Assembly (NCBI GenBank): GCA_020025775.1
Contig: JAHHRN010000006.1
Span: 55,475 to 119,474, forward strand
DNA length: 64,000 nucleotides
Direction: 5' to 3'
Source: Acutalibacter sp.
GTDB taxonomy: Bacteria; Bacillota; Clostridia; Oscillospirales; Acutalibacteraceae
A program made the translations under genes and the position numbers. The notes under the pieces are model-generated. The model was not told where the DNA came from. It searched no databases and saw only the letters and a list, made by a program, of their open reading frames with translations. Position 1 is the first letter of the stretch; every line of letters begins with the position of its first letter. Positions 1-64,000 of the stretch are shown here, piece by piece.

Positions 1-457
1 CTAAATGCACGGTCTGTTTTTCGCCGCCGGAGAGCGTGGAAACCTCTCGTCTGTAAAGAGATTCCGTACCGAAAAAGCTCACGGTCTGCGCCACACGCAG
101 AGCGATTTCTTCATCGGGATAGGAAAGATTTTGCAATAAAAAGGCAAGCTCATTTTTCACATATTCGGCGACATTTTGCGTATCGGGATTTTGCGCGGTA
201 TAGCCGATTTCCGAGGCCGAACGCGCATCGGGCAGAGCTTCTATGGGTGCATTTTTATAAAAAATCTCTCCTTCTTTTGTGCCGCTGGGGAACAATTCTT
301 TTTTGAGGGAACGAAGGAGCGTGGTTTTACCACTGCCGGAAGCACCGGCAAGTAAAATGAAATCCTCTTGCTCTATGGAAAAGCTAAGATTTTTAAGTGC
401 CTTTCTATCCGAGCCGGCGTAGGCAAAGCTTAATTTTTCTGCTCTATAGATTTCCAT
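1..457 (-). CDS. ABC transporter ATP-binding protein, ECF-type (N-terminal part; gene runs off the window start)
   Basis: Not in the ORF track (no stop in window). Reverse translation from ATG 457-455 gives MEIYRAEKLSFAYAGSDRKALKNLSFSIEQEDFILLAGASGSGKTTLLRSLK (Walker A) and ...LYRREVSTLSGGEKQTVHL (ABC signature) at the window edge. GGAGG lies 7 nt upstream. The start overlaps the end of the T-component gene. Confidence 0.85.
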   Translation of the reverse strand, partial: MEIYRAEKLSFAYAGSDRKALKNLSFSIEQEDFILLAGASGSGKTTLLRSLKKELFPSGTKEGEIFYKNAPIEALPDARSASEIGYTAQNPDTQNVAEYVKNELAFLLQNLSYPDEEIALRVAQTVSFFGTESLYRREVSTLSGGEKQTVHL

Positions 458-1299
458 TTGAGTTCCTCCCCTCCTTTAAAAATCAGCGGTAAGCTGTATA
501 AAATCATTAACAGGCTGTATGGTAAAAATGCGTTTTGAAAATAGGCATCGAGCTGAAATATCGGATAAATACTGCGCTTTAAGGGTGCAAAAACAAAGGG
601 CGCAAGAAGCATCATCAAAGAAAAGACGGAAAGCAAAGTATTCCAAAAAGAAAAATTTCGTTTGCTTGTTTTTCGCTTTTTCTTTAACAGTGCGCCTCGG
701 GCTTTCATGGAAACCGCGGTTTCAAAGGAATCCTCTAACACCCAGGAAAGCAGTGTGGCAAGATGCAAAACAAGATTGGTTAATTTTTTGCGCTTATCCT
801 CGGTCTCTTTGGCCTGCGCTTTGATTTCGGCATATTTTGCGAGTGTTTTCGGCACGAGTGCCATAGAAAGTGAAAACAAAAGGGCAAAATTCTTAGAAAT
901 GCCGCCAAAGAACAGGAAAATGCGGTCGGCATCTAAAAACAGGCAGAAAAAAGAGAACCAAAACGTAACGGCACAAAAGGAAAGTGCCGAAAAAAAGGCA
1001 AAAAGGAAGCTTTCTAAAAGCACAGGATCATCGCCGATATAGAAAAGCACGGTTGCACCGTTGCGGTTAAACAGGACGTTAAACAGCAAAATACAAACGG
1101 CAATCGGCAGGCAAAAACGACAAAGGGCACGCCACTCCTTCGCCTTGCCGTAGCAAAGGAAAGAGAGCGTACCCAAAACACACGCTAAAACGGAAACAAA
1201 GGGGTGCACGCAAAACGCCGTTACACTGGAAACGGCGAGCATAAGGCACAAAAGCGTGCCTGTATGGAGTTTGTAAAAAAAGGTGCGGTTTGCGTTCAC
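430..1299 (-). CDS. ECF transporter transmembrane (T) component, CbiQ/EcfT family
   Basis: 289-aa polytopic membrane protein with a C-terminal coupling-helix motif (AVSMKARG). GTG start overlaps the upstream stop (GTGA). Followed by the ABC ATPase. Confidence 0.7.
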   Translation of the reverse strand: MNANRTFFYKLHTGTLLCLMLAVSSVTAFCVHPFVSVLACVLGTLSFLCYGKAKEWRALCRFCLPIAVCILLFNVLFNRNGATVLFYIGDDPVLLESFLFAFFSALSFCAVTFWFSFFCLFLDADRIFLFFGGISKNFALLFSLSMALVPKTLAKYAEIKAQAKETEDKRKKLTNLVLHLATLLSWVLEDSFETAVSMKARGALLKKKRKTSKRNFSFWNTLLSVFSLMMLLAPFVFAPLKRSIYPIFQLDAYFQNAFLPYSLLMILYSLPLIFKGGEELKWKSIEQKN

Positions 1300-2045
1300 G
1301 AAGCAATGTCTCCCATCTTACAGGTATATAAAAATTCAATTTTGTCGCCGTCTTTTAAAGGATAATCCGCCGAAGAAATATTCGGGAATTTTCCATTCAC
1401 GCGATACATCCAGCCGCTGGATCTGCCGCAATCGAACTCCGAAAGTCCTGCTATACTTCGAATATAGCCGTCGGATTCGTTAATTGCCACACGGTTCTTT
1501 TTGAGGGCTTTTTTTAAAGCTTTTAAAGCACTTTCGCCCTCTTTTACCGTCACTTCACCGGAAAGAATCGCGCCGTTTTCGGGAAGTCTGCCCTTTAATT
1601 CGGGCTTCTTTTCGAGGATGCCCCACTCGATTGCCGTATGACAATCGACCGAAACCGAAACCGTAATTTCCTTTTTCGGATCCGGCTTTACCTCAGTCGG
1701 CGGAACGGGGGTTAAAATAATTTCATCGTTCGCCTCGGGGCTTTCGGGGGTATTCGGCGTATCGGCATTGACCTGCGGCGGTTTTTGTCCACTCGGCGTA
1801 TGCGGTTTCGGCGCATTCGGCTGTGCCGCCGGAGCATTGGATGTCCCAGACGACACAGCGTTATTTTCGCCGGATTGTGCTTCGGTATCTCCCGATTGTG
1901 CTTCGGGAAGCGTTGTTTCCTCCTGCAAGGAAGCCTCTACAGCTTCTGTAGGCGCCGTTGTAGATTCCTCGGTCTGCCCTGTTTTTTGGCACGCACAAAA
2001 GAGAAATACGAAGCAAAGACATAGGGAAAGAAGTTTTTTAGTCAT
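1296..2045 (-). CDS. Secreted or lipid-anchored DUF4430 (transcobalamin-like beta-domain) protein
   Basis: Signal peptide ending LFCACQ, then a long low-complexity P/T/E/A linker. The C-terminal ~110 aa (ITVSVSVDCH...GWMYRVNGKFPNISSADYPLKDGDKIEFLYT) matches the DUF4430 pattern as I remember it. Start overlaps the upstream stop (ATGACTAA). Confidence 0.6.
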   Translation of the reverse strand: MTKKLLSLCLCFVFLFCACQKTGQTEESTTAPTEAVEASLQEETTLPEAQSGDTEAQSGENNAVSSGTSNAPAAQPNAPKPHTPSGQKPPQVNADTPNTPESPEANDEIILTPVPPTEVKPDPKKEITVSVSVDCHTAIEWGILEKKPELKGRLPENGAILSGEVTVKEGESALKALKKALKKNRVAINESDGYIRSIAGLSEFDCGRSSGWMYRVNGKFPNISSADYPLKDGDKIEFLYTCKMGDIAS

Positions 2046-3210
2046 GCTTTTTCTTCATTACAAGAGCAGCTGCGCCGAAGAGAGCCGCGGTCATGAGAAC
2101 CGGTGCTGCACTCTTACCGAAGCCGGTTTTGGGAATTTCGGGCACTTCGGTGGAAGTGGTCGGATTTTCTGCCGGTGCTTCGGTTTGGGATTGTGCTTCA
2201 GGTTGTGTTTCACTCGGAGTTTCGCTGGGGGTTTCTGTGGGCTGCTCGGGTTCCATAGCCTTATTGCCGTCATAGAAAGCGGTTTCACCCTTTAAGAAGC
2301 GGTCATAAGCTACAAAGCCGCGTAAGGTCTGTTCGGTGGTCATAGCATTGGCGCTACCGTAGGCACCTGCACCGCTCTCTAACATATAGGATTTTAAAGC
2401 ATCAATCGGGGTTTTGCCGTTGTTGGAATATTCTTCGCATGTCGGGTCGATACCGAGGGTGCAAAGCGCAATGACAACCTGTGCGGTACATTCCGGGCTA
2501 ACGCCCCACTGCGGATGACCATAACCGCCGTTGTCTGCCTTTACAGATTTAATGTAGCTAAGTGCATTGTCGATAGCGGTCTGCACCTGCGGATTTTCTG
2601 CTCTGTAGGGTGCAAGCGCGCAAATGACCATAGCAGTTGTGTCGGTATCTACGCTGTTTGCCGGGTTGGTATCCCAGTTAAATGCACCGCCGAATTCTTC
2701 GCCCATGGGCTTTTGTGCCGCTAAAATGGTGTCGATGATTTCCTGTCTTTTGGCATCCGGGAAGGAAATTTCCTTATTATAATCCATAGCCAAAAGTGGG
2801 AAAATAAGGCTGGACATATAAGTTTGGTCTTTGTAGGAAACTTCGCTCAAAGCCTTAACTAAATCCACGCCGCCGATGTTCTGAACATCCATGCCGGCTG
2901 CGGCTGCACCTAAATAAACTCTAGCCATATCACTGGGATAAAGGGTAGCATTGGGAAGTGCAGCTTCGAGATAAGGTGCATATTCCTTCGGTACTTCTAC
3001 GCCTGCGCGTGCAAAGTCCAAAGCAATCCAGTCTGCTGCACCGTAAACCTTGGAAGTGTCTTCATAATTGATTTTGGAATTGGCGGGGACGCTGAGCCAG
3101 CCTACCAAATTGTCGATTTCTGCCTGCACGGAATTGCCTGCCGCAAAGGACGGGAGTGCCATGGTGCAAAGCATTAAAACGGCTAAAAGAACGGATACTG
3201 TTTTTTTCAT
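2038..3210 (-). CDS. Cell-wall-anchored alpha/alpha-toroid (prenyltransferase/terpene-cyclase-fold) protein
   Basis: Signal peptide MKKTVSVLLAVLMLCTMALPSFAAG. Repeated toroid-type motifs (DTDTTAMVICALAP, DNGGYGHPQWG, SPECTAQVVIALCTLG). P/T/E/Q linker, then IPKTG (nt 2122-2133) plus a hydrophobic stretch and a KKKHD tail, i.e. a sortase sorting signal. Confidence 0.6.
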   Translation of the reverse strand: MKKTVSVLLAVLMLCTMALPSFAAGNSVQAEIDNLVGWLSVPANSKINYEDTSKVYGAADWIALDFARAGVEVPKEYAPYLEAALPNATLYPSDMARVYLGAAAAGMDVQNIGGVDLVKALSEVSYKDQTYMSSLIFPLLAMDYNKEISFPDAKRQEIIDTILAAQKPMGEEFGGAFNWDTNPANSVDTDTTAMVICALAPYRAENPQVQTAIDNALSYIKSVKADNGGYGHPQWGVSPECTAQVVIALCTLGIDPTCEEYSNNGKTPIDALKSYMLESGAGAYGSANAMTTEQTLRGFVAYDRFLKGETAFYDGNKAMEPEQPTETPSETPSETQPEAQSQTEAPAENPTTSTEVPEIPKTGFGKSAAPVLMTAALFGAAALVMKKKHD

Positions 3211-3280
3211 GATTTTATTCCTTTCTACATTACATTGGTTTTATAAAAGCCGGATGTTTGTTTTTAGTTTCCTCCTTTCC

Positions 3281-3320
3281 GGCAAAAAAAGCGAGGTCTC
3301 TAAAAATAGAGAGACCTCGC
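3281..3320 (-). terminator. Intrinsic terminator forming the riboswitch expression platform
   Basis: Minus strand reads GCGAGGTCTC-TCTATTTTTA-GAGACCTCGC followed by TTTTTTT. It lies between the B12 aptamer and the RBS/ATG at 3210. Confidence 0.8.
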
Positions 3321-3394
3321 CCGATGCAATCACAAGAAAGTATTTTAAAAATACCGCTTTGTCTGCATACTTCTCTCCCACCGAAAGAATTTTT

Positions 3395-3565
3395 GCACAA
3401 AGCATGAGGCAGGTCTCCTGGCTTCGTACCGATAGCCATTTCTTCCGTCTTCCCGCCGCAAAGGCAGTGACATCTTGGAAGAAACGCGATACTTACAGTA
3501 GCGGGGGCTGTCACGGATTTCCACCGTGTTCCCTTTTCACTTTGGCTTACCCAAAGCACCTCGTG
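3395..3565 (-). promoter_or_regulatory. Cobalamin (B12) riboswitch aptamer
   Basis: Minus strand contains the conserved core AAGGGAACACGGTGGAAATCCGTGACAGCCCCCGCTACTGTAA (3492-3534) and the B12 box GCCAGGAGACCTGCC (3408-3422). Both match the Cobalamin riboswitch consensus. Confidence 0.9.
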
Positions 3566-3579
3566 CCGTATATTTTAAC

Positions 3580-6399
3580 TTAGAAACGGCGTGTAAAATC
3601 GGAAACCAAAGGTGCATTTACATTCACCTTATAGGGGTCTCCGGCTCTCACCGTGTTCTCGTCTATTATAGCATTTTCCTTGGAATTTGCAAGATTCTTG
3701 TATTCTTTTTTGAGATTTTCCAAAAGCGCCTTTGCAGAAAGCTCCTGCTCTAAAAGTGCAGAAAGTGCCGAAAGCTTGGTCGGAAGCTTCGAGGTAACGA
3801 CCGCCTGCATGGTGGAAACGGTATCCGCCGCGTGCAGATAGGTGCCTTCTTCTGCCGTAAAGGGTGCTGTGAAAATCTGCTGATTTGCGCCCTCCACCTG
3901 AACGGGTGCAATCGCCGCTACAAAGTCAGCAGAAACATTTTCGGGCAGTTCGGCATCAAAAAGAAGCAAGGCTTTCGCTTCCTTTAATTCGCTGACCGGT
4001 GCAAGCTCTAACAGCTTTGCACTCTCGTAGCCTGCGGCAGTTTCCTGCATAGCGGCGTACACCTTTTTAAAGTTCTGCTTTAAGAAATACAGTTCCTCTA
4101 AGGTGGCTGTCGGTCCTGCTACAACGACCGGCTCTTCGCCGAGTGTCGCGCGAAGCTTTGCATAATCCTCTGTGGATGCGACCTTGCCGTTTTCCTGTGC
4201 CGCAAGGACAGCGAATCGACCGCCCTTACAAAGGATGCCTGTTTTACCGTAGGGTACGGCACGTGTCACAAGATTACCGACATGGCGCATTTCCTGCTTG
4301 CAGTGTGCAGAGCAGAGATTGCAAACGGTTTCCTTAGTTTCCTCTTTTGCAACCAAACGCTTCTTGGTCGGCTGCTGAATACGCAGAGCACCGGTCGGGC
4401 AAACCGCTTCGCACTGACCGCAAAGAATACAGCTGCTCTGGTCAAGCGGCAAAGCGTATTCGGGCTGAACAATCGTGTTAAAACCTCTGCCTAAAAGGCC
4501 TAAAACCGCCTTACCCATTTTCTCTTCGCAGACACGAACACAAAGACCGCAAAGAATACATTTATTCTGGTCGCGGGTGATGAGCTGTTCGTTGCTCTCG
4601 ATTTCGTAACTGTGTTTGACGCCCTTGAAGCGAGACGGCTTTACATCGTATTCGTTTGCATAAGCAATGAGCTTACATTCGTAATAATCATGACAGCCGC
4701 ATTCGAGACAGCGCATGGCTTCTTTTTCCGCCGCTTCGGGGCTAAGACCCAAAGCCACTTCCTTGAAATCGTGTCTAGCTTCGGCGAAATCACGCTTCGG
4801 CATTTCGACACGCGGTGCTTTCTCAAACTTCTCGAAGAAGCTCTTTTCTAAGGTTCTTTCGACAAAATACGGTTTCTTATAGGGCACGAGCTCGCCGTCT
4901 AAATAACGGTCGATAACCACCGCCGCTTTTTGCGCTTCGCCGATAGCGGCAACAGCAATGGATGCACCGCGGTTCGTCATATCACCGACCGCAAATACAC
5001 CCTCTAAAGAGGTACGGAAGGTTTCTTCATCTGCCGCAACGGTATTTCTCTTGGTTGCCTCTACGGCTTCAAAGCCCTCTAAATTCGGCTTTTGACCGAT
5101 GGCGATAATCGCTGTGTCGAGCGCGATAAACTCCGTCTCCCCTTCGATAGGCTCGGGACGGCGTCTGCCGCTCGCATCGGGTGCGCCGAGCTGCATTTTC
5201 TGCACGGTAACACCGGTGAGCTTGCCGTTTTCTTCTGTATATTCGAGCGGTGCAGAGAGGAATTTAAAGGTTACGCCCTCTGCCTTTGCATCTTCGATTT
5301 CTTCCTTTTCCGCAGGCATTTCCGCTTCGGTTCTGCGGTAAAGCACATAGACTTCCTTAGCACCCAAACGAATGGCTGTGCGGCAGGCATCCATAGCGGT
5401 ATTACCGCCGCCGACAACGGCTACCTTATCGCCGATTTCGGGTGCATTTTGAAGCGCTACTTCACGCAAAAAGTCGATGCCGCCCCATACGTTTTGATAG
5501 GTTTCGCCGGGCACGTGCATAAAGCTGCTCTGCCATGCACCTGCCGCCAATACTACAGCATCGTAATCCTTCTGCAATTCTGCAACGGTTACGTCTCTGC
5601 CAATTTTTACGCCGTTTTTAAGGGTGACGCCGAGTGACTCAATCTGTGCGATTTCCTTATCCAAAATCGCCTTGGGGAGTCTGTATTCGGGAATGCCGTA
5701 ACGCAGCATACCGCCCATTTTGGGCATAGCATCGAGCACGGTTACCGCATGACCCATACGGCGCAGGAAGTTTGCCACGGTCAAGCCGCCGGGGCCGCCG
5801 CCGACAACCGCCACGGTTTTACCGGTATCCGGCTCTACGGACGGTACATAGGGGTCATCGCTTGCCATATCCATATCGGAAGCAAAGCCCTTGAGTGCCG
5901 CAATCGCAATCGGTTCATCGACGAACTGACGGCGGCATTCTTTTTCGCACGGATGCGGGCAAACTCGACCGATAGAGGACGGAAGCGGAATTTTTTCTTT
6001 AATCACGCGAACGGCTTCCTTGTATTCGCCGTTGGCAACCAGGCTTACATAGCCCTGGCAGTCGGTATTCGCCGGACAAGCCTTGGTACAGGGGGCTTTG
6101 CAATCGCCGTCATGGTCGGAAAGCAAAAGCTCGAGAGCCACTTTTCTGGCTCTGTCTACGCGCTCGGTATGCGTATGCACCACCATGCCGTCGCGCACAA
6201 GGGTCGAGCAGGCTCTTAAAAGCTTCGGAGAGTCCTCGGCTTCAACCACACAAAGACCGCAGGCGCCGTAAAGCTCAACTCTGCCGTCATAGCAAAGGTT
6301 CGGAATTTTAATCCCATTGGCTGTGGCGGCGTTTAAAAGCGTTGTACCTGCCGGCACTTCCACGGGTTTTCCGTCTATAATAAGTTTCACAAGTTCCAT
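3580..6399 (-). CDS. Mosaic Fe-S flavoprotein: N-terminal 2Fe-2S ferredoxin, GltD/NfnB-like NAD(P)H:FAD module, 2x[4Fe-4S], molybdopterin-type 4Fe-4S and a truncated NuoG/FdhA-like tail
   Basis: Motifs: CYDGRVELYGACGLCVVE; two dinucleotide folds (VAVVGGGPGGLTVANFL and VAVVGGGNTAMDACRTA); CILCGLCVRVC and CILCGQCEAVCPTGAL; VCNLCSAHC. I place the start at MELVKLIIDGKP (ATG 6399-6397), which overlaps the NuoF-like stop (TAATG). The ORF-track start at 6450 is less likely. Confidence 0.75.
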   Translation of the reverse strand: MELVKLIIDGKPVEVPAGTTLLNAATANGIKIPNLCYDGRVELYGACGLCVVEAEDSPKLLRACSTLVRDGMVVHTHTERVDRARKVALELLLSDHDGDCKAPCTKACPANTDCQGYVSLVANGEYKEAVRVIKEKIPLPSSIGRVCPHPCEKECRRQFVDEPIAIAALKGFASDMDMASDDPYVPSVEPDTGKTVAVVGGGPGGLTVANFLRRMGHAVTVLDAMPKMGGMLRYGIPEYRLPKAILDKEIAQIESLGVTLKNGVKIGRDVTVAELQKDYDAVVLAAGAWQSSFMHVPGETYQNVWGGIDFLREVALQNAPEIGDKVAVVGGGNTAMDACRTAIRLGAKEVYVLYRRTEAEMPAEKEEIEDAKAEGVTFKFLSAPLEYTEENGKLTGVTVQKMQLGAPDASGRRRPEPIEGETEFIALDTAIIAIGQKPNLEGFEAVEATKRNTVAADEETFRTSLEGVFAVGDMTNRGASIAVAAIGEAQKAAVVIDRYLDGELVPYKKPYFVERTLEKSFFEKFEKAPRVEMPKRDFAEARHDFKEVALGLSPEAAEKEAMRCLECGCHDYYECKLIAYANEYDVKPSRFKGVKHSYEIESNEQLITRDQNKCILCGLCVRVCEEKMGKAVLGLLGRGFNTIVQPEYALPLDQSSCILCGQCEAVCPTGALRIQQPTKKRLVAKEETKETVCNLCSAHCKQEMRHVGNLVTRAVPYGKTGILCKGGRFAVLAAQENGKVASTEDYAKLRATLGEEPVVVAGPTATLEELYFLKQNFKKVYAAMQETAAGYESAKLLELAPVSELKEAKALLLFDAELPENVSADFVAAIAPVQVEGANQQIFTAPFTAEEGTYLHAADTVSTMQAVVTSKLPTKLSALSALLEQELSAKALLENLKKEYKNLANSKENAIIDENTVRAGDPYKVNVNAPLVSDFTRRF
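3665..3692 (-). promoter_or_regulatory. Candidate sigma-A promoter embedded in the 3' end of the upstream CDS, driving the riboswitch operon
   Basis: Minus strand reads TTGCAA (3692-3687), a 16-nt spacer, then TATAAT (3670-3665), about 90 nt upstream of the aptamer. There is no room for a promoter between stop 3580 and the aptamer. Confidence 0.45.
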
Positions 6400-8156
6400 T
6401 ATTCTACCTCCACAGCGCCGAATCTGCACGAATCCAAACATTTGCCGCAACGGATGCAGACTTCTGTATCAATCACATGGGGCTGTTTTACCGCGCCGCT
6501 AATCGCGTGTACGGGGCAGTTTCTGGCGCAAAGCGTACAGCCGCGGCACTGTTCGGCATTGATTTTATAGGTGATGAGCGCTGTGCACTCACCTGCCGGA
6601 CATTTCTTTTCGTTGACGTGTGCCTCAAATTCATTACGGAAATAACGAAGCGCTGTCAGCACGGGGTTCGGTGCAGTTTGACCGAGACCGCAAAGAGAAG
6701 CATCCTTAATCGAAGCGCAAAGCTCCTCTAAAAGCTCTACGTCGCCCGGTTCGCCCTCGCCTTCTGTAATTCTCGTGAGCACTTCGAGCATACGCTTTGT
6801 GCCCAAACGACAAGGTACGCATTTACCGCAGGATTCCTTCGCCGTAAAGTCGAGGAAGAATTTCGCCATACCAAGCATGCAGGCGGTTTCATCCATAACA
6901 ACCATACCGCCGGAACCCATAATCGCACCGGTTTTGCCGAGTTCCTTATAGTCGATAACGGTATCTAAAAGAGATTCGGGAATACAGCCGCCGGACGGGC
7001 CGCCGAGCTGTACAGCCTTAAACTTTTTATTGTTTTTAATGCCACCGCCGATGTCAAAAATGACCTCGCGCAGGGTCTTACCCATCGGCACTTCGACAAG
7101 GCCGCCACGGCGCACCTTACCCGTTAAGGCAAATACCTTCGTGCCCTTGCTGTTTTCTGTACCGATTTTTGAGAAAGCCTCGCCGCCGTTTAAGAGAATC
7201 CAAGCGACGTTGGCATAGGTTTCTACGTTATTGATGTTGGAAGGCTTTCTCCAATAGCCCTCCTGTGCCGGGAAGGGCGGCTTTAAGCGCGGCATACCGC
7301 GGCTGCCCTCTAAGGATTCAATCAGTGCGGTTTCTTCGCCGCAAACGAAAGCACCTGCGCCGGCTTTAATACGCATCTTGCAGGAGAAGCCACTGCCTAA
7401 AATATTTTCGCCTAAGAAGCCCGCCTCTTCTGCCTGTGCAATCGCATTTTCCAAACGCTTAATGGCAAGAGGATATTCCGCACGCACATAGACAATCATT
7501 TCTTTGGCACCAATGGCATAAGCGCCGATGAGCATGCCTTCAATCAGCGCATGGGGGTCACCCTCGATAATCGCTCTGTCCATGAACGCACCGGGGTCGC
7601 CTTCATCCGCATTACAAATCAAATATTTTTCTTCGCCCTTTGATTTTCTGGCTTCGTTCCATTTGAACCAAGTCGGGAAGCCTGCGCCGCCGCGTCCTGC
7701 AAGGCCGGAGACTTTGATTTCTTCAATCACGTCCTCCGGGCTCATGGAAGAAAGCGCCATGGCGAGCGCCTTATAGCCGTCAAAGGTTTTGTAATCTTCA
7801 ATATTTTCGGGGTCTAAAAGACCGCAATGCCGCAGGGCAATTCTCGTTTGCTTTTCTAAGAATCCGGCATCCTCGTCGGTGATGCTCAAAGCATCCAAAG
7901 CCGAAAGGTCATCGGATTTTACGGCATTTACAATCGTTTCAGCATCCTTTTCCTGCACCTTTACAAGGCGGCGCAAAAAGGTTTTGCCGTCATAAACATC
8001 TACAATCGGCTCTAAGAAGCACATACCGATACAGCCGGTAATCGAAAGCTTTACGTCCTTTTCTTCGGCAGTTAAAGCAGTAAGGGCGTTATACACCTTA
8101 CCTGCGCCCGCGGCAATTCCGCAGGAACCCATGCCGACTACAATTCTATCAGCCAT
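6399..8156 (-). CDS. NuoF/HydB-like NADH-binding FMN Fe-S subunit
   Basis: N-terminal thioredoxin-like 2Fe-2S region (GSCGIAAGA...ITGCIGMCFLEP). GRGGAGFPTWFKW (FMN/NADH site). ESCGKCVPCRLG (N3 cluster). C-terminal 2x[4Fe-4S] (CRGCTLCARNCP, CIRCGKCLDSC). Confidence 0.85.
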   Translation of the reverse strand: MADRIVVGMGSCGIAAGAGKVYNALTALTAEEKDVKLSITGCIGMCFLEPIVDVYDGKTFLRRLVKVQEKDAETIVNAVKSDDLSALDALSITDEDAGFLEKQTRIALRHCGLLDPENIEDYKTFDGYKALAMALSSMSPEDVIEEIKVSGLAGRGGAGFPTWFKWNEARKSKGEEKYLICNADEGDPGAFMDRAIIEGDPHALIEGMLIGAYAIGAKEMIVYVRAEYPLAIKRLENAIAQAEEAGFLGENILGSGFSCKMRIKAGAGAFVCGEETALIESLEGSRGMPRLKPPFPAQEGYWRKPSNINNVETYANVAWILLNGGEAFSKIGTENSKGTKVFALTGKVRRGGLVEVPMGKTLREVIFDIGGGIKNNKKFKAVQLGGPSGGCIPESLLDTVIDYKELGKTGAIMGSGGMVVMDETACMLGMAKFFLDFTAKESCGKCVPCRLGTKRMLEVLTRITEGEGEPGDVELLEELCASIKDASLCGLGQTAPNPVLTALRYFRNEFEAHVNEKKCPAGECTALITYKINAEQCRGCTLCARNCPVHAISGAVKQPHVIDTEVCIRCGKCLDSCRFGAVEVE

Positions 8157-8655
8157 TGTCTGCCTCCTTTGCCTGTTTCGTAAGCTCCGCCAAAATATCC
8201 TTGGTCTTTTGCGGTGTCAGGGTGCCGTAGGTCTCGTCGTTAATCATCATAACCGGCGATAAACTGCAGCAACCGAGGCATGCCACGTTTTTGAGGGTGA
8301 AAAGTCCATCCTCTGTGGTTTCGCCGTCATGGATACCAAGCGTTTCGATAATCGTTTTTTCAATTAAATCCGAACCATTTACATGACAGGCTGTACCCTT
8401 GCAAAGTAAGATTAAATATTTGCCTACCGGCTTCAATCTAAACTGTGTATAAAAGGTCGCAACACCTAAAATTTTCGCAGGTTTAATCCCTGTGCGCTCG
8501 GAGATATGCTCCAAGACATCCATCGGCAGATAGCCATAAATTTCCTGTGCTTTTTGCAGAATCGTAATCAAACTGCCCTTTGTGTTTGCATAGGTCTTTA
8601 AGACATCTTCCAAAAGCGACAAATCGCTGTGAACCGCTTTACAGCTGCATTCCAT
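8149..8655 (-). CDS. NuoE/HydC-like 2Fe-2S subunit
   Basis: CKGTACHVNGS...CLGCCSLSPVMMIND, the thioredoxin-like [2Fe-2S] motif. AGGAGG RBS. Its stop overlaps the NuoF-like start. Confidence 0.85.
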   Translation of the reverse strand: MECSCKAVHSDLSLLEDVLKTYANTKGSLITILQKAQEIYGYLPMDVLEHISERTGIKPAKILGVATFYTQFRLKPVGKYLILLCKGTACHVNGSDLIEKTIIETLGIHDGETTEDGLFTLKNVACLGCCSLSPVMMINDETYGTLTPQKTKDILAELTKQAKEADNG

Positions 8656-8699
8656 TTTGCCCGCCTCCTAAAAAAATATATCAAACTATCGCAATTTAT

Positions 8700-8728
8700 A
8701 TAATAAAATAAATTATTAAAGAATGCAA
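8700..8728 (-). promoter_or_regulatory. Candidate promoter of the three-gene redox operon
   Basis: Minus strand reads TTGCAT (8728-8723), a 17-nt spacer, then TATTAT (8705-8700), about 40 nt upstream of ATG 8655. Confidence 0.35.
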
Positions 8729-8902
8729 GCGACAAATTTTGTTTTCAGCGACATATTAAGGTAAAATGTAGTTTTTCTTTCGAAAAGCGGTTAGAATTGG
8801 GTGAAGTCTTTTAATTTTTAAAATTTAAAATCTGCAAAACGTTTTTCTTTTTTGTAAATACTTCCCCTTTCCCGAAGAATCCCGTCTCCGCGCAGATTTC
8901 TA

Positions 8903-8931
8903 TTGACAAAAACACCCGTGTTTGCTAAAAT
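8903..8931 (+). promoter_or_regulatory. Candidate sigma-A promoter upstream of tRNA-Ser
   Basis: TTGACA (8903-8908), a 17-nt spacer, then TAAAAT (8926-8931). It would leave a leader of about 85 nt before the tRNA. Confidence 0.5.
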
Positions 8932-9023
8932 AGTTAAGCAGTTTTGAGAGCTTCTTTCAGAAATATTTTCTGTAAAGAATTTCGGTAAAACACACAAGGC
9001 TCTGAGAAAAGAGCCATATATAG

Positions 9024-9114
9024 GGAGATGTACCCAAGAGGCTGAAGGGTCCGCACTCGAAATGCGGTAGGTCGGGCAACCGGCGCAAGAGTTCAAATCT
9101 CTTCATCTCCGCCA
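9024..9114 (+). tRNA. tRNA-Ser (anticodon CGA), type II with long variable arm, CCA encoded
   Basis: Folded by hand. Acceptor GGAGATG/CATCTCC. Anticodon stem CCGCA/TGCGG with loop CTCGAAA. Variable arm TAGGTCGGGCAACCGGCGC. T arm AAGAG-TTCAAAT-CTCTT. Discriminator G, then CCA. Confidence 0.9.
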
Positions 9115-9119
9115 GGCGA

Positions 9120-9159
9120 GAACCTCAACGCGTAACCCGCGTTGGGGTTCTGTTTTTTT
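9120..9159 (+). terminator. Intrinsic terminator after tRNA-Ser
   Basis: GAACCTCAACGCG-TAACC-CGCGTTGGGGTTC followed by TGTTTTTTT. Confidence 0.75.
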
Positions 9160-9292
9160 GTGGGACCTACTACCCGCAAAATTGCTTGTAGCTATTTTGT
9201 AGAATTCATTCCTCTTCTATGCTATACTGTAGATATAAATTATGTGTTCTTTAGTTACAAGAATTTTTTGTTTTTGGAAAAGGGGTATCCAA

Positions 9293-10609
9293 ATGGAAAA
9301 AATGAAAGTTTCTTTGAAGCGAGTGGATTATAAGCTTTACTTTGCACTTCTGTTTTTAGGACTGTGTCCGACGGTATATTCGACGGTGCGAATTTTCTTT
9401 CTCGGACAAATGCCGAACGAATGGTCTTATTCGATTGCGGGGCAGCTTTCTTGGGTAAATCTGCTTTATGAAATTCTCAATGAAGCCATTATTTTGCCGC
9501 TGTTTTTCTTTGTCGGTAAGGTATTAAAAGACAAACAGGAATTTGAAAACCGCATTAGAAGTGGTTTACTTATGACATTTTGTATCTACTCGGTATTTGC
9601 CATCGTCATCCTCTGCACGGCAAAACCCATGCTTGTTCTTATGGCGGCAGACAGTACTATTCTCGAGCCATCCGCTACTTACATTCGCATTGAGAGCGTC
9701 GCCAATATTTTTAGCATTATGTCCTCTTTCACCTTAGTGGCACTTACAACGCTTGGCAAAGCAAACTATATGTATATCCTCACTGTGGCAAGACTTGCCC
9801 TCTCCCTACTTTCGGATGTATTCTTGGTATCTTCCCTGCCTATATCTTTACAGCTTGGTGTAAACGGCATCGGGTATTCCAACATTTTAGTAAACACGCT
9901 TTTATTCGCTATTTCTTTAGCATTATTAAAAAAGGAAGGACTACATATCTTTAGCCGTGACAAGCTTTCTTTCCGATGGATAAAGGATTTCTTGAAAGTC
10001 GGCGGGCTTTCGGGGCTTGAATCTTTTGTTCGTAACATTGCCTATATGCTGATGATTGTCCGCATGGTCAATGTTGTCAATGAGCAAGGCACCTACTGGG
10101 TCGCAAACGGATTTATTTGGGGCTGGCTATTACTTCCTGTGACACAACTGGCAGAACTAATCAAAAAAGAGGTTGCAACAAGCAAAGAAAACATTCAGAA
10201 AAACTCTCTCGGTTACTTCGGCTTGACAATGATTATCTGTATGGTTTGGATTCTCAGTATTCCGCTTTGGAAACCGTTTATGCAAAATATTTTAGGCTAT
10301 TCGGATGTGGACAAGCTGTTTTCGCTCGTTCTTCTTTTGCTTGGATTTTATGTGCTCTATGCATTCCAAAATGTGTTTGATGCCACCTTCTACGGCTTAG
10401 GCAAAACCAACTATATGCTGTTTGAATCTATCGTTACAAATACCATTTATTACGGAATCGCATTTCTTCTCTATTCTGCCGGTGTTTGGACACCTACACT
10501 CCGTGGCATCGCCCTCCTGTTCGGATGCGGTATTGCCTTTGACAGCGTTGTTTCCTGTGGGGTTTATGTGTATTTACTCCGGGAAGAAAAAATAAAAATT
10601 TACAGTTAG
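9293..10609 (+). CDS. MATE-family (MOP superfamily) efflux/flippase-like membrane protein
   Basis: About 12 predicted TM helices, with length and bipartite layout typical of MATE. I place the start at MEKMKVSL (ATG 9293, AAGGGG RBS) rather than the ORF-track 9242. AT-richer than its neighbours. Confidence 0.55.
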   Translation: MEKMKVSLKRVDYKLYFALLFLGLCPTVYSTVRIFFLGQMPNEWSYSIAGQLSWVNLLYEILNEAIILPLFFFVGKVLKDKQEFENRIRSGLLMTFCIYSVFAIVILCTAKPMLVLMAADSTILEPSATYIRIESVANIFSIMSSFTLVALTTLGKANYMYILTVARLALSLLSDVFLVSSLPISLQLGVNGIGYSNILVNTLLFAISLALLKKEGLHIFSRDKLSFRWIKDFLKVGGLSGLESFVRNIAYMLMIVRMVNVVNEQGTYWVANGFIWGWLLLPVTQLAELIKKEVATSKENIQKNSLGYFGLTMIICMVWILSIPLWKPFMQNILGYSDVDKLFSLVLLLLGFYVLYAFQNVFDATFYGLGKTNYMLFESIVTNTIYYGIAFLLYSAGVWTPTLRGIALLFGCGIAFDSVVSCGVYVYLLREEKIKIYS

Positions 10610-10671
10610 ACTATAAACCCCAAAAAATTACTCTTGATCCTCTGCATCGAAGGAAACCTTTACACTGAAAA

Positions 10672-10714
10672 ATAAAAAACCTGACTCCGTCAAAAAACGG
10701 AGTCAGGTTTTTTT
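10672..10714. terminator. Bidirectional terminator between convergent genes
   Basis: AAAAAACCTGACTCCGT-CAAAAA-ACGGAGTCAGGTTTTTTT, a perfect 13-bp stem flanked by A and T runs. Confidence 0.85.
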
Positions 10715-10753
10715 AGTTCTTATGTAGAATTCGTAAAGAGGTTTAAAAAGAAT

Positions 10754-13700
10754 TTAATCCTCATTGTTGTTCTTTTTCTTTTTAGAAAGAACCGCTACTG
10801 CACCGCCTGCCAAAAGCAGGGAGAAGGTCAGCGCGCCGACTGCGATTTTGCCGCCGGTTTGCGGAATGATAACAGGACCGTCCACGGTCTGTGCTTCCGG
10901 TTCAGTGGTCGGCTCGCTCTGAGGTTCGCTCTGAGGCTTGCTCGGCTTTGTCGCCGGTTTTTGTGCATCGGGTTTTGTGGTTGGCTCCTGCGGTTCAGGC
11001 TTTGTGGAGGGCTCCTGCGGCTCTGTCGGCGGGGTTACGGGCGTTGTTTCTACATTCACCGTAAACTCGCTTTCTTCGCTGAAAAGACCGGATTCGCTGA
11101 CTGCACGGAATCTGTAATGATAGGTGCCGTCACCATTGGTTTTTAAAGTGTTGCCGTCGAGGTCTTTCCATGCGCCGTCATTTAACTGATATTGATATTT
11201 TGCAATGCCGGAAGCTGCCTTTGAGGAAAAAGACAGGCAAACATCCGAAGAGACGGTTGCGCCGGAGGAGATATTGGTTTCTCCCGCCTTTGCTTCAAGG
11301 ATGAGTGCTTCGGGCTTTTCGGTGTCGATGCAGACCGAAATCGTCTCGATTTCACTCTCTAAGCCAGAGGCACTGACCGCTTTGAAGCTGTAATCATAAG
11401 CACCGATGTTCTCTAAAATCATCGTATTTTCGGGAAGCTTCTGCCAATCGCCGTCGGCAACTTTATAAAAATACTGTACATCGGTAAAGGCTTTTGCTTC
11501 GAGGGATAAGGTCACAGGAACTGCGGACCACTTGCCTGCTTTATAGGCTTCATCCCCTGCTAAAGCTCGAAGCTTTAACTTCGGCGCGGTGGTTTCCACG
11601 GTAACCGCTGCACTTTTAAAGATTTCGGAAACATTGCCTGCGGCATCGGTCGCACGAACTTCGGCATAGCCTTTAAAATCCTTTTGGATAACGGGTTTCT
11701 TCTCTGCCTTATAGGTATGCCAAATACCGAAATCTGCTACGGAGCCGTCTGCATTTACGAAACGATATTCCATAGTTTCGGCATCTGCGGCGCTGAGCGT
11801 CAAAATCGCTTGATGCGAATATACAGAATCGGAGGAAGCATTGCCATTCGCATCGGTAAAAGTCGCCTGTACTTCGCGCGGTGCCTCGGTGTCGATATTG
11901 GAAACGGTAACCGACTTTGTGGTGCTTCTGCCGTTATTTGCCGTTAAGGTAAAGACATAAGTGCCGTTTTGCTCAGCAATAAAAGCCTTGTGACTTTCCA
12001 ACTCTGTGCCGTTCACGGTGAAGGACTTTATGCCGGACAAGCCAAGCTTCACACCGCTGATTTGAATCTTCACGGGCTGATTGGTGGGCTTTTGCGCGGA
12101 TACTTCGAGTGTAAACTGCGGAGCTTCTTTGTCGATTTTTACCGCCTGCGGTGCAGAGATTTCGCTCTTGACACCTGCGCCGCTGACTGCTTTAAATGTA
12201 TAGTTTTTCTCCTGATTTTCGGAAAGGGTTAACACACTTCCCTCTAACTTTTTATAGGTAATGCCGTTGTCGCTGTAATAGTAAGTGACGCCGGACAGTG
12301 CGGATGCCGAAAGCGTAAAGGTAACATTTTCGGCTGTGAAGCCGTTTTCGCCGCCGCTACGCTCTACCGTTAACACGGGAGCTTCTTTGTCGATGCAGAT
12401 ATGCATAGTTTTAACTTCGCTTTCTGCATTCGTCTTAGAAACCGCCTTGAAGCTGTAAAGGAAATCGCCGCTTCTGTCTACGGTTAAGCTGTTGCCCGAA
12501 AGAGAAATCCATTCGCCGCCGTCTACGCGGTAGGCATAATGGTCGATTTCGGAAAACGCGGTGGAGGAAAGCTCTAAGGTTACGCTGTCTGCCGTCCAAG
12601 CGGAGGGCGTATAGGTCTTGCCATTGGATTTGGCTTTCAGCTCTACGGGTGTGGGAGCGCTAGTATCCACCGTCACTGCCGCGGAAGTAAAGACCTCGGA
12701 GCTGTTTTCGGCAACGTCTGTGGCTCTTGCTTCCACGAAGCCCTTATATTCCGTTTCAATCGTGGGCTTGTGTGCCGCATCATAGGCTGTCCAATCGGAC
12801 ACGGGCTCGCCGTTCTCGTTTAAAAGTCGGTATTCTACCGTTTGAATGCCCAAACCGTAGTCGAAGGCATCCACGGAAATTTCGATTGCGGAATCGAATA
12901 AGTTCCCGAACGTGAGCTTATGCAAGAACTGTTTGAAAGCGCTTGCATTCGTCTTTTCAAAATAGATGCCTGTAACGATCGGCTTTTGGGTGTCGATGTT
13001 GGTGATTTCTACACATTCGGTCTTGGTAAGGCCGTTGTTTGCGGTAACGGTTACGGTATAAACTCCGTTTTGCGTAGCGATGAATTTGCCGTCTGTGATC
13101 GGCGCATTATTGACCGTTACAGAAGCTACGCCAGAAACGCCTGCCTCAGCCTTTACCGAAACGGCATAAGCATGATTTACGGGCTTTGTCTCTGTCTGCT
13201 CGAACTGGAGGGTCGGTGCCGCTTTGTCGATTTTTACGTTGTAAGTATAAACTTCGCTCTTTTCGCCTGCGGCATTTACAGCATAGAAGCTGTAGGTTCT
13301 GTCGCCCTCTTCGCTTGCGGTAAATACGCCGTCGGGCAATTTGATTTCGCTGACACCGTCGGTGCAATAATACGTTACATCGGAGAGTGCAGAAGCCGAA
13401 AGGCTAAACTGTACGTCACTGGTGGTCCATTCGTTTACTGTGCCCTGTACGTTGACCTTTAAAACAGGGCTTTCTTTGTCGATATTTACCTTGAAGCTTG
13501 TCACGGCGCTTTCGTTGCCTTGGTTTGAAACCGCTTTGACATAGACGGTGTGTCTGCCGGCGGTTTCCACGGTATAGCTACCGTTTGAGGGCATCCATGC
13601 GCCGTCATCGCATTTTACGAGGTACTGTGCAATGCCGGAATAGGCGTTCGCGCTGAACGTTAATAAGACATTTTGTTTGCTCCAGCTTTCTGCTGCATAG

Positions 13701-16700
13701 GGTGCGCCGTTCGCGGTTGCCTGTACCTTTACGGTGGAAAGTGCGGTATGCTCGACCACGAGGTTTTCAGCAACCTGTACTTTTTCACTGCTGTTGCCTG
13801 CGTTGTCGGTGAGGCGAACAAAAACAGAACCGCTAAAATCATAATCTATCACAAGGGGTGTAAACTGGGTATCGCCGTTTGCATCGGTAGAAACACCTGT
13901 AAAGGGCTTCCATGCGCTTTCTACGCCGTCTGCCGTCACGGTTTGATATTCGGCACGAAGCACCCCGGCGTTGCCCTCGTCGCGGTATTTCACGAGAAGT
14001 TCGGTTTTGCCTGCAAGGGCAGATACTGCCGTATCATAAACATAGGGTGCTGCTTTATCGATATTTTGGATTTCCACGCTCGCCGCGGCGGTTTTGCCGT
14101 TCACAGTGGTGAGTACGAAGTGATAAGTACCGTTTTCGGAAACATTCACTACGTTTTGCGCGGTTATATCCTTGCCGTTCATCAAAACGGACTCAATGGC
14201 ATCCTGCGCCACGCCTTTTACGGTGATTTGCAGTTGTACATCTTGATTGGTAAAGACGGTTGTGCTCGGCGTAACGAGAAGCTCGGGGCTGTCGGTGTCA
14301 ATCTTTACGTTGAATGCCGGGGTCACAGAGCTTTCTCTGCCGGTGCTGTCCACTACCTTGAAGGTGTAGTCTGCGTTGGTATCTTGATTTAAAGTTAAGA
14401 TATTGCCGGCGAGGGCTTTAAAGCCGGTGCCGTCATTATAATAATAGGTCACGTCTCCCTTGGTGCCTTCCGAGAAGAGGGAGAAGGTCACGGGCTTGTC
14501 GGTGAAATCCCCGATTGTGCCACTCGGCAATACCAAAATAGAGGGTTTGCGCTCTATGGAATCTAAGGAAGTATCCATTTGTACGGGATAAGACGGGCTC
14601 TCGAAGCTTTCTACACCGGCGAGGTTCACGGCTTTGAAGCGATAGGTCTTCGTGCCGTTTTCGGTGACGGTCAAGGTATTCGAGCCCATGGGCATCCAAT
14701 CCGCACCGACAGAGTAATAATACTGCACGCCGGAGAGCACATTGGGTGCGGCTAAGGTAAAGGTAACCGGGGCATTGGTCGGGCTACCGATTGTGCCCTC
14801 TATGCCAACCTGCAAGGCAGGTGCGGCGTTTTCAATTTGCACTTCAGCACCAGCAATTTCACTTTCTAAGGTTGCATTGGAAACGGCTTTGAACGCATAG
14901 CGGTGAACGCCGTCGCTATGTACCTGCAAGGTGTTGTCGGTCATGGGCAGCCACTCGCCACCGTCCATTTGATAGAAATAGGCGAAAATGCCCGAATAAG
15001 CTGTAGAGGAAAGGCTGAAGGTGACATCTCCTGCCACCCAGCTGCCGTCATAGGCTTTACCGTTGTGCACGGTTGTGACAGTCGGAACAGTCGGCAGAGC
15101 GGTATCTACGGTGATACCCTTGGAGCGGCTCGGCAGAGATACATTGCCGTTTGCATCATATACACGTGCTTCGACATAGCCGGTAAACGGTGCCGCCACG
15201 GTGGGCTTTTCGTTGCTCTGATATTCTGCCCAAGGTGCAAGCTCTTTACCGGAACTATCTAACAGGCGGTACTCGATTTTTTCAATCGGCGCAGCACCTG
15301 TACTGTTAGCGGTAATGGTGATTTGCGGCTCGGCGGCATAATAACTCCCGAACTCGTTGGGAAGCACTCTTGCGGGAGCGCCGAAATCTATCGCCGTAAT
15401 TTCTAACACGGGGGTATAGAAGTTTTGCACCTCTAAGGTTTTGGAATAAATTTTGCCGTTTTGACCGAGGGCGGTGAACACATAGGTACCGTTTTTAGAA
15501 ACGGTGACACTCGTTTGCCCTGTAATATCCACCCCGTTCAGAAGCAAGGATTTAAGACCCGATGCGCCTGTGGTAACCTCTACGCCGACGGCATAAGGCT
15601 CTGTGGTCGCTTCGGTGACCTGCGGTGTGAGCAGGATATTCGGCAGTTCGGTATCGTTCATAACCTTATAACTGTCGGACGGATAGCTTTCTGTTCCAGC
15701 ATGGTTCACAGCCTTAAAGCGATAGGTCGCATTCACATTCTCGTTTATTTCGATAGTCGCGCCGGTTGTAATCAAGGTCCAGCCGTTGCCGTTGTCATAA
15801 TAATAATCCACACCCGAAAGCGAGGGTTCTTCCGTGCGCAGGCTGAATTTCACGCCGTCGCCGGTCCATTTACCGAAGGTGCCTTCAAAATCAACACGAA
15901 TCACGGGAGTCTGTCGGTCGATTTTGACTTCGACTTTGGAAAGCGCACTTTCTAAGGTAGAATAGCTAATCGCTTTAAATTCATAGGTATGTGCGCCGAT
16001 TTCGGTCGCTGTGAAGGTATTGCCCTCTAAGCTCTGCCATGCACCGCCGTCCATGCGGTACTGGTATTCGTAAATGTCGGAAAAGGCGGTGGAGTTTAAG
16101 GTGATTTGCACATCGCCTGCCACCCATGTGCCTGCGGTATAGGGGGCATCTTGATAGGAAGCTGTAACAGCAACATCGGTCGGATTGACGGTATCAATTA
16201 CATAACCGTCGGAGCGGAGCACGTCGGAAACGTTGGTCGCTTTATCCACGGCGCGTGCCTCGACATAGCCTTTAAAGTTTACATCCTGCGTAGGCTTATG
16301 GGCATCGCTGTATGTTTCCCAAGTTTCCTTGAGCGGCTGGCCGTTTTCATCTAAGAAACGGTATTCGATGCGGTCTAAGCCGGCAACGCCTTTGTCCTCT
16401 GCTGTAATGGTAACCTCAACCTTTTGGTTAAAGAAAAGACCGAAGGTGATTTTATCTAAGAATCTGGCAAAAGCACCGTCCTCTTTATTGGCAATCGAAA
16501 CGGAAAGCACGGTAGGTGCTTCCTTGTCGATATTGGAAACGGTGAGAGTCTTGGTGCAGGAAAGCCCGTTCTTTGCCGTTAATACTACGGTGTAATCGCT
16601 GTTTTCTTCCACGAGGAAGCCGTCGGGCGTAGCGGTAATATCCGCACCGTTTAAGGTCACGGACTGCACGCCGGAAGCACCGATGGTAAGGTCTGTAAGA

Positions 16701-19699
16701 TTTACCTTATAGGATTGATTGGTGATTTTGGTTTCTGTGGGCTGTAAATTGAAGCTCGGGGTTACATCGTCACGCTTTACGGTATAGCCCTCGGTAAAGG
16801 CGCTCTCTATGCCCTTGCTGTTAACCGCTTTAAAATAATAGGTATCTTCTGTGTTGGTATTCACTATAAGCGAATTATCCTGCATTAAAACGGGATTCGG
16901 ATTGGAATCGGTTTTATAGTAATACTGCACGCCCTCTAAAGGGTGGGTGGCAGAAAGGGTGAAGCGAATATCCTTAGCTGTCCATGCGCCGTCATAGGCG
17001 TTGGTGTCGACGCTCACAACCGGCACGCCATAGACAATGACGGGGAAGCTTGCCGAAGCACTGCGACCGGCGTGGGTATAGGTTACGGTGATTTGCTGTT
17101 CCACATCCAAAAGCGTGGGGTCAAAATCCGCTTCGTTCACCACATAGCTAGTTACGTATTCCGGCTCGGCATTGGCATAGTTTGCCTTGACCTTTAAGCC
17201 GGTCAGATTCAGCTCTGTGTCGCCCTCGCGATATTCATACTGCGGGGCTTCCAGCTCAATGCCGGTAACCTCTTTCGATTTTACCGTAATCTCAAACACA
17301 GCATTGTAATTCTTGCCGGCACGGTTTACGGTAACAAGAATATATTGTTTTTGGTCTAAAAGATTGTTGTTGACCTCGCTCACGGTGTAATCCGTTACGG
17401 GAACGGTCAATTCCTCTTCGGTGTAGGCATTGGCAATTTCTTCGCCGTAATAGCGGGCAATATCGTTGCGATTGTAGGTCAATTTAACTTCCATACCCGT
17501 TAAATCCAATTCCGTATTGCCTTCCACATATTCCTTTTTGGTAGGCGGTGTAAGGGTAATGGATTCGGGTTCGATTTCCACAACCGTAACCTCTTTTTTA
17601 AGGTCCTGATACGTGGTCAATAAGTTTGCCATATAGGTATAAATGGTAGTTTTACCTGCCTGTAAGCCGACGAGCTTACCGGTCGATGCTGAGCCGTCTA
17701 CAGGGGCTTGCACCTCGGCAATGGAGTTTTTCATATTGCCCTTGAATTTATTGAGCAGGTTGTCACTACCCATATAAATGCCGGAATCCCACGGTGCGGC
17801 CTCACCGCCCTCGGGAGTTTCCTTGCTCACGCCCCAGTACTGTCTCGAAATGGAAACATTCACAGGGGTGTGCATGGCAGAGTAGGTAACGGGGAAATCT
17901 TTAATGATATAGTCGGGGCCTAAAATACTGCCGCCGGTGTAGGTCTGAATGAGGGCTTTTTTAACCTTGATTTCCACGCTTTTTGAAATACCGCCTATGG
18001 TTACGGTAACGGTGGTTGTCTTCGGATGTAAGAGTGTGCCGTCCTTACCGTCTAAGCCGGTGACAAGACCGGTTTGCGACACGTGTGCTAAGCTAGGGTC
18101 GCCAATCGTCCAAACCGCGGTATCTAAAATTGCCTGGTCATAGTCCTGCGGCATAATATTGGAAATTGAGAGCTGAATGGTTTTGCCTGCCGTCACTTCC
18201 GTTTTACCTGTAATTTGGAAGTCGGTAATGGCCTTGCCTATCGTAATATCTTTTCTGGTTTCTATATTTTTACCATTATAAGAGGCTCTTGCCGCTAAGG
18301 TCACCTGACCGCTGGCGAGTGCCTGTACAGAGCCTGCCGCATCTACGCTGACAAAGGTGTTTTTTGCCGGTGCATCGGCAGAAGCCCAAACCACTTCGCC
18401 GGTTTCGCGGTTCACAAGACCCCATTCGCGCAGAACGGATTTATTTTCGTTAAGTCTTGCCGGTGTAACCACCGCTTTATACTGTGCAGAGCTGCCTACG
18501 GCTAAAGCATCCGCACCTTCAATGTTTACGGCAGATATATCGCCGTTTAAGCCTGCACGGGAAACCTTAACGTTTACAGTTTTGGAAACCTTACCGATTG
18601 TGGCGGTAATCCCTGTGGTTTTGGAATATTCTAAATAGCCGTTGCCGCCGTCTAAACCGGTGACAAGGCCGCTTTGGTCAACAAGTGCAATAGAGGGGTC
18701 GGCAGTGGACCAAACCACATTGCCTGCATAAGCACCTGCCGGCTGTACATTGGCAACCGCAAGCTGTGTGGTTGCACCCTCTTTGACATCCATTGTGCCG
18801 ACAACATCAAAGGATTCGACCGGCAAATCCTCTTGTGCTTTAACCTGGAATGTAATGGAGCTTGTCACCGCTAAATCCTGTGCGGAAGCTACACGAACCG
18901 TAACTTCACCAGGCGCGGTAAAGGTCACTAAGCCGTCTGCAGTAACAGTGGCACGGTTTCTGCCGCCCAAAGCAATCGACCATTTGAGGCCGTGCTTTAA
19001 ACGCACGGGGGTAATTGCGCCGCGCAGCTGCACCGAGGTACCGACCGCTACGGTGGTAGGCACAACCTTACGGTTGGTAATATGTGCGCCGGTCGGAATC
19101 GCATCAGCGAACAGATGCTTTTCGACAACAAACTCTACCGTATCGGAAGCAAGCTCTTGACCATCTGCATCGTAGAGTGTGGCGGTAATTTCGACGTTCA
19201 TATTGTCTAAGGCTTTTTTGAGGCTGTCTGCCAATGTATCACCGGCAATACCTCGAACAATCGCGACAATGAGGTCGTTATTCATATTATCCAAATCGAC
19301 GGGCTGTTTTTTCAGTTCGTTCATAATGCCGTCTGCCATGGCATCACCGACGAGCGGCAAAATACGCACGTTCTCATCGAGCCAAAGCTGAATAATCGCC
19401 GTTTTGGAATAGTCATAGCCTTTGACCTTGCCGGTTTCATCGACCCCTGCCAAAAGCGGAAGATTACTCTCCCAGACAACGGTCGCGCCGGCAGGAAGTC
19501 CGCCGGGCACAGCATAAGCCAGCTGCACGGTGCTGTATTCCCGAATGGTCTGCCGCGTTGTAATCGGCGTGCCGTCCTCACTCGTAATGTCAATGCTTGC
19601 CCCGGCGCCGAAGCTTACAATGGTTGTCGGTGTTAAAACAGAAATTAACAAAACAACGGAAAGCAAAACGCTCAGGACCTTGTTGGTCGTTTGTTTCAT
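10754..19699 (-). CDS. Giant (2981 aa) sortase-anchored Ig-like-repeat surface protein (adhesin-like)
   Basis: Signal peptide MKQTTNKVLSVLLSVVLLISVL. Several Big_2-like domains in residues ~200-700 (e.g. VTGLDGG...ATIGKVSKTVNVKV). Two Ig-like units with ...TELDLTGMEVKLTYN. Five super-repeats. P/T/E/Q/K linker. IIPQTGG (PQTGG at nt 10850-10864) plus TM and KKKKNNNED. Confidence 0.9.
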   Translation of the reverse strand: MKQTTNKVLSVLLSVVLLISVLTPTTIVSFGAGASIDITSEDGTPITTRQTIREYSTVQLAYAVPGGLPAGATVVWESNLPLLAGVDETGKVKGYDYSKTAIIQLWLDENVRILPLVGDAMADGIMNELKKQPVDLDNMNNDLIVAIVRGIAGDTLADSLKKALDNMNVEITATLYDADGQELASDTVEFVVEKHLFADAIPTGAHITNRKVVPTTVAVGTSVQLRGAITPVRLKHGLKWSIALGGRNRATVTADGLVTFTAPGEVTVRVASAQDLAVTSSITFQVKAQEDLPVESFDVVGTMDVKEGATTQLAVANVQPAGAYAGNVVWSTADPSIALVDQSGLVTGLDGGNGYLEYSKTTGITATIGKVSKTVNVKVSRAGLNGDISAVNIEGADALAVGSSAQYKAVVTPARLNENKSVLREWGLVNRETGEVVWASADAPAKNTFVSVDAAGSVQALASGQVTLAARASYNGKNIETRKDITIGKAITDFQITGKTEVTAGKTIQLSISNIMPQDYDQAILDTAVWTIGDPSLAHVSQTGLVTGLDGKDGTLLHPKTTTVTVTIGGISKSVEIKVKKALIQTYTGGSILGPDYIIKDFPVTYSAMHTPVNVSISRQYWGVSKETPEGGEAAPWDSGIYMGSDNLLNKFKGNMKNSIAEVQAPVDGSASTGKLVGLQAGKTTIYTYMANLLTTYQDLKKEVTVVEIEPESITLTPPTKKEYVEGNTELDLTGMEVKLTYNRNDIARYYGEEIANAYTEEELTVPVTDYTVSEVNNNLLDQKQYILVTVNRAGKNYNAVFEITVKSKEVTGIELEAPQYEYREGDTELNLTGLKVKANYANAEPEYVTSYVVNEADFDPTLLDVEQQITVTYTHAGRSASASFPVIVYGVPVVSVDTNAYDGAWTAKDIRFTLSATHPLEGVQYYYKTDSNPNPVLMQDNSLIVNTNTEDTYYFKAVNSKGIESAFTEGYTVKRDDVTPSFNLQPTETKITNQSYKVNLTDLTIGASGVQSVTLNGADITATPDGFLVEENSDYTVVLTAKNGLSCTKTLTVSNIDKEAPTVLSVSIANKEDGAFARFLDKITFGLFFNQKVEVTITAEDKGVAGLDRIEYRFLDENGQPLKETWETYSDAHKPTQDVNFKGYVEARAVDKATNVSDVLRSDGYVIDTVNPTDVAVTASYQDAPYTAGTWVAGDVQITLNSTAFSDIYEYQYRMDGGAWQSLEGNTFTATEIGAHTYEFKAISYSTLESALSKVEVKIDRQTPVIRVDFEGTFGKWTGDGVKFSLRTEEPSLSGVDYYYDNGNGWTLITTGATIEINENVNATYRFKAVNHAGTESYPSDSYKVMNDTELPNILLTPQVTEATTEPYAVGVEVTTGASGLKSLLLNGVDITGQTSVTVSKNGTYVFTALGQNGKIYSKTLEVQNFYTPVLEITAIDFGAPARVLPNEFGSYYAAEPQITITANSTGAAPIEKIEYRLLDSSGKELAPWAEYQSNEKPTVAAPFTGYVEARVYDANGNVSLPSRSKGITVDTALPTVPTVTTVHNGKAYDGSWVAGDVTFSLSSTAYSGIFAYFYQMDGGEWLPMTDNTLQVHSDGVHRYAFKAVSNATLESEIAGAEVQIENAAPALQVGIEGTIGSPTNAPVTFTLAAPNVLSGVQYYYSVGADWMPMGSNTLTVTENGTKTYRFKAVNLAGVESFESPSYPVQMDTSLDSIERKPSILVLPSGTIGDFTDKPVTFSLFSEGTKGDVTYYYNDGTGFKALAGNILTLNQDTNADYTFKVVDSTGRESSVTPAFNVKIDTDSPELLVTPSTTVFTNQDVQLQITVKGVAQDAIESVLMNGKDITAQNVVNVSENGTYHFVLTTVNGKTAAASVEIQNIDKAAPYVYDTAVSALAGKTELLVKYRDEGNAGVLRAEYQTVTADGVESAWKPFTGVSTDANGDTQFTPLVIDYDFSGSVFVRLTDNAGNSSEKVQVAENLVVEHTALSTVKVQATANGAPYAAESWSKQNVLLTFSANAYSGIAQYLVKCDDGAWMPSNGSYTVETAGRHTVYVKAVSNQGNESAVTSFKVNIDKESPVLKVNVQGTVNEWTTSDVQFSLSASALSDVTYYCTDGVSEIKLPDGVFTASEEGDRTYSFYAVNAAGEKSEVYTYNVKIDKAAPTLQFEQTETKPVNHAYAVSVKAEAGVSGVASVTVNNAPITDGKFIATQNGVYTVTVTANNGLTKTECVEITNIDTQKPIVTGIYFEKTNASAFKQFLHKLTFGNLFDSAIEISVDAFDYGLGIQTVEYRLLNENGEPVSDWTAYDAAHKPTIETEYKGFVEARATDVAENSSEVFTSAAVTVDTSAPTPVELKAKSNGKTYTPSAWTADSVTLELSSTAFSEIDHYAYRVDGGEWISLSGNSLTVDRSGDFLYSFKAVSKTNAESEVKTMHICIDKEAPVLTVERSGGENGFTAENVTFTLSASALSGVTYYYSDNGITYKKLEGSVLTLSENQEKNYTFKAVSGAGVKSEISAPQAVKIDKEAPQFTLEVSAQKPTNQPVKIQISGVKLGLSGIKSFTVNGTELESHKAFIAEQNGTYVFTLTANNGRSTTKSVTVSNIDTEAPREVQATFTDANGNASSDSVYSHQAILTLSAADAETMEYRFVNADGSVADFGIWHTYKAEKKPVIQKDFKGYAEVRATDAAGNVSEIFKSAAVTVETTAPKLKLRALAGDEAYKAGKWSAVPVTLSLEAKAFTDVQYFYKVADGDWQKLPENTMILENIGAYDYSFKAVSASGLESEIETISVCIDTEKPEALILEAKAGETNISSGATVSSDVCLSFSSKAASGIAKYQYQLNDGAWKDLDGNTLKTNGDGTYHYRFRAVSESGLFSEESEFTVNVETTPVTPPTEPQEPSTKPEPQEPTTKPDAQKPATKPSKPQSEPQSEPTTEPEAQTVDGPVIIPQTGGKIAVGALTFSLLLAGGAVAVLSKKKKNNNED
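11047..17023 (-). repeat. Five diverged in-frame super-repeats (about 355-453 aa, 1.07-1.36 kb each) inside the adhesin gene
   Basis: The junction motif NID(K/T)xAP (degenerate NFYTPV in unit 2) recurs with its Asn codon at nt 16534, 15424, 14065, 13000 and 11899. Each unit repeats four module types, e.g. ...EYR(F/L)L(D/N)ENG...GYVEAR; ...DGG.W..L...Y.FKAVS; ...SGV.YYY...Y.FKAVN.AG.ES; ...NG..IT...NGTY.F. Confidence 0.85.
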
Positions 19700-19893
19700 A
19701 AAGAGCCCCCTATTTCTACCTAGGTTTTTGGTAAAATATATGCTTTTTTATTTTTTATTTCTATAAATGCGCATGTATAAAAATAGTACCACAAAACAGA
19801 GGCTGGGTCAATGAAATCTCCAGAAAAAAACATTGGATTTCGACATATTTTTCAATAGGTTTTTGTGCTTTTTTCAAGTCGTTTTTAAGAAGG

Positions 19894-19932
19894 GAAAAAA
19901 AGAACGGGCTGTGCGCTTTGGCACAACCCGTT
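19894..19932 (-). terminator. Intrinsic terminator downstream of recQ
   Basis: Minus strand reads AACGGGTTGTGC-CAAAGC-GCACAGCCCGTT followed by CTTTTTTTT (one mismatch in the stem). Confidence 0.65.
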
Positions 19933-19951
19933 TTCTGTTTCGGAAAAGACT

Positions 19952-21781
19952 TTATAAAACTGTTTTTTCATATTCTGCGATAGCTTCGAGAAATTTTTCG
20001 CCGTAGCGCTCGAGCTTTGCTTCGCCTACGCCCGAAACTTCCAGCATTTGCGCTTTGGTTTGCGGCTTTTTTTCGCACATATCGAGCAGTGTCGCATTGG
20101 AAAAAATGACGTAAGCCGGCACTTTTTCGGCAGTCGCGATTTCGGTTCTGAGCTGGCGCAAGGTTGTAAATAAATCTTCGTTACTCGTATCGCCGCCGAC
20201 GGCAGTGATTTTGTGTTTCTTCTTTTTCGGCACCTTTAAGCTAAGCTCCAAGCCGTTATATAAAATCTCTTTGGCACTTTGCTCCACACGCAGGGCAGGA
20301 TATTCGCCCCCTGTGGCACGGATATAGCCCTCTGAAATTAAATAATCTATTCTGTCGCGCACCTGCGTTTCTTTTAAATCCTTTAAAAGCCCATAGGTGG
20401 ATTGGTTTTGAAGATTAAAACTCAAAAGCTTTTTATTTTCACTGCCGCGCAGAATATCGCAAATCATTTTTGCGCCGAAGCGCTGCCCTGTGCGCAGAAT
20501 ACAGGAGAGAATTTTTTGCGCATCCACGGTAATATCCAACGTTTCAAATTCGGTTGAACAGTTCGAGCAGTTGCCGCAGTTCTGCGGCGATGCCTCTCCG
20601 AAATACTGTAAAATACTGTGGCGCAGGCAATCCCGACTTGTGGCATAAAAAGTCATTTTCTTGAGGCGCTCGCCCTCCTTGCGTATGGCATCCGCCTGCT
20701 GTTCGGGGGTTAAATCCGACTGCTCTTTCGCGTTATGTATCAGAAAATCGTGCAAACGAACATCCCGTGGACTATAAAGCAAGATGCACTCTGCCTTTTC
20801 GCCGTCGCGCCCTGCCCTGCCCGCTTCTTGATAATAGCTTTCTAAATCCTTCGGCATATTGTAATGAATCACGTAGCCGATATTGGATTTGTCGATGCCC
20901 ATACCGAAGGCGTTCGTTGCCACCATGACAGTTTTTTTATCGAAAGTAAAATCCTCTTGATTTTGTTTTCGTTCTTCATCTAAAAGCCCGGCATGATAGC
21001 GTGTCGCCGCAAAGCCGTGGGCATTTAAAAGGTCGCAAACCTCTTCCACATTTTTGCGGGTAGCGCAATAGACGATGCCGGATTTTTCTTTTCTCTGCGC
21101 CAAAAGCTCTAAAAGCTTTTGTTTTTTCGAGGTCGGGCGAAGCACCGAAAAATATAAATTCGGTCGGTCGAAGCCTGTGGTCGCCGTAAAGGGATCGCGC
21201 AGTTTTAAAATGGACTTTATATCTTCCTTAACTCTACCTGTCGCCGTTGCCGTGAATGCACCGACAATCGGGCGGCGCGGCAACTGTGCTATAAAATCGG
21301 GAATCTCGAGATAATGGGGTCTGAAATCCTGCCCCCACTGCGACACGCAGTGCGCCTCATCGACGGCAAGCATGGAAATCGGAATCTGCTGGCAGGCATT
21401 TATAAAACTTCGGCTGTCTAAGCGCTCGGGCGCAACATAAATAATTTTATATTTGCCCCTGCCGATATTATAAAGGGCGCGACTATACTGCTCGCGCGTT
21501 AAGGAGCTGTTGATATACGCCGCCGGAATGCCGGACTGCACCAAGGCGTGCACCTGGTCCTTCATGAGAGAAATCAGCGGCGAGACAACGAGCGTTACAC
21601 CTGGAAAAAGCAGAGCCGGAATTTGATAGCAAAGGGATTTGCCGGCACCGGTGGGCATTACGCCCAAAACATCTCTACCCGAGAGAACGGCGTCAATCAT
21701 TTCCTCCTGCCCACGGCGAAATGCCGTGTAGCCGAAGTATTTTTTGAGCACATTATATTTTTCGCTTTTTCCGATTTGCAT
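19952..21781 (-). CDS. recQ: ATP-dependent DNA helicase RecQ
   Basis: FGYTAFRRGQEEMI, PTGAGKSLCYQIPA, VDEAHCVSQWGQDFRP (DEAH), a Zn-finger region CGNCSNC, and a C-terminal HRDC (LRQLRTEIA...VSGVGEAKLERYG). The ORF track opens at TTG 21841. I prefer ATG 21781 (MQIGKSEKYNVLKKYFGY); the start is uncertain. Confidence 0.9.
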   Translation of the reverse strand: MQIGKSEKYNVLKKYFGYTAFRRGQEEMIDAVLSGRDVLGVMPTGAGKSLCYQIPALLFPGVTLVVSPLISLMKDQVHALVQSGIPAAYINSSLTREQYSRALYNIGRGKYKIIYVAPERLDSRSFINACQQIPISMLAVDEAHCVSQWGQDFRPHYLEIPDFIAQLPRRPIVGAFTATATGRVKEDIKSILKLRDPFTATTGFDRPNLYFSVLRPTSKKQKLLELLAQRKEKSGIVYCATRKNVEEVCDLLNAHGFAATRYHAGLLDEERKQNQEDFTFDKKTVMVATNAFGMGIDKSNIGYVIHYNMPKDLESYYQEAGRAGRDGEKAECILLYSPRDVRLHDFLIHNAKEQSDLTPEQQADAIRKEGERLKKMTFYATSRDCLRHSILQYFGEASPQNCGNCSNCSTEFETLDITVDAQKILSCILRTGQRFGAKMICDILRGSENKKLLSFNLQNQSTYGLLKDLKETQVRDRIDYLISEGYIRATGGEYPALRVEQSAKEILYNGLELSLKVPKKKKHKITAVGGDTSNEDLFTTLRQLRTEIATAEKVPAYVIFSNATLLDMCEKKPQTKAQMLEVSGVGEAKLERYGEKFLEAIAEYEKTVL

Positions 21782-21981
21782 TCGATTCCAAGTCGCTTTC
21801 GTTTTAAAATTTCTACCCTGCATCATACCACAAGACGGCAAAATTTACAACACAGCATTTGCTGTTTTTGACCTTGTTTCTACGCGCAAGAAGCGTAAAA
21901 TACGGTTGCGAAAATGCTGAAAATATGGTAGTATTTGGGTATACTATCCGAAGAAAAACTTTAGATAAAGGAGAAACAATT

Positions 21982-22500
21982 ATGGACTTTTTAACACTTT
22001 CCGAACAGAGATATTCTTGCAGAAGTATGAGCGATAAAAAGGTTGCGCCCGAGCTTTTGGAAAAGATTATAAAAGCCGCTGTTTTGGCACCCACCGCGGT
22101 GGACACCCAGCCCTTTAAAATTTGGAATATGGCTTCCGAAAGTGCCAAAGAAGCCGTTCGCAGCTGCACAAGATTTTCTTTCGGCGCCGACACCTTTCTC
22201 GTTGTCGGCTATAATGAGGAGGAAGCTTGGACAAGAAAATATGACGGCAGAAATTTTGCCGATGTAGATGCTTCTATTGTAGCGACACACATGATGCTCG
22301 AAATCGAAGATTTGGGGCTTGCCACCACTTGGGTCGGTCATTTTAACGCACCGAAACTCAAAGAGCTTTGTCCGCAGATGCAGGGCTATGAGCTGATTGC
22401 GATTTTCCCGATTGGCTATGCCGCGGATAACGAGGAAGCTAAGCCCGCGCCGAAGCATTTCATCAGAAAAGACAAAGAGGAAATTTTAGAAACGCTGTAA
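21982..22500 (+). CDS. Nitroreductase-family (FMN) protein
   Basis: MDFLTLSEQRYSCRSMSDKKV...AAVLAPTAVDTQPFKIW, typical nitroreductase N-terminus. AAAGGAG RBS 8 nt before ATG 21982; the ORF-track start at 21859 is unlikely. Confidence 0.75.
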   Translation: MDFLTLSEQRYSCRSMSDKKVAPELLEKIIKAAVLAPTAVDTQPFKIWNMASESAKEAVRSCTRFSFGADTFLVVGYNEEEAWTRKYDGRNFADVDASIVATHMMLEIEDLGLATTWVGHFNAPKLKELCPQMQGYELIAIFPIGYAADNEEAKPAPKHFIRKDKEEILETL

Positions 22501-22531
22501 TGTGTCGTTTCTTTTTTTAAGAGGCAAAAAC

Positions 22532-24784
22532 ATGAAGCAAGATAAAATTCGCATTTTAGATGCAACACAAAACAACTTAAAGCATGTTTCGTTAGAAATT
22601 CCGAAGCATCAAATCACCGTGGTTACGGGTGTTTCGGGTTCAGGCAAAAGCTCTTTAGTGCTCGACACGATTGCCGCGCAATCCCGCAGAGAGCTGAACG
22701 ACACTTTCCCCAGCTTTGCCCAACGATATTTGCCGAAATACGGCAGACCCCATGTCGGGCGGATTGAAAACTTACCGCCTGCCATTGTGATTGACCAAAA
22801 GAAGCCCTCGGCGCAGGTGCGCTCCACAGTCGGTACGTACACGGATACCTATTCGCTTTTGCGCCTTTTATTTTCCCGTGTCGGCGAACCGTTTGTGGGC
22901 TACTCCGATTCGTTTTCGTTCAATCATCCGCAGGGCAGATGTCCGCGCTGTGACGGTCTGGGTGAAATTACGGAAATTGACGTGCACAAGCTCGTGGACT
23001 TCGATAAGTGCCTCAATGACCCCGGCGTAATTCGCTATGTGGCGTTTGAACCCGGTCAGTGGCGCTGGCTCTATTACGGCGCTTGCGGTCTATTTGACAA
23101 CAACAAAAAAATTCGCGACTACACCCCCGAGGAGCTGGAGCTTTTCCTCTATCAAGAGCCGATGAAGCTCAAAAATCCGCCGCCGGATTACTATAAAACG
23201 GCAACCTATGAGGGCTTAATGTACCGCATGAATCGTATGCTCAAGCGGGACGATGCCAAGGTGCACTGGAAAAAGCTCGAGCCGCTCGTGGAGCAGGGCG
23301 TTTGTCCAGAATGTCACGGTGCAAGGCTCAATCCCACGATTCTTTCCTGCAAAATCGGCGGCAAAAATATTGCAGAAATCACCTCCATGCCGCTTCGCGA
23401 GGTACTTTCGTGGCTCGCTGCCATTGAAAATCCCATTGCGGTGGATATGGTACACGCCTTAAAGAGCCGCATCACGGCACTCATTGACATCGGTCTGGAC
23501 TACCTCACCTTAGACCGCTCCATGGGCACGCTCTCGGGCGGCGAAGCACAGCGCTGTAAAATCGCGAAATACAATAACTCCTCCCTTTCGGATTTGCTCT
23601 ATGTACTGGACGAGCCGAGTGTTGGTTTGCACAGCCACGATATTCACAGGCTCAGCGAGGCGGTTGTAGAGCTTCGTGACCGCGGCAACACCGTGCTCAT
23701 GGTCGAGCATCACAAGGAAATGATGGAAATTGCCGACCACATTGTGGATATGGGTCCCGGCGCCGGTATTTACGGCGGTGAAGTTCTTTTTGAGGGCACG
23801 TATGATGCGCTCACAAAGGGGGATACTTTAACCGGTCAGCTTTTAAGGAAGCACAGCGGTTTAAAAGAAAATCTGCGCGAGCCGAAGGACTGGTTCTCGC
23901 TCGAGCATTTACATTTACACAACTTAAACGATGTTTCAGTAAAACTGCCGAAGGGTGTATTCACCGTCATTGCCGGTGTGGCAGGTTCGGGCAAAAGTTC
24001 CCTTATGGAAGCCTTTGTGAAAGCCGCCGATGAAGAAGTCACCCTCATCAGTCAAAAGAACATCGGCATCAGCCTGCGCTCGACACCGGCGACCTATATG
24101 GGTGCGGCAGACAGCATCCGTCGCCTGTTCGCGAAAGAAAGCGGGCAAAAGGTCGGGATGTTCTCCTTTAACGGTGCAGGTGCGTGCCCGGTTTGCGAGG
24201 GTAAGGGCATTATTGTTTCGGAAATGGCGTTTATGGATTCCGTTGAAACCGTTTGCGAAGCCTGCGGCGGTCTGCGTTATTCTAAAGAGGCTTTGCAATA
24301 CACGGTGGACAGCTTGAACATTGCCGAGGTTATGGATTTAACCATTCGGCAGGCACTTGAACGCTTCAGCGGTACGGAAATCGCGCAAAAGCTGCAGCCG
24401 CTTGCGGATGTCGGTCTGTTCTATCTGCATTTGAATCAGGCACTTTCCACCCTTTCGGGCGGCGAATTACAGCGCATGAAGCTCGCCTCGTATTTGGGCA
24501 AAAGCGGGCAAATCCTGATTTTGGACGAGCCGACAGACGGCTTGCATCTGCGCGATGTTGAGCAGATTATTGCCCTTTTTGACAGCCTTGTGGCAAAGGG
24601 TAACTCCGTCTTTTTGATTGAGCATAATTTAGAGGTCTTAAAGGCCGCGGATTATGTTGTTGAAATTGGCCCGGGTGGCGGTGCGGAGGGCGGCAACGTG
24701 ATTTTCACGGGTACACCCAAGGAAATGCTCACTTCTTCGCAGTCGGTAACAGCGCCTTATTTAAAAAAATCCATCCAAAAGTAA
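22532..24784 (+). CDS. UvrA-like ABC ATPase (short UvrA paralogue of about 750 aa)
   Basis: RILDATQNNLKHVSLEIPKHQITVVTGVSGSGKSSL. Zn modules CPRCDGLG, CPECHGARL and CPVCEGKG...CEACGG. Two LSGGE signatures. About 190 aa shorter than canonical UvrA. Confidence 0.8.
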   Translation: MKQDKIRILDATQNNLKHVSLEIPKHQITVVTGVSGSGKSSLVLDTIAAQSRRELNDTFPSFAQRYLPKYGRPHVGRIENLPPAIVIDQKKPSAQVRSTVGTYTDTYSLLRLLFSRVGEPFVGYSDSFSFNHPQGRCPRCDGLGEITEIDVHKLVDFDKCLNDPGVIRYVAFEPGQWRWLYYGACGLFDNNKKIRDYTPEELELFLYQEPMKLKNPPPDYYKTATYEGLMYRMNRMLKRDDAKVHWKKLEPLVEQGVCPECHGARLNPTILSCKIGGKNIAEITSMPLREVLSWLAAIENPIAVDMVHALKSRITALIDIGLDYLTLDRSMGTLSGGEAQRCKIAKYNNSSLSDLLYVLDEPSVGLHSHDIHRLSEAVVELRDRGNTVLMVEHHKEMMEIADHIVDMGPGAGIYGGEVLFEGTYDALTKGDTLTGQLLRKHSGLKENLREPKDWFSLEHLHLHNLNDVSVKLPKGVFTVIAGVAGSGKSSLMEAFVKAADEEVTLISQKNIGISLRSTPATYMGAADSIRRLFAKESGQKVGMFSFNGAGACPVCEGKGIIVSEMAFMDSVETVCEACGGLRYSKEALQYTVDSLNIAEVMDLTIRQALERFSGTEIAQKLQPLADVGLFYLHLNQALSTLSGGELQRMKLASYLGKSGQILILDEPTDGLHLRDVEQIIALFDSLVAKGNSVFLIEHNLEVLKAADYVVEIGPGGGAEGGNVIFTGTPKEMLTSSQSVTAPYLKKSIQK

Positions 24785-24791
24785 AAAAGCA

Positions 24792-24820
24792 TTTACAAAT
24801 GGAAAAGGATACTGTATAAT
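24792..24820 (+). promoter_or_regulatory. Candidate sigma-A promoter
   Basis: TTTACA (24792-24797), a 17-nt spacer, then TATAAT (24815-24820), directly after the UvrA-like stop. Confidence 0.5.
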
Positions 24821-24869
24821 AAAAATTCGGGAATGAAGTACTCCCCTGGGAAACCTAAACCGCTTTTTA

Positions 24870-24917
24870 AGCTGATGACTTCTGTGCTTTTTGCGCAGAA
24901 ATTGTCAGCTTTTTTTA
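24870..24917 (+). terminator. Strong intrinsic terminator hairpin located between the promoter and the antiporter RBS
   Basis: AGCTGATGACTTCTGTGC-TTTTT-GCGCAGAAATTGTCAGCT (18-bp stem, 1 mismatch, some G-U pairs), then TTTTTTT, 13 nt before AAGGAG and ATG 24937. It is either the terminator of the UvrA-like gene or a leader attenuator. Confidence 0.7.
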
Positions 24918-24936
24918 TTTGTAAAGGAGATCATTT

Positions 24937-26151
24937 ATGTTAACTTCTCTCGCGCTCATCTTTTTAGTGGGGCTTTCTTTGGCGGCGATCTGCCAAAAAA
25001 TCAAGCTACCGCGCATCATCGGTATGCTCGTGACGGGCATTTTGTTAGGTCCGTTTGTTTTGGACTTTTTAGACCCGAAAATTCTTTCCATTTCGGCCGA
25101 GCTTCGGCAAATGGCGCTCATCATCATTCTCTTAAAAGCCGGTCTTTCCTTGAACCTTTCGGATTTAAAAAAGGTCGGCAGACCTGCGATTCTTTTATCG
25201 TTCGTCCCTGCCAGCTTTGAGCTTTTCGCCTATGTTATATTTGCGCCCCCGATTTTGGGTATTTCCAGAATTGAAGCCGCTTTAATGGGTGCGGTTTTGG
25301 CCGCCGTTTCCCCTGCCGTGGTTGTACCGCGCATGGTACATCTTATGGAATGCGGCTACGGCACGGAAAAAAGTATTCCGCAAATGATTTTAGCCGGTGC
25401 TTCCTGTGATGATATTTTCGTTATCGTTTTGTTTTCCACCTTTTTGGGCATGGCGCAGGGCTCTTCCGCCAGTGCGCTTGCCTTCTTAAACATCCCCGTT
25501 TCCATTGTGCTCGGTATTCTTTTGGGTGCACTCACGGGCTTTCTTTTAAGTCTTTTCTTCGAAACCGCTTATGCACACAAGCACTGCATTCGCAACAGCA
25601 CAAAGGTTGTGATTGTGCTTGGCGTTTCCTTCCTCTTAATGGCGATTGAAACGTGGCTCGAGGGCAAGGTTGCCGTTTCGGGACTGCTGGCAGTTGTGAG
25701 CATGGCGTGCGTGCTCAAAATCAAGAGCCTGGCTTTTGTTTCCAAGCGTCTTTCCGAAAAATTCGGCAAGCTTTGGATTGCGGCGGAGGTCATCCTCTTT
25801 GTGCTTGTCGGTGCGGCTGTGGATATTCGCTACACCTTCAAGGCAGGTGCCGGCGCGCTTCTGCTCATTTTCTTGGCACTCCTTGTCCGCTCGCTCGGCG
25901 TTATGGTCTGCTTAATCGGTACAAAGCTCACCGCAAAAGAACGCCTGTTCTGTGTGATTGCGTATTTACCCAAAGCAACCGTGCAGGCGGCTATCGGTTC
26001 TGTGCCCCTTTCCTTGGGACTCCCCTGCGGTCAGATTATTTTATCGGTCGCCGTGCTCGCGATTCTCGTGACCGCACCCCTCGGTGCACTCGGTATAGAT
26101 GCAACCTATAAAAAGCTTCTTGCAAAGAATCCAGAAGCTTCCGCAGAATAA
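24937..26151 (+). CDS. Cation:proton antiporter (Na+/H+ exchanger family, CPA)
   Basis: MLTSLALIFLVGLSLAAICQKIKLPRIIGMLVTGILLGPFVLDFL, typical CPA N-terminus. About 12 TM helices, 404 aa. Confidence 0.8.
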   Translation: MLTSLALIFLVGLSLAAICQKIKLPRIIGMLVTGILLGPFVLDFLDPKILSISAELRQMALIIILLKAGLSLNLSDLKKVGRPAILLSFVPASFELFAYVIFAPPILGISRIEAALMGAVLAAVSPAVVVPRMVHLMECGYGTEKSIPQMILAGASCDDIFVIVLFSTFLGMAQGSSASALAFLNIPVSIVLGILLGALTGFLLSLFFETAYAHKHCIRNSTKVVIVLGVSFLLMAIETWLEGKVAVSGLLAVVSMACVLKIKSLAFVSKRLSEKFGKLWIAAEVILFVLVGAAVDIRYTFKAGAGALLLIFLALLVRSLGVMVCLIGTKLTAKERLFCVIAYLPKATVQAAIGSVPLSLGLPCGQIILSVAVLAILVTAPLGALGIDATYKKLLAKNPEASAE

Positions 26152-26163
26152 AATAGTCAAAAG

Positions 26164-26197
26164 AAAAAGCCTCTTCTTTTTCGGAAGAGGCTTTTTC
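26164..26197. terminator. Bidirectional terminator
   Basis: AAAAGCCTCTTC-TTTTTCG-GAAGAGGCTTTTT between convergent genes. Confidence 0.8.
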
Positions 26198-26208
26198 TAT
26201 GGTTTCAA

Positions 26209-26661
26209 CTATTTAATTCTGATTTTGAAAATCGCTTTTTTAATCGTTTCGGGGGCATCGACCGCCACAGCCGTGCGGTGGGCATCCTTCGGATAGCAAA
26301 GGAGAAAATCGCCGTCTGTTAAAACGACATGGCTATTCGGCTCACCCTCGAGCGGCAGAAAATCATCTTTTTCGACATAGGGCTTTTGCTCCATTTTGTC
26401 GATAAAGCCCAAATCAATCTGCTCTCTGCCGCGAAGCATGATGTGCAAATCCAAATACTGACGATGTGCCTCCCAAAAACGCTGGTCGGCGGAGGTGGTT
26501 TCGTATTCCACGATATTCACAAACAAATCATCGCCGTCAATTTCGTGACAGCCCTTTTCATAGCTCAAAAGGTCGTGGTCTTTCACATACTGAAAGCATT
26601 TCTCAATCGTTTCGCCGAGAAACGGAAACTGGTTTTCTTCATAGATATTTGAAAAAATCAT
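26209..26661 (-). CDS. YhcH/YjgK/YiaL (DUF386) family protein, sialic-acid-cluster associated
   Basis: 150 aa. HEIDGDDLFVNIVEYETTSADQRFWEAHRQYLDLHIMLRGREQI is the family hallmark. Last gene of the nanA-transporter operon. Confidence 0.75.
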   Translation of the reverse strand: MIFSNIYEENQFPFLGETIEKCFQYVKDHDLLSYEKGCHEIDGDDLFVNIVEYETTSADQRFWEAHRQYLDLHIMLRGREQIDLGFIDKMEQKPYVEKDDFLPLEGEPNSHVVLTDGDFLLCYPKDAHRTAVAVDAPETIKKAIFKIRIK

Positions 26662-26726
26662 CGCTGTACCTCCAAAGTAGTTCCTTTAGAATATCCTCCC
26701 GACAAAGATGCCGGGAGGATGTTTTT

Positions 26727-28250
26727 TTAGCTCTTATAAATAGTTGTGTGCGGTGCGGGCTTAGAAGTATCATGCTTTACCTTGCGGTAAATCGCACTTG
26801 CCGGAATACCGACGATGAGGGACACCGCAATCGAAATGATAGAGTAAGACCAAATGGAAACGGTGAAATCGGGCGCAATGTGCGGTAAACCGTACTTAAT
26901 GAAAATCATCACAGCGGAAGCTGCAACGAAGGCACAAATCGCGCCGCAGGTGTTGCCGACCTTGGTGAATGCACCGAGGACGAACACGCCGACCAAGATG
27001 CCGAGCACAAGACCCATAAAGCCGTTGAACCACTCATAAGCGGATTTTACGCCGCCGTTGGCAAGGAGCATCGCCACAAGAATGGAGAAGATGCCGACGG
27101 CAAGGGAAACGTACTGACCGATTTTAGTCTGCTTTTCCATGCTGATTTCTTTTTTGGAAATACGCGCTTGAATATCCATAGTCCAGCTGGATGCCACAGA
27201 GTTAAGGCCTGTGGAAAGTGTGGACTGTGCCGCCGCGTAAATCGCCGCAAGTAAAAGACCTGTAACGCCAACGGGAAGCTCGAACGCAATCCATGAAGCG
27301 AAAATCTGGTCTTGCTGTGCCGCGGGCGGAAGCGGATTGCCGTCTACTTGATAGAAAACATAAAGACCTGTACCGATGAAGTAGAAAACGGTGGCGATGA
27401 AAATCGAAAGACCGCCGTTGGTGAGCATCATCTTATTGAGCTTTTTGGTATCGGTCGTTGTGGTGAAGCGCTGCACAATATCCTGGCTCGAAACATAGGA
27501 GCTCATGGTATTGAAGCCTGCGCCGACGATTAAGAGGAATACGCTGTCTTTGAGCAGATTGGGGTCAAAGATGCGCTGGTTCTCGGCTAAGAACTTATGT
27601 CCCTCGGTGAACTGGTGGAAAATCGCACCGAAGCCGCCGTCTAAATGGGCAACCAAGAAAATAAGGCCGAAGGTAACACCGATTAAAAGAACAGAGCCTT
27701 GAATGAAGTCCGTCCACAAAACGGATTTAAGGCCGCCGGTGTAGGAATAGATAATCGCGATAACGCCCATGACAATAATTAAAATATTTACGTTGATGCC
27801 CATGAGATTGGAGAGCACCATACAAGGCAAATACATAATAATGGACATTCTGCCGATTTGGTAAATGATGAACATGACTGCGCCGAGGACGCGAAGCCCC
27901 TTACTGTTGAAACGGATTTCAAGGTAATGATAGGCGGTATCAATATCGAGCTTACTGTAAATCGGCAGGAAAAACCGAATCGTAATGGGAATGGCAAGCA
28001 ACATGCCGAGCTGTGCAAACCACATAATCCACGTGCCCGCATAAGAGTTGCCTGCCAAAGACAGGAAGGAAATCGGACTCAAAAGCGTTGCAAAAATGGA
28101 CACCGAGGTTACCCACCACGGAATACTGCCGTCGCCTTTAAAATACTCTTTTCCCTTCATTTCGCGTTTGGCAAAATGAAGGCCGACCAGCAAAACGGCT
28201 ACTAAATAAACAATTAAGATTGCTAAATCGACATAGGTAAAGCCTTGCAT
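26727..28250 (-). CDS. Sodium:solute symporter (SSS) family transporter, probable sialic acid transporter by context
   Basis: 507 aa, about 13 TM helices, N-terminus ...LVGLHFAKREMKGKEYF typical of SSS. Sits between nanA and yhcH. Confidence 0.75.
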   Translation of the reverse strand: MQGFTYVDLAILIVYLVAVLLVGLHFAKREMKGKEYFKGDGSIPWWVTSVSIFATLLSPISFLSLAGNSYAGTWIMWFAQLGMLLAIPITIRFFLPIYSKLDIDTAYHYLEIRFNSKGLRVLGAVMFIIYQIGRMSIIMYLPCMVLSNLMGINVNILIIVMGVIAIIYSYTGGLKSVLWTDFIQGSVLLIGVTFGLIFLVAHLDGGFGAIFHQFTEGHKFLAENQRIFDPNLLKDSVFLLIVGAGFNTMSSYVSSQDIVQRFTTTTDTKKLNKMMLTNGGLSIFIATVFYFIGTGLYVFYQVDGNPLPPAAQQDQIFASWIAFELPVGVTGLLLAAIYAAAQSTLSTGLNSVASSWTMDIQARISKKEISMEKQTKIGQYVSLAVGIFSILVAMLLANGGVKSAYEWFNGFMGLVLGILVGVFVLGAFTKVGNTCGAICAFVAASAVMIFIKYGLPHIAPDFTVSIWSYSIISIAVSLIVGIPASAIYRKVKHDTSKPAPHTTIYKS

Positions 28251-28293
28251 AGAACCCCTCCTATTATTCAGTTAAAAGAGAAGAAAAAACGGT

Positions 28294-29220
28294 TTATAAG
28301 AACTTTTTCTTAGCTTCTGCTACCATAGCGGCCGCTTCCTTCGCAATCGCAATATCGCCTGCCTGAAGGTTCTCAAGAGGCTCGCGAACGCCACCAATGT
28401 TGAGGTTTTCGTTGGTGCGAAGTACCTCTTTAGCTACAGCGTACATATTCGCGTGAGAAGAGCACATCTTATAGATAATCTCGTTGATTGCATACTGAAG
28501 CTCACGTGCTGTGTCGCGCTCGCCTGCCATAAGAAGCTCATTGAGCTTTAAGAAGAGCTCGGGCATTACGCCGTAGGTGCCGCCGATACCGGCATCTGCA
28601 CCGATAGCACGGCCGGCTACGAACTGCTCGTCCGGACCGTTGAACACGATGAAGTCATCACGCTGTGCAAGACCCTCTGCCTTAAACATCTGAATATCCT
28701 GGGTCGGCATGGAGGAGTTCTTAACGGCGATTACTCTCGGGTTCTTGAGCATTTCTTTAAAGAGGCTCATAGTAAGGGCTGTGCCTGCGAGCTGAGGAAT
28801 GTTATAAATTACGAAATCGGTATTCGGTGCGGCGGCGCTGATTGCGTTCCAATAAGCCGCAATGGAATACTCAGGCAGGTGGAAATAAATGGGCGGAATG
28901 GAAGCGATTGCATCTACGCCGACGCTTTCGGAATGGCGAGCCAGCTCTACGCTGTCTCTCGTGTTATTGCATGCTACGTGGTTGATAACGGTAAGCTTAC
29001 CTTTAGCAACCTTCATTACGTTTTCGATAATGATTTTACGCTCTTCTACCCCTTGGTAAATGCATTCACCGGAAGAACCGTTTACATATACACCCTTTAC
29101 GCCCTTGTCGATGAAATACTGTGTGAGCTTCTGCACACGCTCCGGGCTGACGTTGCCGTCCTCATCATAGCAGGCATAAAATGCGGGGATAATGCCTCTG
29201 TACTTATCTAACTTATTCAT
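28294..29220 (-). CDS. nanA: N-acetylneuraminate lyase (DHDPS/NAL family)
   Basis: GIIPAFYACYDEDGNVS...GVKGVYVNGSSGECIYQ, the NAL-type GSSGE motif. 308 aa. Operon context with the SSS transporter and yhcH. Confidence 0.8.
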   Translation of the reverse strand: MNKLDKYRGIIPAFYACYDEDGNVSPERVQKLTQYFIDKGVKGVYVNGSSGECIYQGVEERKIIIENVMKVAKGKLTVINHVACNNTRDSVELARHSESVGVDAIASIPPIYFHLPEYSIAAYWNAISAAAPNTDFVIYNIPQLAGTALTMSLFKEMLKNPRVIAVKNSSMPTQDIQMFKAEGLAQRDDFIVFNGPDEQFVAGRAIGADAGIGGTYGVMPELFLKLNELLMAGERDTARELQYAINEIIYKMCSSHANMYAVAKEVLRTNENLNIGGVREPLENLQAGDIAIAKEAAAMVAEAKKKFL

Positions 29221-29619
29221 AGTTTGCTCCTTTCCGCTTGCCGCAAAGCAAGTGCCCTAAAAAATTTTTCGTCATCGAGAGAAAATCTTTTGCTTTTCTA
29301 AAATAAAAAACAAAAGTTAGGTTTCTGAATCATCGCTTTTGGCGAAAAATATAACGCGTTTTCTCTCGGTTCTATTTTATTGTAACATTAAGATTTTAAT
29401 ATGTCTATAAATTCATAGCATAATCCCATAAAATATTCAAAATCTATTTTATACATATTAAATAAAATTTGTGTATACGAAGTAAACATTTTAACAAATC
29501 GTTTCAAGTTCGTTAAAAATCAGACAATCTTGAAAATCGGCGTTCCCTTTTGGCTTTCGGAAAAGGCCGTGGACAGCCGGCACTAGGTGTGATACAATAA
29601 AATTAGATTTTAAAAAGAG

Positions 29620-31071
29620 GTGTTCGGTTTGAAAACACAAAAACTGAAAGGCTTAGAGCCTGCGGCGGTATTTTCTTATTTTGAGGAAATCTGCTCTATC
29701 CCCCACGGCTCGGGAAACACAAAACAAATCAGCGATTATCTTGTAAATTTTGCCAAAGCCGAGGGGCTTTCTTATAAACAGGATGCGTTAAATAACGTGA
29801 TTTTATGCGCAGACGGCACCTGCGGTTTAGAAAATCATGAACCTGTTATTTTACAAGGACATATGGATATGGTCTGCGAACAGGATGCGGATTCCCCCAT
29901 AGATATGGAAAAAGAGGGCTTAAATCTACAGCAGGACGGCAGCTTCGTTTTTGCCAAAGGCACTACACTTGGCGGCGATGACGGTATCGCCGTCGCCTAT
30001 GCGTTAGCTCTTTTGGCGGACAGAACCATTCCCCACCCGCCCTTAGAAGTGATTATTACGGTAGACGAAGAAACCGGCATGGAGGGTGCCATGGGCATTG
30101 ACCTTTCCATGTTAAAGGGTAAAAAATTCATCAATTTAGATTCCGAGGACGAAGGTGTTTTCACGGTTTCCTGTGCCGGCGGTGCAAAATCGACCCTTCA
30201 CCTGCCGCTGGAGCGTGTAAGTGCTAACGGTCAATCCTATGCGCTCTCTGTGGCACACCTTATCGGCGGTCACTCGGGCGTGGAAATCCACAAAAGCCGT
30301 GTAAATGCCAACAAGGTCATGGGCGAACTTTTAAAGCGCATCGAGGCGATTTCTCCCCTTTCGATTGCAGAACTTGCAGGCGGTGCAAAAGATAATGCCA
30401 TTCCGCGCAGTGCTGAAGCTTTGATTTTAACCGATGCTAAAATCGAAAGTCTGCGCCAAATTGCCGCTTCGCTCGAAAAAGAAATCCACGAAACCTTTGA
30501 CGAGCCACAGGCGGAAATCCTAGTTACCGCAAAGGGAGACTGCACAGCTTCTGCTCTTTCCGAAGCCGATTCCCACAAGCTCATTGCCCTTTTGCAGGAA
30601 GTGCCGAACGGCGTTCAGCGTTGGAGCGAGGATATTGAGGGTCTGGTGGAAACGAGCCTCAATTTAGGTATTTTAGAGCTTTCGGAACAGGAGGCGGCAC
30701 TTACCTTTGCCGTCAGAAGCTCTGTGAATCAAAACAAAGATGCCCTCATCGGCAAGCTTCAACAGATTGCCAAAACCTATGGTGCCGCTTACACCGAGCG
30801 TGGCACCTATCCGGCTTGGGAATACAAAAAGGATTCTCCGCTTCGGGACGCTTTCGTAGCGGCTTTTGAAAAGCTCTATCACAAAGCACCGAAGGTCGAA
30901 GCCATTCATGCTGGTCTCGAATGTGGTTTATTCGGTGAAAAGATAAAAGATTTAGACTGCATTTCTTTAGGGCCGCAAATGCACGACATCCACACCAGCC
31001 GTGAAAAATTGGACATTGCATCCACGGAAAGAACTTGGAAATTGCTCCTCGAAGTTTTAAAAGCATTATAA
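29620..31071 (+). CDS. pepD: Aminoacyl-histidine (Xaa-His) dipeptidase, M20C family
   Basis: FEEICSIPHGSGN, ILQGHMDMVCEQ, TVDEETGMEGA, HAGLECG. The start may be TTG 29629 (AAGAGG 9 nt upstream) rather than GTG 29620. Confidence 0.85.
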   Translation: MFGLKTQKLKGLEPAAVFSYFEEICSIPHGSGNTKQISDYLVNFAKAEGLSYKQDALNNVILCADGTCGLENHEPVILQGHMDMVCEQDADSPIDMEKEGLNLQQDGSFVFAKGTTLGGDDGIAVAYALALLADRTIPHPPLEVIITVDEETGMEGAMGIDLSMLKGKKFINLDSEDEGVFTVSCAGGAKSTLHLPLERVSANGQSYALSVAHLIGGHSGVEIHKSRVNANKVMGELLKRIEAISPLSIAELAGGAKDNAIPRSAEALILTDAKIESLRQIAASLEKEIHETFDEPQAEILVTAKGDCTASALSEADSHKLIALLQEVPNGVQRWSEDIEGLVETSLNLGILELSEQEAALTFAVRSSVNQNKDALIGKLQQIAKTYGAAYTERGTYPAWEYKKDSPLRDAFVAAFEKLYHKAPKVEAIHAGLECGLFGEKIKDLDCISLGPQMHDIHTSREKLDIASTERTWKLLLEVLKAL

Positions 31072-31100
31072 ATCGAGCAAATCCAGAAGCAAGGTAATTT

Positions 31101-31242
31101 ATGAAACAGTACACCGGCAAAGAACAAGTAAAGGAAAAAATCAAAAAAAGCTTACGCCAAGTTTATTGTAAAATTTGATACTATTCCGGAAGTGAAAAAA
31201 GCTCATGTTATAAATTTCGGCTTTTGCGTACCAATTTGTTAA
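31101..31242 (+). pseudogene. Possible frameshifted N-terminal remnant of a ClbS/DfsB (DUF1706)-like gene
   Basis: ATG 31101 gives MKQYTGKEQVKEKIKKSLRQVYCKI*. The overlapping +1 frame continues KFDTIPEVKKAHV... to a stop at 31242. It resembles the DUF1706 N-terminus (...EL.EEI.K....I.EFD.IPE) from memory only. Confidence 0.3.
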
Positions 31243-31270
31243 ACTTATTCAAAGCTTTCATAAACACAAC

Positions 31271-31309
31271 AAAAATCCCCGAGCTGTGTAAGACAGTTCG
31301 GGGATTTTT
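31271..31309. terminator. Bidirectional terminator
   Basis: AAAAATCCCCGAGCTGT-GTAAG-ACAGTTCGGGGATTTTT. Confidence 0.8.
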
Positions 31310-31326
31310 ATATTTTTTAGAAGAAA

Positions 31327-32814
31327 TCAATACGTTTCGTTTTCTGTGTTATGTAAACGGCGTTCTTCGAGTTCTTCTTGAATTTTCTGCTTTTTCTTGC
31401 CGGTATAATCATTAAAGAACATCGGAATCATGGTTAAAAGGAAACCGATTGCCGGAAGAAGTGTAACCATAATAAGAAGCCATTTTTGTGTTTCGGGCGT
31501 TTGCTGTGCCAAAATCTGTTTGCCCATGACATCCAAATTATCGGCAATCGGTTCTTGATAGTTCCCGACTTTCAAAATCCAGCCCGTTGCCACACCCGCG
31601 ATACCGGCTGTAATTTTGGAAAGGAAGGTTTGGAAGGCAAAGCAAACACCTTCGGAACGCTTGCCGGTTTTCCACTGCATATAATCCACGGAATCAGCAA
31701 TAAAGGCATAGGTGATTACGTTGTAAATACCAAGCGGGAAGCCCATGAAGAAGAGGCAAACCCAAAGCAAATAAATATTGATATGACTGGGGTCGCCCAT
31801 AAAGAGTAAATAGCATACACAATGTGCAATTACGCCGAAAATGGAAGAACCGATATAAATCTGTTTGAGGTCGAACTTTTTGCGAAGCATCGGGAAAACA
31901 ATCATCGCCGGAATCATACCTGCGCCGATTGCGACGGTCAGCGTTGTAAGAATAGTTCCGCGCGGAATCCAGAAGCCGCCTGCCTTATAAGCTTCGACGA
32001 CATTATTTGTTTGCGCGAGCACGTCGAAATCTGTGTAGCCTTGAATAATCAAATAGTTTGCAATATAGTCTGCGGAGATGTTGGCAATGACCATAGTAGA
32101 ACCAAGAAGTGCTGCCAAAATTACAAGAAGTAAAAGTTTATTCTGTCCCACCTCACGCACAGTTTCCTTAAAGGTAGGGGTTACTGTAGAAGGCTCGATT
32201 CTTTCCTTGGAGGTAAAGAAAATCGAAATAGAAAGTGCAGCACCGACAACACCAAACAATACGGCGCTGACCAAATAACCATTTTTAAGACCTAAGGAAG
32301 ACTGACGGAATACCGGAACTAAAAGTGCGGGTAAAATGCCGCCGAAGGTGGAGCCGAGACGTCCGTTGGAAATAAACTGCGTTCTTTCTTTTTCATTCGG
32401 TGTGATAACAGAGGTAAGCCCCCAAAACGGCACATCCTGAATGGTAAAGCATACGCCCCACAAAACATAAGTCACTGCTGCATAAGTGATTTTCGCCGCA
32501 GAGCCCTCAAACGGAGCGAGGAAAAGAAGGATAGTCGAAATGCACACCGGAAGCGGAGAAAACAGAAGATAGGGACGCATTTTGCCCCATTTGGAACGTG
32601 TTTTATCCACAATCATGCCCATCAGCGGGTCATTTAATGCATCAAAAATTCTGCCGCCGAGAATAATGCTGCTCGCCACAACGGCATCAATTTTGGCAAC
32701 GTCTATCAAGAATACAAGATAGAACATCGTCATAATTGTATAAATACCGCTTCTACCGAAAGCGGACAAAGGAAAGCTAATTTTTTCCTTTAAGGTCAAA
32801 TATTTCTTTTCCAT
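31327..32814 (-). CDS. Glycoside-pentoside-hexuronide (GPH):cation symporter, MFS
   Basis: 495 aa, 12 TM helices. GRIFDALNDPLMGMIVDKTRSKWGKMRPYLL is the GPH/MelB signature region. Confidence 0.8.
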   Translation of the reverse strand: MEKKYLTLKEKISFPLSAFGRSGIYTIMTMFYLVFLIDVAKIDAVVASSIILGGRIFDALNDPLMGMIVDKTRSKWGKMRPYLLFSPLPVCISTILLFLAPFEGSAAKITYAAVTYVLWGVCFTIQDVPFWGLTSVITPNEKERTQFISNGRLGSTFGGILPALLVPVFRQSSLGLKNGYLVSAVLFGVVGAALSISIFFTSKERIEPSTVTPTFKETVREVGQNKLLLLVILAALLGSTMVIANISADYIANYLIIQGYTDFDVLAQTNNVVEAYKAGGFWIPRGTILTTLTVAIGAGMIPAMIVFPMLRKKFDLKQIYIGSSIFGVIAHCVCYLLFMGDPSHINIYLLWVCLFFMGFPLGIYNVITYAFIADSVDYMQWKTGKRSEGVCFAFQTFLSKITAGIAGVATGWILKVGNYQEPIADNLDVMGKQILAQQTPETQKWLLIMVTLLPAIGFLLTMIPMFFNDYTGKKKQKIQEELEERRLHNTENETY

Positions 32815-32834
32815 ATGGTTTCTCTCTTTCTAGA

Positions 32835-34157
32835 TTACTTCTTTCGAATGCGGTATGCCGGTAAAATTTTCGGCTTCTTTTCGCCGGCGTTTACCATTTC
32901 ACGAATCATCATCTGGCGAAGCTCTTGGCGCACCTGTTCATAAGCCGGGTCTTTAATCAAGTTATCTTTTTCAATAGGGTCTTTTTCCAAATCGTAAAGA
33001 TAATCTTCAAAATAGACATTCGCGCTGTGTGCCACATAGCCCGACGGCGCCATAGTGCGAATTGCGTATTTATATTTCTTGGTGCGAATCGCTCTGCCGC
33101 ACTGGCTTTCACTCACCTGAATGAATACGCAGTCTCTCTCCTCCCCGGTTTTCATCTGCTGCATCAAGGATTTACCCATATAGCTCATTGGAATATCAAT
33201 GCCTGCCATATCCAAAAGCGTGGGCGGCAGGTCAATCAGGCTAACCAAACGATCATCCACTTTACCGCCTTTGAACATACCGCCGCTGATGATGAGCGGT
33301 GTATGTGTTGCACTGTCGTGGCAGCTTCTCTTATATTCTAAATTTCTGGTTTTAAAATGAGAACCGTGGTCACTCGTATAGATAATAATGGTATTTTCGT
33401 AAAGTCCCTTTTCTTTCAGCTTTTGCACTAGCTTGCCGACATTGTCATCAAGGCTGTGAATCGCAGCGAGATAATCGGGATACATTTCCGCATAGTCGCC
33501 CGGTAAAAAGGAGAGGTCCTCAGGGATAGGATAATCTTTAAACTGGGGTACAAATTCTTTTTTGCCCTCATAGCAATGGTGGTCATTTTGATGATGCGGT
33601 TCGATATGGGAAACGAACATAAAAAACGGCTTATCCGAGGTCTTTTGCTCTAAATATTCGAGAGCAAAATCGTTAATGCAATCGGCTCTGTAGCCCTTAA
33701 AATCAATTTGATTGCCGTCGCCGTCGAATACATAACCGTCGTAACCGTGGGAAGTGAATTCCAAAACGTCGGCAGCTCTCCACCAATCCTTGTAGCCGCC
33801 TTGACGTTCTTTCGGAACAGCGGTTTTCTCACAATGAAACCCCACATTCGGAAGGCGGTCAGAGGCTAAATGCCATTTGCCGATATAGGCCGTTTCATAG
33901 CCTGCTTCATTAAAATATTCTGCCAAGGGTTTAATATCTTGCGGCAAAGCAATGCCGTTCCAATAGCACTTATTCTGTGTCGCATAAACGCCCGTTTGCA
34001 AGCAGGCTCTTGCCGGACCGCAGACCGGCTGACAGGTAAAAGAATCGCTGAAGGTTACACCGTCTCTACCAAGTTCCATTAGATTCGGTGTCACGGTTTC
34101 ATTCACCGTATCCCAACGCTGTTGATCACTGAAATAAAAAATAATATTCGGTTTCAA
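32835..34157 (-). CDS. Cys-type sulfatase (formylglycine-dependent), no signal peptide
   Basis: MKPNIIFYFSDQQRWDT. C-x-P-x-R maturation motif in QPVCGPARACLQTG. YTSDHGS. 20-nt gap to the GPH gene downstream. Confidence 0.85.
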   Translation of the reverse strand: MKPNIIFYFSDQQRWDTVNETVTPNLMELGRDGVTFSDSFTCQPVCGPARACLQTGVYATQNKCYWNGIALPQDIKPLAEYFNEAGYETAYIGKWHLASDRLPNVGFHCEKTAVPKERQGGYKDWWRAADVLEFTSHGYDGYVFDGDGNQIDFKGYRADCINDFALEYLEQKTSDKPFFMFVSHIEPHHQNDHHCYEGKKEFVPQFKDYPIPEDLSFLPGDYAEMYPDYLAAIHSLDDNVGKLVQKLKEKGLYENTIIIYTSDHGSHFKTRNLEYKRSCHDSATHTPLIISGGMFKGGKVDDRLVSLIDLPPTLLDMAGIDIPMSYMGKSLMQQMKTGEERDCVFIQVSESQCGRAIRTKKYKYAIRTMAPSGYVAHSANVYFEDYLYDLEKDPIEKDNLIKDPAYEQVRQELRQMMIREMVNAGEKKPKILPAYRIRKK

Positions 34158-34449
34158 AGATTTTTCCTCCGTGTTCTATAATTTTCAGTAAAGCTATACT
34201 GAAAGGAAAATCGCACCGTCAAAGATCCAAGCACAAAAACAGCAGCACACGAAAAACTGTTTTGGGTCTCGTTTTTCGCATGCTTGCTTTCGTGAATATT
34301 TATATATAAACGATGCGATTGTTATTTTTTCTGTACAATTATACCATTTTGTTTTGCAAATCTCAATTATAGGAAGTTTCAAAGATTTCCCCTTTTTTTG
34401 TACGTTCTAACCGAAAAGATTGTTATTTTCTTATCAATATTGCTCTTTA

Positions 34450-34493
34450 CAAAAATAAAATCCCCAAACTGCCAAAACACAGCTTGGGGATTT
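34450..34493 (-). terminator. Intrinsic terminator after the radical-SAM gene
   Basis: Minus strand reads AATCCCCAAGCTG-TGTTTTGG-CAGTTTGGGGATT followed by TTATTTTTGT. Confidence 0.65.
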
Positions 34494-34505
34494 CTTACCC
34501 AAAAT

Positions 34506-35408
34506 TTATAGGTTCGTTGGAAATTTTCTGCCCTGCTCCACGTCATCCTCGCGAAATGCCTTGTGAATCGCGTTGAGCACCCGCTTTTTGTCGCCGCTCC
34601 AAAGGGGCGCTAAGAGGTCGCGTTTGGCGCCGTCTCCCGTTAAGCGATGAATCACCATTTCACGCGGGAGATTTTCTACACAAAGCTCCAAGGCTTTAAC
34701 ATATTCCTCTAAACTCATGGTCGGGACTTTCCCCGCCCGCCAATCTTTTTCTAAATCCGTACCGCGCAGAACGTGCAAAAGATGCAGTTTGATGCCGTCC
34801 GCACCGCTTCGCCCGATATAGCGAGAGGTCTCTGCCATTCTTTCCGGCGTTTCCCCCGGTAATCCCAAAATTTGGTGCACGATTACGGTAATGCCACGGT
34901 TTTTCAGCTTTTGCACCGCTTCATCAAATACCGAAAGCGGATAGCCGCGGCGAATATACTTTGCTGTGTCTTCGTGTATTGTTTGCAGTCCCAGCTCCAC
35001 CCACACAGGCTTTTGCTTATTACAGACTTCGAGCAAATCGAGAATATCCTCGCCCAAACAATCGGGTCTTGTCGCTACAGAAAGTGCCACCACGTCCGCG
35101 GGCTGCATCGCCGCGGTAAAGAGCGGCTCTAAATAGCTGACGGGCGCAAAGGTGTTGGTAAAGGACTGAAAATAGGCAATGTATTTTGCCTCGCCCTTGA
35201 TTTTAGAAGCCACCTTTTCTTTCGCCTGGCACAGCTGTTCTTCTATGGTGCCCGTTGCGGCGAAAGCCCCTGCGCCGTCGCAGAAAATACAGCCGTGCTT
35301 ACCGTCTCTGTCCCGGTTCGGACAGCCGCACCCCGAAGAAAGCGCGAGCTTATAGACCTTACAGCCATATTGCGCTTTTAAATTCTCGTTTAATAAATTT
35401 AAATACAA
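34506..35408 (-). CDS. Radical SAM protein, TIGR01212 (YhcC-like) family
   Basis: 300 aa. Cys cluster CGCPNRDRDGKHGCIFC near the N-terminus. The overall pattern ...YIAYFQSFTNT...RPD...GLQT is typical of TIGR01212. No SPASM domain. Confidence 0.7.
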   Translation of the reverse strand: MYLNLLNENLKAQYGCKVYKLALSSGCGCPNRDRDGKHGCIFCDGAGAFAATGTIEEQLCQAKEKVASKIKGEAKYIAYFQSFTNTFAPVSYLEPLFTAAMQPADVVALSVATRPDCLGEDILDLLEVCNKQKPVWVELGLQTIHEDTAKYIRRGYPLSVFDEAVQKLKNRGITVIVHQILGLPGETPERMAETSRYIGRSGADGIKLHLLHVLRGTDLEKDWRAGKVPTMSLEEYVKALELCVENLPREMVIHRLTGDGAKRDLLAPLWSGDKKRVLNAIHKAFREDDVEQGRKFPTNL

Positions 35409-35422
35409 AATGTTTCTCCGTT

Positions 35423-35836
35423 CTAAATCAGCACGCCGTTGCAGTGGTCGATTTCGTGCTGGATAATCTGTGCCGTGAAGCCCTCGTAGGTTTTAAGGCG
35501 CGTTTTCAGCTCCGCCGTTTGATACTGCACCTTAATTTTCTTGTAGCGTTTGGTTTTGCGGGGATTGCCGAGGAGTGAAAGGCATCCCTCTTCGGTTTCA
35601 TATGGCTCGCTTTTCTTGATAATTTCGGGATTGAACATCGTTTCGAGTTTTGCGCCGTCATAAAAACAGATGATACATTTTTTCTGCCCAATCATGTTCG
35701 CCGCCATGCCGACGCAGGTTTCTCTGTGCGCTTCAAGGGTATCTTTTAAATCTACGGCAACTATAGCATCCGCCGCTGTCGCCCGTTCGGATTTTTGACC
35801 CAGAAAAATGGGGTCGTGCATCAGTTCTTTTACCAT
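35423..35836 (-). CDS. Short peptide-deformylase-family protein (divergent motif 1)
   Basis: EGCLS and QHEIDH motifs are present. Motif 1 reads CVGMAANMIG, where canonical PDF has G-x-G-L-A-A-x-Q. Confidence 0.75.
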   Translation of the reverse strand: MVKELMHDPIFLGQKSERATAADAIVAVDLKDTLEAHRETCVGMAANMIGQKKCIICFYDGAKLETMFNPEIIKKSEPYETEEGCLSLLGNPRKTKRYKKIKVQYQTAELKTRLKTYEGFTAQIIQHEIDHCNGVLI

Positions 35837-35848
35837 ATTGTTTCCTCT

Positions 35849-36235
35849 TTAGGTTTCATCTAAATAGATTTCCACTTTGTAGACTTTTTCCTGCGATACC
35901 GTTTGAAATGCTTCGCTTTCAAGAACATAGCGAAAGAAATTCTCTACATCGTCCTCTTCCCAAAACGACTCCTGATAAGCGCTGTTGGCTTCGCTTGGCA
36001 GATACAGAACATCCAAATGAATCTGCATAAATTCTTCATCCTCATTCGGATTTTGGCGTACCAAGGAAAAGTAGAAAAGCGGTTCGCCTGTAAAGTCATA
36101 AGTGCCTGTTTCAAAGAGGAACATATCTTCCTCCATCGGAATTTTCGTCATCTCCCGGAAAACGTGAATCATATCCCGAAGAGACATATCTTTTTGAATA
36201 TTTTCTTTTAAATAGGAAATAGCCTTTTGTTGCAT
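35849..36235 (-). CDS. Hypothetical acidic cytoplasmic protein (128 aa)
   Basis: ORF tightly packed between the macro-domain and deformylase genes (5- and 12-nt gaps). No motif I recognise. Very acidic. Confidence 0.5.
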   Translation of the reverse strand: MQQKAISYLKENIQKDMSLRDMIHVFREMTKIPMEEDMFLFETGTYDFTGEPLFYFSLVRQNPNEDEEFMQIHLDVLYLPSEANSAYQESFWEEDDVENFFRYVLESEAFQTVSQEKVYKVEIYLDET

Positions 36236-36240
36236 CTAAA

Positions 36241-36738
36241 TTACGCCTCCAATATCGTTTGTGCTAAATGATAGGTTTCTGCATCATAAAGCACCAAAAA
36301 AATCTCCATGTCGTTTTCTTTTAAAAATTCGATGATTTCTTTTGCCGCAATGCGAATCGCTTCGGCTTTCGGATAACCGTACACCCCTGCGGAAATAAGC
36401 GGAAAAGCGAGACTGTGAAACCCTTGTTCTTTTGCAAGGTGCAGAGAATTTCGGTAGGCAGAAGAGAGCAATTCTTCTTCGCCGCATTTGCCGTTTCGGT
36501 AAATGGGACCCACGGTGTGAATCACATATTTTGCCGGAAGTTTATAGCCCTTTGTGAGCTTTGCTTCACCGGTTGCACAGCCGCCGAGTGTTTTACATTC
36601 CGCAAGAAGCTCACGCCCTGCCGCCGCATGAATCGCACCGTCTACGCCGCCACCGCCGAGCAAAGTACAGTTCGCCGCATTGACAATGGCATCCACGGAA
36701 AGCTTCGTAATATCGCCCTTTAAAAGCTTAAAAGCCAT
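36241..36738 (-). CDS. Macro-domain protein (O-acetyl-ADP-ribose deacetylase / ADP-ribose-binding, YmdB-like)
   Basis: [34 protein letters not shown]...VIHTVGPIY...[12 protein letters not shown]. Confidence 0.85.
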
Positions 36739-36905
36739 AGCTTTATCCCCTTTCCTTTTTCTATCCAGTAGTGTAACAATATTTTTCTATTTCTGCAAGT
36801 CCTTTCGAAAAAGAAAAAAAGATTGCATTTTGTGAAAAAGCCATGTATAATTGAAAGGTCGTCAGATATTTTTTGTGCAGAAAGATAAGGAGGAAGGTAG
36901 AAGCC

Positions 36906-37565
36906 ATGATGGAAGGCGCTGTTTTTGACGTGGACGGCACACTTTTAGACTCCATTTACATTTGGGAAAATATCGCCGAGGGCTATCTTCTCGATTTGGG
37001 GATTCAGCCGAAGCCCGATTTGCAGGAGGTTTTTAAAACCCTCAGCTTAGAAGAAGCCGCAAACTATTACAGAGACGAATACGGTGTTCCCTTTTCTGTG
37101 GAAGAAATTATGGCGGATGTGAACCGAAAAATCGAAAAAGGCTATTTTGAAGAGGTCAGCCTAAAACCGCACGTGCGAGAGTTTTTAGACTATTTAAAGG
37201 CACAAAACGTGCACATGGCGATTGCCACAGCAACGGATGATTATCTCGTAAAGGCTGCACTAAAGCGCTGTGGCGTTTTAGAGTATTTTGAAGCCATTTA
37301 TACCTGCACCATGGTAAACAGCGGCAAAAGCCGACCGGATGTTTACCGCGCGGCGCTCGAAGCCATTGGCACCGAAAAAGCAAAAACCGTAGTCTTTGAG
37401 GATGTGCTTTACACGGTGGAAACCGCCAAAAAGGACGGCTTTTTGACCTGTGCCGTGCGAGATGACCACGAGCCAAGGCAAACAGAAATGGCGGCACTTG
37501 CCGATTTTTATTTAACCGATTACGGCGATATAGAAGGCTTTTCGGCTTTCGCCCGCGCTGTATAA
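36906..37565 (+). CDS. HAD-superfamily hydrolase (subfamily IA)
   Basis: MMEGAVFDVDGTLLDS (DxDGT motif), ...ATATD..., VVFEDVLYTVETAKKDG. AAGGAGG RBS upstream of ATG 36906. Confidence 0.75.
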   Translation: MMEGAVFDVDGTLLDSIYIWENIAEGYLLDLGIQPKPDLQEVFKTLSLEEAANYYRDEYGVPFSVEEIMADVNRKIEKGYFEEVSLKPHVREFLDYLKAQNVHMAIATATDDYLVKAALKRCGVLEYFEAIYTCTMVNSGKSRPDVYRAALEAIGTEKAKTVVFEDVLYTVETAKKDGFLTCAVRDDHEPRQTEMAALADFYLTDYGDIEGFSAFARAV

Positions 37566-37691
37566 TATAATCTCCGAAGAATCCCAAAATCTCCCCTGTT
37601 TTCGAGAGATGCTTAAAAGAGAGGCAAAAGCTTCTCTTCAATACATACTTTAAAAAATTTATTTTCATCATAGATTAAGGAGGATTTTCCA

Positions 37692-40082
37692 ATGGCACAG
37701 CTTTTTGACCACTTGATTGTAAAAACAGATGCAAAAGCGTTCGAGGGCAACACCTACACCGAAGCGCCGCTGCGTCTCACGGTGATCACCCCGCGGCTTT
37801 TACGCATTGAGGTATCCGCTTCGGGTCAATTTACGGATGCGCCGACACAGAGCTTTTTAAAACGAAATCTCGGTGAAGTCAGCTTCACCCACCAGCACAA
37901 GGGCAATTTGCTTTGCATCAACACGGGCAAGGTTTTATTTGCGGTGCATGCCCAAACCGGAGCACTCCAATATGTTGTGCTCAACGGCAAAAAAATCCAC
38001 CCGAATCCGATGCACAACTTAAAGGGTACGGCGCGCACCTTGGATGCTGCTTACGGTGCGGTTCCCTTAAAGGACGGCGTACTCTCCTCGGATGGTGTGG
38101 CAATTTTGGATGACAGCAATGCCTTGCTCTTAAAAAAGGACGGTACTTTGGAAAAACGTCCCGAAAAGCAAAAGGACAAATACATTTTCGCTTACGGCAA
38201 GGATTATATCGGCGCTTTGCAGGATTTTTACCGCATTACAGGCGAAGTACCGCTGATTCCGCGTTACAGCCTCGGCAACTGGTGGAGCCGCTACAAGGCC
38301 TACACGCAGGAAGAATATATCGACGTTATGCGTGCGTTTAAAGCCCATGACGTTCCACTGAGCGTGGCTACCATTGATATGGACTGGCACTGGGTAAATC
38401 TCAAGGATAAATTCGGTAAAGATAACTGCACCTCCGAGCGTGGCGGCACAAACGGCTGGACGGGTTATTCCTGGAACACCGATTTGTTCCCCGACCACTG
38501 TGCCTTTTTGGATTACCTCCACAAAGAGAAATTAAAAACCTCGGTCAACCTGCATCCGGCAGACGGCATCCGCTTTTTTGAAGATTGCTATGAGGAAACC
38601 GCCAAAGCCATGGGCATTGACCCGAATACAAAGGCACCCGTGCCCTTTGATATGACCGACCCGCAGTTTGTAAACACCTATTTTGAGAAGGTACATAGAC
38701 CCTTGGAGGACGAGGGCGTAGACTTCTGGTGGATTGACTGGCAGCAGGGCACAAAGAGCCGCTTAGAGGGCTTAGACCCGCTTTGGCTTTTGAACCACTA
38801 CCACACCTTAGACAGCGGCAGAAGCAATCGCCGTCCGCTCATTCTTTCCCGTTATGCAGAAATCGGCTCGCACCGCTATCCTTTAGGCTTTTCGGGCGAC
38901 ACCGTGATGAGCTGGCGTTCCTTAAACTTCCAGCCCTACTTCACCGTAACTGCCTCCAACTGCGGCTATACTTGGTGGAGTCATGACATCGGCGGTCATA
39001 TGCTGGGCGTACATGACGATGAATTATATGTGCGCTGGCTGCAATTCGGTGTATTCTCGCCGATTATGCGCCTGCACTCCACCTCTCATGATTTATTCGG
39101 CAAAGAACCGTGGCGTTATTCCTACGAAGCAGAACATATTTCCGAGGATTACATGCGTCTGCGCCATCAGCTCGTTCCCTATCTTTACACCATGAACGCA
39201 CGCACCCACAAAGAAGGCCGTGCGCTTTGCGAGCCGCTTTACTATGAGTGCCCCAACGAAAAAGGCGCTTATGCTTGCAAAAACGGCTATAAATTCGGCA
39301 CAGAGCTTTTGGTTTGCCCCGTTACCAGCAAAATGGACGCACACACCAAAACCGCTATCACAAAGGTATATTTACCCAAGGGCAGATGGACAAATCTCTG
39401 CACAGGCCGCATTTATACCGGCGGTCAAACCGTACACGTCAGCTCCGAGTTGCATGAAAACGGCGTATTCTTAAAGGCCGGTGCGATTGTGCCCCTTTCT
39501 TTGGATAAGGGCAACGGCGTAGACAACCCCAAAAAGCTCGGCTTGCTTCTTTCGCGCGGTAACAACAGCTTCACCTTATATGAGGATGACGGCGAAACCA
39601 AGGCTTATGAAAACGGCGAAGTTTCCGAAACCGTATTCACCCTTTCCGAAAACGGCAACAGCTTGCATTTGAGCATCAGCGGCACAAAGGAAGCTTCCTA
39701 TCTCCCGAAGAAGAGAAGCTACACCCTCTTCCTGCGCGATGTTCGTTCGGCAGAAAATCTCCACTGCACCGTAGACGGCAAGGAGATTTCAGCAAAAATG
39801 GAATCCACCGATTACGGTCTGACAGTCACCCTGCCGCAAATGGCGATCGATTCCAAAGTGGAAATCACCTTAGACGGCGTAAAGGCACTCGAGAACCCGC
39901 CTTACACAGAGGAAATCCTGCGTATCTTTACCAAATACAACTGCACGAATCTCACCAAAATGGCGGTTTACCAGAGCTTCAAGGCAGTCAAGAGCAAACA
40001 GACAGCTTTGGCCCTCGCTTACAAGCTGCCGCACACAGCACTGAGAGCAGAGCTTTTAGAGGTTCTGCACGATATGATGTAA
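37692..40082 (+). CDS. Glycoside hydrolase family 31 protein
   Basis: 796 aa. ATIDMDWHW, VDFWWIDWQQG (nucleophile region), WWSHDIGGH, RLHS...EPW. No signal peptide. Confidence 0.8.
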   Translation: MAQLFDHLIVKTDAKAFEGNTYTEAPLRLTVITPRLLRIEVSASGQFTDAPTQSFLKRNLGEVSFTHQHKGNLLCINTGKVLFAVHAQTGALQYVVLNGKKIHPNPMHNLKGTARTLDAAYGAVPLKDGVLSSDGVAILDDSNALLLKKDGTLEKRPEKQKDKYIFAYGKDYIGALQDFYRITGEVPLIPRYSLGNWWSRYKAYTQEEYIDVMRAFKAHDVPLSVATIDMDWHWVNLKDKFGKDNCTSERGGTNGWTGYSWNTDLFPDHCAFLDYLHKEKLKTSVNLHPADGIRFFEDCYEETAKAMGIDPNTKAPVPFDMTDPQFVNTYFEKVHRPLEDEGVDFWWIDWQQGTKSRLEGLDPLWLLNHYHTLDSGRSNRRPLILSRYAEIGSHRYPLGFSGDTVMSWRSLNFQPYFTVTASNCGYTWWSHDIGGHMLGVHDDELYVRWLQFGVFSPIMRLHSTSHDLFGKEPWRYSYEAEHISEDYMRLRHQLVPYLYTMNARTHKEGRALCEPLYYECPNEKGAYACKNGYKFGTELLVCPVTSKMDAHTKTAITKVYLPKGRWTNLCTGRIYTGGQTVHVSSELHENGVFLKAGAIVPLSLDKGNGVDNPKKLGLLLSRGNNSFTLYEDDGETKAYENGEVSETVFTLSENGNSLHLSISGTKEASYLPKKRSYTLFLRDVRSAENLHCTVDGKEISAKMESTDYGLTVTLPQMAIDSKVEITLDGVKALENPPYTEEILRIFTKYNCTNLTKMAVYQSFKAVKSKQTALALAYKLPHTALRAELLEVLHDMM

Positions 40083-40092
40083 TTTTAAAGCA

Positions 40093-40132
40093 AAAAAATC
40101 CCTCTCTCACACTCGAGAGAGGGATTTTTTTG
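40093..40132. terminator. Bidirectional terminator
   Basis: AAAAAAATCCCTCTCTC-ACACTC-GAGAGAGGGATTTTTTT. Confidence 0.85.
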
Positions 40133-40139
40133 CTTTATT

Positions 40140-41645
40140 TTATTTAGAAAGGTCTACTCTAAAGAGACGAAGCTCATCGTTATATTCAACCTTGCCGATT
40201 TCAGCAATGATATAATACATGCCGTCCTCGGAAATATCGCCTATCGCATAGCCACTTGCGCCCGCATAAAGCTGTGTGGTCCTAAAGCTTTCGCCCTTAT
40301 CCTCGGAAACAGCATAAGAAAGATTCGCACGTACCTTGTAGCTATCGGCATAAGCACAGTAAACTTTGCCGTCATAGCAGGCAACAGAAGACTGCACCGA
40401 CGGGGTGCGAAGTTCACTTTCATAAGCAGGCTTTACAAAGGTTTCACCGCTATCATTAGAATAGGCAAATCTTAAATGTCCGTTTCGCGGGAAGGAAGCC
40501 ATACTGCCGCTGCGAAATACCATGAAAAGCTCGTTATCCGAAAGAAGGTCCAAATCCGCTTCGGCACCATCCGCAGTAAGCGCACCAAGCGTAAATGTAC
40601 CGTTTTTCGCATTCAAAACCGCATTGCCCTCTTTACAGCGAATCGGGAAAGCAAAGCTACCGTCCGGAAGGCATACACCCTTTGCAGGCCCTATACCAAT
40701 AGCCATATGTAGTTTTTCCGTCACGTTGACGATATGCTCTTTATCCCAGTCTATAGCACCGTTTTCGAGGAGCTTGCCTTCCATATAATAGGAAGTTAGG
40801 CGATAATTTTCGGAGGCTTTTCCCGCCGAAAAAAGCACCCCTATCGTTCTTGTTTCGGGATTATAAGCCGGTGTGGGGTCGGCGATTCTGCCTACTTCGC
40901 CAAGGAAATCCTGCGGTTTTAAGGCAACACGAATCTCGGAAAAGCTTTCTGCACCGTCTAAAGAAATTTTATAAACCATTTCGCTGTCGCTCATGTCTTT
41001 GGCGGTGTTACATCTGGCTTCGGCAAAAACCATCACGGCATCCTTGCCGTTTTCGCCCTCGTTTTCTAATAAAAGCAAGGTTGGAATGCGGTAGGTCGAA
41101 TACTCGCCCTCCCCTTTTGCAAAAACAACTTTTGTATAAACATCTTCGTTAAATTTCGCATAATCCTGCGTTTTTGCCCAAAAAACATTGATAAGGAAAA
41201 TGCCTAAGAAAGCAACCGCCACGAGGCTCAATGCCTTGGTGTTGGTCTTTTTGAAAAGTTCTAAAACCGTTGCCACTCCATAAGTGAATAGGAAAAGCGC
41301 AAAGCAAATGATAGGCGGTGCAAAAATTGAAAACGGCTGGAAGTGGTCGACAATCAGCTGAAAAACAAGCACATAAATCCCTAAAAGGAGTGCTAAACCT
41401 GCGCTCACGGTGTTTAAGATTTTGGTTTTCTTTTCGTTTTCACGCTTTGTCAAAAACGCATAAACCACCGCACCCGTCATAAGAAGTAAAAACACCACAA
41501 AGAATGCCACAGTAAGCGGAAAATGATTGAATAATTCCTGATTAATATAAAGGTAAATGCTGCTACCTACCCAAGCGGACAAAACCGCCACAACAAGGCA
41601 GATTTTTTCAAAAAGATTTAAAGCAAACTCCCTTTTTGTTTTCAT
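40140..41645 (-). CDS. Exo-alpha-sialidase (GH33) fused to an N-terminal five-TM membrane domain
   Basis: YRIP motif (STYRIPTLLLL), AEAR, and three Asp-boxes (SLDGAESF, SNDSGETF, SEDKGESF). About 170 N-terminal residues form five hydrophobic helices. I place the start at MKTKREF (ATG 41645, AGGGGA RBS), which removes the overlap with the GH3 gene. Confidence 0.8.
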   Translation of the reverse strand: MKTKREFALNLFEKICLVVAVLSAWVGSSIYLYINQELFNHFPLTVAFFVVFLLLMTGAVVYAFLTKRENEKKTKILNTVSAGLALLLGIYVLVFQLIVDHFQPFSIFAPPIICFALFLFTYGVATVLELFKKTNTKALSLVAVAFLGIFLINVFWAKTQDYAKFNEDVYTKVVFAKGEGEYSTYRIPTLLLLENEGENGKDAVMVFAEARCNTAKDMSDSEMVYKISLDGAESFSEIRVALKPQDFLGEVGRIADPTPAYNPETRTIGVLFSAGKASENYRLTSYYMEGKLLENGAIDWDKEHIVNVTEKLHMAIGIGPAKGVCLPDGSFAFPIRCKEGNAVLNAKNGTFTLGALTADGAEADLDLLSDNELFMVFRSGSMASFPRNGHLRFAYSNDSGETFVKPAYESELRTPSVQSSVACYDGKVYCAYADSYKVRANLSYAVSEDKGESFRTTQLYAGASGYAIGDISEDGMYYIIAEIGKVEYNDELRLFRVDLSK

Positions 41646-41710
41646 CGTTTCCCCTACTTTCAAAAAGCACCCGTCATTACGCCGAGTGCTTTTTTCTTTC
41701 TCTTTTAAAT

Positions 41711-44143
41711 TTATTTCTCGAGATAGTGCATGCAAAGGGTTAATACGTGCTTTGCAACATACTGCATTTCACCGAGGGTGATGCCCTCCGGCTTGCCGTA
41801 GGTCTTTAAAAGTGTACCGTCAGGCTTATGCGGGCCAACACGCTTGCCGCCGGGCATTAACACGTCAACAGTGGCTCTAACACGGTAGCCGTTATCGCAA
41901 ATCTGCGGGAATTCCGGAGACTTCTTATAACGCATCCACCAGTCGGTCATAACCATGCCTTCAAAGCCCCATTCGTTTCTGAGGATTCGCTCGCAAAGCT
42001 CGTAGTTATAATGACCCCAAACGCTGTTGATGCGGTTGTAGGAGGTCATTAAGGTGTTCGGCTTCGCGGTCTTTACGCAGATTTCAAAGCCCTTTAAGTA
42101 GATTTCGCGAAGTGCTCGTTCGGAAACTCTGGCATCATTGTAAAGACGGTTGTATTCCTGGTTGTTACAAGCAAAGTGCTTCGGACAAGCGGACTGACCG
42201 GATTTCTGAACGCCCTTAACAGTTGCCGCAGCCATAAAGCCGGAAACGACCGGATCTTCGGAGAAGTATTCAAAGTTTCTGCCGCAAAGCGGATTTCTGT
42301 GAATGTTCATACCGGGAGCTAAGAGAATGTCACTGCCCTTTTCTTTCATTTCTGCACCCATAGCGGTGTAAACTTCTTCGACCAAAGCCTTATCAAAGGA
42401 GGTTGCAAAGAGAGAACCAATCGGGATGAGGGAGCAGTAAGAAAGCAAACGGATACCGGAAGGACCGTCTGTGGTGGTGACTGCCGGAACGCCCTTATTT
42501 CTAAGGCTTTCGAGCACACCGCCGAGTGCACCGGCATTACCCTTTGCACCGAGAGCGCTGTCCATAACGTAGTCGCCACGGGAAATAGCTTCCAATTCCT
42601 CTAAGGAAAGCTGGGCAACGAACTCGTCTAAGGTAACCTTGCCGTCTTTTACATCCTGTAACTTATAGCCCTTGTCGCCGGTCTGTGCAATATCTTCCGG
42701 CAGGTTTTCTAAGATGATTTTCTTTAAGTCATATTCACGAGCCTTGCAGGGTTCTTCACTCATTTCGCCGCCGGCATTCACAAGTCTCGGGAAGCTCTCA
42801 AGCGGAGCCGCCGCCTGCTTTAACTGCTCGCAGAGAACGGTTTCTTCCTGTGCGTAGCTGTATACCTTTTCGGCAGAACGAACATCAGTGCCGAGATAGA
42901 AAGCATATTCGCCTGCTTCCATGACATAAGCAAATTTATAGCCGGATTTACCGCAATCATCGTAAGAAGCTAAAAATTCGTTCGGTACGAATACGGTAAG
43001 TGTTTCGCTCTCGCCGGGCTGGAGCTCTTTGGTCTTTTCGAAGCCGACAAGCTCTCTTGCAGGGTTGCCCAAAGTGCCGCAGGGTTTCTGGAGATAAACC
43101 TCTGCTACTTCTTTACCGCTTCTGTCACCGATATTTTTCACGGTGCAAACGAAGTCGATACCGTTTTCCTTTTGCTCCGCCTTTACGAAATCCATTTGGA
43201 ATTTGGTATAGGAAAGACCGAAACCGAAGGGATAAAGTACGGCATCCTTCTTGAAGGTTTCAAAGTAACGATAGCCGACATAAATATCTTCGTGATATTC
43301 GTTGTAAGCCTTATTGCCGAAATAGTTGGCGGTCGGATAATCCTCGTAACGCTTTGCAACGGTGTCGGCAAGCTTACCGGAGGGATTTACCTTACCGCAA
43401 AGAAGGTCGGCAACTGCATTGCCGCTTTCCATGCCGCCCTGCCAAACGAGAAGCACAGCGCCGATTTTGTCGCCGTATTTCTGAACCCAAGAAAGGTCAA
43501 TCATACTGCCGATATTTAAAAGCACAGTAACGCTCTTAAAATGCTTGGTTAAAAGGTCTAAGCTGTTGGTTTCAGCATCGGTTAAATAGAAGCTGCCTTT
43601 TTGAAGGGCGTTTTCTCTGTCTTCACCCGAAGAACGGCCAATCGCATAAACGGCGGTTTGGCTCTTTTCGGCTGCCTTCTTGACGATTTCCTCGGTCAAG
43701 GGCATATCGGGGTAAAATCTGGGCCAGTGACCCCAGAAGCCGTGGTCAATCGGATTTTCTTCCATCCAATCAGCATAGGTCTTGGCAAGCTCTTCGTTTA
43801 CCGTTACAACGCCGCTGTTTCGAAGACCCTCTAAGGGAGAAACACCGTAAGGCTTTTTAACGTCGCCGCCGGAACCATAGCCGGTGAAGAACCAATCGGT
43901 CTGCAAGCGGGAGAAAAAGGAAACACACTCCCCCTCTTTATAGGGCAAAACACCTGTGTTCTTTAAAAGAACCGCACCCTCAGCAGCCGCACGACGTAAA
44001 AGTTCGGGCATGCCTTCTGTAATGGTCACTTCGCCGAGTGCCGCTTCGGCTTCCTTCTGAGAAACGCCGCTGACGAATTTCGTGCCCACGTTAATGAAGA
44101 AATTGACAACTTTGTTGACAGCTTTTCTTGTTGTTTTGTTCAT
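41711..44143 (-). CDS. Glycoside hydrolase family 3 enzyme with permuted domain order
   Basis: PFGFGLSYT (end of the alpha/beta sandwich) lies at ORF residue ~323. The TIM-barrel motifs PGMNIHRNPLCGRNFEYFSEDP, KHFACNNQE and GFEGMVMTDWW lie at ~630-755. Start at MNKTTRK (ATG 44143, AAGGAG RBS). Confidence 0.8.
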   Translation of the reverse strand: MNKTTRKAVNKVVNFFINVGTKFVSGVSQKEAEAALGEVTITEGMPELLRRAAAEGAVLLKNTGVLPYKEGECVSFFSRLQTDWFFTGYGSGGDVKKPYGVSPLEGLRNSGVVTVNEELAKTYADWMEENPIDHGFWGHWPRFYPDMPLTEEIVKKAAEKSQTAVYAIGRSSGEDRENALQKGSFYLTDAETNSLDLLTKHFKSVTVLLNIGSMIDLSWVQKYGDKIGAVLLVWQGGMESGNAVADLLCGKVNPSGKLADTVAKRYEDYPTANYFGNKAYNEYHEDIYVGYRYFETFKKDAVLYPFGFGLSYTKFQMDFVKAEQKENGIDFVCTVKNIGDRSGKEVAEVYLQKPCGTLGNPARELVGFEKTKELQPGESETLTVFVPNEFLASYDDCGKSGYKFAYVMEAGEYAFYLGTDVRSAEKVYSYAQEETVLCEQLKQAAAPLESFPRLVNAGGEMSEEPCKAREYDLKKIILENLPEDIAQTGDKGYKLQDVKDGKVTLDEFVAQLSLEELEAISRGDYVMDSALGAKGNAGALGGVLESLRNKGVPAVTTTDGPSGIRLLSYCSLIPIGSLFATSFDKALVEEVYTAMGAEMKEKGSDILLAPGMNIHRNPLCGRNFEYFSEDPVVSGFMAAATVKGVQKSGQSACPKHFACNNQEYNRLYNDARVSERALREIYLKGFEICVKTAKPNTLMTSYNRINSVWGHYNYELCERILRNEWGFEGMVMTDWWMRYKKSPEFPQICDNGYRVRATVDVLMPGGKRVGPHKPDGTLLKTYGKPEGITLGEMQYVAKHVLTLCMHYLEK

Positions 44144-44346
44144 AAAAAGCTCCTTTTTTGTTTTATTTAAAACTTTTCGCACTGTATTGTATTGTAACAC
44201 AGCAGCCCTATAAAGTAAAGAAAAATCGCAAAGCGCAAAGGGAATTTGGATATAAAAAAAACAAACAGCACTAAAAAATAAAGCACTGCTTGTTTTACTT
44301 TAAATATTCGCTTTTTACGTTGGTGCTAAAAGGTTTTTGTTACAAA

Positions 44347-44829
44347 TTAAAGAAGATTACCGTTTGTATTGCAAGTTAAAATAATGGTATCGCTCTCTGT
44401 CTGTGTGCAAATGCCAAGATGATAACGTTTCATGGTGTAGGCGCCTTTTGCTTGGTTGCCTCTGCGAGTCGGAGACATATTCGTTGCTTTCCATTTTCCG
44501 ATATAAACAGTATATTCCATGTGGCAAGCTGTGCAAGTTGCAGAAGTGCCTGTATAGGTAAAATCACCATATAATTTAATCTCCCATACAGCTCTGCCGT
44601 CTTTTTCACGAAGTGTTGCTGTTTTACAACCGCTTTTTGTTCCACCCTGTCGAGCCATAGTTTCTATTTCACTCAAAACAGTGGTTAAAGTACAACCATC
44701 TTCAAGGGTTTCTACCGTGGTTGAAATCACTTTTTCTTCGCCTGCTCTTGGAGCAGCTGCGAAGCTTGGAATTAAACAAATACTACTAACTAAAACAGCT
44801 GTTAAAAAAAAGCTGATGATTTTTTTCAT
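44347..44829 (-). CDS. Small secreted Cys-containing protein, unknown function
   Basis: Signal peptide MKKIISFFLTAVLVSSICLIPSFAAA. 160 aa. Last gene of the PadR operon. Confidence 0.55.
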   Translation of the reverse strand: MKKIISFFLTAVLVSSICLIPSFAAAPRAGEEKVISTTVETLEDGCTLTTVLSEIETMARQGGTKSGCKTATLREKDGRAVWEIKLYGDFTYTGTSATCTACHMEYTVYIGKWKATNMSPTRRGNQAKGAYTMKRYHLGICTQTESDTIILTCNTNGNLL

Positions 44830-44836
44830 TATTATA

Positions 44837-45250
44837 TTATCTCCCTATAGTTTCATTGCTATGTTGAAATTCTGTTTGTTGCGTTTCTTCTATGATATGC
44901 GTCAGTACATTCTGTTTTTCAGAATGTACGTCTTCTATAGCATACAGCAAACCTGCAAGCACCATGCAAAGAGCGACAATTAAAGCCGTTAAAATTGTTT
45001 TTGTACAACGAAGCCCTTTACTAATTTTTCGAATATCGGCAAATTCAAAGAAAGAACGTGCCACTTCTTCTGCTGTACCAAACTGTGCATAAATTGTTTC
45101 CATATCCGAAACTTTATTTTCTTCAATAAAGTTAAACAGTTCGTTGTCAAAATCTTTCATAAATGCTTTGGCAATCGAATTCTTGCAAAGCAAAAGATGT
45201 TTAATTTCTCGCCTGTATCGCTTAATTTCGCTGTTAAACTGTCTATCCAT
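44837..45250 (-). CDS. PadR-associated membrane protein (DUF1700/HAAS-like)
   Basis: 137 aa. N-terminal helical region, then one TM helix (ILTALIVALCMVLAGLLYAI). Immediately downstream of PadR, the usual layout for this family. Confidence 0.45.
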   Translation of the reverse strand: MDRQFNSEIKRYRREIKHLLLCKNSIAKAFMKDFDNELFNFIEENKVSDMETIYAQFGTAEEVARSFFEFADIRKISKGLRCTKTILTALIVALCMVLAGLLYAIEDVHSEKQNVLTHIIEETQQTEFQHSNETIGR

Positions 45251-45265
45251 CCTATACCCGCCCTA

Positions 45266-45604
45266 TTATTTATCCATAATTTTATTGATGCTGTCGATAA
45301 TTTCATTGTACTCTTTTAAGAGCGTTTTGAAATATTCTTTTCCTGCATCTTCCAAATGATAATATTTTCGTGTTCTTCTTTTTCCTGCAAGCTTTGTATA
45401 TTCGCTAATGTAGCCGGCATCAGACAAACGATAAAGGACCGGATAAAGCGAGCCTTCCAGCATGGTGTATACGCCATTACTTTTCTCTGCAAAGGATTTT
45501 ACAATTTGATAGCCGTATAAATCTTCTTTCCCCAACAAATACAAAACTAGAAGTTCTGCGGTTCCCCTTTTAAAGTTATCTTGATTTTGACTCATCTGCA
45601 CCAC
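45266..45604 (-). CDS. PadR-family transcriptional regulator
   Basis: GTAELLVLYLLGKEDLYGYQIVKSF...GSLYPVLYRLSDAGYI, a winged-HTH PadR signature. Confidence 0.85.
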   Translation of the reverse strand: MVQMSQNQDNFKRGTAELLVLYLLGKEDLYGYQIVKSFAEKSNGVYTMLEGSLYPVLYRLSDAGYISEYTKLAGKRRTRKYYHLEDAGKEYFKTLLKEYNEIIDSINKIMDK

Positions 45605-45715
45605 TTTTCCTTACATTAAGAAATCCATTTTATTTTTTTCGTACCAGTTATTATAACACAATTATTTTTTTATGCAATAGATTTGTTAGAATATGTCACA
45701 TATTATATTTTTGAA

Positions 45716-45759
45716 AAATAAAAAACCCGATGCACTTATTTTCAAGTGCATCGGGTTTT
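45716..45759. terminator. Bidirectional-type terminator after the 131-aa ORF
   Basis: AAAAAACCCGATGCACTT-ATTTTC-AAGTGCATCGGGTTTT. Confidence 0.8.
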
Positions 45760-45764
45760 AAGCT

Positions 45765-46160
45765 TTATACTCTGCCGAAGTTAACAGAAATATTCTGATC
45801 GTATACTGTTAAAATATTGCCGGAAACTTTAAAATTCTCTACTGTACCATCGGAATGTGTAATGGTATTGCCGGAGTATTTTGCGATTTCTTGGCCGCTA
45901 AAGAACTCTTTTAGATACTGTTCAAACTCTCTAGAAATAGCATCTATTTCCTGTTTTTCTTCTTCAGTTAACGTTCTGCCTTGCTGTTGTGCAGCATTTT
46001 CACGTGCCTGCAACAATAAGCTATAATAGCTCTTTCGCATTTCACTACCGTTGGTTAACTCAATCGTCGTTACAACTTCGCCATTCTCTTTAAAGGTACA
46101 GTACATGGTTGCTTGAATATTGCTAAGCTTTGCAACATCAATTTCGTCATCTGCAATCAA
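45765..46160 (-). CDS. Hypothetical protein, probably N-terminally truncated (lipoprotein-like remnant)
   Basis: The ORF opens only with TTG. The in-frame upstream sequence reads SLTTLQCGCALTYRAAD (lipobox-like) but is closed by TAA with no start or signal peptide. It has its own terminator. Confidence 0.35.
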   Translation of the reverse strand: MIADDEIDVAKLSNIQATMYCTFKENGEVVTTIELTNGSEMRKSYYSLLLQARENAAQQQGRTLTEEEKQEIDAISREFEQYLKEFFSGQEIAKYSGNTITHSDGTVENFKVSGNILTVYDQNISVNFGRV

Positions 46161-46546
46161 ATCGGCAGCACGATAAGTGAGTGCGCATCCGCATTGTAAA
46201 GTCGTTAAGCTTTACGTAAAAGGAGCGTTTTAAAGTGAAAAAACTTGCTTTAGAAATTCCAACTTTGAGACTTTTTAGAAAGCTCTACGGTTTGGGTTTT
46301 ACCGTTTACGGTGATTTTCACTTCTTTCTCTCTACCGTCATAAGAAGCGGCGTCCCTTCTTTCTATAGATATACTTTACTTTGTATTTTACCTTTTTACA
46401 AACTATCCCTCAAGCACAGTTTGCGCCAAAAATCCAATTTGAAATATGGGCATTTTCACTGAAAGTGTTCTTTTTTTCTCTTTTTCGACGTTTGTGGTTG
46501 AATAAGAATTTACTTTATATTATAATAGTGTTTGTTAATAGAAATT

Positions 46547-46562
46547 TGTCTATTTTTAGACA
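46547..46562. promoter_or_regulatory. Perfect 6-4-6 inverted repeat, candidate TetR operator
   Basis: TGTCTA-TTTT-TAGACA, 45 nt upstream of the TetR start. Overlaps a TTAGAC / 17-nt spacer / TATCAT promoter-like pair. Confidence 0.35.
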
Positions 46563-46606
46563 GGATTTCAAAATGTTGTATCATAATAGAAAAGGAGTTA
46601 ATTTTA

Positions 46607-47221
46607 ATGGCACAACCCGTTTTAGACAGCCGTGTACGCCGTACCAAACGCTTGCTTCGTGAGGGCTTAACAGACCTGCTTCACGAAAAGAGCATTAAGA
46701 AAATCACCGTACGTGAGCTTTCTGACCATGTAGAAATCAATCGTGGTACATTTTATTTGCACTACAAAGATATTTATGATTTAGTTGGGCAAATTGAGGA
46801 CGAACTTTTTGAGGAATTTGAGCAAATTCTTGCCCAGTACAGCTTCGATGACCTTAAACTCCGTCCGCACGATATTTTTTCGGATATTTGCCGCTTCCTT
46901 TACAACAACCGCGACATCTGCTCGGCCCTTTTAGGTGACAACGGCGACATCACCTTCTTATTTAAGATGCGGGCCTTCCTTCGCAACAAGTGCTTTACCG
47001 ACTACGCCAGTGTCTATGAAATTACCCGTTTAGAAAATTACGATTATGTTTACACCTTTTTTGAAGCGGGCGCAGTGAGCTTGATTCGTTATTGGCTCGA
47101 GCATCCCGAGGATAACAAGACCCCCGAAGAGATTGCTTATTTAATTGAAAACGTATTCAAAAGCGGCGCCAGTTTTCTTTTAAATGCCAACCAATCTTCG
47201 GAGGCGAAACAGAATGGCTGA
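46607..47221 (+). CDS. TetR/AcrR-family transcriptional regulator
   Basis: RRTKRLLREGLTDLLHEKSIKKITVRELSDHVEINRGTFYLHYKDIYDL (TetR HTH). AAAGGAG RBS before ATG 46607. Confidence 0.85.
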   Translation: MAQPVLDSRVRRTKRLLREGLTDLLHEKSIKKITVRELSDHVEINRGTFYLHYKDIYDLVGQIEDELFEEFEQILAQYSFDDLKLRPHDIFSDICRFLYNNRDICSALLGDNGDITFLFKMRAFLRNKCFTDYASVYEITRLENYDYVYTFFEAGAVSLIRYWLEHPEDNKTPEEIAYLIENVFKSGASFLLNANQSSEAKQNG

Positions 47222-48380
47222 TTTACTTGCAAAGCTGTTTATCAAGGATTATCAAAATGTAGAAGACCCCAAGGTTCGCTCTGCTTACGGCGAACTTTCC
47301 GGCGGTGTCGGCATTGTTTGCAACTTCATATTAGCGGTTGCCAAATTTATTGTCGGTATACTTTCCGGCAGTGTGACCATTTCCGCCGATGCAGCAAACA
47401 ACCTTTCCGATGCCGGTTCTTCCGTGATTACGCTGGTCGGCTTTCGCCTTTCCAAGCGTCCGGCGGATAAAGACCACCCCTACGGACACGGCAGGCTGGA
47501 ATATGTTACCGCGCTGATTGTGTCGTTTTTCATTCTTTTAATGGGCGTGGAGCTTCTGAAAAGCTCGATTGATAAAATCCGTAATCCCGAGCCGATTACC
47601 TTCAACGTTGCGGCGCTCGTTGTTTTGATTCTCTCTATCGCCGCCAAGCTTTGGCTCGCCTTTTTCAACAACAAAATCGGCAAAAGAATCAACTCCTCGG
47701 CAACGAAAGCCGCCGCAAGAGACAGCCTTTCCGATACAGCTGCAACAGCTGTTGCCCTGATTTCTTTAATTGTTGCCAAATTTACAAACGTCCCCGTGGA
47801 CGGTTGGTTCAGTATCGTGGTTTCGCTCTTTATTTTCTGGGCAGGCTTCGGTGTGTTAAAGGAAACTATCGGTTTGCTACTCGGCAAACCTCCGGAGCAG
47901 GAATTTTTAGACCAAATCGAGGCAGAAATACTCTCCTACGACGGTGTTTTGGGTGTGCACGATTTAATTGTACATGACTACGGCCCCGGCAGAAGCTTTG
48001 CTTCCGCACACGCCGAAATGTCCTCTGACAGCGACATTATGCAAAGTCATGACACCATTGATTTGATTGAACGGGATTTGCAGAAAAAATACGGTCTGCT
48101 TATTTCCATTCATTTAGACCCCGTTGTGGTCGATAATGCCAAAATCAATGCCTTAAAGAGCCTCTGTCAAGACGTTATCTTCGAAATTGACAACCGTTTA
48201 ACCTTGCACGATTTTCGTATGGTCGAAGGTCCAACCCACACGAATTTAATCTTTGATGTGGTCATCCCTGCCGGCTATCCTAAGTCTGACAAGGATTTAA
48301 CAAGAGAAATCAACGAAAAATTGAGCAAAATAGACGAAAGATATTTCGCTGTAATCACTATCGACCATGCATTTCACTGA
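47214..48380 (+). CDS. Cation diffusion facilitator (CDF) family metal efflux transporter
   Basis: SADAANNLSDAGSS, DKDHPYGHGRLEY, six TM helices plus a C-terminal cytoplasmic domain. ATG 47214 overlaps the TetR stop (ATGGCTGA). Confidence 0.85.
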   Translation: MADLLAKLFIKDYQNVEDPKVRSAYGELSGGVGIVCNFILAVAKFIVGILSGSVTISADAANNLSDAGSSVITLVGFRLSKRPADKDHPYGHGRLEYVTALIVSFFILLMGVELLKSSIDKIRNPEPITFNVAALVVLILSIAAKLWLAFFNNKIGKRINSSATKAAARDSLSDTAATAVALISLIVAKFTNVPVDGWFSIVVSLFIFWAGFGVLKETIGLLLGKPPEQEFLDQIEAEILSYDGVLGVHDLIVHDYGPGRSFASAHAEMSSDSDIMQSHDTIDLIERDLQKKYGLLISIHLDPVVVDNAKINALKSLCQDVIFEIDNRLTLHDFRMVEGPTHTNLIFDVVIPAGYPKSDKDLTREINEKLSKIDERYFAVITIDHAFH

Positions 48381-48507
48381 TTTTTCGCGTTTTATCTTTT
48401 TCTCTCGCTTTTCCCCTTGCAAATGCTGTAAAAAATAGTAAAATATTATCGAAGTATAAAATAAGGATATTTGTGAAAATATTCATTCATTGACGGAGGA
48501 AGAAGTT

Positions 48508-49686
48508 ATGCCCGATTTTACACAAGAATTCACCAGCATTCCCTACGGTCCTTTGGGAATCATTCCGCTTCCCGGCTGCGAAGAACTCGCAGAAAAGATT
48601 GACAAGTACATCGTTCGCTGGCGTGCACAGAAGCAGAGCGAGCACAAGAACAGCATCGCTTTTGCAGGTTATGAGCGTGAATCCTACATTATCGACACCA
48701 ATTTCCCGAGATTCGGCACAGGTGAAGGTAAGGGTACTATTAACCAGACCGTTCGCGGCTATGATATTTACATTGTTGCAGATATGTTCAACTACGGCAT
48801 CACCTACAACATCTACGGTAAAGAAGTTCCGATGAGCCCGGACGAGCATTACGCAAACTTAAAGCGTGCCATTTCCGCTGTAGGCGGCAAGGCAAGACGC
48901 ATCACCGTTATCATGCCCATGCTTTATGAAGGCAGACAGCATAAGCGTTCCAGCCGTGAATCTTTAGACTGCGCTATCGCACTTCAGGAGCTTTGCAACA
49001 TGATGGGCGTAGACAACATCATCACCTTTGATGCACATGACCCCAGAGTTCAGAACGCTATTCCGCTTAAAGGTTTTGAAAATGTTCAGCCCGCCTACCA
49101 GATGATCAAGGCTCTCGTAAATCACGTAGACAACCTTCACTTCGACAGTGACCATATGATGGTCATCTCCCCCGACGAAGGCGGTATGGGTCGCTGCATC
49201 TACTATGCAACCGTTTTAGGTGTTGAGCTTGGTATGTTCTACAAGCGCCGCGACTACACCAGAATCGTAAACGGCAGAAATCCGATTTTACAGCATGAAT
49301 TCTTAGGCTCTAACGTACAGGGCAAGGATGTTCTTATCGTAGACGATATGATTTCTTCCGGCGAATCCATGTTTGAAGTTGCTAAGAAGCTTAAAGAGCT
49401 CGGCGCTGCAAGAATCTTCATCTTCACCGCATTCGGTCTCTTCTGCAACGGTCTTGCCGATTTCGACAAGCACTATGCAAACGGCGTTTTCGACAAGGTA
49501 TTCACAACCAACCTTGTTTACAGAACTCCCGAACTTCTTTCTCGTGAATGGTACTGTGAAGTAGATATGTCCAAGTACATCTCCTACATCATCGACACCT
49601 TAAATCACGACATGTCCGTCAGCGGTCTCTTAAATCCCGCAGACAGAATCAATAATCTCCTTCGTAAAAAGGGCTATAAAGAATAA
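48508..49686 (+). CDS. Ribose-phosphate pyrophosphokinase family protein (long, about 390-aa form)
   Basis: TFDAHDPRVQNAIP (analogous to the DLHA..Q region) and VLIVDDMISSGESM (PRPP loop). GGAGG RBS before ATG 48508. Confidence 0.7.
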   Translation: MPDFTQEFTSIPYGPLGIIPLPGCEELAEKIDKYIVRWRAQKQSEHKNSIAFAGYERESYIIDTNFPRFGTGEGKGTINQTVRGYDIYIVADMFNYGITYNIYGKEVPMSPDEHYANLKRAISAVGGKARRITVIMPMLYEGRQHKRSSRESLDCAIALQELCNMMGVDNIITFDAHDPRVQNAIPLKGFENVQPAYQMIKALVNHVDNLHFDSDHMMVISPDEGGMGRCIYYATVLGVELGMFYKRRDYTRIVNGRNPILQHEFLGSNVQGKDVLIVDDMISSGESMFEVAKKLKELGAARIFIFTAFGLFCNGLADFDKHYANGVFDKVFTTNLVYRTPELLSREWYCEVDMSKYISYIIDTLNHDMSVSGLLNPADRINNLLRKKGYKE

Positions 49687-49705
49687 TCTTTAGAAAAACA
49701 TAAGA

Positions 49706-49740
49706 AAAGAGCGATACCGTTTCGGTACCGCTCTTTTTTA
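49706..49740. terminator. Intrinsic terminator
   Basis: AGAGCGATACCG-TTT-CGGTACCGCTCT followed by TTTTT. Confidence 0.75.
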
Positions 49741-49754
49741 TATAAAAATTTTCG

Positions 49755-50096
49755 TTAATCAAAAATCACCGATTTTTTCTTACCGTTTTTGCCTATCGGG
49801 TATTCCCGGATGCGCACTACAAATTCCAGATTGACAATCTCATTGGTTTTACCGCTTTCGATGCGCAGTGCATTTCCACTGACTTCTTGAATCACACCGG
49901 AAATCTGCGCATTGTTGGCTGTATACACAATACATTCTTTTCCAATAAAGCGTTTAGCAAGTTCGAACATTTCGGGCTTCCTTCCTTTCTTTTTCCTCTT
50001 TTGGGTGAGGAGCACGGTAAGCTGTGTGGCCCTTTTCTGTTCTAAAAAAATAATCATAAAAAGAACAAAAACAGCTGCAAAGGTTGATGTTGTCAA
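49755..50096 (-). CDS. Small membrane-anchored hypothetical protein
   Basis: One TM helix (STFAAVFVLFMIIFL), a K/R-rich linker, then a beta-rich ~65-aa domain. I prefer TTG 50096 (GGGAGG 6 nt upstream); the ORF-track start at 50198 would overlap queH. Confidence 0.45.
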   Translation of the reverse strand: MTTSTFAAVFVLFMIIFLEQKRATQLTVLLTQKRKKKGRKPEMFELAKRFIGKECIVYTANNAQISGVIQEVSGNALRIESGKTNEIVNLEFVVRIREYPIGKNGKKKSVIFD

Positions 50097-50164
50097 AAGC
50101 GCACCTCCCAAGCCGATGAATTTATGCACAGTATAGCATGAAAGCCTTTCCGTGTCTATAAAAA

Positions 50165-50779
50165 TCAGTCCTCGTACATAGAAAATTTGCAACCGCAATA
50201 ATCCTGCCGATATAAACCGTATTCATGGGACAGAGCAATGGATTTTTTGTAGCCCTCTTTCTTTTTAAAATCCGAATAAAGATAGGGCACACCGTATTTT
50301 TTGGATAATGCACCGCCGATTTCGTTCAGTGCCTGCGCATTTTTATAAGGGCTGACGGAAAGCGTTGTCGTGAAATAATCTGCGCCGATTTCCTTGGCTT
50401 TTTTCGCCGCGCCCTCTAAACGTACCCGATAGCAAACCATGCAGCGTTTGCCGCCCTCGGGTTCTTCTTCCAAGCCTTTGACTGCTTCAAAAAATTCCTC
50501 GGGATGATAGGGTGCGTCTAAAATGTGCACCTCATTTTCGAAGCCGTCCCCTTTCAAGAGCGGCCCGAACTGCGCCAGACGTTTTTCATATTCCTCCGGC
50601 GGGTAGGTGTTGGGATTATAGTTATATAAATATACGTCGAAAGAGCGGGTCACCACCTCTAAAACCGCACTGCTGCACGGTGCACAGCAACACTGCAAAA
50701 GCAATTTTGGCTTCGTGCCTGCCGGAATGCTTTTCACGATTTCTTCCATTTTCAGCTGATAATTGACCTTCTGCGCCAC
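50165..50779 (-). CDS. queH: Epoxyqueuosine reductase QueH (DUF208)
   Basis: LLLQCCCAPCSS..., CMVCYRVRLE, TTTLSVSPYKNA, YRQDYCGC, the conserved Cys pattern of DUF208. GTG start with a GGAGG RBS. Confidence 0.8.
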   Translation of the reverse strand: MAQKVNYQLKMEEIVKSIPAGTKPKLLLQCCCAPCSSAVLEVVTRSFDVYLYNYNPNTYPPEEYEKRLAQFGPLLKGDGFENEVHILDAPYHPEEFFEAVKGLEEEPEGGKRCMVCYRVRLEGAAKKAKEIGADYFTTTLSVSPYKNAQALNEIGGALSKKYGVPYLYSDFKKKEGYKKSIALSHEYGLYRQDYCGCKFSMYED

Positions 50780-50938
50780 GGTGGTTTTCCTCCTGTTTTC
50801 GCTGGATTCTTTATAATGGTACAGTTCTCTTTCCGCCTTGTCAAGCAGTTTTGCTCCACAAGCCTCATTTCTGCACTTATTTGACTATTTTTGTCTATTT
50901 TCTTCTGCATTTTTTGTCTTTTCTTCTCAATTTTCCGG

Positions 50939-50967
50939 TTGAAATTTTTGGAAAGCTATGCTATAAT
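50939..50967 (+). promoter_or_regulatory. Candidate sigma-A promoter of the SDR gene
   Basis: TTGAAA (50939-50944), a 17-nt spacer, then TATAAT (50962-50967). The 88-nt leader contains a hairpin ACGGCAT-11 nt-ATGCCGT followed by GTTTTT (50991-51021). Confidence 0.5.
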
Positions 50968-51055
50968 TTAACGTGAACAGTAGCGAAATTACGGCATATC
51001 TTCGCAGGATGCCGTGTTTTTCTACGCTCACATGTAAATTTACGGAGGTAGATGT

Positions 51056-52075
51056 ATGAAAGTATTTATGATTGGCGGTACAGGCCTTCTTGGCTGTGAA
51101 GCTGCTAGAATCCTCATTGAAAGAGGTCATGAAGTTAAGAGCGTTGCTCTTCCGCCCCTTCCGGAAGGTGCTCCCATCCCGAAAGAAATGGATATCGTTT
51201 TTGGTGATATCAATAAGAGATCTGATGAAGAAATCAAAGAAATGCTTGCAGGCTGCGACTGCTTCATCTTTGCTGCTGGTGTTGACGAAAGAGTTGAATT
51301 CCCGGCTCCCGTTTACGACGCTTACTACAAGTTCAATATCGCTCCTCTCGAGCGTATGCTTCCCCTTTGCAAAGAAGCTGGCATAAAGCGTGCAGTTGTT
51401 CTTGGTTCTTACTTCAGCTGGATTGCAAAAGATCGCAAGGACATGCCGATTTGCGAGCGCAACCCCTACATCAGAAGCAGAATCGACCAGGAAAAGGTTT
51501 GCGAAAAGTATGCTGACGACAACTTCGATGTTTCCGTTTTGGAACTCCCCTACATCTTCGGCACACAGCCCGGCAGACGTCCTGTTTGGGTTATCCTTAT
51601 CGAGCAGATCGCATTCATGGACAAGTGGCCCTTCACCATGTATCCGAAGGGTGGTACTGCAATGCTTACCGCTCGTCAGGTTGGCGAAGCTATTGCCGGT
51701 GCTGCTGAAAAGAAAGTTGGCGGCTTTAAGGCTTGGAGAATTGGTATGTACAACATGACTTGGAACGAATTCCTTGGCATTGTTTACGAAGCACGCGGCA
51801 TGAAGGGTAGAAAAATCCTCGGCGTTGCACCTTGGATGATGAAAATGGGTATGAAGAAGGCTGTTAAGGACTACGCTGAGCGTGGTATTGACGGCGGTAT
51901 CGATCCGATGTATCTTCCTTACCTCATGGATATTAACATCTTTACCTCCGACAGCGACTGCCGTGAGCTCGGTGTTACCGACGACGACATCCGTATGGCT
52001 ATCTTCGACTCCATCAAGGTTAGTGAAGATGCTTACAACGGCAAGGTTAAGCTTCTTGAAATGAAGAGCGAATAA
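51056..52075 (+). CDS. NAD(P)-dependent epimerase/dehydratase-family (extended SDR) protein
   Basis: MKVFMIGGTGLLGCEAARILIERGHEV (GxxGxxG Rossmann). GGAGG RBS. Terminator follows. The antisense 402-aa ORF is rejected. Confidence 0.8.
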   Translation: MKVFMIGGTGLLGCEAARILIERGHEVKSVALPPLPEGAPIPKEMDIVFGDINKRSDEEIKEMLAGCDCFIFAAGVDERVEFPAPVYDAYYKFNIAPLERMLPLCKEAGIKRAVVLGSYFSWIAKDRKDMPICERNPYIRSRIDQEKVCEKYADDNFDVSVLELPYIFGTQPGRRPVWVILIEQIAFMDKWPFTMYPKGGTAMLTARQVGEAIAGAAEKKVGGFKAWRIGMYNMTWNEFLGIVYEARGMKGRKILGVAPWMMKMGMKKAVKDYAERGIDGGIDPMYLPYLMDINIFTSDSDCRELGVTDDDIRMAIFDSIKVSEDAYNGKVKLLEMKSE

Positions 52076-52110
52076 TTCATTTATTCCATTTTCATTGAAA
52101 CGAACATAAG

Positions 52111-52146
52111 AAAAGCGATGATACTTTTGTATCATCGCTTTTTTAT
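52111..52146 (+). terminator. Intrinsic terminator
   Basis: AAGCGATGATAC-TTTT-GTATCATCGCTT followed by TTTTAT. Confidence 0.8.
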
Positions 52147-52174
52147 TTGTCTGTAGCTGTTACATGGAACAAGC

Positions 52175-52213
52175 TAAAAAAAGACCGAAAGGCTTTTCGC
52201 TTTTCGGTCTTTT
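52175..52213 (-). terminator. Intrinsic terminator after the ABC ATPase gene
   Basis: Minus strand reads AAAGACCGAAAAGCGAAAAGCCTTTCGGTCTTTTTTT. Confidence 0.65.
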
Positions 52214-52250
52214 AAACATGGTGTCAGATGATAGCTGGCACGTTTTCGCC

Positions 52251-53048
52251 TTACGCATGCAGCATGGCGTTTAAGAAATCTTTAAGTCTTTGGGTCTGCG
52301 GATTGGTAAAGAGCTCTTCGGGGTCACCCTTTTCGGCAATAACGCCGTTATCCATGAACACGACCTCGTCGGAAACTTCTCTGGCAAAGCCCATTTCGTG
52401 GGTAACGATGAGCATCGTTCTGCCCTCGTCTGCAAGACCTTGGATAACGTTTAAAACTTCGCCCGTGATTTCGGGGTCAAGTGCAGAGGTTGGCTCGTCA
52501 AAGCAGAGTACCTGCGGAGAGAGCATCAAGGCTCTGGCAATGGCTACACGCTGTTGCTGACCGCCGGAAAGCTCAAAGGGATAGTTGCCCATTTTATCCT
52601 TTAAGCCAACGCTTTTCAGAATCTCTTTTGCTTCTACTTCGATTTGTGCAAGCGCATCTTTCAGCTCTGCACGAGAAGCTTTTTTCTTTTTCATATCCTC
52701 TTTGACCAGCAATTCCTTTGCGAGCGTTACGTTGCGAAGCACGGTGTACTGCGGAAAAAGATTAAAGTTTTGGAAAACAAGTCCTGTGGAAAGCTGATTG
52801 AGTCTTTTTTCCTCGGGGCTTAATTTTTCTTTGCGGTCGCCGTCATAAATTACACGGTCACCCACAGTGATTTTGCCGCTGTCAGCGATTTCAAGGCCGG
52901 TAATGCAGCGCAAAAGTGTCGTCTTACCGCTGCCGGAAGAGCCGATAATGGAAATAACCTTCCCCTGCTCCAGTTCGAAATCAATACCTTTTAAAACCTT
53001 GTTTTTGCCAAAGCTTTTGCATATATTTTTTACTTCTAATACTGCCAT
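52251..53048 (-). CDS. Amino-acid ABC transporter ATP-binding protein
   Basis: GSSGSGKTTLLRC, LSGGQQQRVAIARAL, LCFDEPTSALD, typical of the polar-amino-acid (GlnQ/HisP) type. Confidence 0.9.
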   Translation of the reverse strand: MAVLEVKNICKSFGKNKVLKGIDFELEQGKVISIIGSSGSGKTTLLRCITGLEIADSGKITVGDRVIYDGDRKEKLSPEEKRLNQLSTGLVFQNFNLFPQYTVLRNVTLAKELLVKEDMKKKKASRAELKDALAQIEVEAKEILKSVGLKDKMGNYPFELSGGQQQRVAIARALMLSPQVLCFDEPTSALDPEITGEVLNVIQGLADEGRTMLIVTHEMGFAREVSDEVVFMDNGVIAEKGDPEELFTNPQTQRLKDFLNAMLHA

Positions 53049-53052
53049 TTTC

Positions 53053-53748
53053 TTATCCTCTGAAATAGTCTAATTTCTTTTCAATATAGCCGAATAAAAG
53101 GGTTAAAAGTCCGTTGAAGATGAGATAGAACACACCGGTGTAGAAGAGCGGCCACAAAAGACCGTCGGACTTAATGAACGCCTGTCCTGCCCAAATGATT
53201 TCGTAAACCGAAATAATTCTTGCCAAAGAGGTATCTTTTACAAGGGTAATAATTTCATTGCTCATCGGCGGGATGATGCGTTTGATAACCTGTAAGAGGA
53301 CGATTTTAAAGAACACCTGTGTTTTGGTCATGCCGAGCACTTGTCCGGCTTCATACTGTCCTTTCGGAATAGCTTCGATACCGCCGCGATAGATTTCGGA
53401 GAAATAGCAGGCATAGTTGATTACGAAGGCCACCATGACAGCTACAAAACGGTCAAAGGAACGCCAGGTTGCAAGCCAAAGGATGAAACCGTTGTCGGAA
53501 TGGAGGGATTCCGCCCAAGTTCCTATAAGACCCGGACCATAGAAAATCACGATAAGTTGGAGCATCAAAGGCGTACCTCTGACAACCCAAATCAAGGCTT
53601 TTGTGAGCCATTTAATCGGAGAAACGCGGCTCATAGAGCCAAAGCTTAAAAGCAATCCCAACGGGAGTGCAAACAGGAGGGTTAAAACAAAAATTTCGAG
53701 TGTTTTACCGAAGCCCTGTAAAAGACTTAATGTAACTGTCCAAAACAT
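53053..53748 (-). CDS. Amino-acid ABC transporter permease (HisMQ/GlnP family)
   Basis: 231 aa. EAA-like loop ...EIYRGGIEAIPKGQYEAGQVLGMTK.... Confidence 0.85.
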   Translation of the reverse strand: MFWTVTLSLLQGFGKTLEIFVLTLLFALPLGLLLSFGSMSRVSPIKWLTKALIWVVRGTPLMLQLIVIFYGPGLIGTWAESLHSDNGFILWLATWRSFDRFVAVMVAFVINYACYFSEIYRGGIEAIPKGQYEAGQVLGMTKTQVFFKIVLLQVIKRIIPPMSNEIITLVKDTSLARIISVYEIIWAGQAFIKSDGLLWPLFYTGVFYLIFNGLLTLLFGYIEKKLDYFRG

Positions 53749-53832
53749 AAACTAAATTGCCTTTCTTTTTTCACACGAAAGCGGCAGGGCGCAATTTTTT
53801 CGTCCTGCCACTCTCCTTTTTTAATTATACAC

Positions 53833-54633
53833 TTATTTTACCAACACAACGTTATATTTTTCTGCAAGCTTTTCGAGAGTACCGTCAGCCTTGAGTTCTT
53901 CGGTGATTCGGTCGATTTCTGCAGGTAAATCAGAGCCCTTTCTGCAAGCGACACCGAATTCTTCCTGAGAAAGCTCTAAAGCAATCGCAAAGTTTTCGTA
54001 GCTCTTGCCTTCACCGGTTACTGCATTTGCCATGGTAAGGTCGATAATGCAGGCATCTGCTGTACCGCTCTTTACTTCCAAAAGGGTTGCTGCCTGATCT
54101 TCAACGGCGATTACATTTTCAAGGCCGTTATCTGCTGCAGCAGCCTGACCTGCAGAGCCATCTTCTACAGCGAACTTAAGGTCTTTCATGCTTTCGGCTG
54201 TCTTGTACTGCTCTACCTTATCCTTAGCCATTACAACAACCTGTGCATTTCTGGCATATGCTTTGGTAAGGCTTGCGTTGAGCTTTGCGGTCTCATCAAT
54301 GGTAAGGCCGTTCCAAGCGCAGTCAAAGGTCTTGGCTTTGATTTCGTTGTACTTTTCGCCCCAGTTTGCTGCTACAACAAATTCCGGTTTAACACCGAGC
54401 TTTGCGCAAACAGCTTCTGCATATTCTGTATCGAAGCCGATCCACTTGTTGTTTTCATCTTTGTAGTTCATCGGTTCATAATCGGTAATACCGATAATCA
54501 AGGTACCTTTTTCTTTGATGTATTCGAGGTCACTCTTGGGTGCTTCTTTTTTGCCGCAGGCCGCAAAACTGCAAACCAGCAAAACTGCCGCTAAAACTAC
54601 ACCTGCAATGCCCATGATTTTGTTCTTTTTCAT
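53833..54633 (-). CDS. Amino-acid ABC transporter substrate-binding lipoprotein
   Basis: MKKNKIMGIAGVVLAAVLLVCSFAACG lipobox. Family-3 SBP pattern (GFDTEYAEAV...). ATG 54633 with a GGAGGG RBS; the ORF-track start at 54717 is unlikely. Confidence 0.85.
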   Translation of the reverse strand: MKKNKIMGIAGVVLAAVLLVCSFAACGKKEAPKSDLEYIKEKGTLIIGITDYEPMNYKDENNKWIGFDTEYAEAVCAKLGVKPEFVVAANWGEKYNEIKAKTFDCAWNGLTIDETAKLNASLTKAYARNAQVVVMAKDKVEQYKTAESMKDLKFAVEDGSAGQAAAADNGLENVIAVEDQAATLLEVKSGTADACIIDLTMANAVTGEGKSYENFAIALELSQEEFGVACRKGSDLPAEIDRITEELKADGTLEKLAEKYNVVLVK

Positions 54634-54684
54634 ATTCTTTCCCTCCGCGTTTATTTTAGTGTGGTAAAGTGGTAATGTGCTATT

Positions 54685-54713
54685 ATAATAGCATGGTAAA
54701 TCGCTAATGTCAA
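54685..54713 (-). promoter_or_regulatory. Candidate promoter of the amino-acid ABC operon
   Basis: Minus strand reads TTGACA (54713-54708), a 17-nt spacer, then TATTAT (54690-54685). Confidence 0.45.
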
Positions 54714-54812
54714 GCACTTTTTTTAATTCTTTTTTGACTTTTGAGAGAAAGTGTTACTTTTTGTCAGAAATGTACGCTATATAAGGCTTCGTGGGGCTTT
54801 TGTTGTTGGAAA

Positions 54813-55571
54813 TCACGCTTTATTTTTGAGTTTTACGGCAGAGACTTCCTTGCGATTTTCTAAAAGCTCCGTGACTGTTACGAGCTGAAAGCCACGTTTA
54901 TGCAGCTCCGGAACGAGAATTTCCACCGCTTCGGCGGTTGGCACGAAGAGGTCATGCATCAAAATAATGTCGCCGTCTTTCACGTTTCGGAGTACCTTCT
55001 GCACGGTCTTTTGCGCATTTTGGTGACTCCAATCCATAGTATCCACCGACCAAAAAACAATCGGGCGTTCCTCCAAGCACAATAAATTTTCACTGTAAGC
55101 ACCGCCGGGCGGACGCACTAAGGTCGGATTTTGTCCGGTCACGGCACGAATGGCGTCATCCCCCTTTTGCAGTTGCTCCTGCACTTCACCGTCGGAAAGC
55201 CCACGTAAGGAAACATGAGCGTAGGTGTGATTGCCGATTTCTGAGCCGCTGTTTTGAATTTTCAAAAGCGTTTCTTCGCGTCCCTTAACGCGATCCCCTA
55301 CCACAAAAAAGGTAGCTCTACCGTGCACCTTGTCGAGCGCTTCTAAAATACGGCAGGTCGAAGGCGCATAAGGGCCGTCATCGAAGGTTAAAGCAATCAT
55401 CGGCTTTTTCGGGTCAATCGGCGTAACCGGTGCGGCACTGCTGGTTGCATCCCGAAAGAAATGCAGACTGCTGTCCATAAAGAACAGACTGTAAAGCAGA
55501 AAAACAAGACCAATCAGCACAAGACTCAGCCCAAACACCATAGTCCTATGCTGTTTCAATTTGATTACCAT
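54813..55571 (-). CDS. Polysaccharide deacetylase (CE4) with N-terminal membrane anchor
   Basis: TM helix MVFGLSLVLIGLVFLLYSLFF. ALTFDDGPY, ATFFVVGDRV, GNHTYAH, ILMHD. Confidence 0.85.
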   Translation of the reverse strand: MVIKLKQHRTMVFGLSLVLIGLVFLLYSLFFMDSSLHFFRDATSSAAPVTPIDPKKPMIALTFDDGPYAPSTCRILEALDKVHGRATFFVVGDRVKGREETLLKIQNSGSEIGNHTYAHVSLRGLSDGEVQEQLQKGDDAIRAVTGQNPTLVRPPGGAYSENLLCLEERPIVFWSVDTMDWSHQNAQKTVQKVLRNVKDGDIILMHDLFVPTAEAVEILVPELHKRGFQLVTVTELLENRKEVSAVKLKNKA

Positions 55572-55758
55572 AGCTCTCCCTCTTTAACACATTGGTTCTA
55601 CAGTATATGCCGAAAGCTTTTACTTCATGCCCTCGCCGATTTCTATACTATTATATAGGCCGCTTATTTCAAAAATTTTCGCACTTTTTCGACCTGTTTT
55701 CGGCAAGAGCGGTTGAAAGCTTTTTTAAAGTATGCTACACTAATTTCGGTGATGTACA

Positions 55759-56715
55759 TTGCAAAAAACAGAAAAATTTCTTCCGGTCAGCACAAAAATT
55801 CGTTCTTCCATTAAAAAACGGTTAGAAGACATCTTCGATGTCAGCTATGCCGTTTCGGAAATTCGTATAGATTCGCTCGAGGTCTTTGATGAACTGATTT
55901 ATCAACCGTTTTTGCATCCGAGCGAACCGATTTATTACCGCGGTGAGCGTAAAAACGATATAAACCGCCGCCTTGTGCCGACGCTTCTTCGAAACACCGA
56001 TTATTTTCGGAACAATTTAACAGACGCGATTTCGACGGTCGACAGCAAAAAGCTGTTTGCCTTTTACGAAGAAAACGACGTTTTCATGCGCGTTTTCAAG
56101 GCTCTTTACGGCGAACCGTCTTATAAAAATATGTATGCCATGCTCGCCTTTGCGCAGCATTATTTGGATATGAGCCCATTTATTGATTTTACCAAAAGTC
56201 TGTTTGTTGCCCTCTCTTTCGCGATGAAAGGCAAAACAGAATTTACGGAGGACATTGTGCTCTATACGGCAGTAGACATCGGCGATGACGATTCCACACA
56301 AGACGTAGAAGAAGTGAACGAGTGGATTTGCAACTACCGTGTCCATATTTTCAAAAGCGATTTAGCGGAGGCAACTACGAAGCGTTATAGCGAAACGCCG
56401 CCCTCGGCGGATGCCCTGCTCAACGATTTCAAACGCTTTCAGCAGGTGCTCAACAACATGTCCCCCACGGCGAAGCTCATTGATATTCCGACCAATGACT
56501 TGATGCGTTATCAGCAAGGTGTTTTTCTGCTTTTAAACAATTTCAGCCTGATTGATTCAAGCTATTTAACCAAGGCGGTGCGTCAAAGCTTCGTCATTAA
56601 CAAATATATTATCCACAAAGACCTTTGTCCGCATTTGCAGGAATTTCTTTTAAAAGAAGCCCCGCAGTGCCGCTACGAATATCTTTTGGATATTAAAGAA
56701 GCCTTAAAGGGCTGA
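55759..56715 (+). CDS. FRG-domain protein (function unknown)
   Basis: IYYRGER ((F/Y)RG motif) followed by LAFAQHYLDMSPFIDFTKSLFVALSFA, the FRG-domain (PF08867) hallmark as I recall it. There is no in-frame ATG for ~110 codons; TTG 55759 with a weak GGTGA SD. Confidence 0.6.
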   Translation: MQKTEKFLPVSTKIRSSIKKRLEDIFDVSYAVSEIRIDSLEVFDELIYQPFLHPSEPIYYRGERKNDINRRLVPTLLRNTDYFRNNLTDAISTVDSKKLFAFYEENDVFMRVFKALYGEPSYKNMYAMLAFAQHYLDMSPFIDFTKSLFVALSFAMKGKTEFTEDIVLYTAVDIGDDDSTQDVEEVNEWICNYRVHIFKSDLAEATTKRYSETPPSADALLNDFKRFQQVLNNMSPTAKLIDIPTNDLMRYQQGVFLLLNNFSLIDSSYLTKAVRQSFVINKYIIHKDLCPHLQEFLLKEAPQCRYEYLLDIKEALKG

Positions 56716-56727
56716 ATCCTATTATAA

Positions 56728-56768
56728 AAGAACTGCTTTACAAGATTTGTAAGGCAGTTTTCTTTTTA
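56728..56768 (+). terminator. Intrinsic terminator after the FRG gene
   Basis: AACTGCTTTACA-AGAT-TTGTAAGGCAGTT followed by TTCTTTTTAT. Confidence 0.7.
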
Positions 56769-56775
56769 TAAAATT

Positions 56776-56791
56776 ACGTTATTCGTAACGT
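56776..56791. promoter_or_regulatory. Perfect 16-bp palindrome, candidate operator
   Basis: ACGTTA-TTCG-TAACGT, 60 nt upstream of the XRE start and just after the FRG terminator. Confidence 0.3.
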
Positions 56792-56851
56792 TCTTCCAAA
56801 ATGCGAGTATATGTTTTCACTTATGGTAAAATACATACAGAGGTAATTTGT

Positions 56852-57115
56852 ATGATTAAGAACCATTTATCCCGACTGCTCGGCGAGCGTCGCATGAGTC
56901 AAGCAAAGCTCGCCAGATTAACGGGAATCCGCCCTGCAACCATTAATGATATCTATCACGAAATGGCAGAGCGTATTTCTATCGAGCACATCGACAAAAT
57001 CTGCGAAGTGCTCCACTGTTCTGTTGCAGATTTGTTTGAATACATCCCCAACGCACAGCCCATCACCGGCAGTTATTTGATTGTGGAAGAACACGGTAAT
57101 CGAAAAGCGAAATAA
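56852..57115 (+). CDS. Small XRE (Cro/CI-type) HTH transcriptional regulator
   Basis: MIKNHLSRLLGERRMSQAKLARLTGIRPATINDIYHE...ICEVLHCSVADLFEY. AGAGG RBS before ATG 56852. Confidence 0.8.
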   Translation: MIKNHLSRLLGERRMSQAKLARLTGIRPATINDIYHEMAERISIEHIDKICEVLHCSVADLFEYIPNAQPITGSYLIVEEHGNRKAK

Positions 57116-57210
57116 AAAAAGGCTGTTCCTTTTTCGGCACGGTCTTGTTTTATTTTGCTTTTTACTTATTTTCATGCAAACATCTCAAAAAATATGAAAA
57201 GAGGGAGTTT

Positions 57211-59076
57211 ATGTACTTAATTCTCAGCGGCCTTTTGGCAGGTGCTGTCATCTGTCTTTTGGACATTTTCTTTTTTCTTAAAGAAAAGAAAGCCGCATCC
57301 ATCGTTCACATTGTTTTTCGCGATGTAATTTTCACTAACCTGCTCACCTTAGCTGTCAGCAAATACGTTTTCCACGTTGCGAACGTCTTTGCACCCAGTC
57401 TCCATCAACCCATCTACCCCTTAAAATATTTTGCACTTGCAGTTGTTTTAGGGTTGGTTTGGCTCTTTATCGACGGCATTTTAAGAGGCGTTTTGACCTT
57501 TGAATCTGATGCACCGAAGAAAAAGGGCGGCGCATGGACCATGCGTATTATTGCCGCAGTTTTATTTGCACTCGGTGTTGCCGCATTCACCGGTACTGAA
57601 TTCGGTTTAGAAGCCTTTAACGGTATTTCTCCGGACGAAATGCTCATTACCCTTATTTCCCCGATTACCGGTACAGGCAGCGATGTTATGACCCTTGCGA
57701 TTGAAGGTCCGTTCTTAAAAACAGCCTTCTGGACCGCTGTATTCTGCTTGATTGTATTCCCGAACCGTAAAATCGTATATCGCGGTAAAAAAGCCGTTAC
57801 CCTTGTAAACGGTTTTGCACGCCGTTTGGTTGCTTTGATTTTATCTGTTCTTCTTTTGGTCGGCGGCGTTGCTTTCGGCTATCAGAAATTACAGCTCGAC
57901 AAGCTTCGTTTGGCTTACACAGAGGATTCTCCCTTAGTAGAAGAAAACTATGTAAATCCGCGCGAAGTAAAAATGCAGTTCCCCGAAAAGAAGAGAAACC
58001 TTATTCATATCTATTTGGAATCTGTTGAGAACTCTTATCTTTCCAAAGAGCTCGGCGGTTACATGAGCGAAAACCTCATGCCTGAACTTACAGAGCTCAG
58101 CAAGGAAGGCGTAAACTTCTCTCACCTGCCGGATCGTAGCCAGCTCGGCGGCCCGACCACTATGTACGGTTGCACATGGTCTGTTGCCAGCATGGTAAAC
58201 CAAGGCTTCGGTATCCCGATGAAAGTGCCGATGGACGGCAACTCCTACGGTACACCCGGCAACTTTATGCCCGGCGCTGTTTCTATGGGCGACATTTTAA
58301 AACAGCAGGGCTATGTTCAGGAAGTTATGTTCGGCGCTGACGCTGACTTCGGCGGTTTGACCTATTACTATCAAACCCACGGTGACTTCAAAATCTTCGA
58401 CTATAAATATGCCAAAGACGAAGGCTTTATTCCGAAGGATTATTATGAATGGTGGGGCTTTGAAGACGATAAGCTCTATGAGTTCGCAAAGCAGGAAATC
58501 ACCCGTCTTTACGAGACCGGCAAGCCCTTCAACTTCACCATGGAAAATGCAGACACCCACTTCCCGAACGGTTATTTAAGCCCCGGCGTTCAGAACAAAT
58601 ATGAGAGCCAGTATGCAAACGTTGTTGCTTACAGTACCTCTCAGGTTGTAGAATTTGTTCGTTGGATTCAGGCACAGCCGTTCTATGAGAACACCACGAT
58701 TGTTTTAATCGGTGACCATCCGAGCATGGACAAAGAGTTCTTCAAAGACTTCGACCGTTCCTATCAGCGTACAACCTTCAACTTAATTTTGAATCCGGCA
58801 CCCAGCGTTGCAAATACACCGGTTGAGCGCACTTACAACCGTGTTTGGAACAACTTTGACTTCTTACCGACCATTCTTTCCGCACTCGGTGTAAAGATTG
58901 AAGGCGAGCGTTTGGCACTCGGTACCAACCTCTTCTCCAATGAACCGACACTCTGTGAAAGAGTCGGCTACGGTATTGTTTACGATGAATTTGTAAAGCG
59001 TAGTTCTTTCTATAACGAAAACTTCTTGCTTGGCAAATACAAAGAATTTGAAGGCGACAACGTAACCACTTATTAA
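57211..59076 (+). CDS. LTA-synthase-family (sulfatase-fold) membrane protein
   Basis: N-terminal multi-TM region, then an extracellular alkaline-phosphatase/sulfatase-fold domain (LIHIYLESVEN..., VLIGDHPSM). GAGGGA RBS before ATG 57211. Confidence 0.75.
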   Translation: MYLILSGLLAGAVICLLDIFFFLKEKKAASIVHIVFRDVIFTNLLTLAVSKYVFHVANVFAPSLHQPIYPLKYFALAVVLGLVWLFIDGILRGVLTFESDAPKKKGGAWTMRIIAAVLFALGVAAFTGTEFGLEAFNGISPDEMLITLISPITGTGSDVMTLAIEGPFLKTAFWTAVFCLIVFPNRKIVYRGKKAVTLVNGFARRLVALILSVLLLVGGVAFGYQKLQLDKLRLAYTEDSPLVEENYVNPREVKMQFPEKKRNLIHIYLESVENSYLSKELGGYMSENLMPELTELSKEGVNFSHLPDRSQLGGPTTMYGCTWSVASMVNQGFGIPMKVPMDGNSYGTPGNFMPGAVSMGDILKQQGYVQEVMFGADADFGGLTYYYQTHGDFKIFDYKYAKDEGFIPKDYYEWWGFEDDKLYEFAKQEITRLYETGKPFNFTMENADTHFPNGYLSPGVQNKYESQYANVVAYSTSQVVEFVRWIQAQPFYENTTIVLIGDHPSMDKEFFKDFDRSYQRTTFNLILNPAPSVANTPVERTYNRVWNNFDFLPTILSALGVKIEGERLALGTNLFSNEPTLCERVGYGIVYDEFVKRSSFYNENFLLGKYKEFEGDNVTTY

Positions 59077-59080
59077 ACAC

Positions 59081-59120
59081 AAAACAGCCCGTGACGCAAA
59101 AAGTCACGGGCTGTTTCTTT
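59081..59120. terminator. Bidirectional terminator
   Basis: AACAGCCCGTGAC-GCAAAAA-GTCACGGGCTGTT followed by TCTTTTT. Confidence 0.85.
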
Positions 59121-60071
59121 TTATATTTCGTTCATTTCCCAAAGCAGATTTAAAAACAGTTCTGTGTTTTCTTCGCTGTATTCAATCTCTGAAGAAAAGA
59201 GACGCACAGTTTCTGCAAATGTTGCAAAGTTGGCTGTTCCCTTTTGCGCGCGGCTCTTTAAAATCATCGAAAGAATTTCGCACCAAAGTATCGCAAAGCC
59301 AAGATAAGCTTTCAGTTCTCTCTCATCCTGTGCGTGGGGCAAATGACGATAGATAAGATAAAAGAGGATTTGCTCCAGTGGAATCTCAAAAGCGTCTAAT
59401 TTCGGCACGGATGCCGTTTTTTCATAATGTGCAAGGTAAGAGAGTTCTTCTTCCCAGCTAGGTTCCAGACGTTCGCAGTGAAAAAGAATCTTTGCCCATT
59501 CCTGCGGTGTTCTTTGCGGAAGTTTAATTTGAAACTTCGAAAGCAGAATTTGCATTCTTTCCTCTACCGTTCGGCTTCTGTCCTGCACGATGGAGAAGGC
59601 TTTCTCCCGCGCCGAAAGAAGTATTTGCTCAAACGGCTCGAGTGGTTCATCCGCACCGTCTGTTTCTAAGGTCAACAGCTTCGCAGGCTTCGGATTTTGA
59701 AGCACCAGGCGTACCGCCTCTTCACAGCAAAGCCCAAGGCCAAGCTCCACACGGTCGCTCCAAAAATTCCGAAAGCGCGGGTGATCCCGGCAGATTTGGC
59801 AAAGGGAATCCGCCCCGAGATTTAAAATCATATCGCAGAGATTCTGTTCGTTTAAAAACGGACAGCGTTCGTCCTTCGTCAAGCGAAAATGTGGACACTC
59901 GCCCGGCTCTATGGCATTTTTCAGTCGCGCGCCAAATTCGCCCTCGACCGTTTGATATGCGGCATAGCTTTGTGCGTCCACATCAATTTCCCAGCCGACG
60001 CAGCAACTATGCTGACACTTGTCTGCAATGCAGTGAAACCGTGGATAAATATCCGGTACAACCGTTTTCAA
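59121..60071 (-). CDS. FliB-family Cys-rich protein (annotated in databases as flagellin lysine-N-methylase-like)
   Basis: MKTVVPDIYPRFHCIADKCQHSCCVGWEIDVD...CPFLNEQNLCDM...CRDHPRF, the characteristic CxxCxxCC-type pattern. Confidence 0.6.
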   Translation of the reverse strand: MKTVVPDIYPRFHCIADKCQHSCCVGWEIDVDAQSYAAYQTVEGEFGARLKNAIEPGECPHFRLTKDERCPFLNEQNLCDMILNLGADSLCQICRDHPRFRNFWSDRVELGLGLCCEEAVRLVLQNPKPAKLLTLETDGADEPLEPFEQILLSAREKAFSIVQDRSRTVEERMQILLSKFQIKLPQRTPQEWAKILFHCERLEPSWEEELSYLAHYEKTASVPKLDAFEIPLEQILFYLIYRHLPHAQDERELKAYLGFAILWCEILSMILKSRAQKGTANFATFAETVRLFSSEIEYSEENTELFLNLLWEMNEI

Positions 60072-60240
60072 CGTTCTCGCCCCCTTTCATTCACTCTGCC
60101 TATTTTACCACATTGTTTGTGGAATGGGTAGATTTAAGTTTGCGTTATGTAAAAAAAACAAAATTCCAACGTAAAATGCGTCCGCGCTCTTTTTGATTTG
60201 TCCAAAATGGATGTAAATTGTTGCGCGTGTAGAAAAGCAC

Positions 60241-60285
60241 AAAAAAGAAGAGAACCCAAACGCGAATTACGTGTCGAGGTTCTCT
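60241..60285 (-). terminator. Second terminator-like hairpin downstream of tRNA-Leu
   Basis: Minus strand reads AGAGAACC-loop-GGTTCTCT followed by TCTTTTTT. Confidence 0.45.
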
Positions 60286-60332
60286 TTGGTCTTAGATTTC
60301 CAAAATAGATACAATCGCTTTTCGAGCTGAAA

Positions 60333-60377
60333 AGATAAAAAATAACGCTAGACCTAAAACGAATTAGGTCCAGCGTT
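60333..60377 (-). terminator. Intrinsic terminator immediately after tRNA-Leu
   Basis: Minus strand reads AACGCTGGACCTAA-TTCGTT-TTAGGTCTAGCGTT followed by ATTTTTTAT. Confidence 0.75.
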
Positions 60378-60381
60378 ACGC

Positions 60382-60468
60382 TGGTGCCGGTGGCCGGGGT
60401 CGAACCGGCACGGTATCGCTACCACTGGATTTTGAGTCCAGCACGTCTGCCAATTCCATCACACCGGC
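60382..60468 (-). tRNA. tRNA-Leu (anticodon CAA), type II, CCA encoded
   Basis: Minus strand reads GCCGGTG-TG-ATGGAATTGGCAGACGT-G-CTGGA-CTCAAAA-TCCAG-(variable arm TGGTAGCGATACCGT)-GCCGG-TTCGACC-CCGGC-CACCGGC-A-CCA. Confidence 0.9.
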
Positions 60469-60490
60469 AAGTGCTTTTTAAGACTTACCT

Positions 60491-60519
60491 ATTATATCGG
60501 ATATTTTCTAAAAAATCAA
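60491..60519 (-). promoter_or_regulatory. Candidate sigma-A promoter of tRNA-Leu
   Basis: Minus strand reads TTGATT (60519-60514), a 17-nt spacer, then TATAAT (60496-60491), about 20 nt upstream of the tRNA 5' end. Confidence 0.6.
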
Positions 60520-60608
60520 GCCCTATTCGAAGATTTTCTTCTTATCTTCAAAACTTCTTATATTCTTTCGCGTTATCGCCGTAAAAAGTCGGGCTTGATT
60601 TTTCTATT

Positions 60609-60860
60609 TTATTTGCATTTATGCGCTGTAATAATTGTGTAGCTGCTTGCATTTATCGTGAATCTCATATGGTCGATTTCACAATACCAGTTTTTCCCGT
60701 TCCGATAGACACAGGCATTTTTCTTTTTGATTTTTTGCTTGCAGAAAGCAACAATATCCTTTTCCTCTACATTTAGATTTTTTCGGATTCGTTCCGCCCC
60801 AAGCGGCGTTGTATGAATAGCATCTAAGTGCTCGAGCAAAAGTTCTTTTTCAGTTTTCAT
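60609..60860 (-). CDS. DUF3781-domain protein
   Basis: 83 aa. IHTTPLGAERIRKNL...NGKNWYCEIDHMRFTINASSYTIITAHK matches the DUF3781 pattern as I remember it. Start overlaps the folC end. Confidence 0.6.
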   Translation of the reverse strand: MKTEKELLLEHLDAIHTTPLGAERIRKNLNVEEKDIVAFCKQKIKKKNACVYRNGKNWYCEIDHMRFTINASSYTIITAHKCK

Positions 60861-62124
60861 GGTTCACATCCACTTCCGACAACATATAAAACGAACCGCA
60901 AAGGAGCACTAAGCCGTCCTGTGTTGTATTCGCCCTTGCCTTTTCGTAGGCAATCTGCGGCTTTGCTTCTTCAAAAATTTGAAGATTCTCTATCCCCTTT
61001 GCCGCTTCGACAAGTTCTTTTGTTTCTGCCGCTCTCGGATTTTTGGGCTTCGTGAAATACACCTTATCGCAGTAGGGCAATACCGTGTGCAAATAAGCTT
61101 TCATATCCTTATCGTGCATCATGCCGATGACCGCCGTCACGTGCTCCGGTGCAAACCGCTTTAACAAATCGGCAAGTGCTTCGGCGCATTCGGGATTGTG
61201 GCCGCCGTCCAAAAGAAGGCTCGGTGCGCCGTTTTCTCCGTGTTTATATTCACATCTGGCACGCATCACAGTGTTTTGAATACCCGTTTTAATCTGTTCT
61301 GCCGTTACAAAGTCGAGCGTTTTTGCCGCTTCGATAACACCGACGGCGTTTTCGATTTGATAATCACCGGCTAAATGCATTTCGTAGGTTTCGCCTGCAT
61401 AGCAGAACACGGTTTTTTGAAGGCCTCTTTCGAGAATTTCCGCTTTTTCCGTCTTAGCAACAAGCAATTTGCCGTGCATTTCTTCGGCTTTTTTAGAAAG
61501 CACCGAAAGCGCTTCGGGATTTTGGCGGTTGGTGGTCACTACCGTGGCATTTTCTTTGATAATGCCTGCCTTTTCTGCGGCGATTTTTTCGATGGTATCG
61601 CCTAAAATGGCTGTGTGGTCGAGGGAAATCGAAGTGATGACCGTAACGAGCGGCGTGTCAATCACGTTGGTGGAATCCAGTCTGCCGCCGAGTCCGGTTT
61701 CGAGCACAACCACATCGCAGTTCTTTTCTTTAAACCAAAGCATAGCTGCCGCGGTAATCGCTTCAAACTCCGTGGGCTGAATGCCCTTAAGCTTAATTTC
61801 TTCTATCGCCGCCTTGACGCGTCCCACAACGGTGGCAAGCTCCGTTTCGCTAATATTCTCATTGTTGATTTGCATACGCTCGCAAAAAGAATAGACATAG
61901 GGCGAGGTAAAGAGACCCGTTTTTTTGCCGGCGGCTTTCAAAATCTCGGAAAGCATGGTCGAGGTAGAGCCCTTGCCGTTTGTGCCGGCTACGTGGATAA
62001 ATTGTAGTGCCTTGTGGGGATTGCCAAGTGCCTCCAGCAAGGCTTCAATGCGGGTCAGCCCCGGCTGAATGCCGAACGCCAACAGAGAATGAATATAGGA
62101 AACGGCTTCTTCGTATTGCATCAT
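60850..62124 (-). CDS. folC: Folylpolyglutamate synthase / dihydrofolate synthase
   Basis: FIHVAGTNGKGSTSTML (P-loop), VLETGLGGRLDSTN, LLDGGHNP. Confidence 0.9.
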   Translation of the reverse strand: MMQYEEAVSYIHSLLAFGIQPGLTRIEALLEALGNPHKALQFIHVAGTNGKGSTSTMLSEILKAAGKKTGLFTSPYVYSFCERMQINNENISETELATVVGRVKAAIEEIKLKGIQPTEFEAITAAAMLWFKEKNCDVVVLETGLGGRLDSTNVIDTPLVTVITSISLDHTAILGDTIEKIAAEKAGIIKENATVVTTNRQNPEALSVLSKKAEEMHGKLLVAKTEKAEILERGLQKTVFCYAGETYEMHLAGDYQIENAVGVIEAAKTLDFVTAEQIKTGIQNTVMRARCEYKHGENGAPSLLLDGGHNPECAEALADLLKRFAPEHVTAVIGMMHDKDMKAYLHTVLPYCDKVYFTKPKNPRAAETKELVEAAKGIENLQIFEEAKPQIAYEKARANTTQDGLVLLCGSFYMLSEVDVNHEN

Positions 62125-62133
62125 GTTTGCTCC

Positions 62134-62892
62134 TTAAATATCGGCTAAAAGCTCGACCGGGCAATGGTCAGAGCCATAAATTTCGTTGTGGATAGAGGCA
62201 TCTTTGAGCTTGTCTTTCAAGCGCTCGGAAACGATGAAATAGTCAATTCTCCATCCGGCATTCTTTTCTCTTGCGTGGAAGCGGTACGACCACCAGGAAT
62301 AAGCACCCGCGAGGTCGGGATAGAAATAGCGGAAGGTATCTATAAATCCGCTGTTTAAAAGCTCGGTCATCTTACCGCGTTCTTCGGGCGTAAAGCCTGC
62401 ATGTTTGGTATTTGTTTTGGGATTTTTAAGGTCGATTTCGTTGTGCGCCACATTGAGGTCACCGCAGTAGAGAATCGGTTTTTTCTTGTCAAGCTCCATG
62501 AGGTAGGCACGAAGCGCATCCTCCCAGCGCATACGGAAATCCAAGCGGCGAAGCTCGTCCTGTGAATTGGGCGTATAGCAGGTAATCACATAATATTCGG
62601 GATATTCGAGGGTAATGAGTCTGCCCTCGTGGTCAAATTCCTCAATGCCCATACCATAAGAAACAGACATCGGCTCTTCCTTTGCAAAAATTGCCGTACC
62701 GGAATAACCCTTCTTTTCGGCATAGTTCCAGTAGGAATGATAACCCGGGAAGCTAAGGTCGAGCTGCCCTTCTTGCATTTTGGTTTCCTGTAAGCAGAAA
62801 AAATCTGCATCCAGCTTTAAGAAATCTTCATTAAAATTTTTATTTACACAAGCACGAATACCATTTACGTTCCATGAAATCAGTTTTTTCAT
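62134..62892 (-). CDS. xth: Exodeoxyribonuclease III
   Basis: MKKLISWNVNGIRA..., FFCLQETK, CGDLNVAH, RIDYF, GSDHCPV. ATG 62892 with an AGGAGG RBS. Confidence 0.9.
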   Translation of the reverse strand: MKKLISWNVNGIRACVNKNFNEDFLKLDADFFCLQETKMQEGQLDLSFPGYHSYWNYAEKKGYSGTAIFAKEEPMSVSYGMGIEEFDHEGRLITLEYPEYYVITCYTPNSQDELRRLDFRMRWEDALRAYLMELDKKKPILYCGDLNVAHNEIDLKNPKTNTKHAGFTPEERGKMTELLNSGFIDTFRYFYPDLAGAYSWWSYRFHAREKNAGWRIDYFIVSERLKDKLKDASIHNEIYGSDHCPVELLADI

Positions 62893-63043
62893 TCGTTTGC
62901 CTCCTAAATTAAAACACAAAAATATTTTACCACGAGCCGCTGAAAAAAGCTATCCTAAATTAGAGTTTTTCGCCTTTGCTCTTTCTTTTTTGGGGGCGAT
63001 ATGGTAAACTTAAAGGCAGAATGTAAATTAAGGAGATTTTATT

Positions 63044-63832
63044 TTGAGCAGAGAAAGTATTTTTGACAAAACAAAATATTTCATTATTGATATGGACGGC
63101 ACTTTCTATTTAGACGGCAACCTCATTGACGGTGCCAACGAATTTTTAGAGGCAGTAAAAAGCCGCGGCAAGGATTTTTATTTCTTTACCAACAATTCCT
63201 CGAATAACACCGCTGTTTGCAAAGAGAAGCTTTTTAAAATGGGCTGTGATGTGCCGGAAGAGAAAATCATTATTTCTTCGCACGTAACGATTGCGTATTT
63301 GCAGAAGCACTATCCCGGCAAAACGGTTTTCCTTTTGGGCAATGCGCGTTTGACGGCAGATTTCGAGAAAGCCGGTATCCCGCTCACCGATGAAAATCCC
63401 GACATTGTGGTTTTGGGCTTTGACACTACCCTCACCTATGAGAAGCTTTGGAAGGCTTGCAATTATATCCGTAACGGTGCACTCTATATTGCGACACATC
63501 CCGACAAAAACTGCCCCACCGCAGACGGCTTCATGCCCGATACCGGCTCTATGATGGCGCTGATTGAGACTTCCACAGAGAAATCTCCGCTCGTTATGGG
63601 CAAGCCGAACAGCTTTACAGTGGAATACCTCTCTGACAAGTTAAACTGCTTGCCCGAGGAGCTTTGCTTCATCGGTGACCGCTTAGAAACCGATATTTTA
63701 ATTGGTCAAAAGCACGGTATTCCGTCGGTTCTCGTTTTAACCGGTGTCACCTCGAAGGAAGATTATGCAAAGAGCGACATCCGTGCCACGCTGGTTGCGG
63801 ATTCCTTAAAGGATTTTTCTAAAGAGATATAA
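63044..63832 (+). CDS. HAD-IIA family hydrolase (NagD/sugar-phosphatase-like)
   Basis: [11 protein letters not shown] (DxDGT), [22 protein letters not shown] start 8 nt after AAGGAG. Confidence 0.8.
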
Positions 63833-63849
63833 TAAAGGAGCGAAACACT

Positions 63850-64000
63850 TTGGCGAAACTCACAGAGGTTGAATTATTTACCGACGGCGCCTGCTCCGGC
63901 AACCCCGGTCCCGGCGGTTGGGGTGCGGTTCTGCGCTGTAACGGTGTGGAAAAAGAGCTTTCCGGCGGCGAAGCACACACGACCAACAACAAAATGGAAT
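63850..64000 (+). CDS. rnhA: Ribonuclease HI (N-terminal part; runs off the window end)
   Basis: Not in the ORF track. TTG 63850 (AGGAG 9 nt upstream) gives [50 protein letters not shown], the classic RNase H1 N-terminus. Confidence 0.8.

Follow-up and report, generated by a model that had tools for sequence, protein, structure and literature searches.

Organization of the operon

We analyzed a stretch of 64,000 nucleotides of DNA from Acutalibacter sp., referred to here as the window, one end of which carries a cobalamin riboswitch and genes for two surface proteins and for components of an ECF transporter. All elements of this locus are located on the minus strand. The riboswitch aptamer (positions 3391..3578) matched Rfam model RF00174 over its full length (model positions 1–189) with a score of 129.5 bits (E = 2.9e-32), the gathering score being 31.5, and both the B12 box, GCCAGGAGACCTGCC, and a second string quoted in a preliminary description of this DNA, GGTGGAAATCCGTGACAGCCCCCGC, were present in the sequence. 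In the interval separating the aptamer from the first gene, which encodes a toroid protein, a terminator scan detected an intrinsic terminator (3281..3322) that consists of a 13-bp G+C-rich stem (hairpin 3322..3289) followed by a T run, confirming the terminator and U-tract that had been claimed. This hairpin dominated the fold of positions 3270–3400 (z = –3.55), and the presence of a terminator in the expression platform of the riboswitch implies a transcriptional OFF switch. A promoter-like site (3665..3692), identified only as a match to the consensus (TTGCAA, 16-nt spacer, TG-TATAAT; 10/12 in the scan), falls within the 3' end of the gene located upstream.

The riboswitch is followed by genes for a secreted alpha/alpha-toroid protein of 390 amino acids (2038..3210), a DUF4430 lipoprotein of 249 amino acids (1296..2045), a T component of 289 amino acids with a GTG start codon (430..1299), and an ATPase, of which the NH2-terminal 152 amino acids are encoded in the window (1..457) before the gene exits at position 1. 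As previously stated, these four coupled genes overlap by 8 nt (ATGACTAA; toroid and DUF4430 genes), 4 nt (GTGA; DUF4430 and T-component genes), and 28 nt (T-component and ATPase genes). The tight translational coupling of the toroid and DUF4430 genes suggests that the two proteins are produced in equimolar amounts.

The T component, which contains the conserved SMKARG motif, had been assigned to the EcfT/CbiQ type. As a single sequence it yielded no match in Pfam or NCBIfam, so that the assignment depends on its family: a profile of 18 members matched EcfT of 5D3M/6FNP at 3.3e-13 and 4HZU and 4HUQ at 3e-11, and 5 of the 18 members matched PF02361 (CbiQ). We therefore regard it as a divergent EcfT/CbiQ-type protein. 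The ATPase matched TIGR04520 (ECF_ATPase_1) at 7.2e-28, in agreement with its description as an ABC ATPase, an assignment that relatives refine to a fused A-A' double ATPase.

The full operon was found in three relatives (L001, L002, and L003). L001 is a contig that is collinear with the locus in the window and 96.5% identical to it; its ATPase comprises 546 amino acids with two ABC_tran domains, and directly after the ATPase gene lies a gene for an S component of 183 amino acids that aligns over its full length with CbrT of Lactobacillus delbrueckii (6FNP_A, E = 1.1e-11). The suggestion that an S component might lie beyond position 1 was thus borne out in this close relative. The same operon, preceded by the same riboswitch, was present even where the toroid protein of the relative shares only 81% or 41% identity with that studied here. 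Judged from these sequences, the predicted order of the operon is riboswitch, toroid, DUF4430, EcfT, fused EcfA-A', and CbrT, with the last 1.5 genes located beyond position 1.

Structure and sequence affinity of the surface proteins

The DUF4430 protein consists of a signal peptide with a lipobox-like FCAC motif, a linker of ~100 amino acids rich in T, E, P, A, and Q, and a COOH-terminal domain of ~125 amino acids. It matched PF14478 with an E-value of 1.9e-19, which substantiates the earlier identification of a lipoprotein-like DUF4430 (transcobalamin-beta-like, or SLBB) protein, and its homologs possess a canonical L-T-A-C lipobox at the position equivalent to FCAC. A profile of the DUF4430 clade showed no sequence-level match to the chains of transcobalamin, intrinsic factor, or haptocorrin in PDB.

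The toroid protein comprises a signal peptide, the toroid itself (approximately residues 25–320), a P/T/E linker, and a sorting signal composed of IPKTG, a hydrophobic stretch, and KKKHD. It had been described as sortase-anchored, and a signal of the sorting type was indeed present; its motif is not the canonical LPXTG, however, and TIGR01167 scored 13.3 bits, below its cutoff of 15.9. The motif is retained as IPKTG or IPQTG in the homologs P0002–P0004, P0072, and P0084. The AlphaFold2 model showed an alpha/alpha toroid (pLDDT of 93.1, pTM of 0.92), for which the top Foldseek matches were terpene cyclases and GH88/GH105 enzymes. Transcobalamin was among the significant fold matches, but the lone domain did not single it out, given that TM scores of 0.55–0.61 were obtained for many toroid families.

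At the sequence level, a profile of the toroid family matched squalene-hopene cyclase at 6e-19, and the single sequence gave only subthreshold scores for SQHop_cyclase_C and Prenyltrans in Pfam. The prenyltransferase fold that had been proposed is therefore supported by the model and the family profile but not by single-sequence Pfam scores. Membership in PF01122 (Cobalamin_bind), which had been put forward for examination, found no sequence support in the Pfam search, and a relation to the PDB chains of transcobalamin, intrinsic factor, and haptocorrin was undetectable by sequence. The sequence kinship of the toroid is with squalene-hopene cyclase and prenyltransferases, not with the alpha domain of transcobalamin.

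This affinity, the Foldseek results, and a conserved D-x-D-T-T-A-M motif that resembles DXDDTA of class II cyclases could indicate that the toroid is an enzyme acting in the envelope, of either the terpene-cyclase/prenyltransferase or the glycoside-hydrolase type, and that its adjacency to a transporter is fortuitous. We consider such a role highly improbable. The protein is a single secreted toroid of ~300 amino acids with no counterpart of the second barrel found in class II cyclases, and an extracellular toroid would have no access to isoprenoid diphosphates. Every single-sequence Pfam score was under the family threshold, and the position of the toroid behind B12 riboswitches, beside or fused with DUF4430, is conserved in dozens of species.

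Fusion proteins and related loci

The toroid and DUF4430 domains were encoded in one open reading frame at 54 of 80 related loci, and a separate DUF4430 gene was present within 3 kb at 47 of the 80; their pairing is not due to chance. Giant surface proteins that contain both domains exist, and the natural single-chain fusion P0197 consists of a signal peptide, a toroid, two transmembrane helices, and DUF4430. The 15 best PDB matches to the AlphaFold model of this fusion were all transcobalamin, intrinsic factor, or haptocorrin (E = 8e-9 to 6e-7), with E-values ~1000-fold better than that of the next fold class and alignments that spanned both domains. Its DUF4430-equivalent domain matched the beta domain of human transcobalamin (5no0) with a TM score of 0.71. 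The interdomain arrangement in the model is uncertain (pTM of 0.58, RMSD of ~10 Å to transcobalamin). A fusion-form gene is located in a cobamide-salvage operon together with CobT, CobU, CobS, CobC, and ECF genes.

How often the pair sits behind a B12 riboswitch had been posed as a question in the preliminary description. Among 58 related loci from species-representative genomes (54 assemblies), a cobalamin-clan riboswitch in the sense orientation was located upstream at 34 loci, corresponding to 33 assemblies, and was not seen at the other 24. For 32 of the 34, the distance to the first toroid or DUF4430 gene was ≤600 nt.

The two surface proteins of a corrinoid importer might nevertheless act separately, with no transcobalamin-like sandwich being formed. 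For example, the DUF4430 lipoprotein alone might bind the corrinoid, in the manner of a classical substrate-binding lipoprotein, and the toroid would then recognize something else, such as another cobamide or a precursor, a B12-carrier protein of host or microbial origin, or part of the wall. Such an arrangement would fit riboswitch-controlled loci where no DUF4430 gene is visible beside the toroid gene (L072) or where DUF4430 genes lack a toroid partner (L059 and L080), and many operons encode a giant toroid-DUF4430 protein plus an additional small DUF4430 lipoprotein, so that the stoichiometry is not simply 1:1. In the window, moreover, the two proteins are anchored in different layers, and the toroid resembles terpene cyclases rather than transcobalamin in sequence. 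We nonetheless judge separate action to be unlikely, given the repeated occurrence of both domains in one chain, the match of the fused form, in domain order and in the folds of both domains, to transcobalamin, intrinsic factor, and haptocorrin, and the equimolar production suggested by the 8-nt overlap.

Comparison with previously described systems

The interpretation of such proteins as a split catcher is not new. Burroughs, Balaji, Iyer & Aravind (2007, Biol Direct 2:4; PMC1796856) predicted that transcobalamin-like SLBB proteins scavenge B12 or its precursors and that toroid and beta-grasp domains cooperate in B12 binding. Like the proteins described here, theirs are secreted or anchored in Gram-positive bacteria, contain the COOH-terminal beta-grasp domain of transcobalamin, with an alpha/alpha toroid as fusion partner or associated protein, and their genes accompany those for an ATPase resembling CbiO and a membrane protein resembling CbiQ. 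Riboswitches, CbrT, and the ECF concept are absent from that study, and its examples were mostly fusions, whereas the two domains in the window reside on separate, differently anchored polypeptides and the link to B12 is additionally backed by the riboswitch survey.

A genetic study of the same five-gene module in L. sakei (Verplaetse et al. 2019; bioRxiv 10.1101/864751) assigned it to heme uptake. On the basis of the description in that paper rather than of a sequence comparison, it comprises an S component, a fused A-A' ATPase, a T component, the exported beta-like Lsa1839, and the exported alpha-like Lsa1840. In view of these two studies, the earlier impression that the pair is uncharacterized is only partly right, although we found no published corrinoid-binding test of such bacterial toroid/DUF4430 proteins.

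The L. sakei results raise the alternative that the module imports heme, or tetrapyrroles generally, with the surface proteins scavenging heme. Deletion of lsa1836–1840 reduced 57Fe-hemin accumulation 5- to 8-fold at 5–40 µM, complementation or overexpression increased it, and docking of heme into a homology model of the two proteins was feasible (10.1101/864751). That assignment is based on mutant phenotypes at micromolar hemin only, in a study without a binding measurement or B12 test that reported no riboswitch and described the S component as lacking cobalamin-binding residues (10.1101/864751). The operon in the window, in contrast, is preceded by a high-scoring cobalamin riboswitch, as are 34 of the 58 related loci, its S component in relatives is homologous over its full length to CbrT, a proven S component for B12, and genes for the cobamide nucleotide loop surround the fusion form. 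These features point to corrinoids and render a heme importer improbable.

ECF-CbrT of L. delbrueckii is a proven ATP-dependent importer of cobalamin and cobinamide (Santos et al. 2018, eLife 7:e35828; PMC5997447; PDB 6FNP), and it is the EcfT of this complex that the T-component family matches. Its ECF module is shared (group II), A and A' are separate subunits, and no extracellular helper has been described, whereas the module studied here is dedicated, with fused ATPases, a T component so divergent that Pfam CbiQ does not detect it, and two added surface proteins. Given that ECF-CbrT functions without accessory proteins in L. delbrueckii (PMC5997447), the pair is not essential to this type of transporter.

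Transcobalamin, intrinsic factor, and haptocorrin (for example, PDB 2BB5, 2PMV, and 4KKI) likewise combine the two folds in this order, an alpha6/alpha6 toroid preceding a beta-grasp domain that carries PF14478. These eukaryotic carriers are single soluble chains that deliver to an endocytic receptor, whereas the bacterial proteins are two anchored chains that would deliver to an ECF transporter. Functional analogs in gut bacteria are BtuG and BtuH of Bacteroides, riboswitch-controlled surface lipoproteins that bind B12 and feed a transporter; they differ in having unrelated folds (beta-propeller and others), in residing at the outer membrane, and in that the TonB-dependent BtuB receives the substrate.

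Proposed function

The riboswitch with its terminator, the CbrT-like S component, the fusions, the cobamide-salvage context, and the riboswitch survey together lead us to conclude that the operon probably encodes a dedicated (group I), B12-repressed corrinoid importer of the ECF-CbrT type with a two-piece transcobalamin-like surface catcher. Weighing against such a catcher are the dissimilarity of the toroid sequence to PF01122, the uncertain arrangement of the fusion, and the loci at which the riboswitch was not seen. According to this model, the terminating riboswitch would turn the operon off when B12 is present, and the operon would be transcribed when B12 is scarce. The toroid protein, as the counterpart of the transcobalamin alpha domain, would be tethered to the wall through its sortase-type signal, and the DUF4430 beta-grasp lipoprotein, as that of the beta domain, would be tethered to the membrane through its long flexible linker. 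Outside the cell, the two proteins may then close around a corrinoid, whether cobalamin, cobinamide, or another cobamide. They would thereby concentrate it locally at the membrane and may hand it to the high-affinity S component CbrT, which would translocate it with the EcfT/A-A' module and ATP.

Results

Operon structure and riboswitch

The visible part of the operon comprises four genes on the minus strand, which encode a toroid protein of 390 amino acids (3210..2038), a DUF4430 protein of 249 amino acids (2045..1296), a T component of 289 amino acids with a GTG start (1299..430), and an ECF ATPase (457..<1), 152 amino acids of which are visible, the gene continuing past the window edge. The overlaps between these genes, of 8, 4, and 28 nt, were exactly as stated in the preliminary description. 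An exact-sequence look-up found none of the three complete window proteins in the databases, nor P0008, the database gene call of the window DUF4430 protein, which is identical to it across its 210 amino acids. For this reason, the remainder of the operon was read from close relatives, on three contigs (L001, L002, and L003) with toroid proteins 98, 81, and 41% identical to that of the window.

The cobalamin riboswitch claimed in the preliminary description was detected as a full-length RF00174 aptamer at 3578..3391 (−), which matched the model end to end (1–189) with 129.5 bits against a gathering score of 31.5 (E = 2.9e-32); both sequence strings quoted for it were found. RF00174 was also present at the equivalent position in all three relatives. 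The aptamer is separated from the first start codon by an intrinsic terminator, a 13-bp G+C-rich hairpin (3322..3289, −) with a T run after it, and this hairpin is the dominant element of the predicted fold of 3270–3400 (z = −3.55). Given this arrangement, the riboswitch has the appearance of an OFF switch that acts by terminating transcription. At 3692..3665 (−) there is a promoter-like site (TTGCAA, 16-nt spacer, TG-TATAAT), identified as a consensus match only.

The region upstream of the riboswitch (3580–8156, −; L002:359-5434) encodes a 956-amino acid Fer2_4/Fer4_20/Pyr_redox_2 protein and a 585-amino acid NuoF-like (Complex1_51K) protein, preceded in relatives by a NuoE-like gene. L001 and L002 preserve the synteny of these genes with the B12 operon, and the genes resemble an NADH-linked, electron-bifurcating-type oxidoreductase cluster. 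The window also contains a fluoride riboswitch (RF01734, 24820–24891, +, 44.4 bits), directly followed by a gene for a 404-amino acid polytopic membrane protein (24937–26151, +) that looks like a cation/proton antiporter, as well as genes for tRNA-Ser(CGA) (9024–9114, +) and tRNA-Leu(CAA) (60382–60468, −).

ECF transporter components

The visible 152 residues of the ATPase matched TIGR04520 (ECF_ATPase_1) with an E value of 7.2e-28; in the three relatives the protein has 546 amino acids and two fused ABC_tran domains (A-A'). As a single sequence, the T component showed no Pfam, NCBIfam, or meaningful PDB match, whereas a profile of 18 family sequences matched EcfT of 5D3M/6FNP (E = 3.3e-13) over ~235 residues, including the (S)RG motif, as well as the EcfT chains of 4HZU and 4HUQ. 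PF02361 (CbiQ) was matched by 5 of the 18 family members. The earlier EcfT/CbiQ call for gene 3 was thus borne out by the family profile, not by the single sequence, and by this homology the protein is a divergent EcfT.

No S component had been seen in the window, and it was suggested that one might lie beyond position 1. For 6.7 kb, as far as the edge of the window, L001 is collinear with the window sequence, with 96.5% DNA identity, and its ATPase gene is directly followed by a gene for an S component, as is also the case in L002, L003, and a further related locus, L006. The "missing" S component therefore probably lies just beyond position 1. The S components of the three relatives have 183–185 amino acids (PF07155/PF12822). 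Homology to CbrT was measured with the protein of the relative L001 (L001:7864-8415), which aligned with Lactobacillus delbrueckii CbrT (6FNP_A) over residues 1–177 of both proteins (E = 1.1e-11). CbrT is an experimentally proven S component for cobalamin and cobinamide, and L. delbrueckii cbrT sits in an nrdJ-cbrS-cbrT-pduO cluster (PMC5997447). Judged by these homologies, the system is probably a dedicated (group I) ECF-CbrT transporter. A cobalt transporter of the CbiMNQO type was discarded in view of the CbrT-like S component and the absence of CbiM and CbiN.

DUF4430 and toroid proteins

The DUF4430 protein consists of a signal peptide, a low-complexity linker of ~100 amino acids, and a COOH-terminal PF14478 domain, the last of which matched profile positions 1–71 of 72 with 70.3 bits against a gathering threshold of 23.8 (E = 1.9e-19), in agreement with the original assignment. 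The sequence there, MTKKLLSLCLCFVFLFCAC|QKTG, contains an atypical lipobox-like FCAC; homologues carry L-T-A-C or M-T-A-C at the aligned position. Public gene calls (P0008, as well as the homologue P0057 of 211 amino acids) begin ~39 codons later and thereby drop the signal peptide and lipobox. Conservation of the MTKK...FCAC NH2-terminus in two further homologues, P0009 and P0010, supports the start that gives 249 amino acids and the 8-nt overlap. A PDB search with the single sequence yielded nothing meaningful, and a profile of the DUF4430 clade gave only chance matches to rotavirus VP4, with no transcobalamin among the PDB matches. The case for homology to the transcobalamin beta domain therefore depends on PF14478 and structural similarity.

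The toroid protein has a signal peptide, a domain of ~300 amino acids, a P/T/E-rich linker, and a putative COOH-terminal sorting signal (IPKTG, a hydrophobic stretch, and KKKHD) that reads EIPKTG-FGKSAAPVLMTAALFGAAALVM-KKKHD. This signal scored 13.3 bits with TIGR01167 (LPXTG), under the cutoff of 15.9, and matched NF053819 at 1.4e-4; the motif is kept as IP[KQ]TG among homologues. The alpha/alpha-toroid fold proposed for the domain was recovered in a confident AlphaFold2 model of residues 25–325 (pLDDT 93.1, pTM 0.92). The relation to prenyltransferases and squalene-hopene cyclases also held at the family level: the protein alone matched SQHop_cyclase_C and Prenyltrans of Pfam below threshold (21.2 and 20.5 bits vs 26.1 and 26.5) and gave only weak terpene-cyclase matches in a PDB search (E = 0.007–0.02), whereas a profile of 24 family members matched both squalene-hopene cyclase (E = 6.3e-19) and, less strongly, RabGGTase beta (E = 3.6e-6). 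By profile homology, the toroid belongs to the squalene-hopene cyclase/prenyltransferase superfamily, which shows a common fold and ancestry, not enzymatic function. In contrast, the protein had no Pfam match to PF01122 (Cobalamin_bind) at E ≤ 1, and the 24-sequence profile matched none of the PDB chains of transcobalamin, intrinsic factor, or haptocorrin at E ≤ 10, so that membership of the Cobalamin_bind family was not borne out and the resemblance to transcobalamin is at the level of fold only.

A Foldseek search of the PDB with the lone toroid returned terpene cyclases, GH88/GH105 proteins, prenyltransferase beta subunits, and, from rank 11 onward, transcobalamin, with TM scores of 0.55–0.61. 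The lone toroid fold does not single out transcobalamin, because many toroid families score alike, and this match was dropped as specific evidence for transcobalamin, terpene cyclases and GH88/GH105 being equally close. The most conserved motif of the toroid, D-x-D-[TSV]-T-[AS]-M (2614–2670, −; residues ~181–199, DTNPANSVDTDTTAMVICA), in which D and T are invariant family-wide, may line a ligand site. An alternative reading, which seems unlikely, is that the toroid is an enzyme; the motif is similar to DXDDTA, as found in class II terpene cyclases, without its third Asp. The toroid protein (2038–3210, −) also matched NF053823, "SCO2321 family membrane protein," at E = 9.8e-15, far under the model cutoff, which suggests that toroid membrane proteins have an actinobacterial branch, perhaps of related role.

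Fusion proteins and the fold of a putative two-domain carrier

An exhaustive HMMER search with the toroid domain yielded 4954 cluster representatives (50% identity), 2964 of them at E ≤ 1e-10. Many of these proteins (P0065–P0212) have 1000–5000 amino acids, two to four toroid copies, and several DUF4430 units, the giants combining toroids with DUF4430, SLH, dockerin, or Big_2 domains (Pfam). One protein, P0197 (551 amino acids), contains a signal peptide, a toroid, two transmembrane helices, and DUF4430, and is a literal fusion of window-type genes. In its AlphaFold2 model the domains were well predicted (pLDDT 82) and their arrangement was uncertain (pTM 0.58). The top 15 PDB matches of this model in Foldseek were all transcobalamin, intrinsic factor, or haptocorrin, spanning both domains (E = 8e-9 to 6e-7), and the next fold class began at 5e-5; the TM score against the isolated human transcobalamin beta domain (5no0) was 0.71. 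P0197 has the folds and their order as in a transcobalamin-type carrier, the relative orientation of the domains not being reproduced (RMSD ~10 Å, pTM 0.58). Independent action of the toroid and DUF4430 proteins, separate chains in the window, is a less likely alternative; cooperation is favoured, though not proved, by the recurrent fusions and by the fold match across two domains.

The operon of this fusion type (L004:497-11218, on a metagenome contig, and L005) has the order T, A-A', AP_endonuc_2, zf-like, CobT, CobU, CobS, CobU-like, CobC, HNH_repeat, DUF2284, fusion, S, and T', and is, as read from its gene content, a cobamide salvage and remodelling cluster. The fusion type also occurs in L016, L018, L025, and L063. 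The fusion protein is very abundant in metagenomes, with 825 matches; among the 120 matches listed, all were at least 91% identical.

Survey of related loci

Scanning GTDB species-representative genomes with the toroid alignment yielded 80 loci, which were annotated with HMMs built in this analysis. They belong mostly to Oscillospiraceae and other Clostridia, and also to Paenibacillus (for example, L047), Romboutsia, and Peptococcaceae; L040 is from Hydrogeniiclostridium mannosilyticum. Toroid and DUF4430 share one ORF in 54 of the 80 loci, a separate DUF4430 gene lies within 3 kb in 47, and two or more ECF components are adjacent in 37. The recurring order is a toroid-containing protein (often giant), a small DUF4430 lipoprotein, T, A-A', S, and sometimes a second T.

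Riboswitches were surveyed with an nhmmer pre-screen and Rfam confirmation, with 4 weak riboswitches missed by nhmmer being found by Rfam. In 58 loci (727 kb), Rfam identified 36 cobalamin-clan riboswitches, of which 34, from 33 of 54 assemblies, are sense-oriented upstream of the first toroid or DUF4430 gene, 32 of these within 600 nt. The placement behind a B12 riboswitch seen in the window recurs at 34 of 58 related loci, both with an adjacent ECF module (16/25) and without one in view (18/33). The 24 riboswitch-negative loci mainly encode Oscillibacter-type giant proteins; the visible upstream region contained no cobalamin riboswitch in L007, L008, L010, L011, L014, L017, L021–L024, L032, L035, and L062 (mostly Oscillibacter/Oscillospiraceae-type giants). 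The riboswitch-less giants may have another ligand or another mode of regulation. Three of these loci, L010, L014, and L023, have recurrent pemK RNA motifs downstream.

Giant toroid/DUF4430 proteins (among loci L007–L085; for example, L049:2-10405, L047:4052-11029, and L033:2-7945) may be multivalent corrinoid-binding arrays, and many of them lie directly behind B12 riboswitches even without an adjacent transporter. Some riboswitches are divergent or point away from the toroid operon: L065:1344-1532 (−) is back-to-back with L065:1611-1819 (+), and others lie at L067:1156-1409 (−) and L004:1-86 (−). Neighbouring divergent genes are therefore also B12-regulated.

ECF modules are usually described with a single T component, as found in the window-type operon. 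A second EcfT-like gene, giving the arrangement T, A-A', S, T', was present in 13 of the 80 loci (L026, L027, L037, L046, L049, L053, L054, L057, L060, L067, L077, L078, and L080) and in L004, with the SM(K/R)SRG motif kept in both copies (for example, L027:9707-10591 and L027:12913-13845; L004:497-1357 and L004:10346-11218). In seven loci, A-A' is further joined to a CbrT-like S component in one ORF of ~860–940 amino acids (L040:9800-12538, L042:5010-7818, L043:9878-12700, L059:3191-5785, L066:9934-12579, L068:10270-12954, and L081:5234-7689). The S component is usually thought to dissociate, whereas such an A-A'-S fusion would tether it permanently to its motor.

Discussion

In the gut and rumen, microbial communities compete for B12 and other cobamides as limiting cofactors, and far less is understood about how Gram-positive bacteria capture cobamides on the outer side of the membrane than about the BtuG/BtuB system of Bacteroides. 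The locus described here places B12-responsive control over ECF-CbrT parts and two extracytoplasmic folds, which co-occur or are fused elsewhere and are associated with riboswitches. Burroughs, Balaji, Iyer and Aravind defined a transcobalamin-like SLBB clade in 2007 and described bacterial fusions of SLBB with alpha/alpha toroids, Gram-positive anchors, linkage to CbiO and CbiQ genes, and surface proteins of several domains whose operons encode another SLBB paralogue (PMC1796856). The function that they predicted was scavenging of B12 or of B12 precursors, and they proposed that animals obtained transcobalamin from low-GC Gram-positives (PMC1796856). In 2019, Verplaetse et al. studied the five-gene lsa1836-1840 locus of L. 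sakei, encoding S, fused A-A', T, and exported beta-like and alpha-like proteins, as an ECF system with "transcobalamin-like" capture subunits (10.1101/864751). A riboswitch is mentioned in neither the 2007 (PMC1796856) nor the 2019 (10.1101/864751) paper. The idea, put forward in the preliminary description, that the two extracellular proteins form a corrinoid-capture pair feeding an ECF importer is supported and sound, but it is not new and has been made before. This kind of locus has been predicted and partly studied by genetics; the concept itself is not novel, and the value of the present analysis therefore lies in confirmation and in a good experimental candidate.

With regard to the ligand, deletion and complementation of lsa1836-1840 in L. 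sakei indicated heme uptake (10.1101/864751); that heme is the substrate of the module is a rival reading that seems unlikely. For the window locus, the riboswitch, the homology to CbrT, and the cobamide-salvage context speak against heme. We favour corrinoids as the native ligand, because riboswitches are present at 34 of 58 loci, the fusion lies in a cobamide-salvage operon, and the fold of the fused form matched only transcobalamin, intrinsic factor, and haptocorrin. A scarcity of B12 would allow transcription to read through into the operon. On their long flexible linkers, the toroid, tethered to the wall, and the beta-grasp protein, tethered to the membrane, would then close on a corrinoid, in the manner of the alpha and beta domains of transcobalamin, and we infer that the pair would pass it to CbrT, which would be toppled by EcfT/A-A' with the use of ATP.

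The locus is a compact, clean example of the predicted capture device, in which a toroid putatively anchored to the wall and a beta-grasp protein putatively anchored to the membrane are combined with a probable dedicated ECF-CbrT. A broader reading, which we hold tentatively and place just short of an even call, is that the pair is the smallest, two-chain version of a large, almost unstudied Gram-positive class of corrinoid-catching surface proteins (~5000 toroid clusters, with SLH-, dockerin-, or sortase-anchored giants) that act as wall-to-membrane relays or B12 sponges deciding cobamide competition in the gut, and that are the bacterial stock of animal transcobalamin-type carriers. In that case, heme uptake as assigned to the L. 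sakei system would reflect a side activity. In the literature searched, we found no biochemical test of corrinoid binding by bacterial toroid/DUF4430 proteins. The survey bears on the disagreement between the prediction of B12 in 2007 and the genetics pointing to heme in 2019, and the locus is a clean candidate both for settling this matter and for a first biochemical study of how Gram-positive bacteria capture corrinoids.
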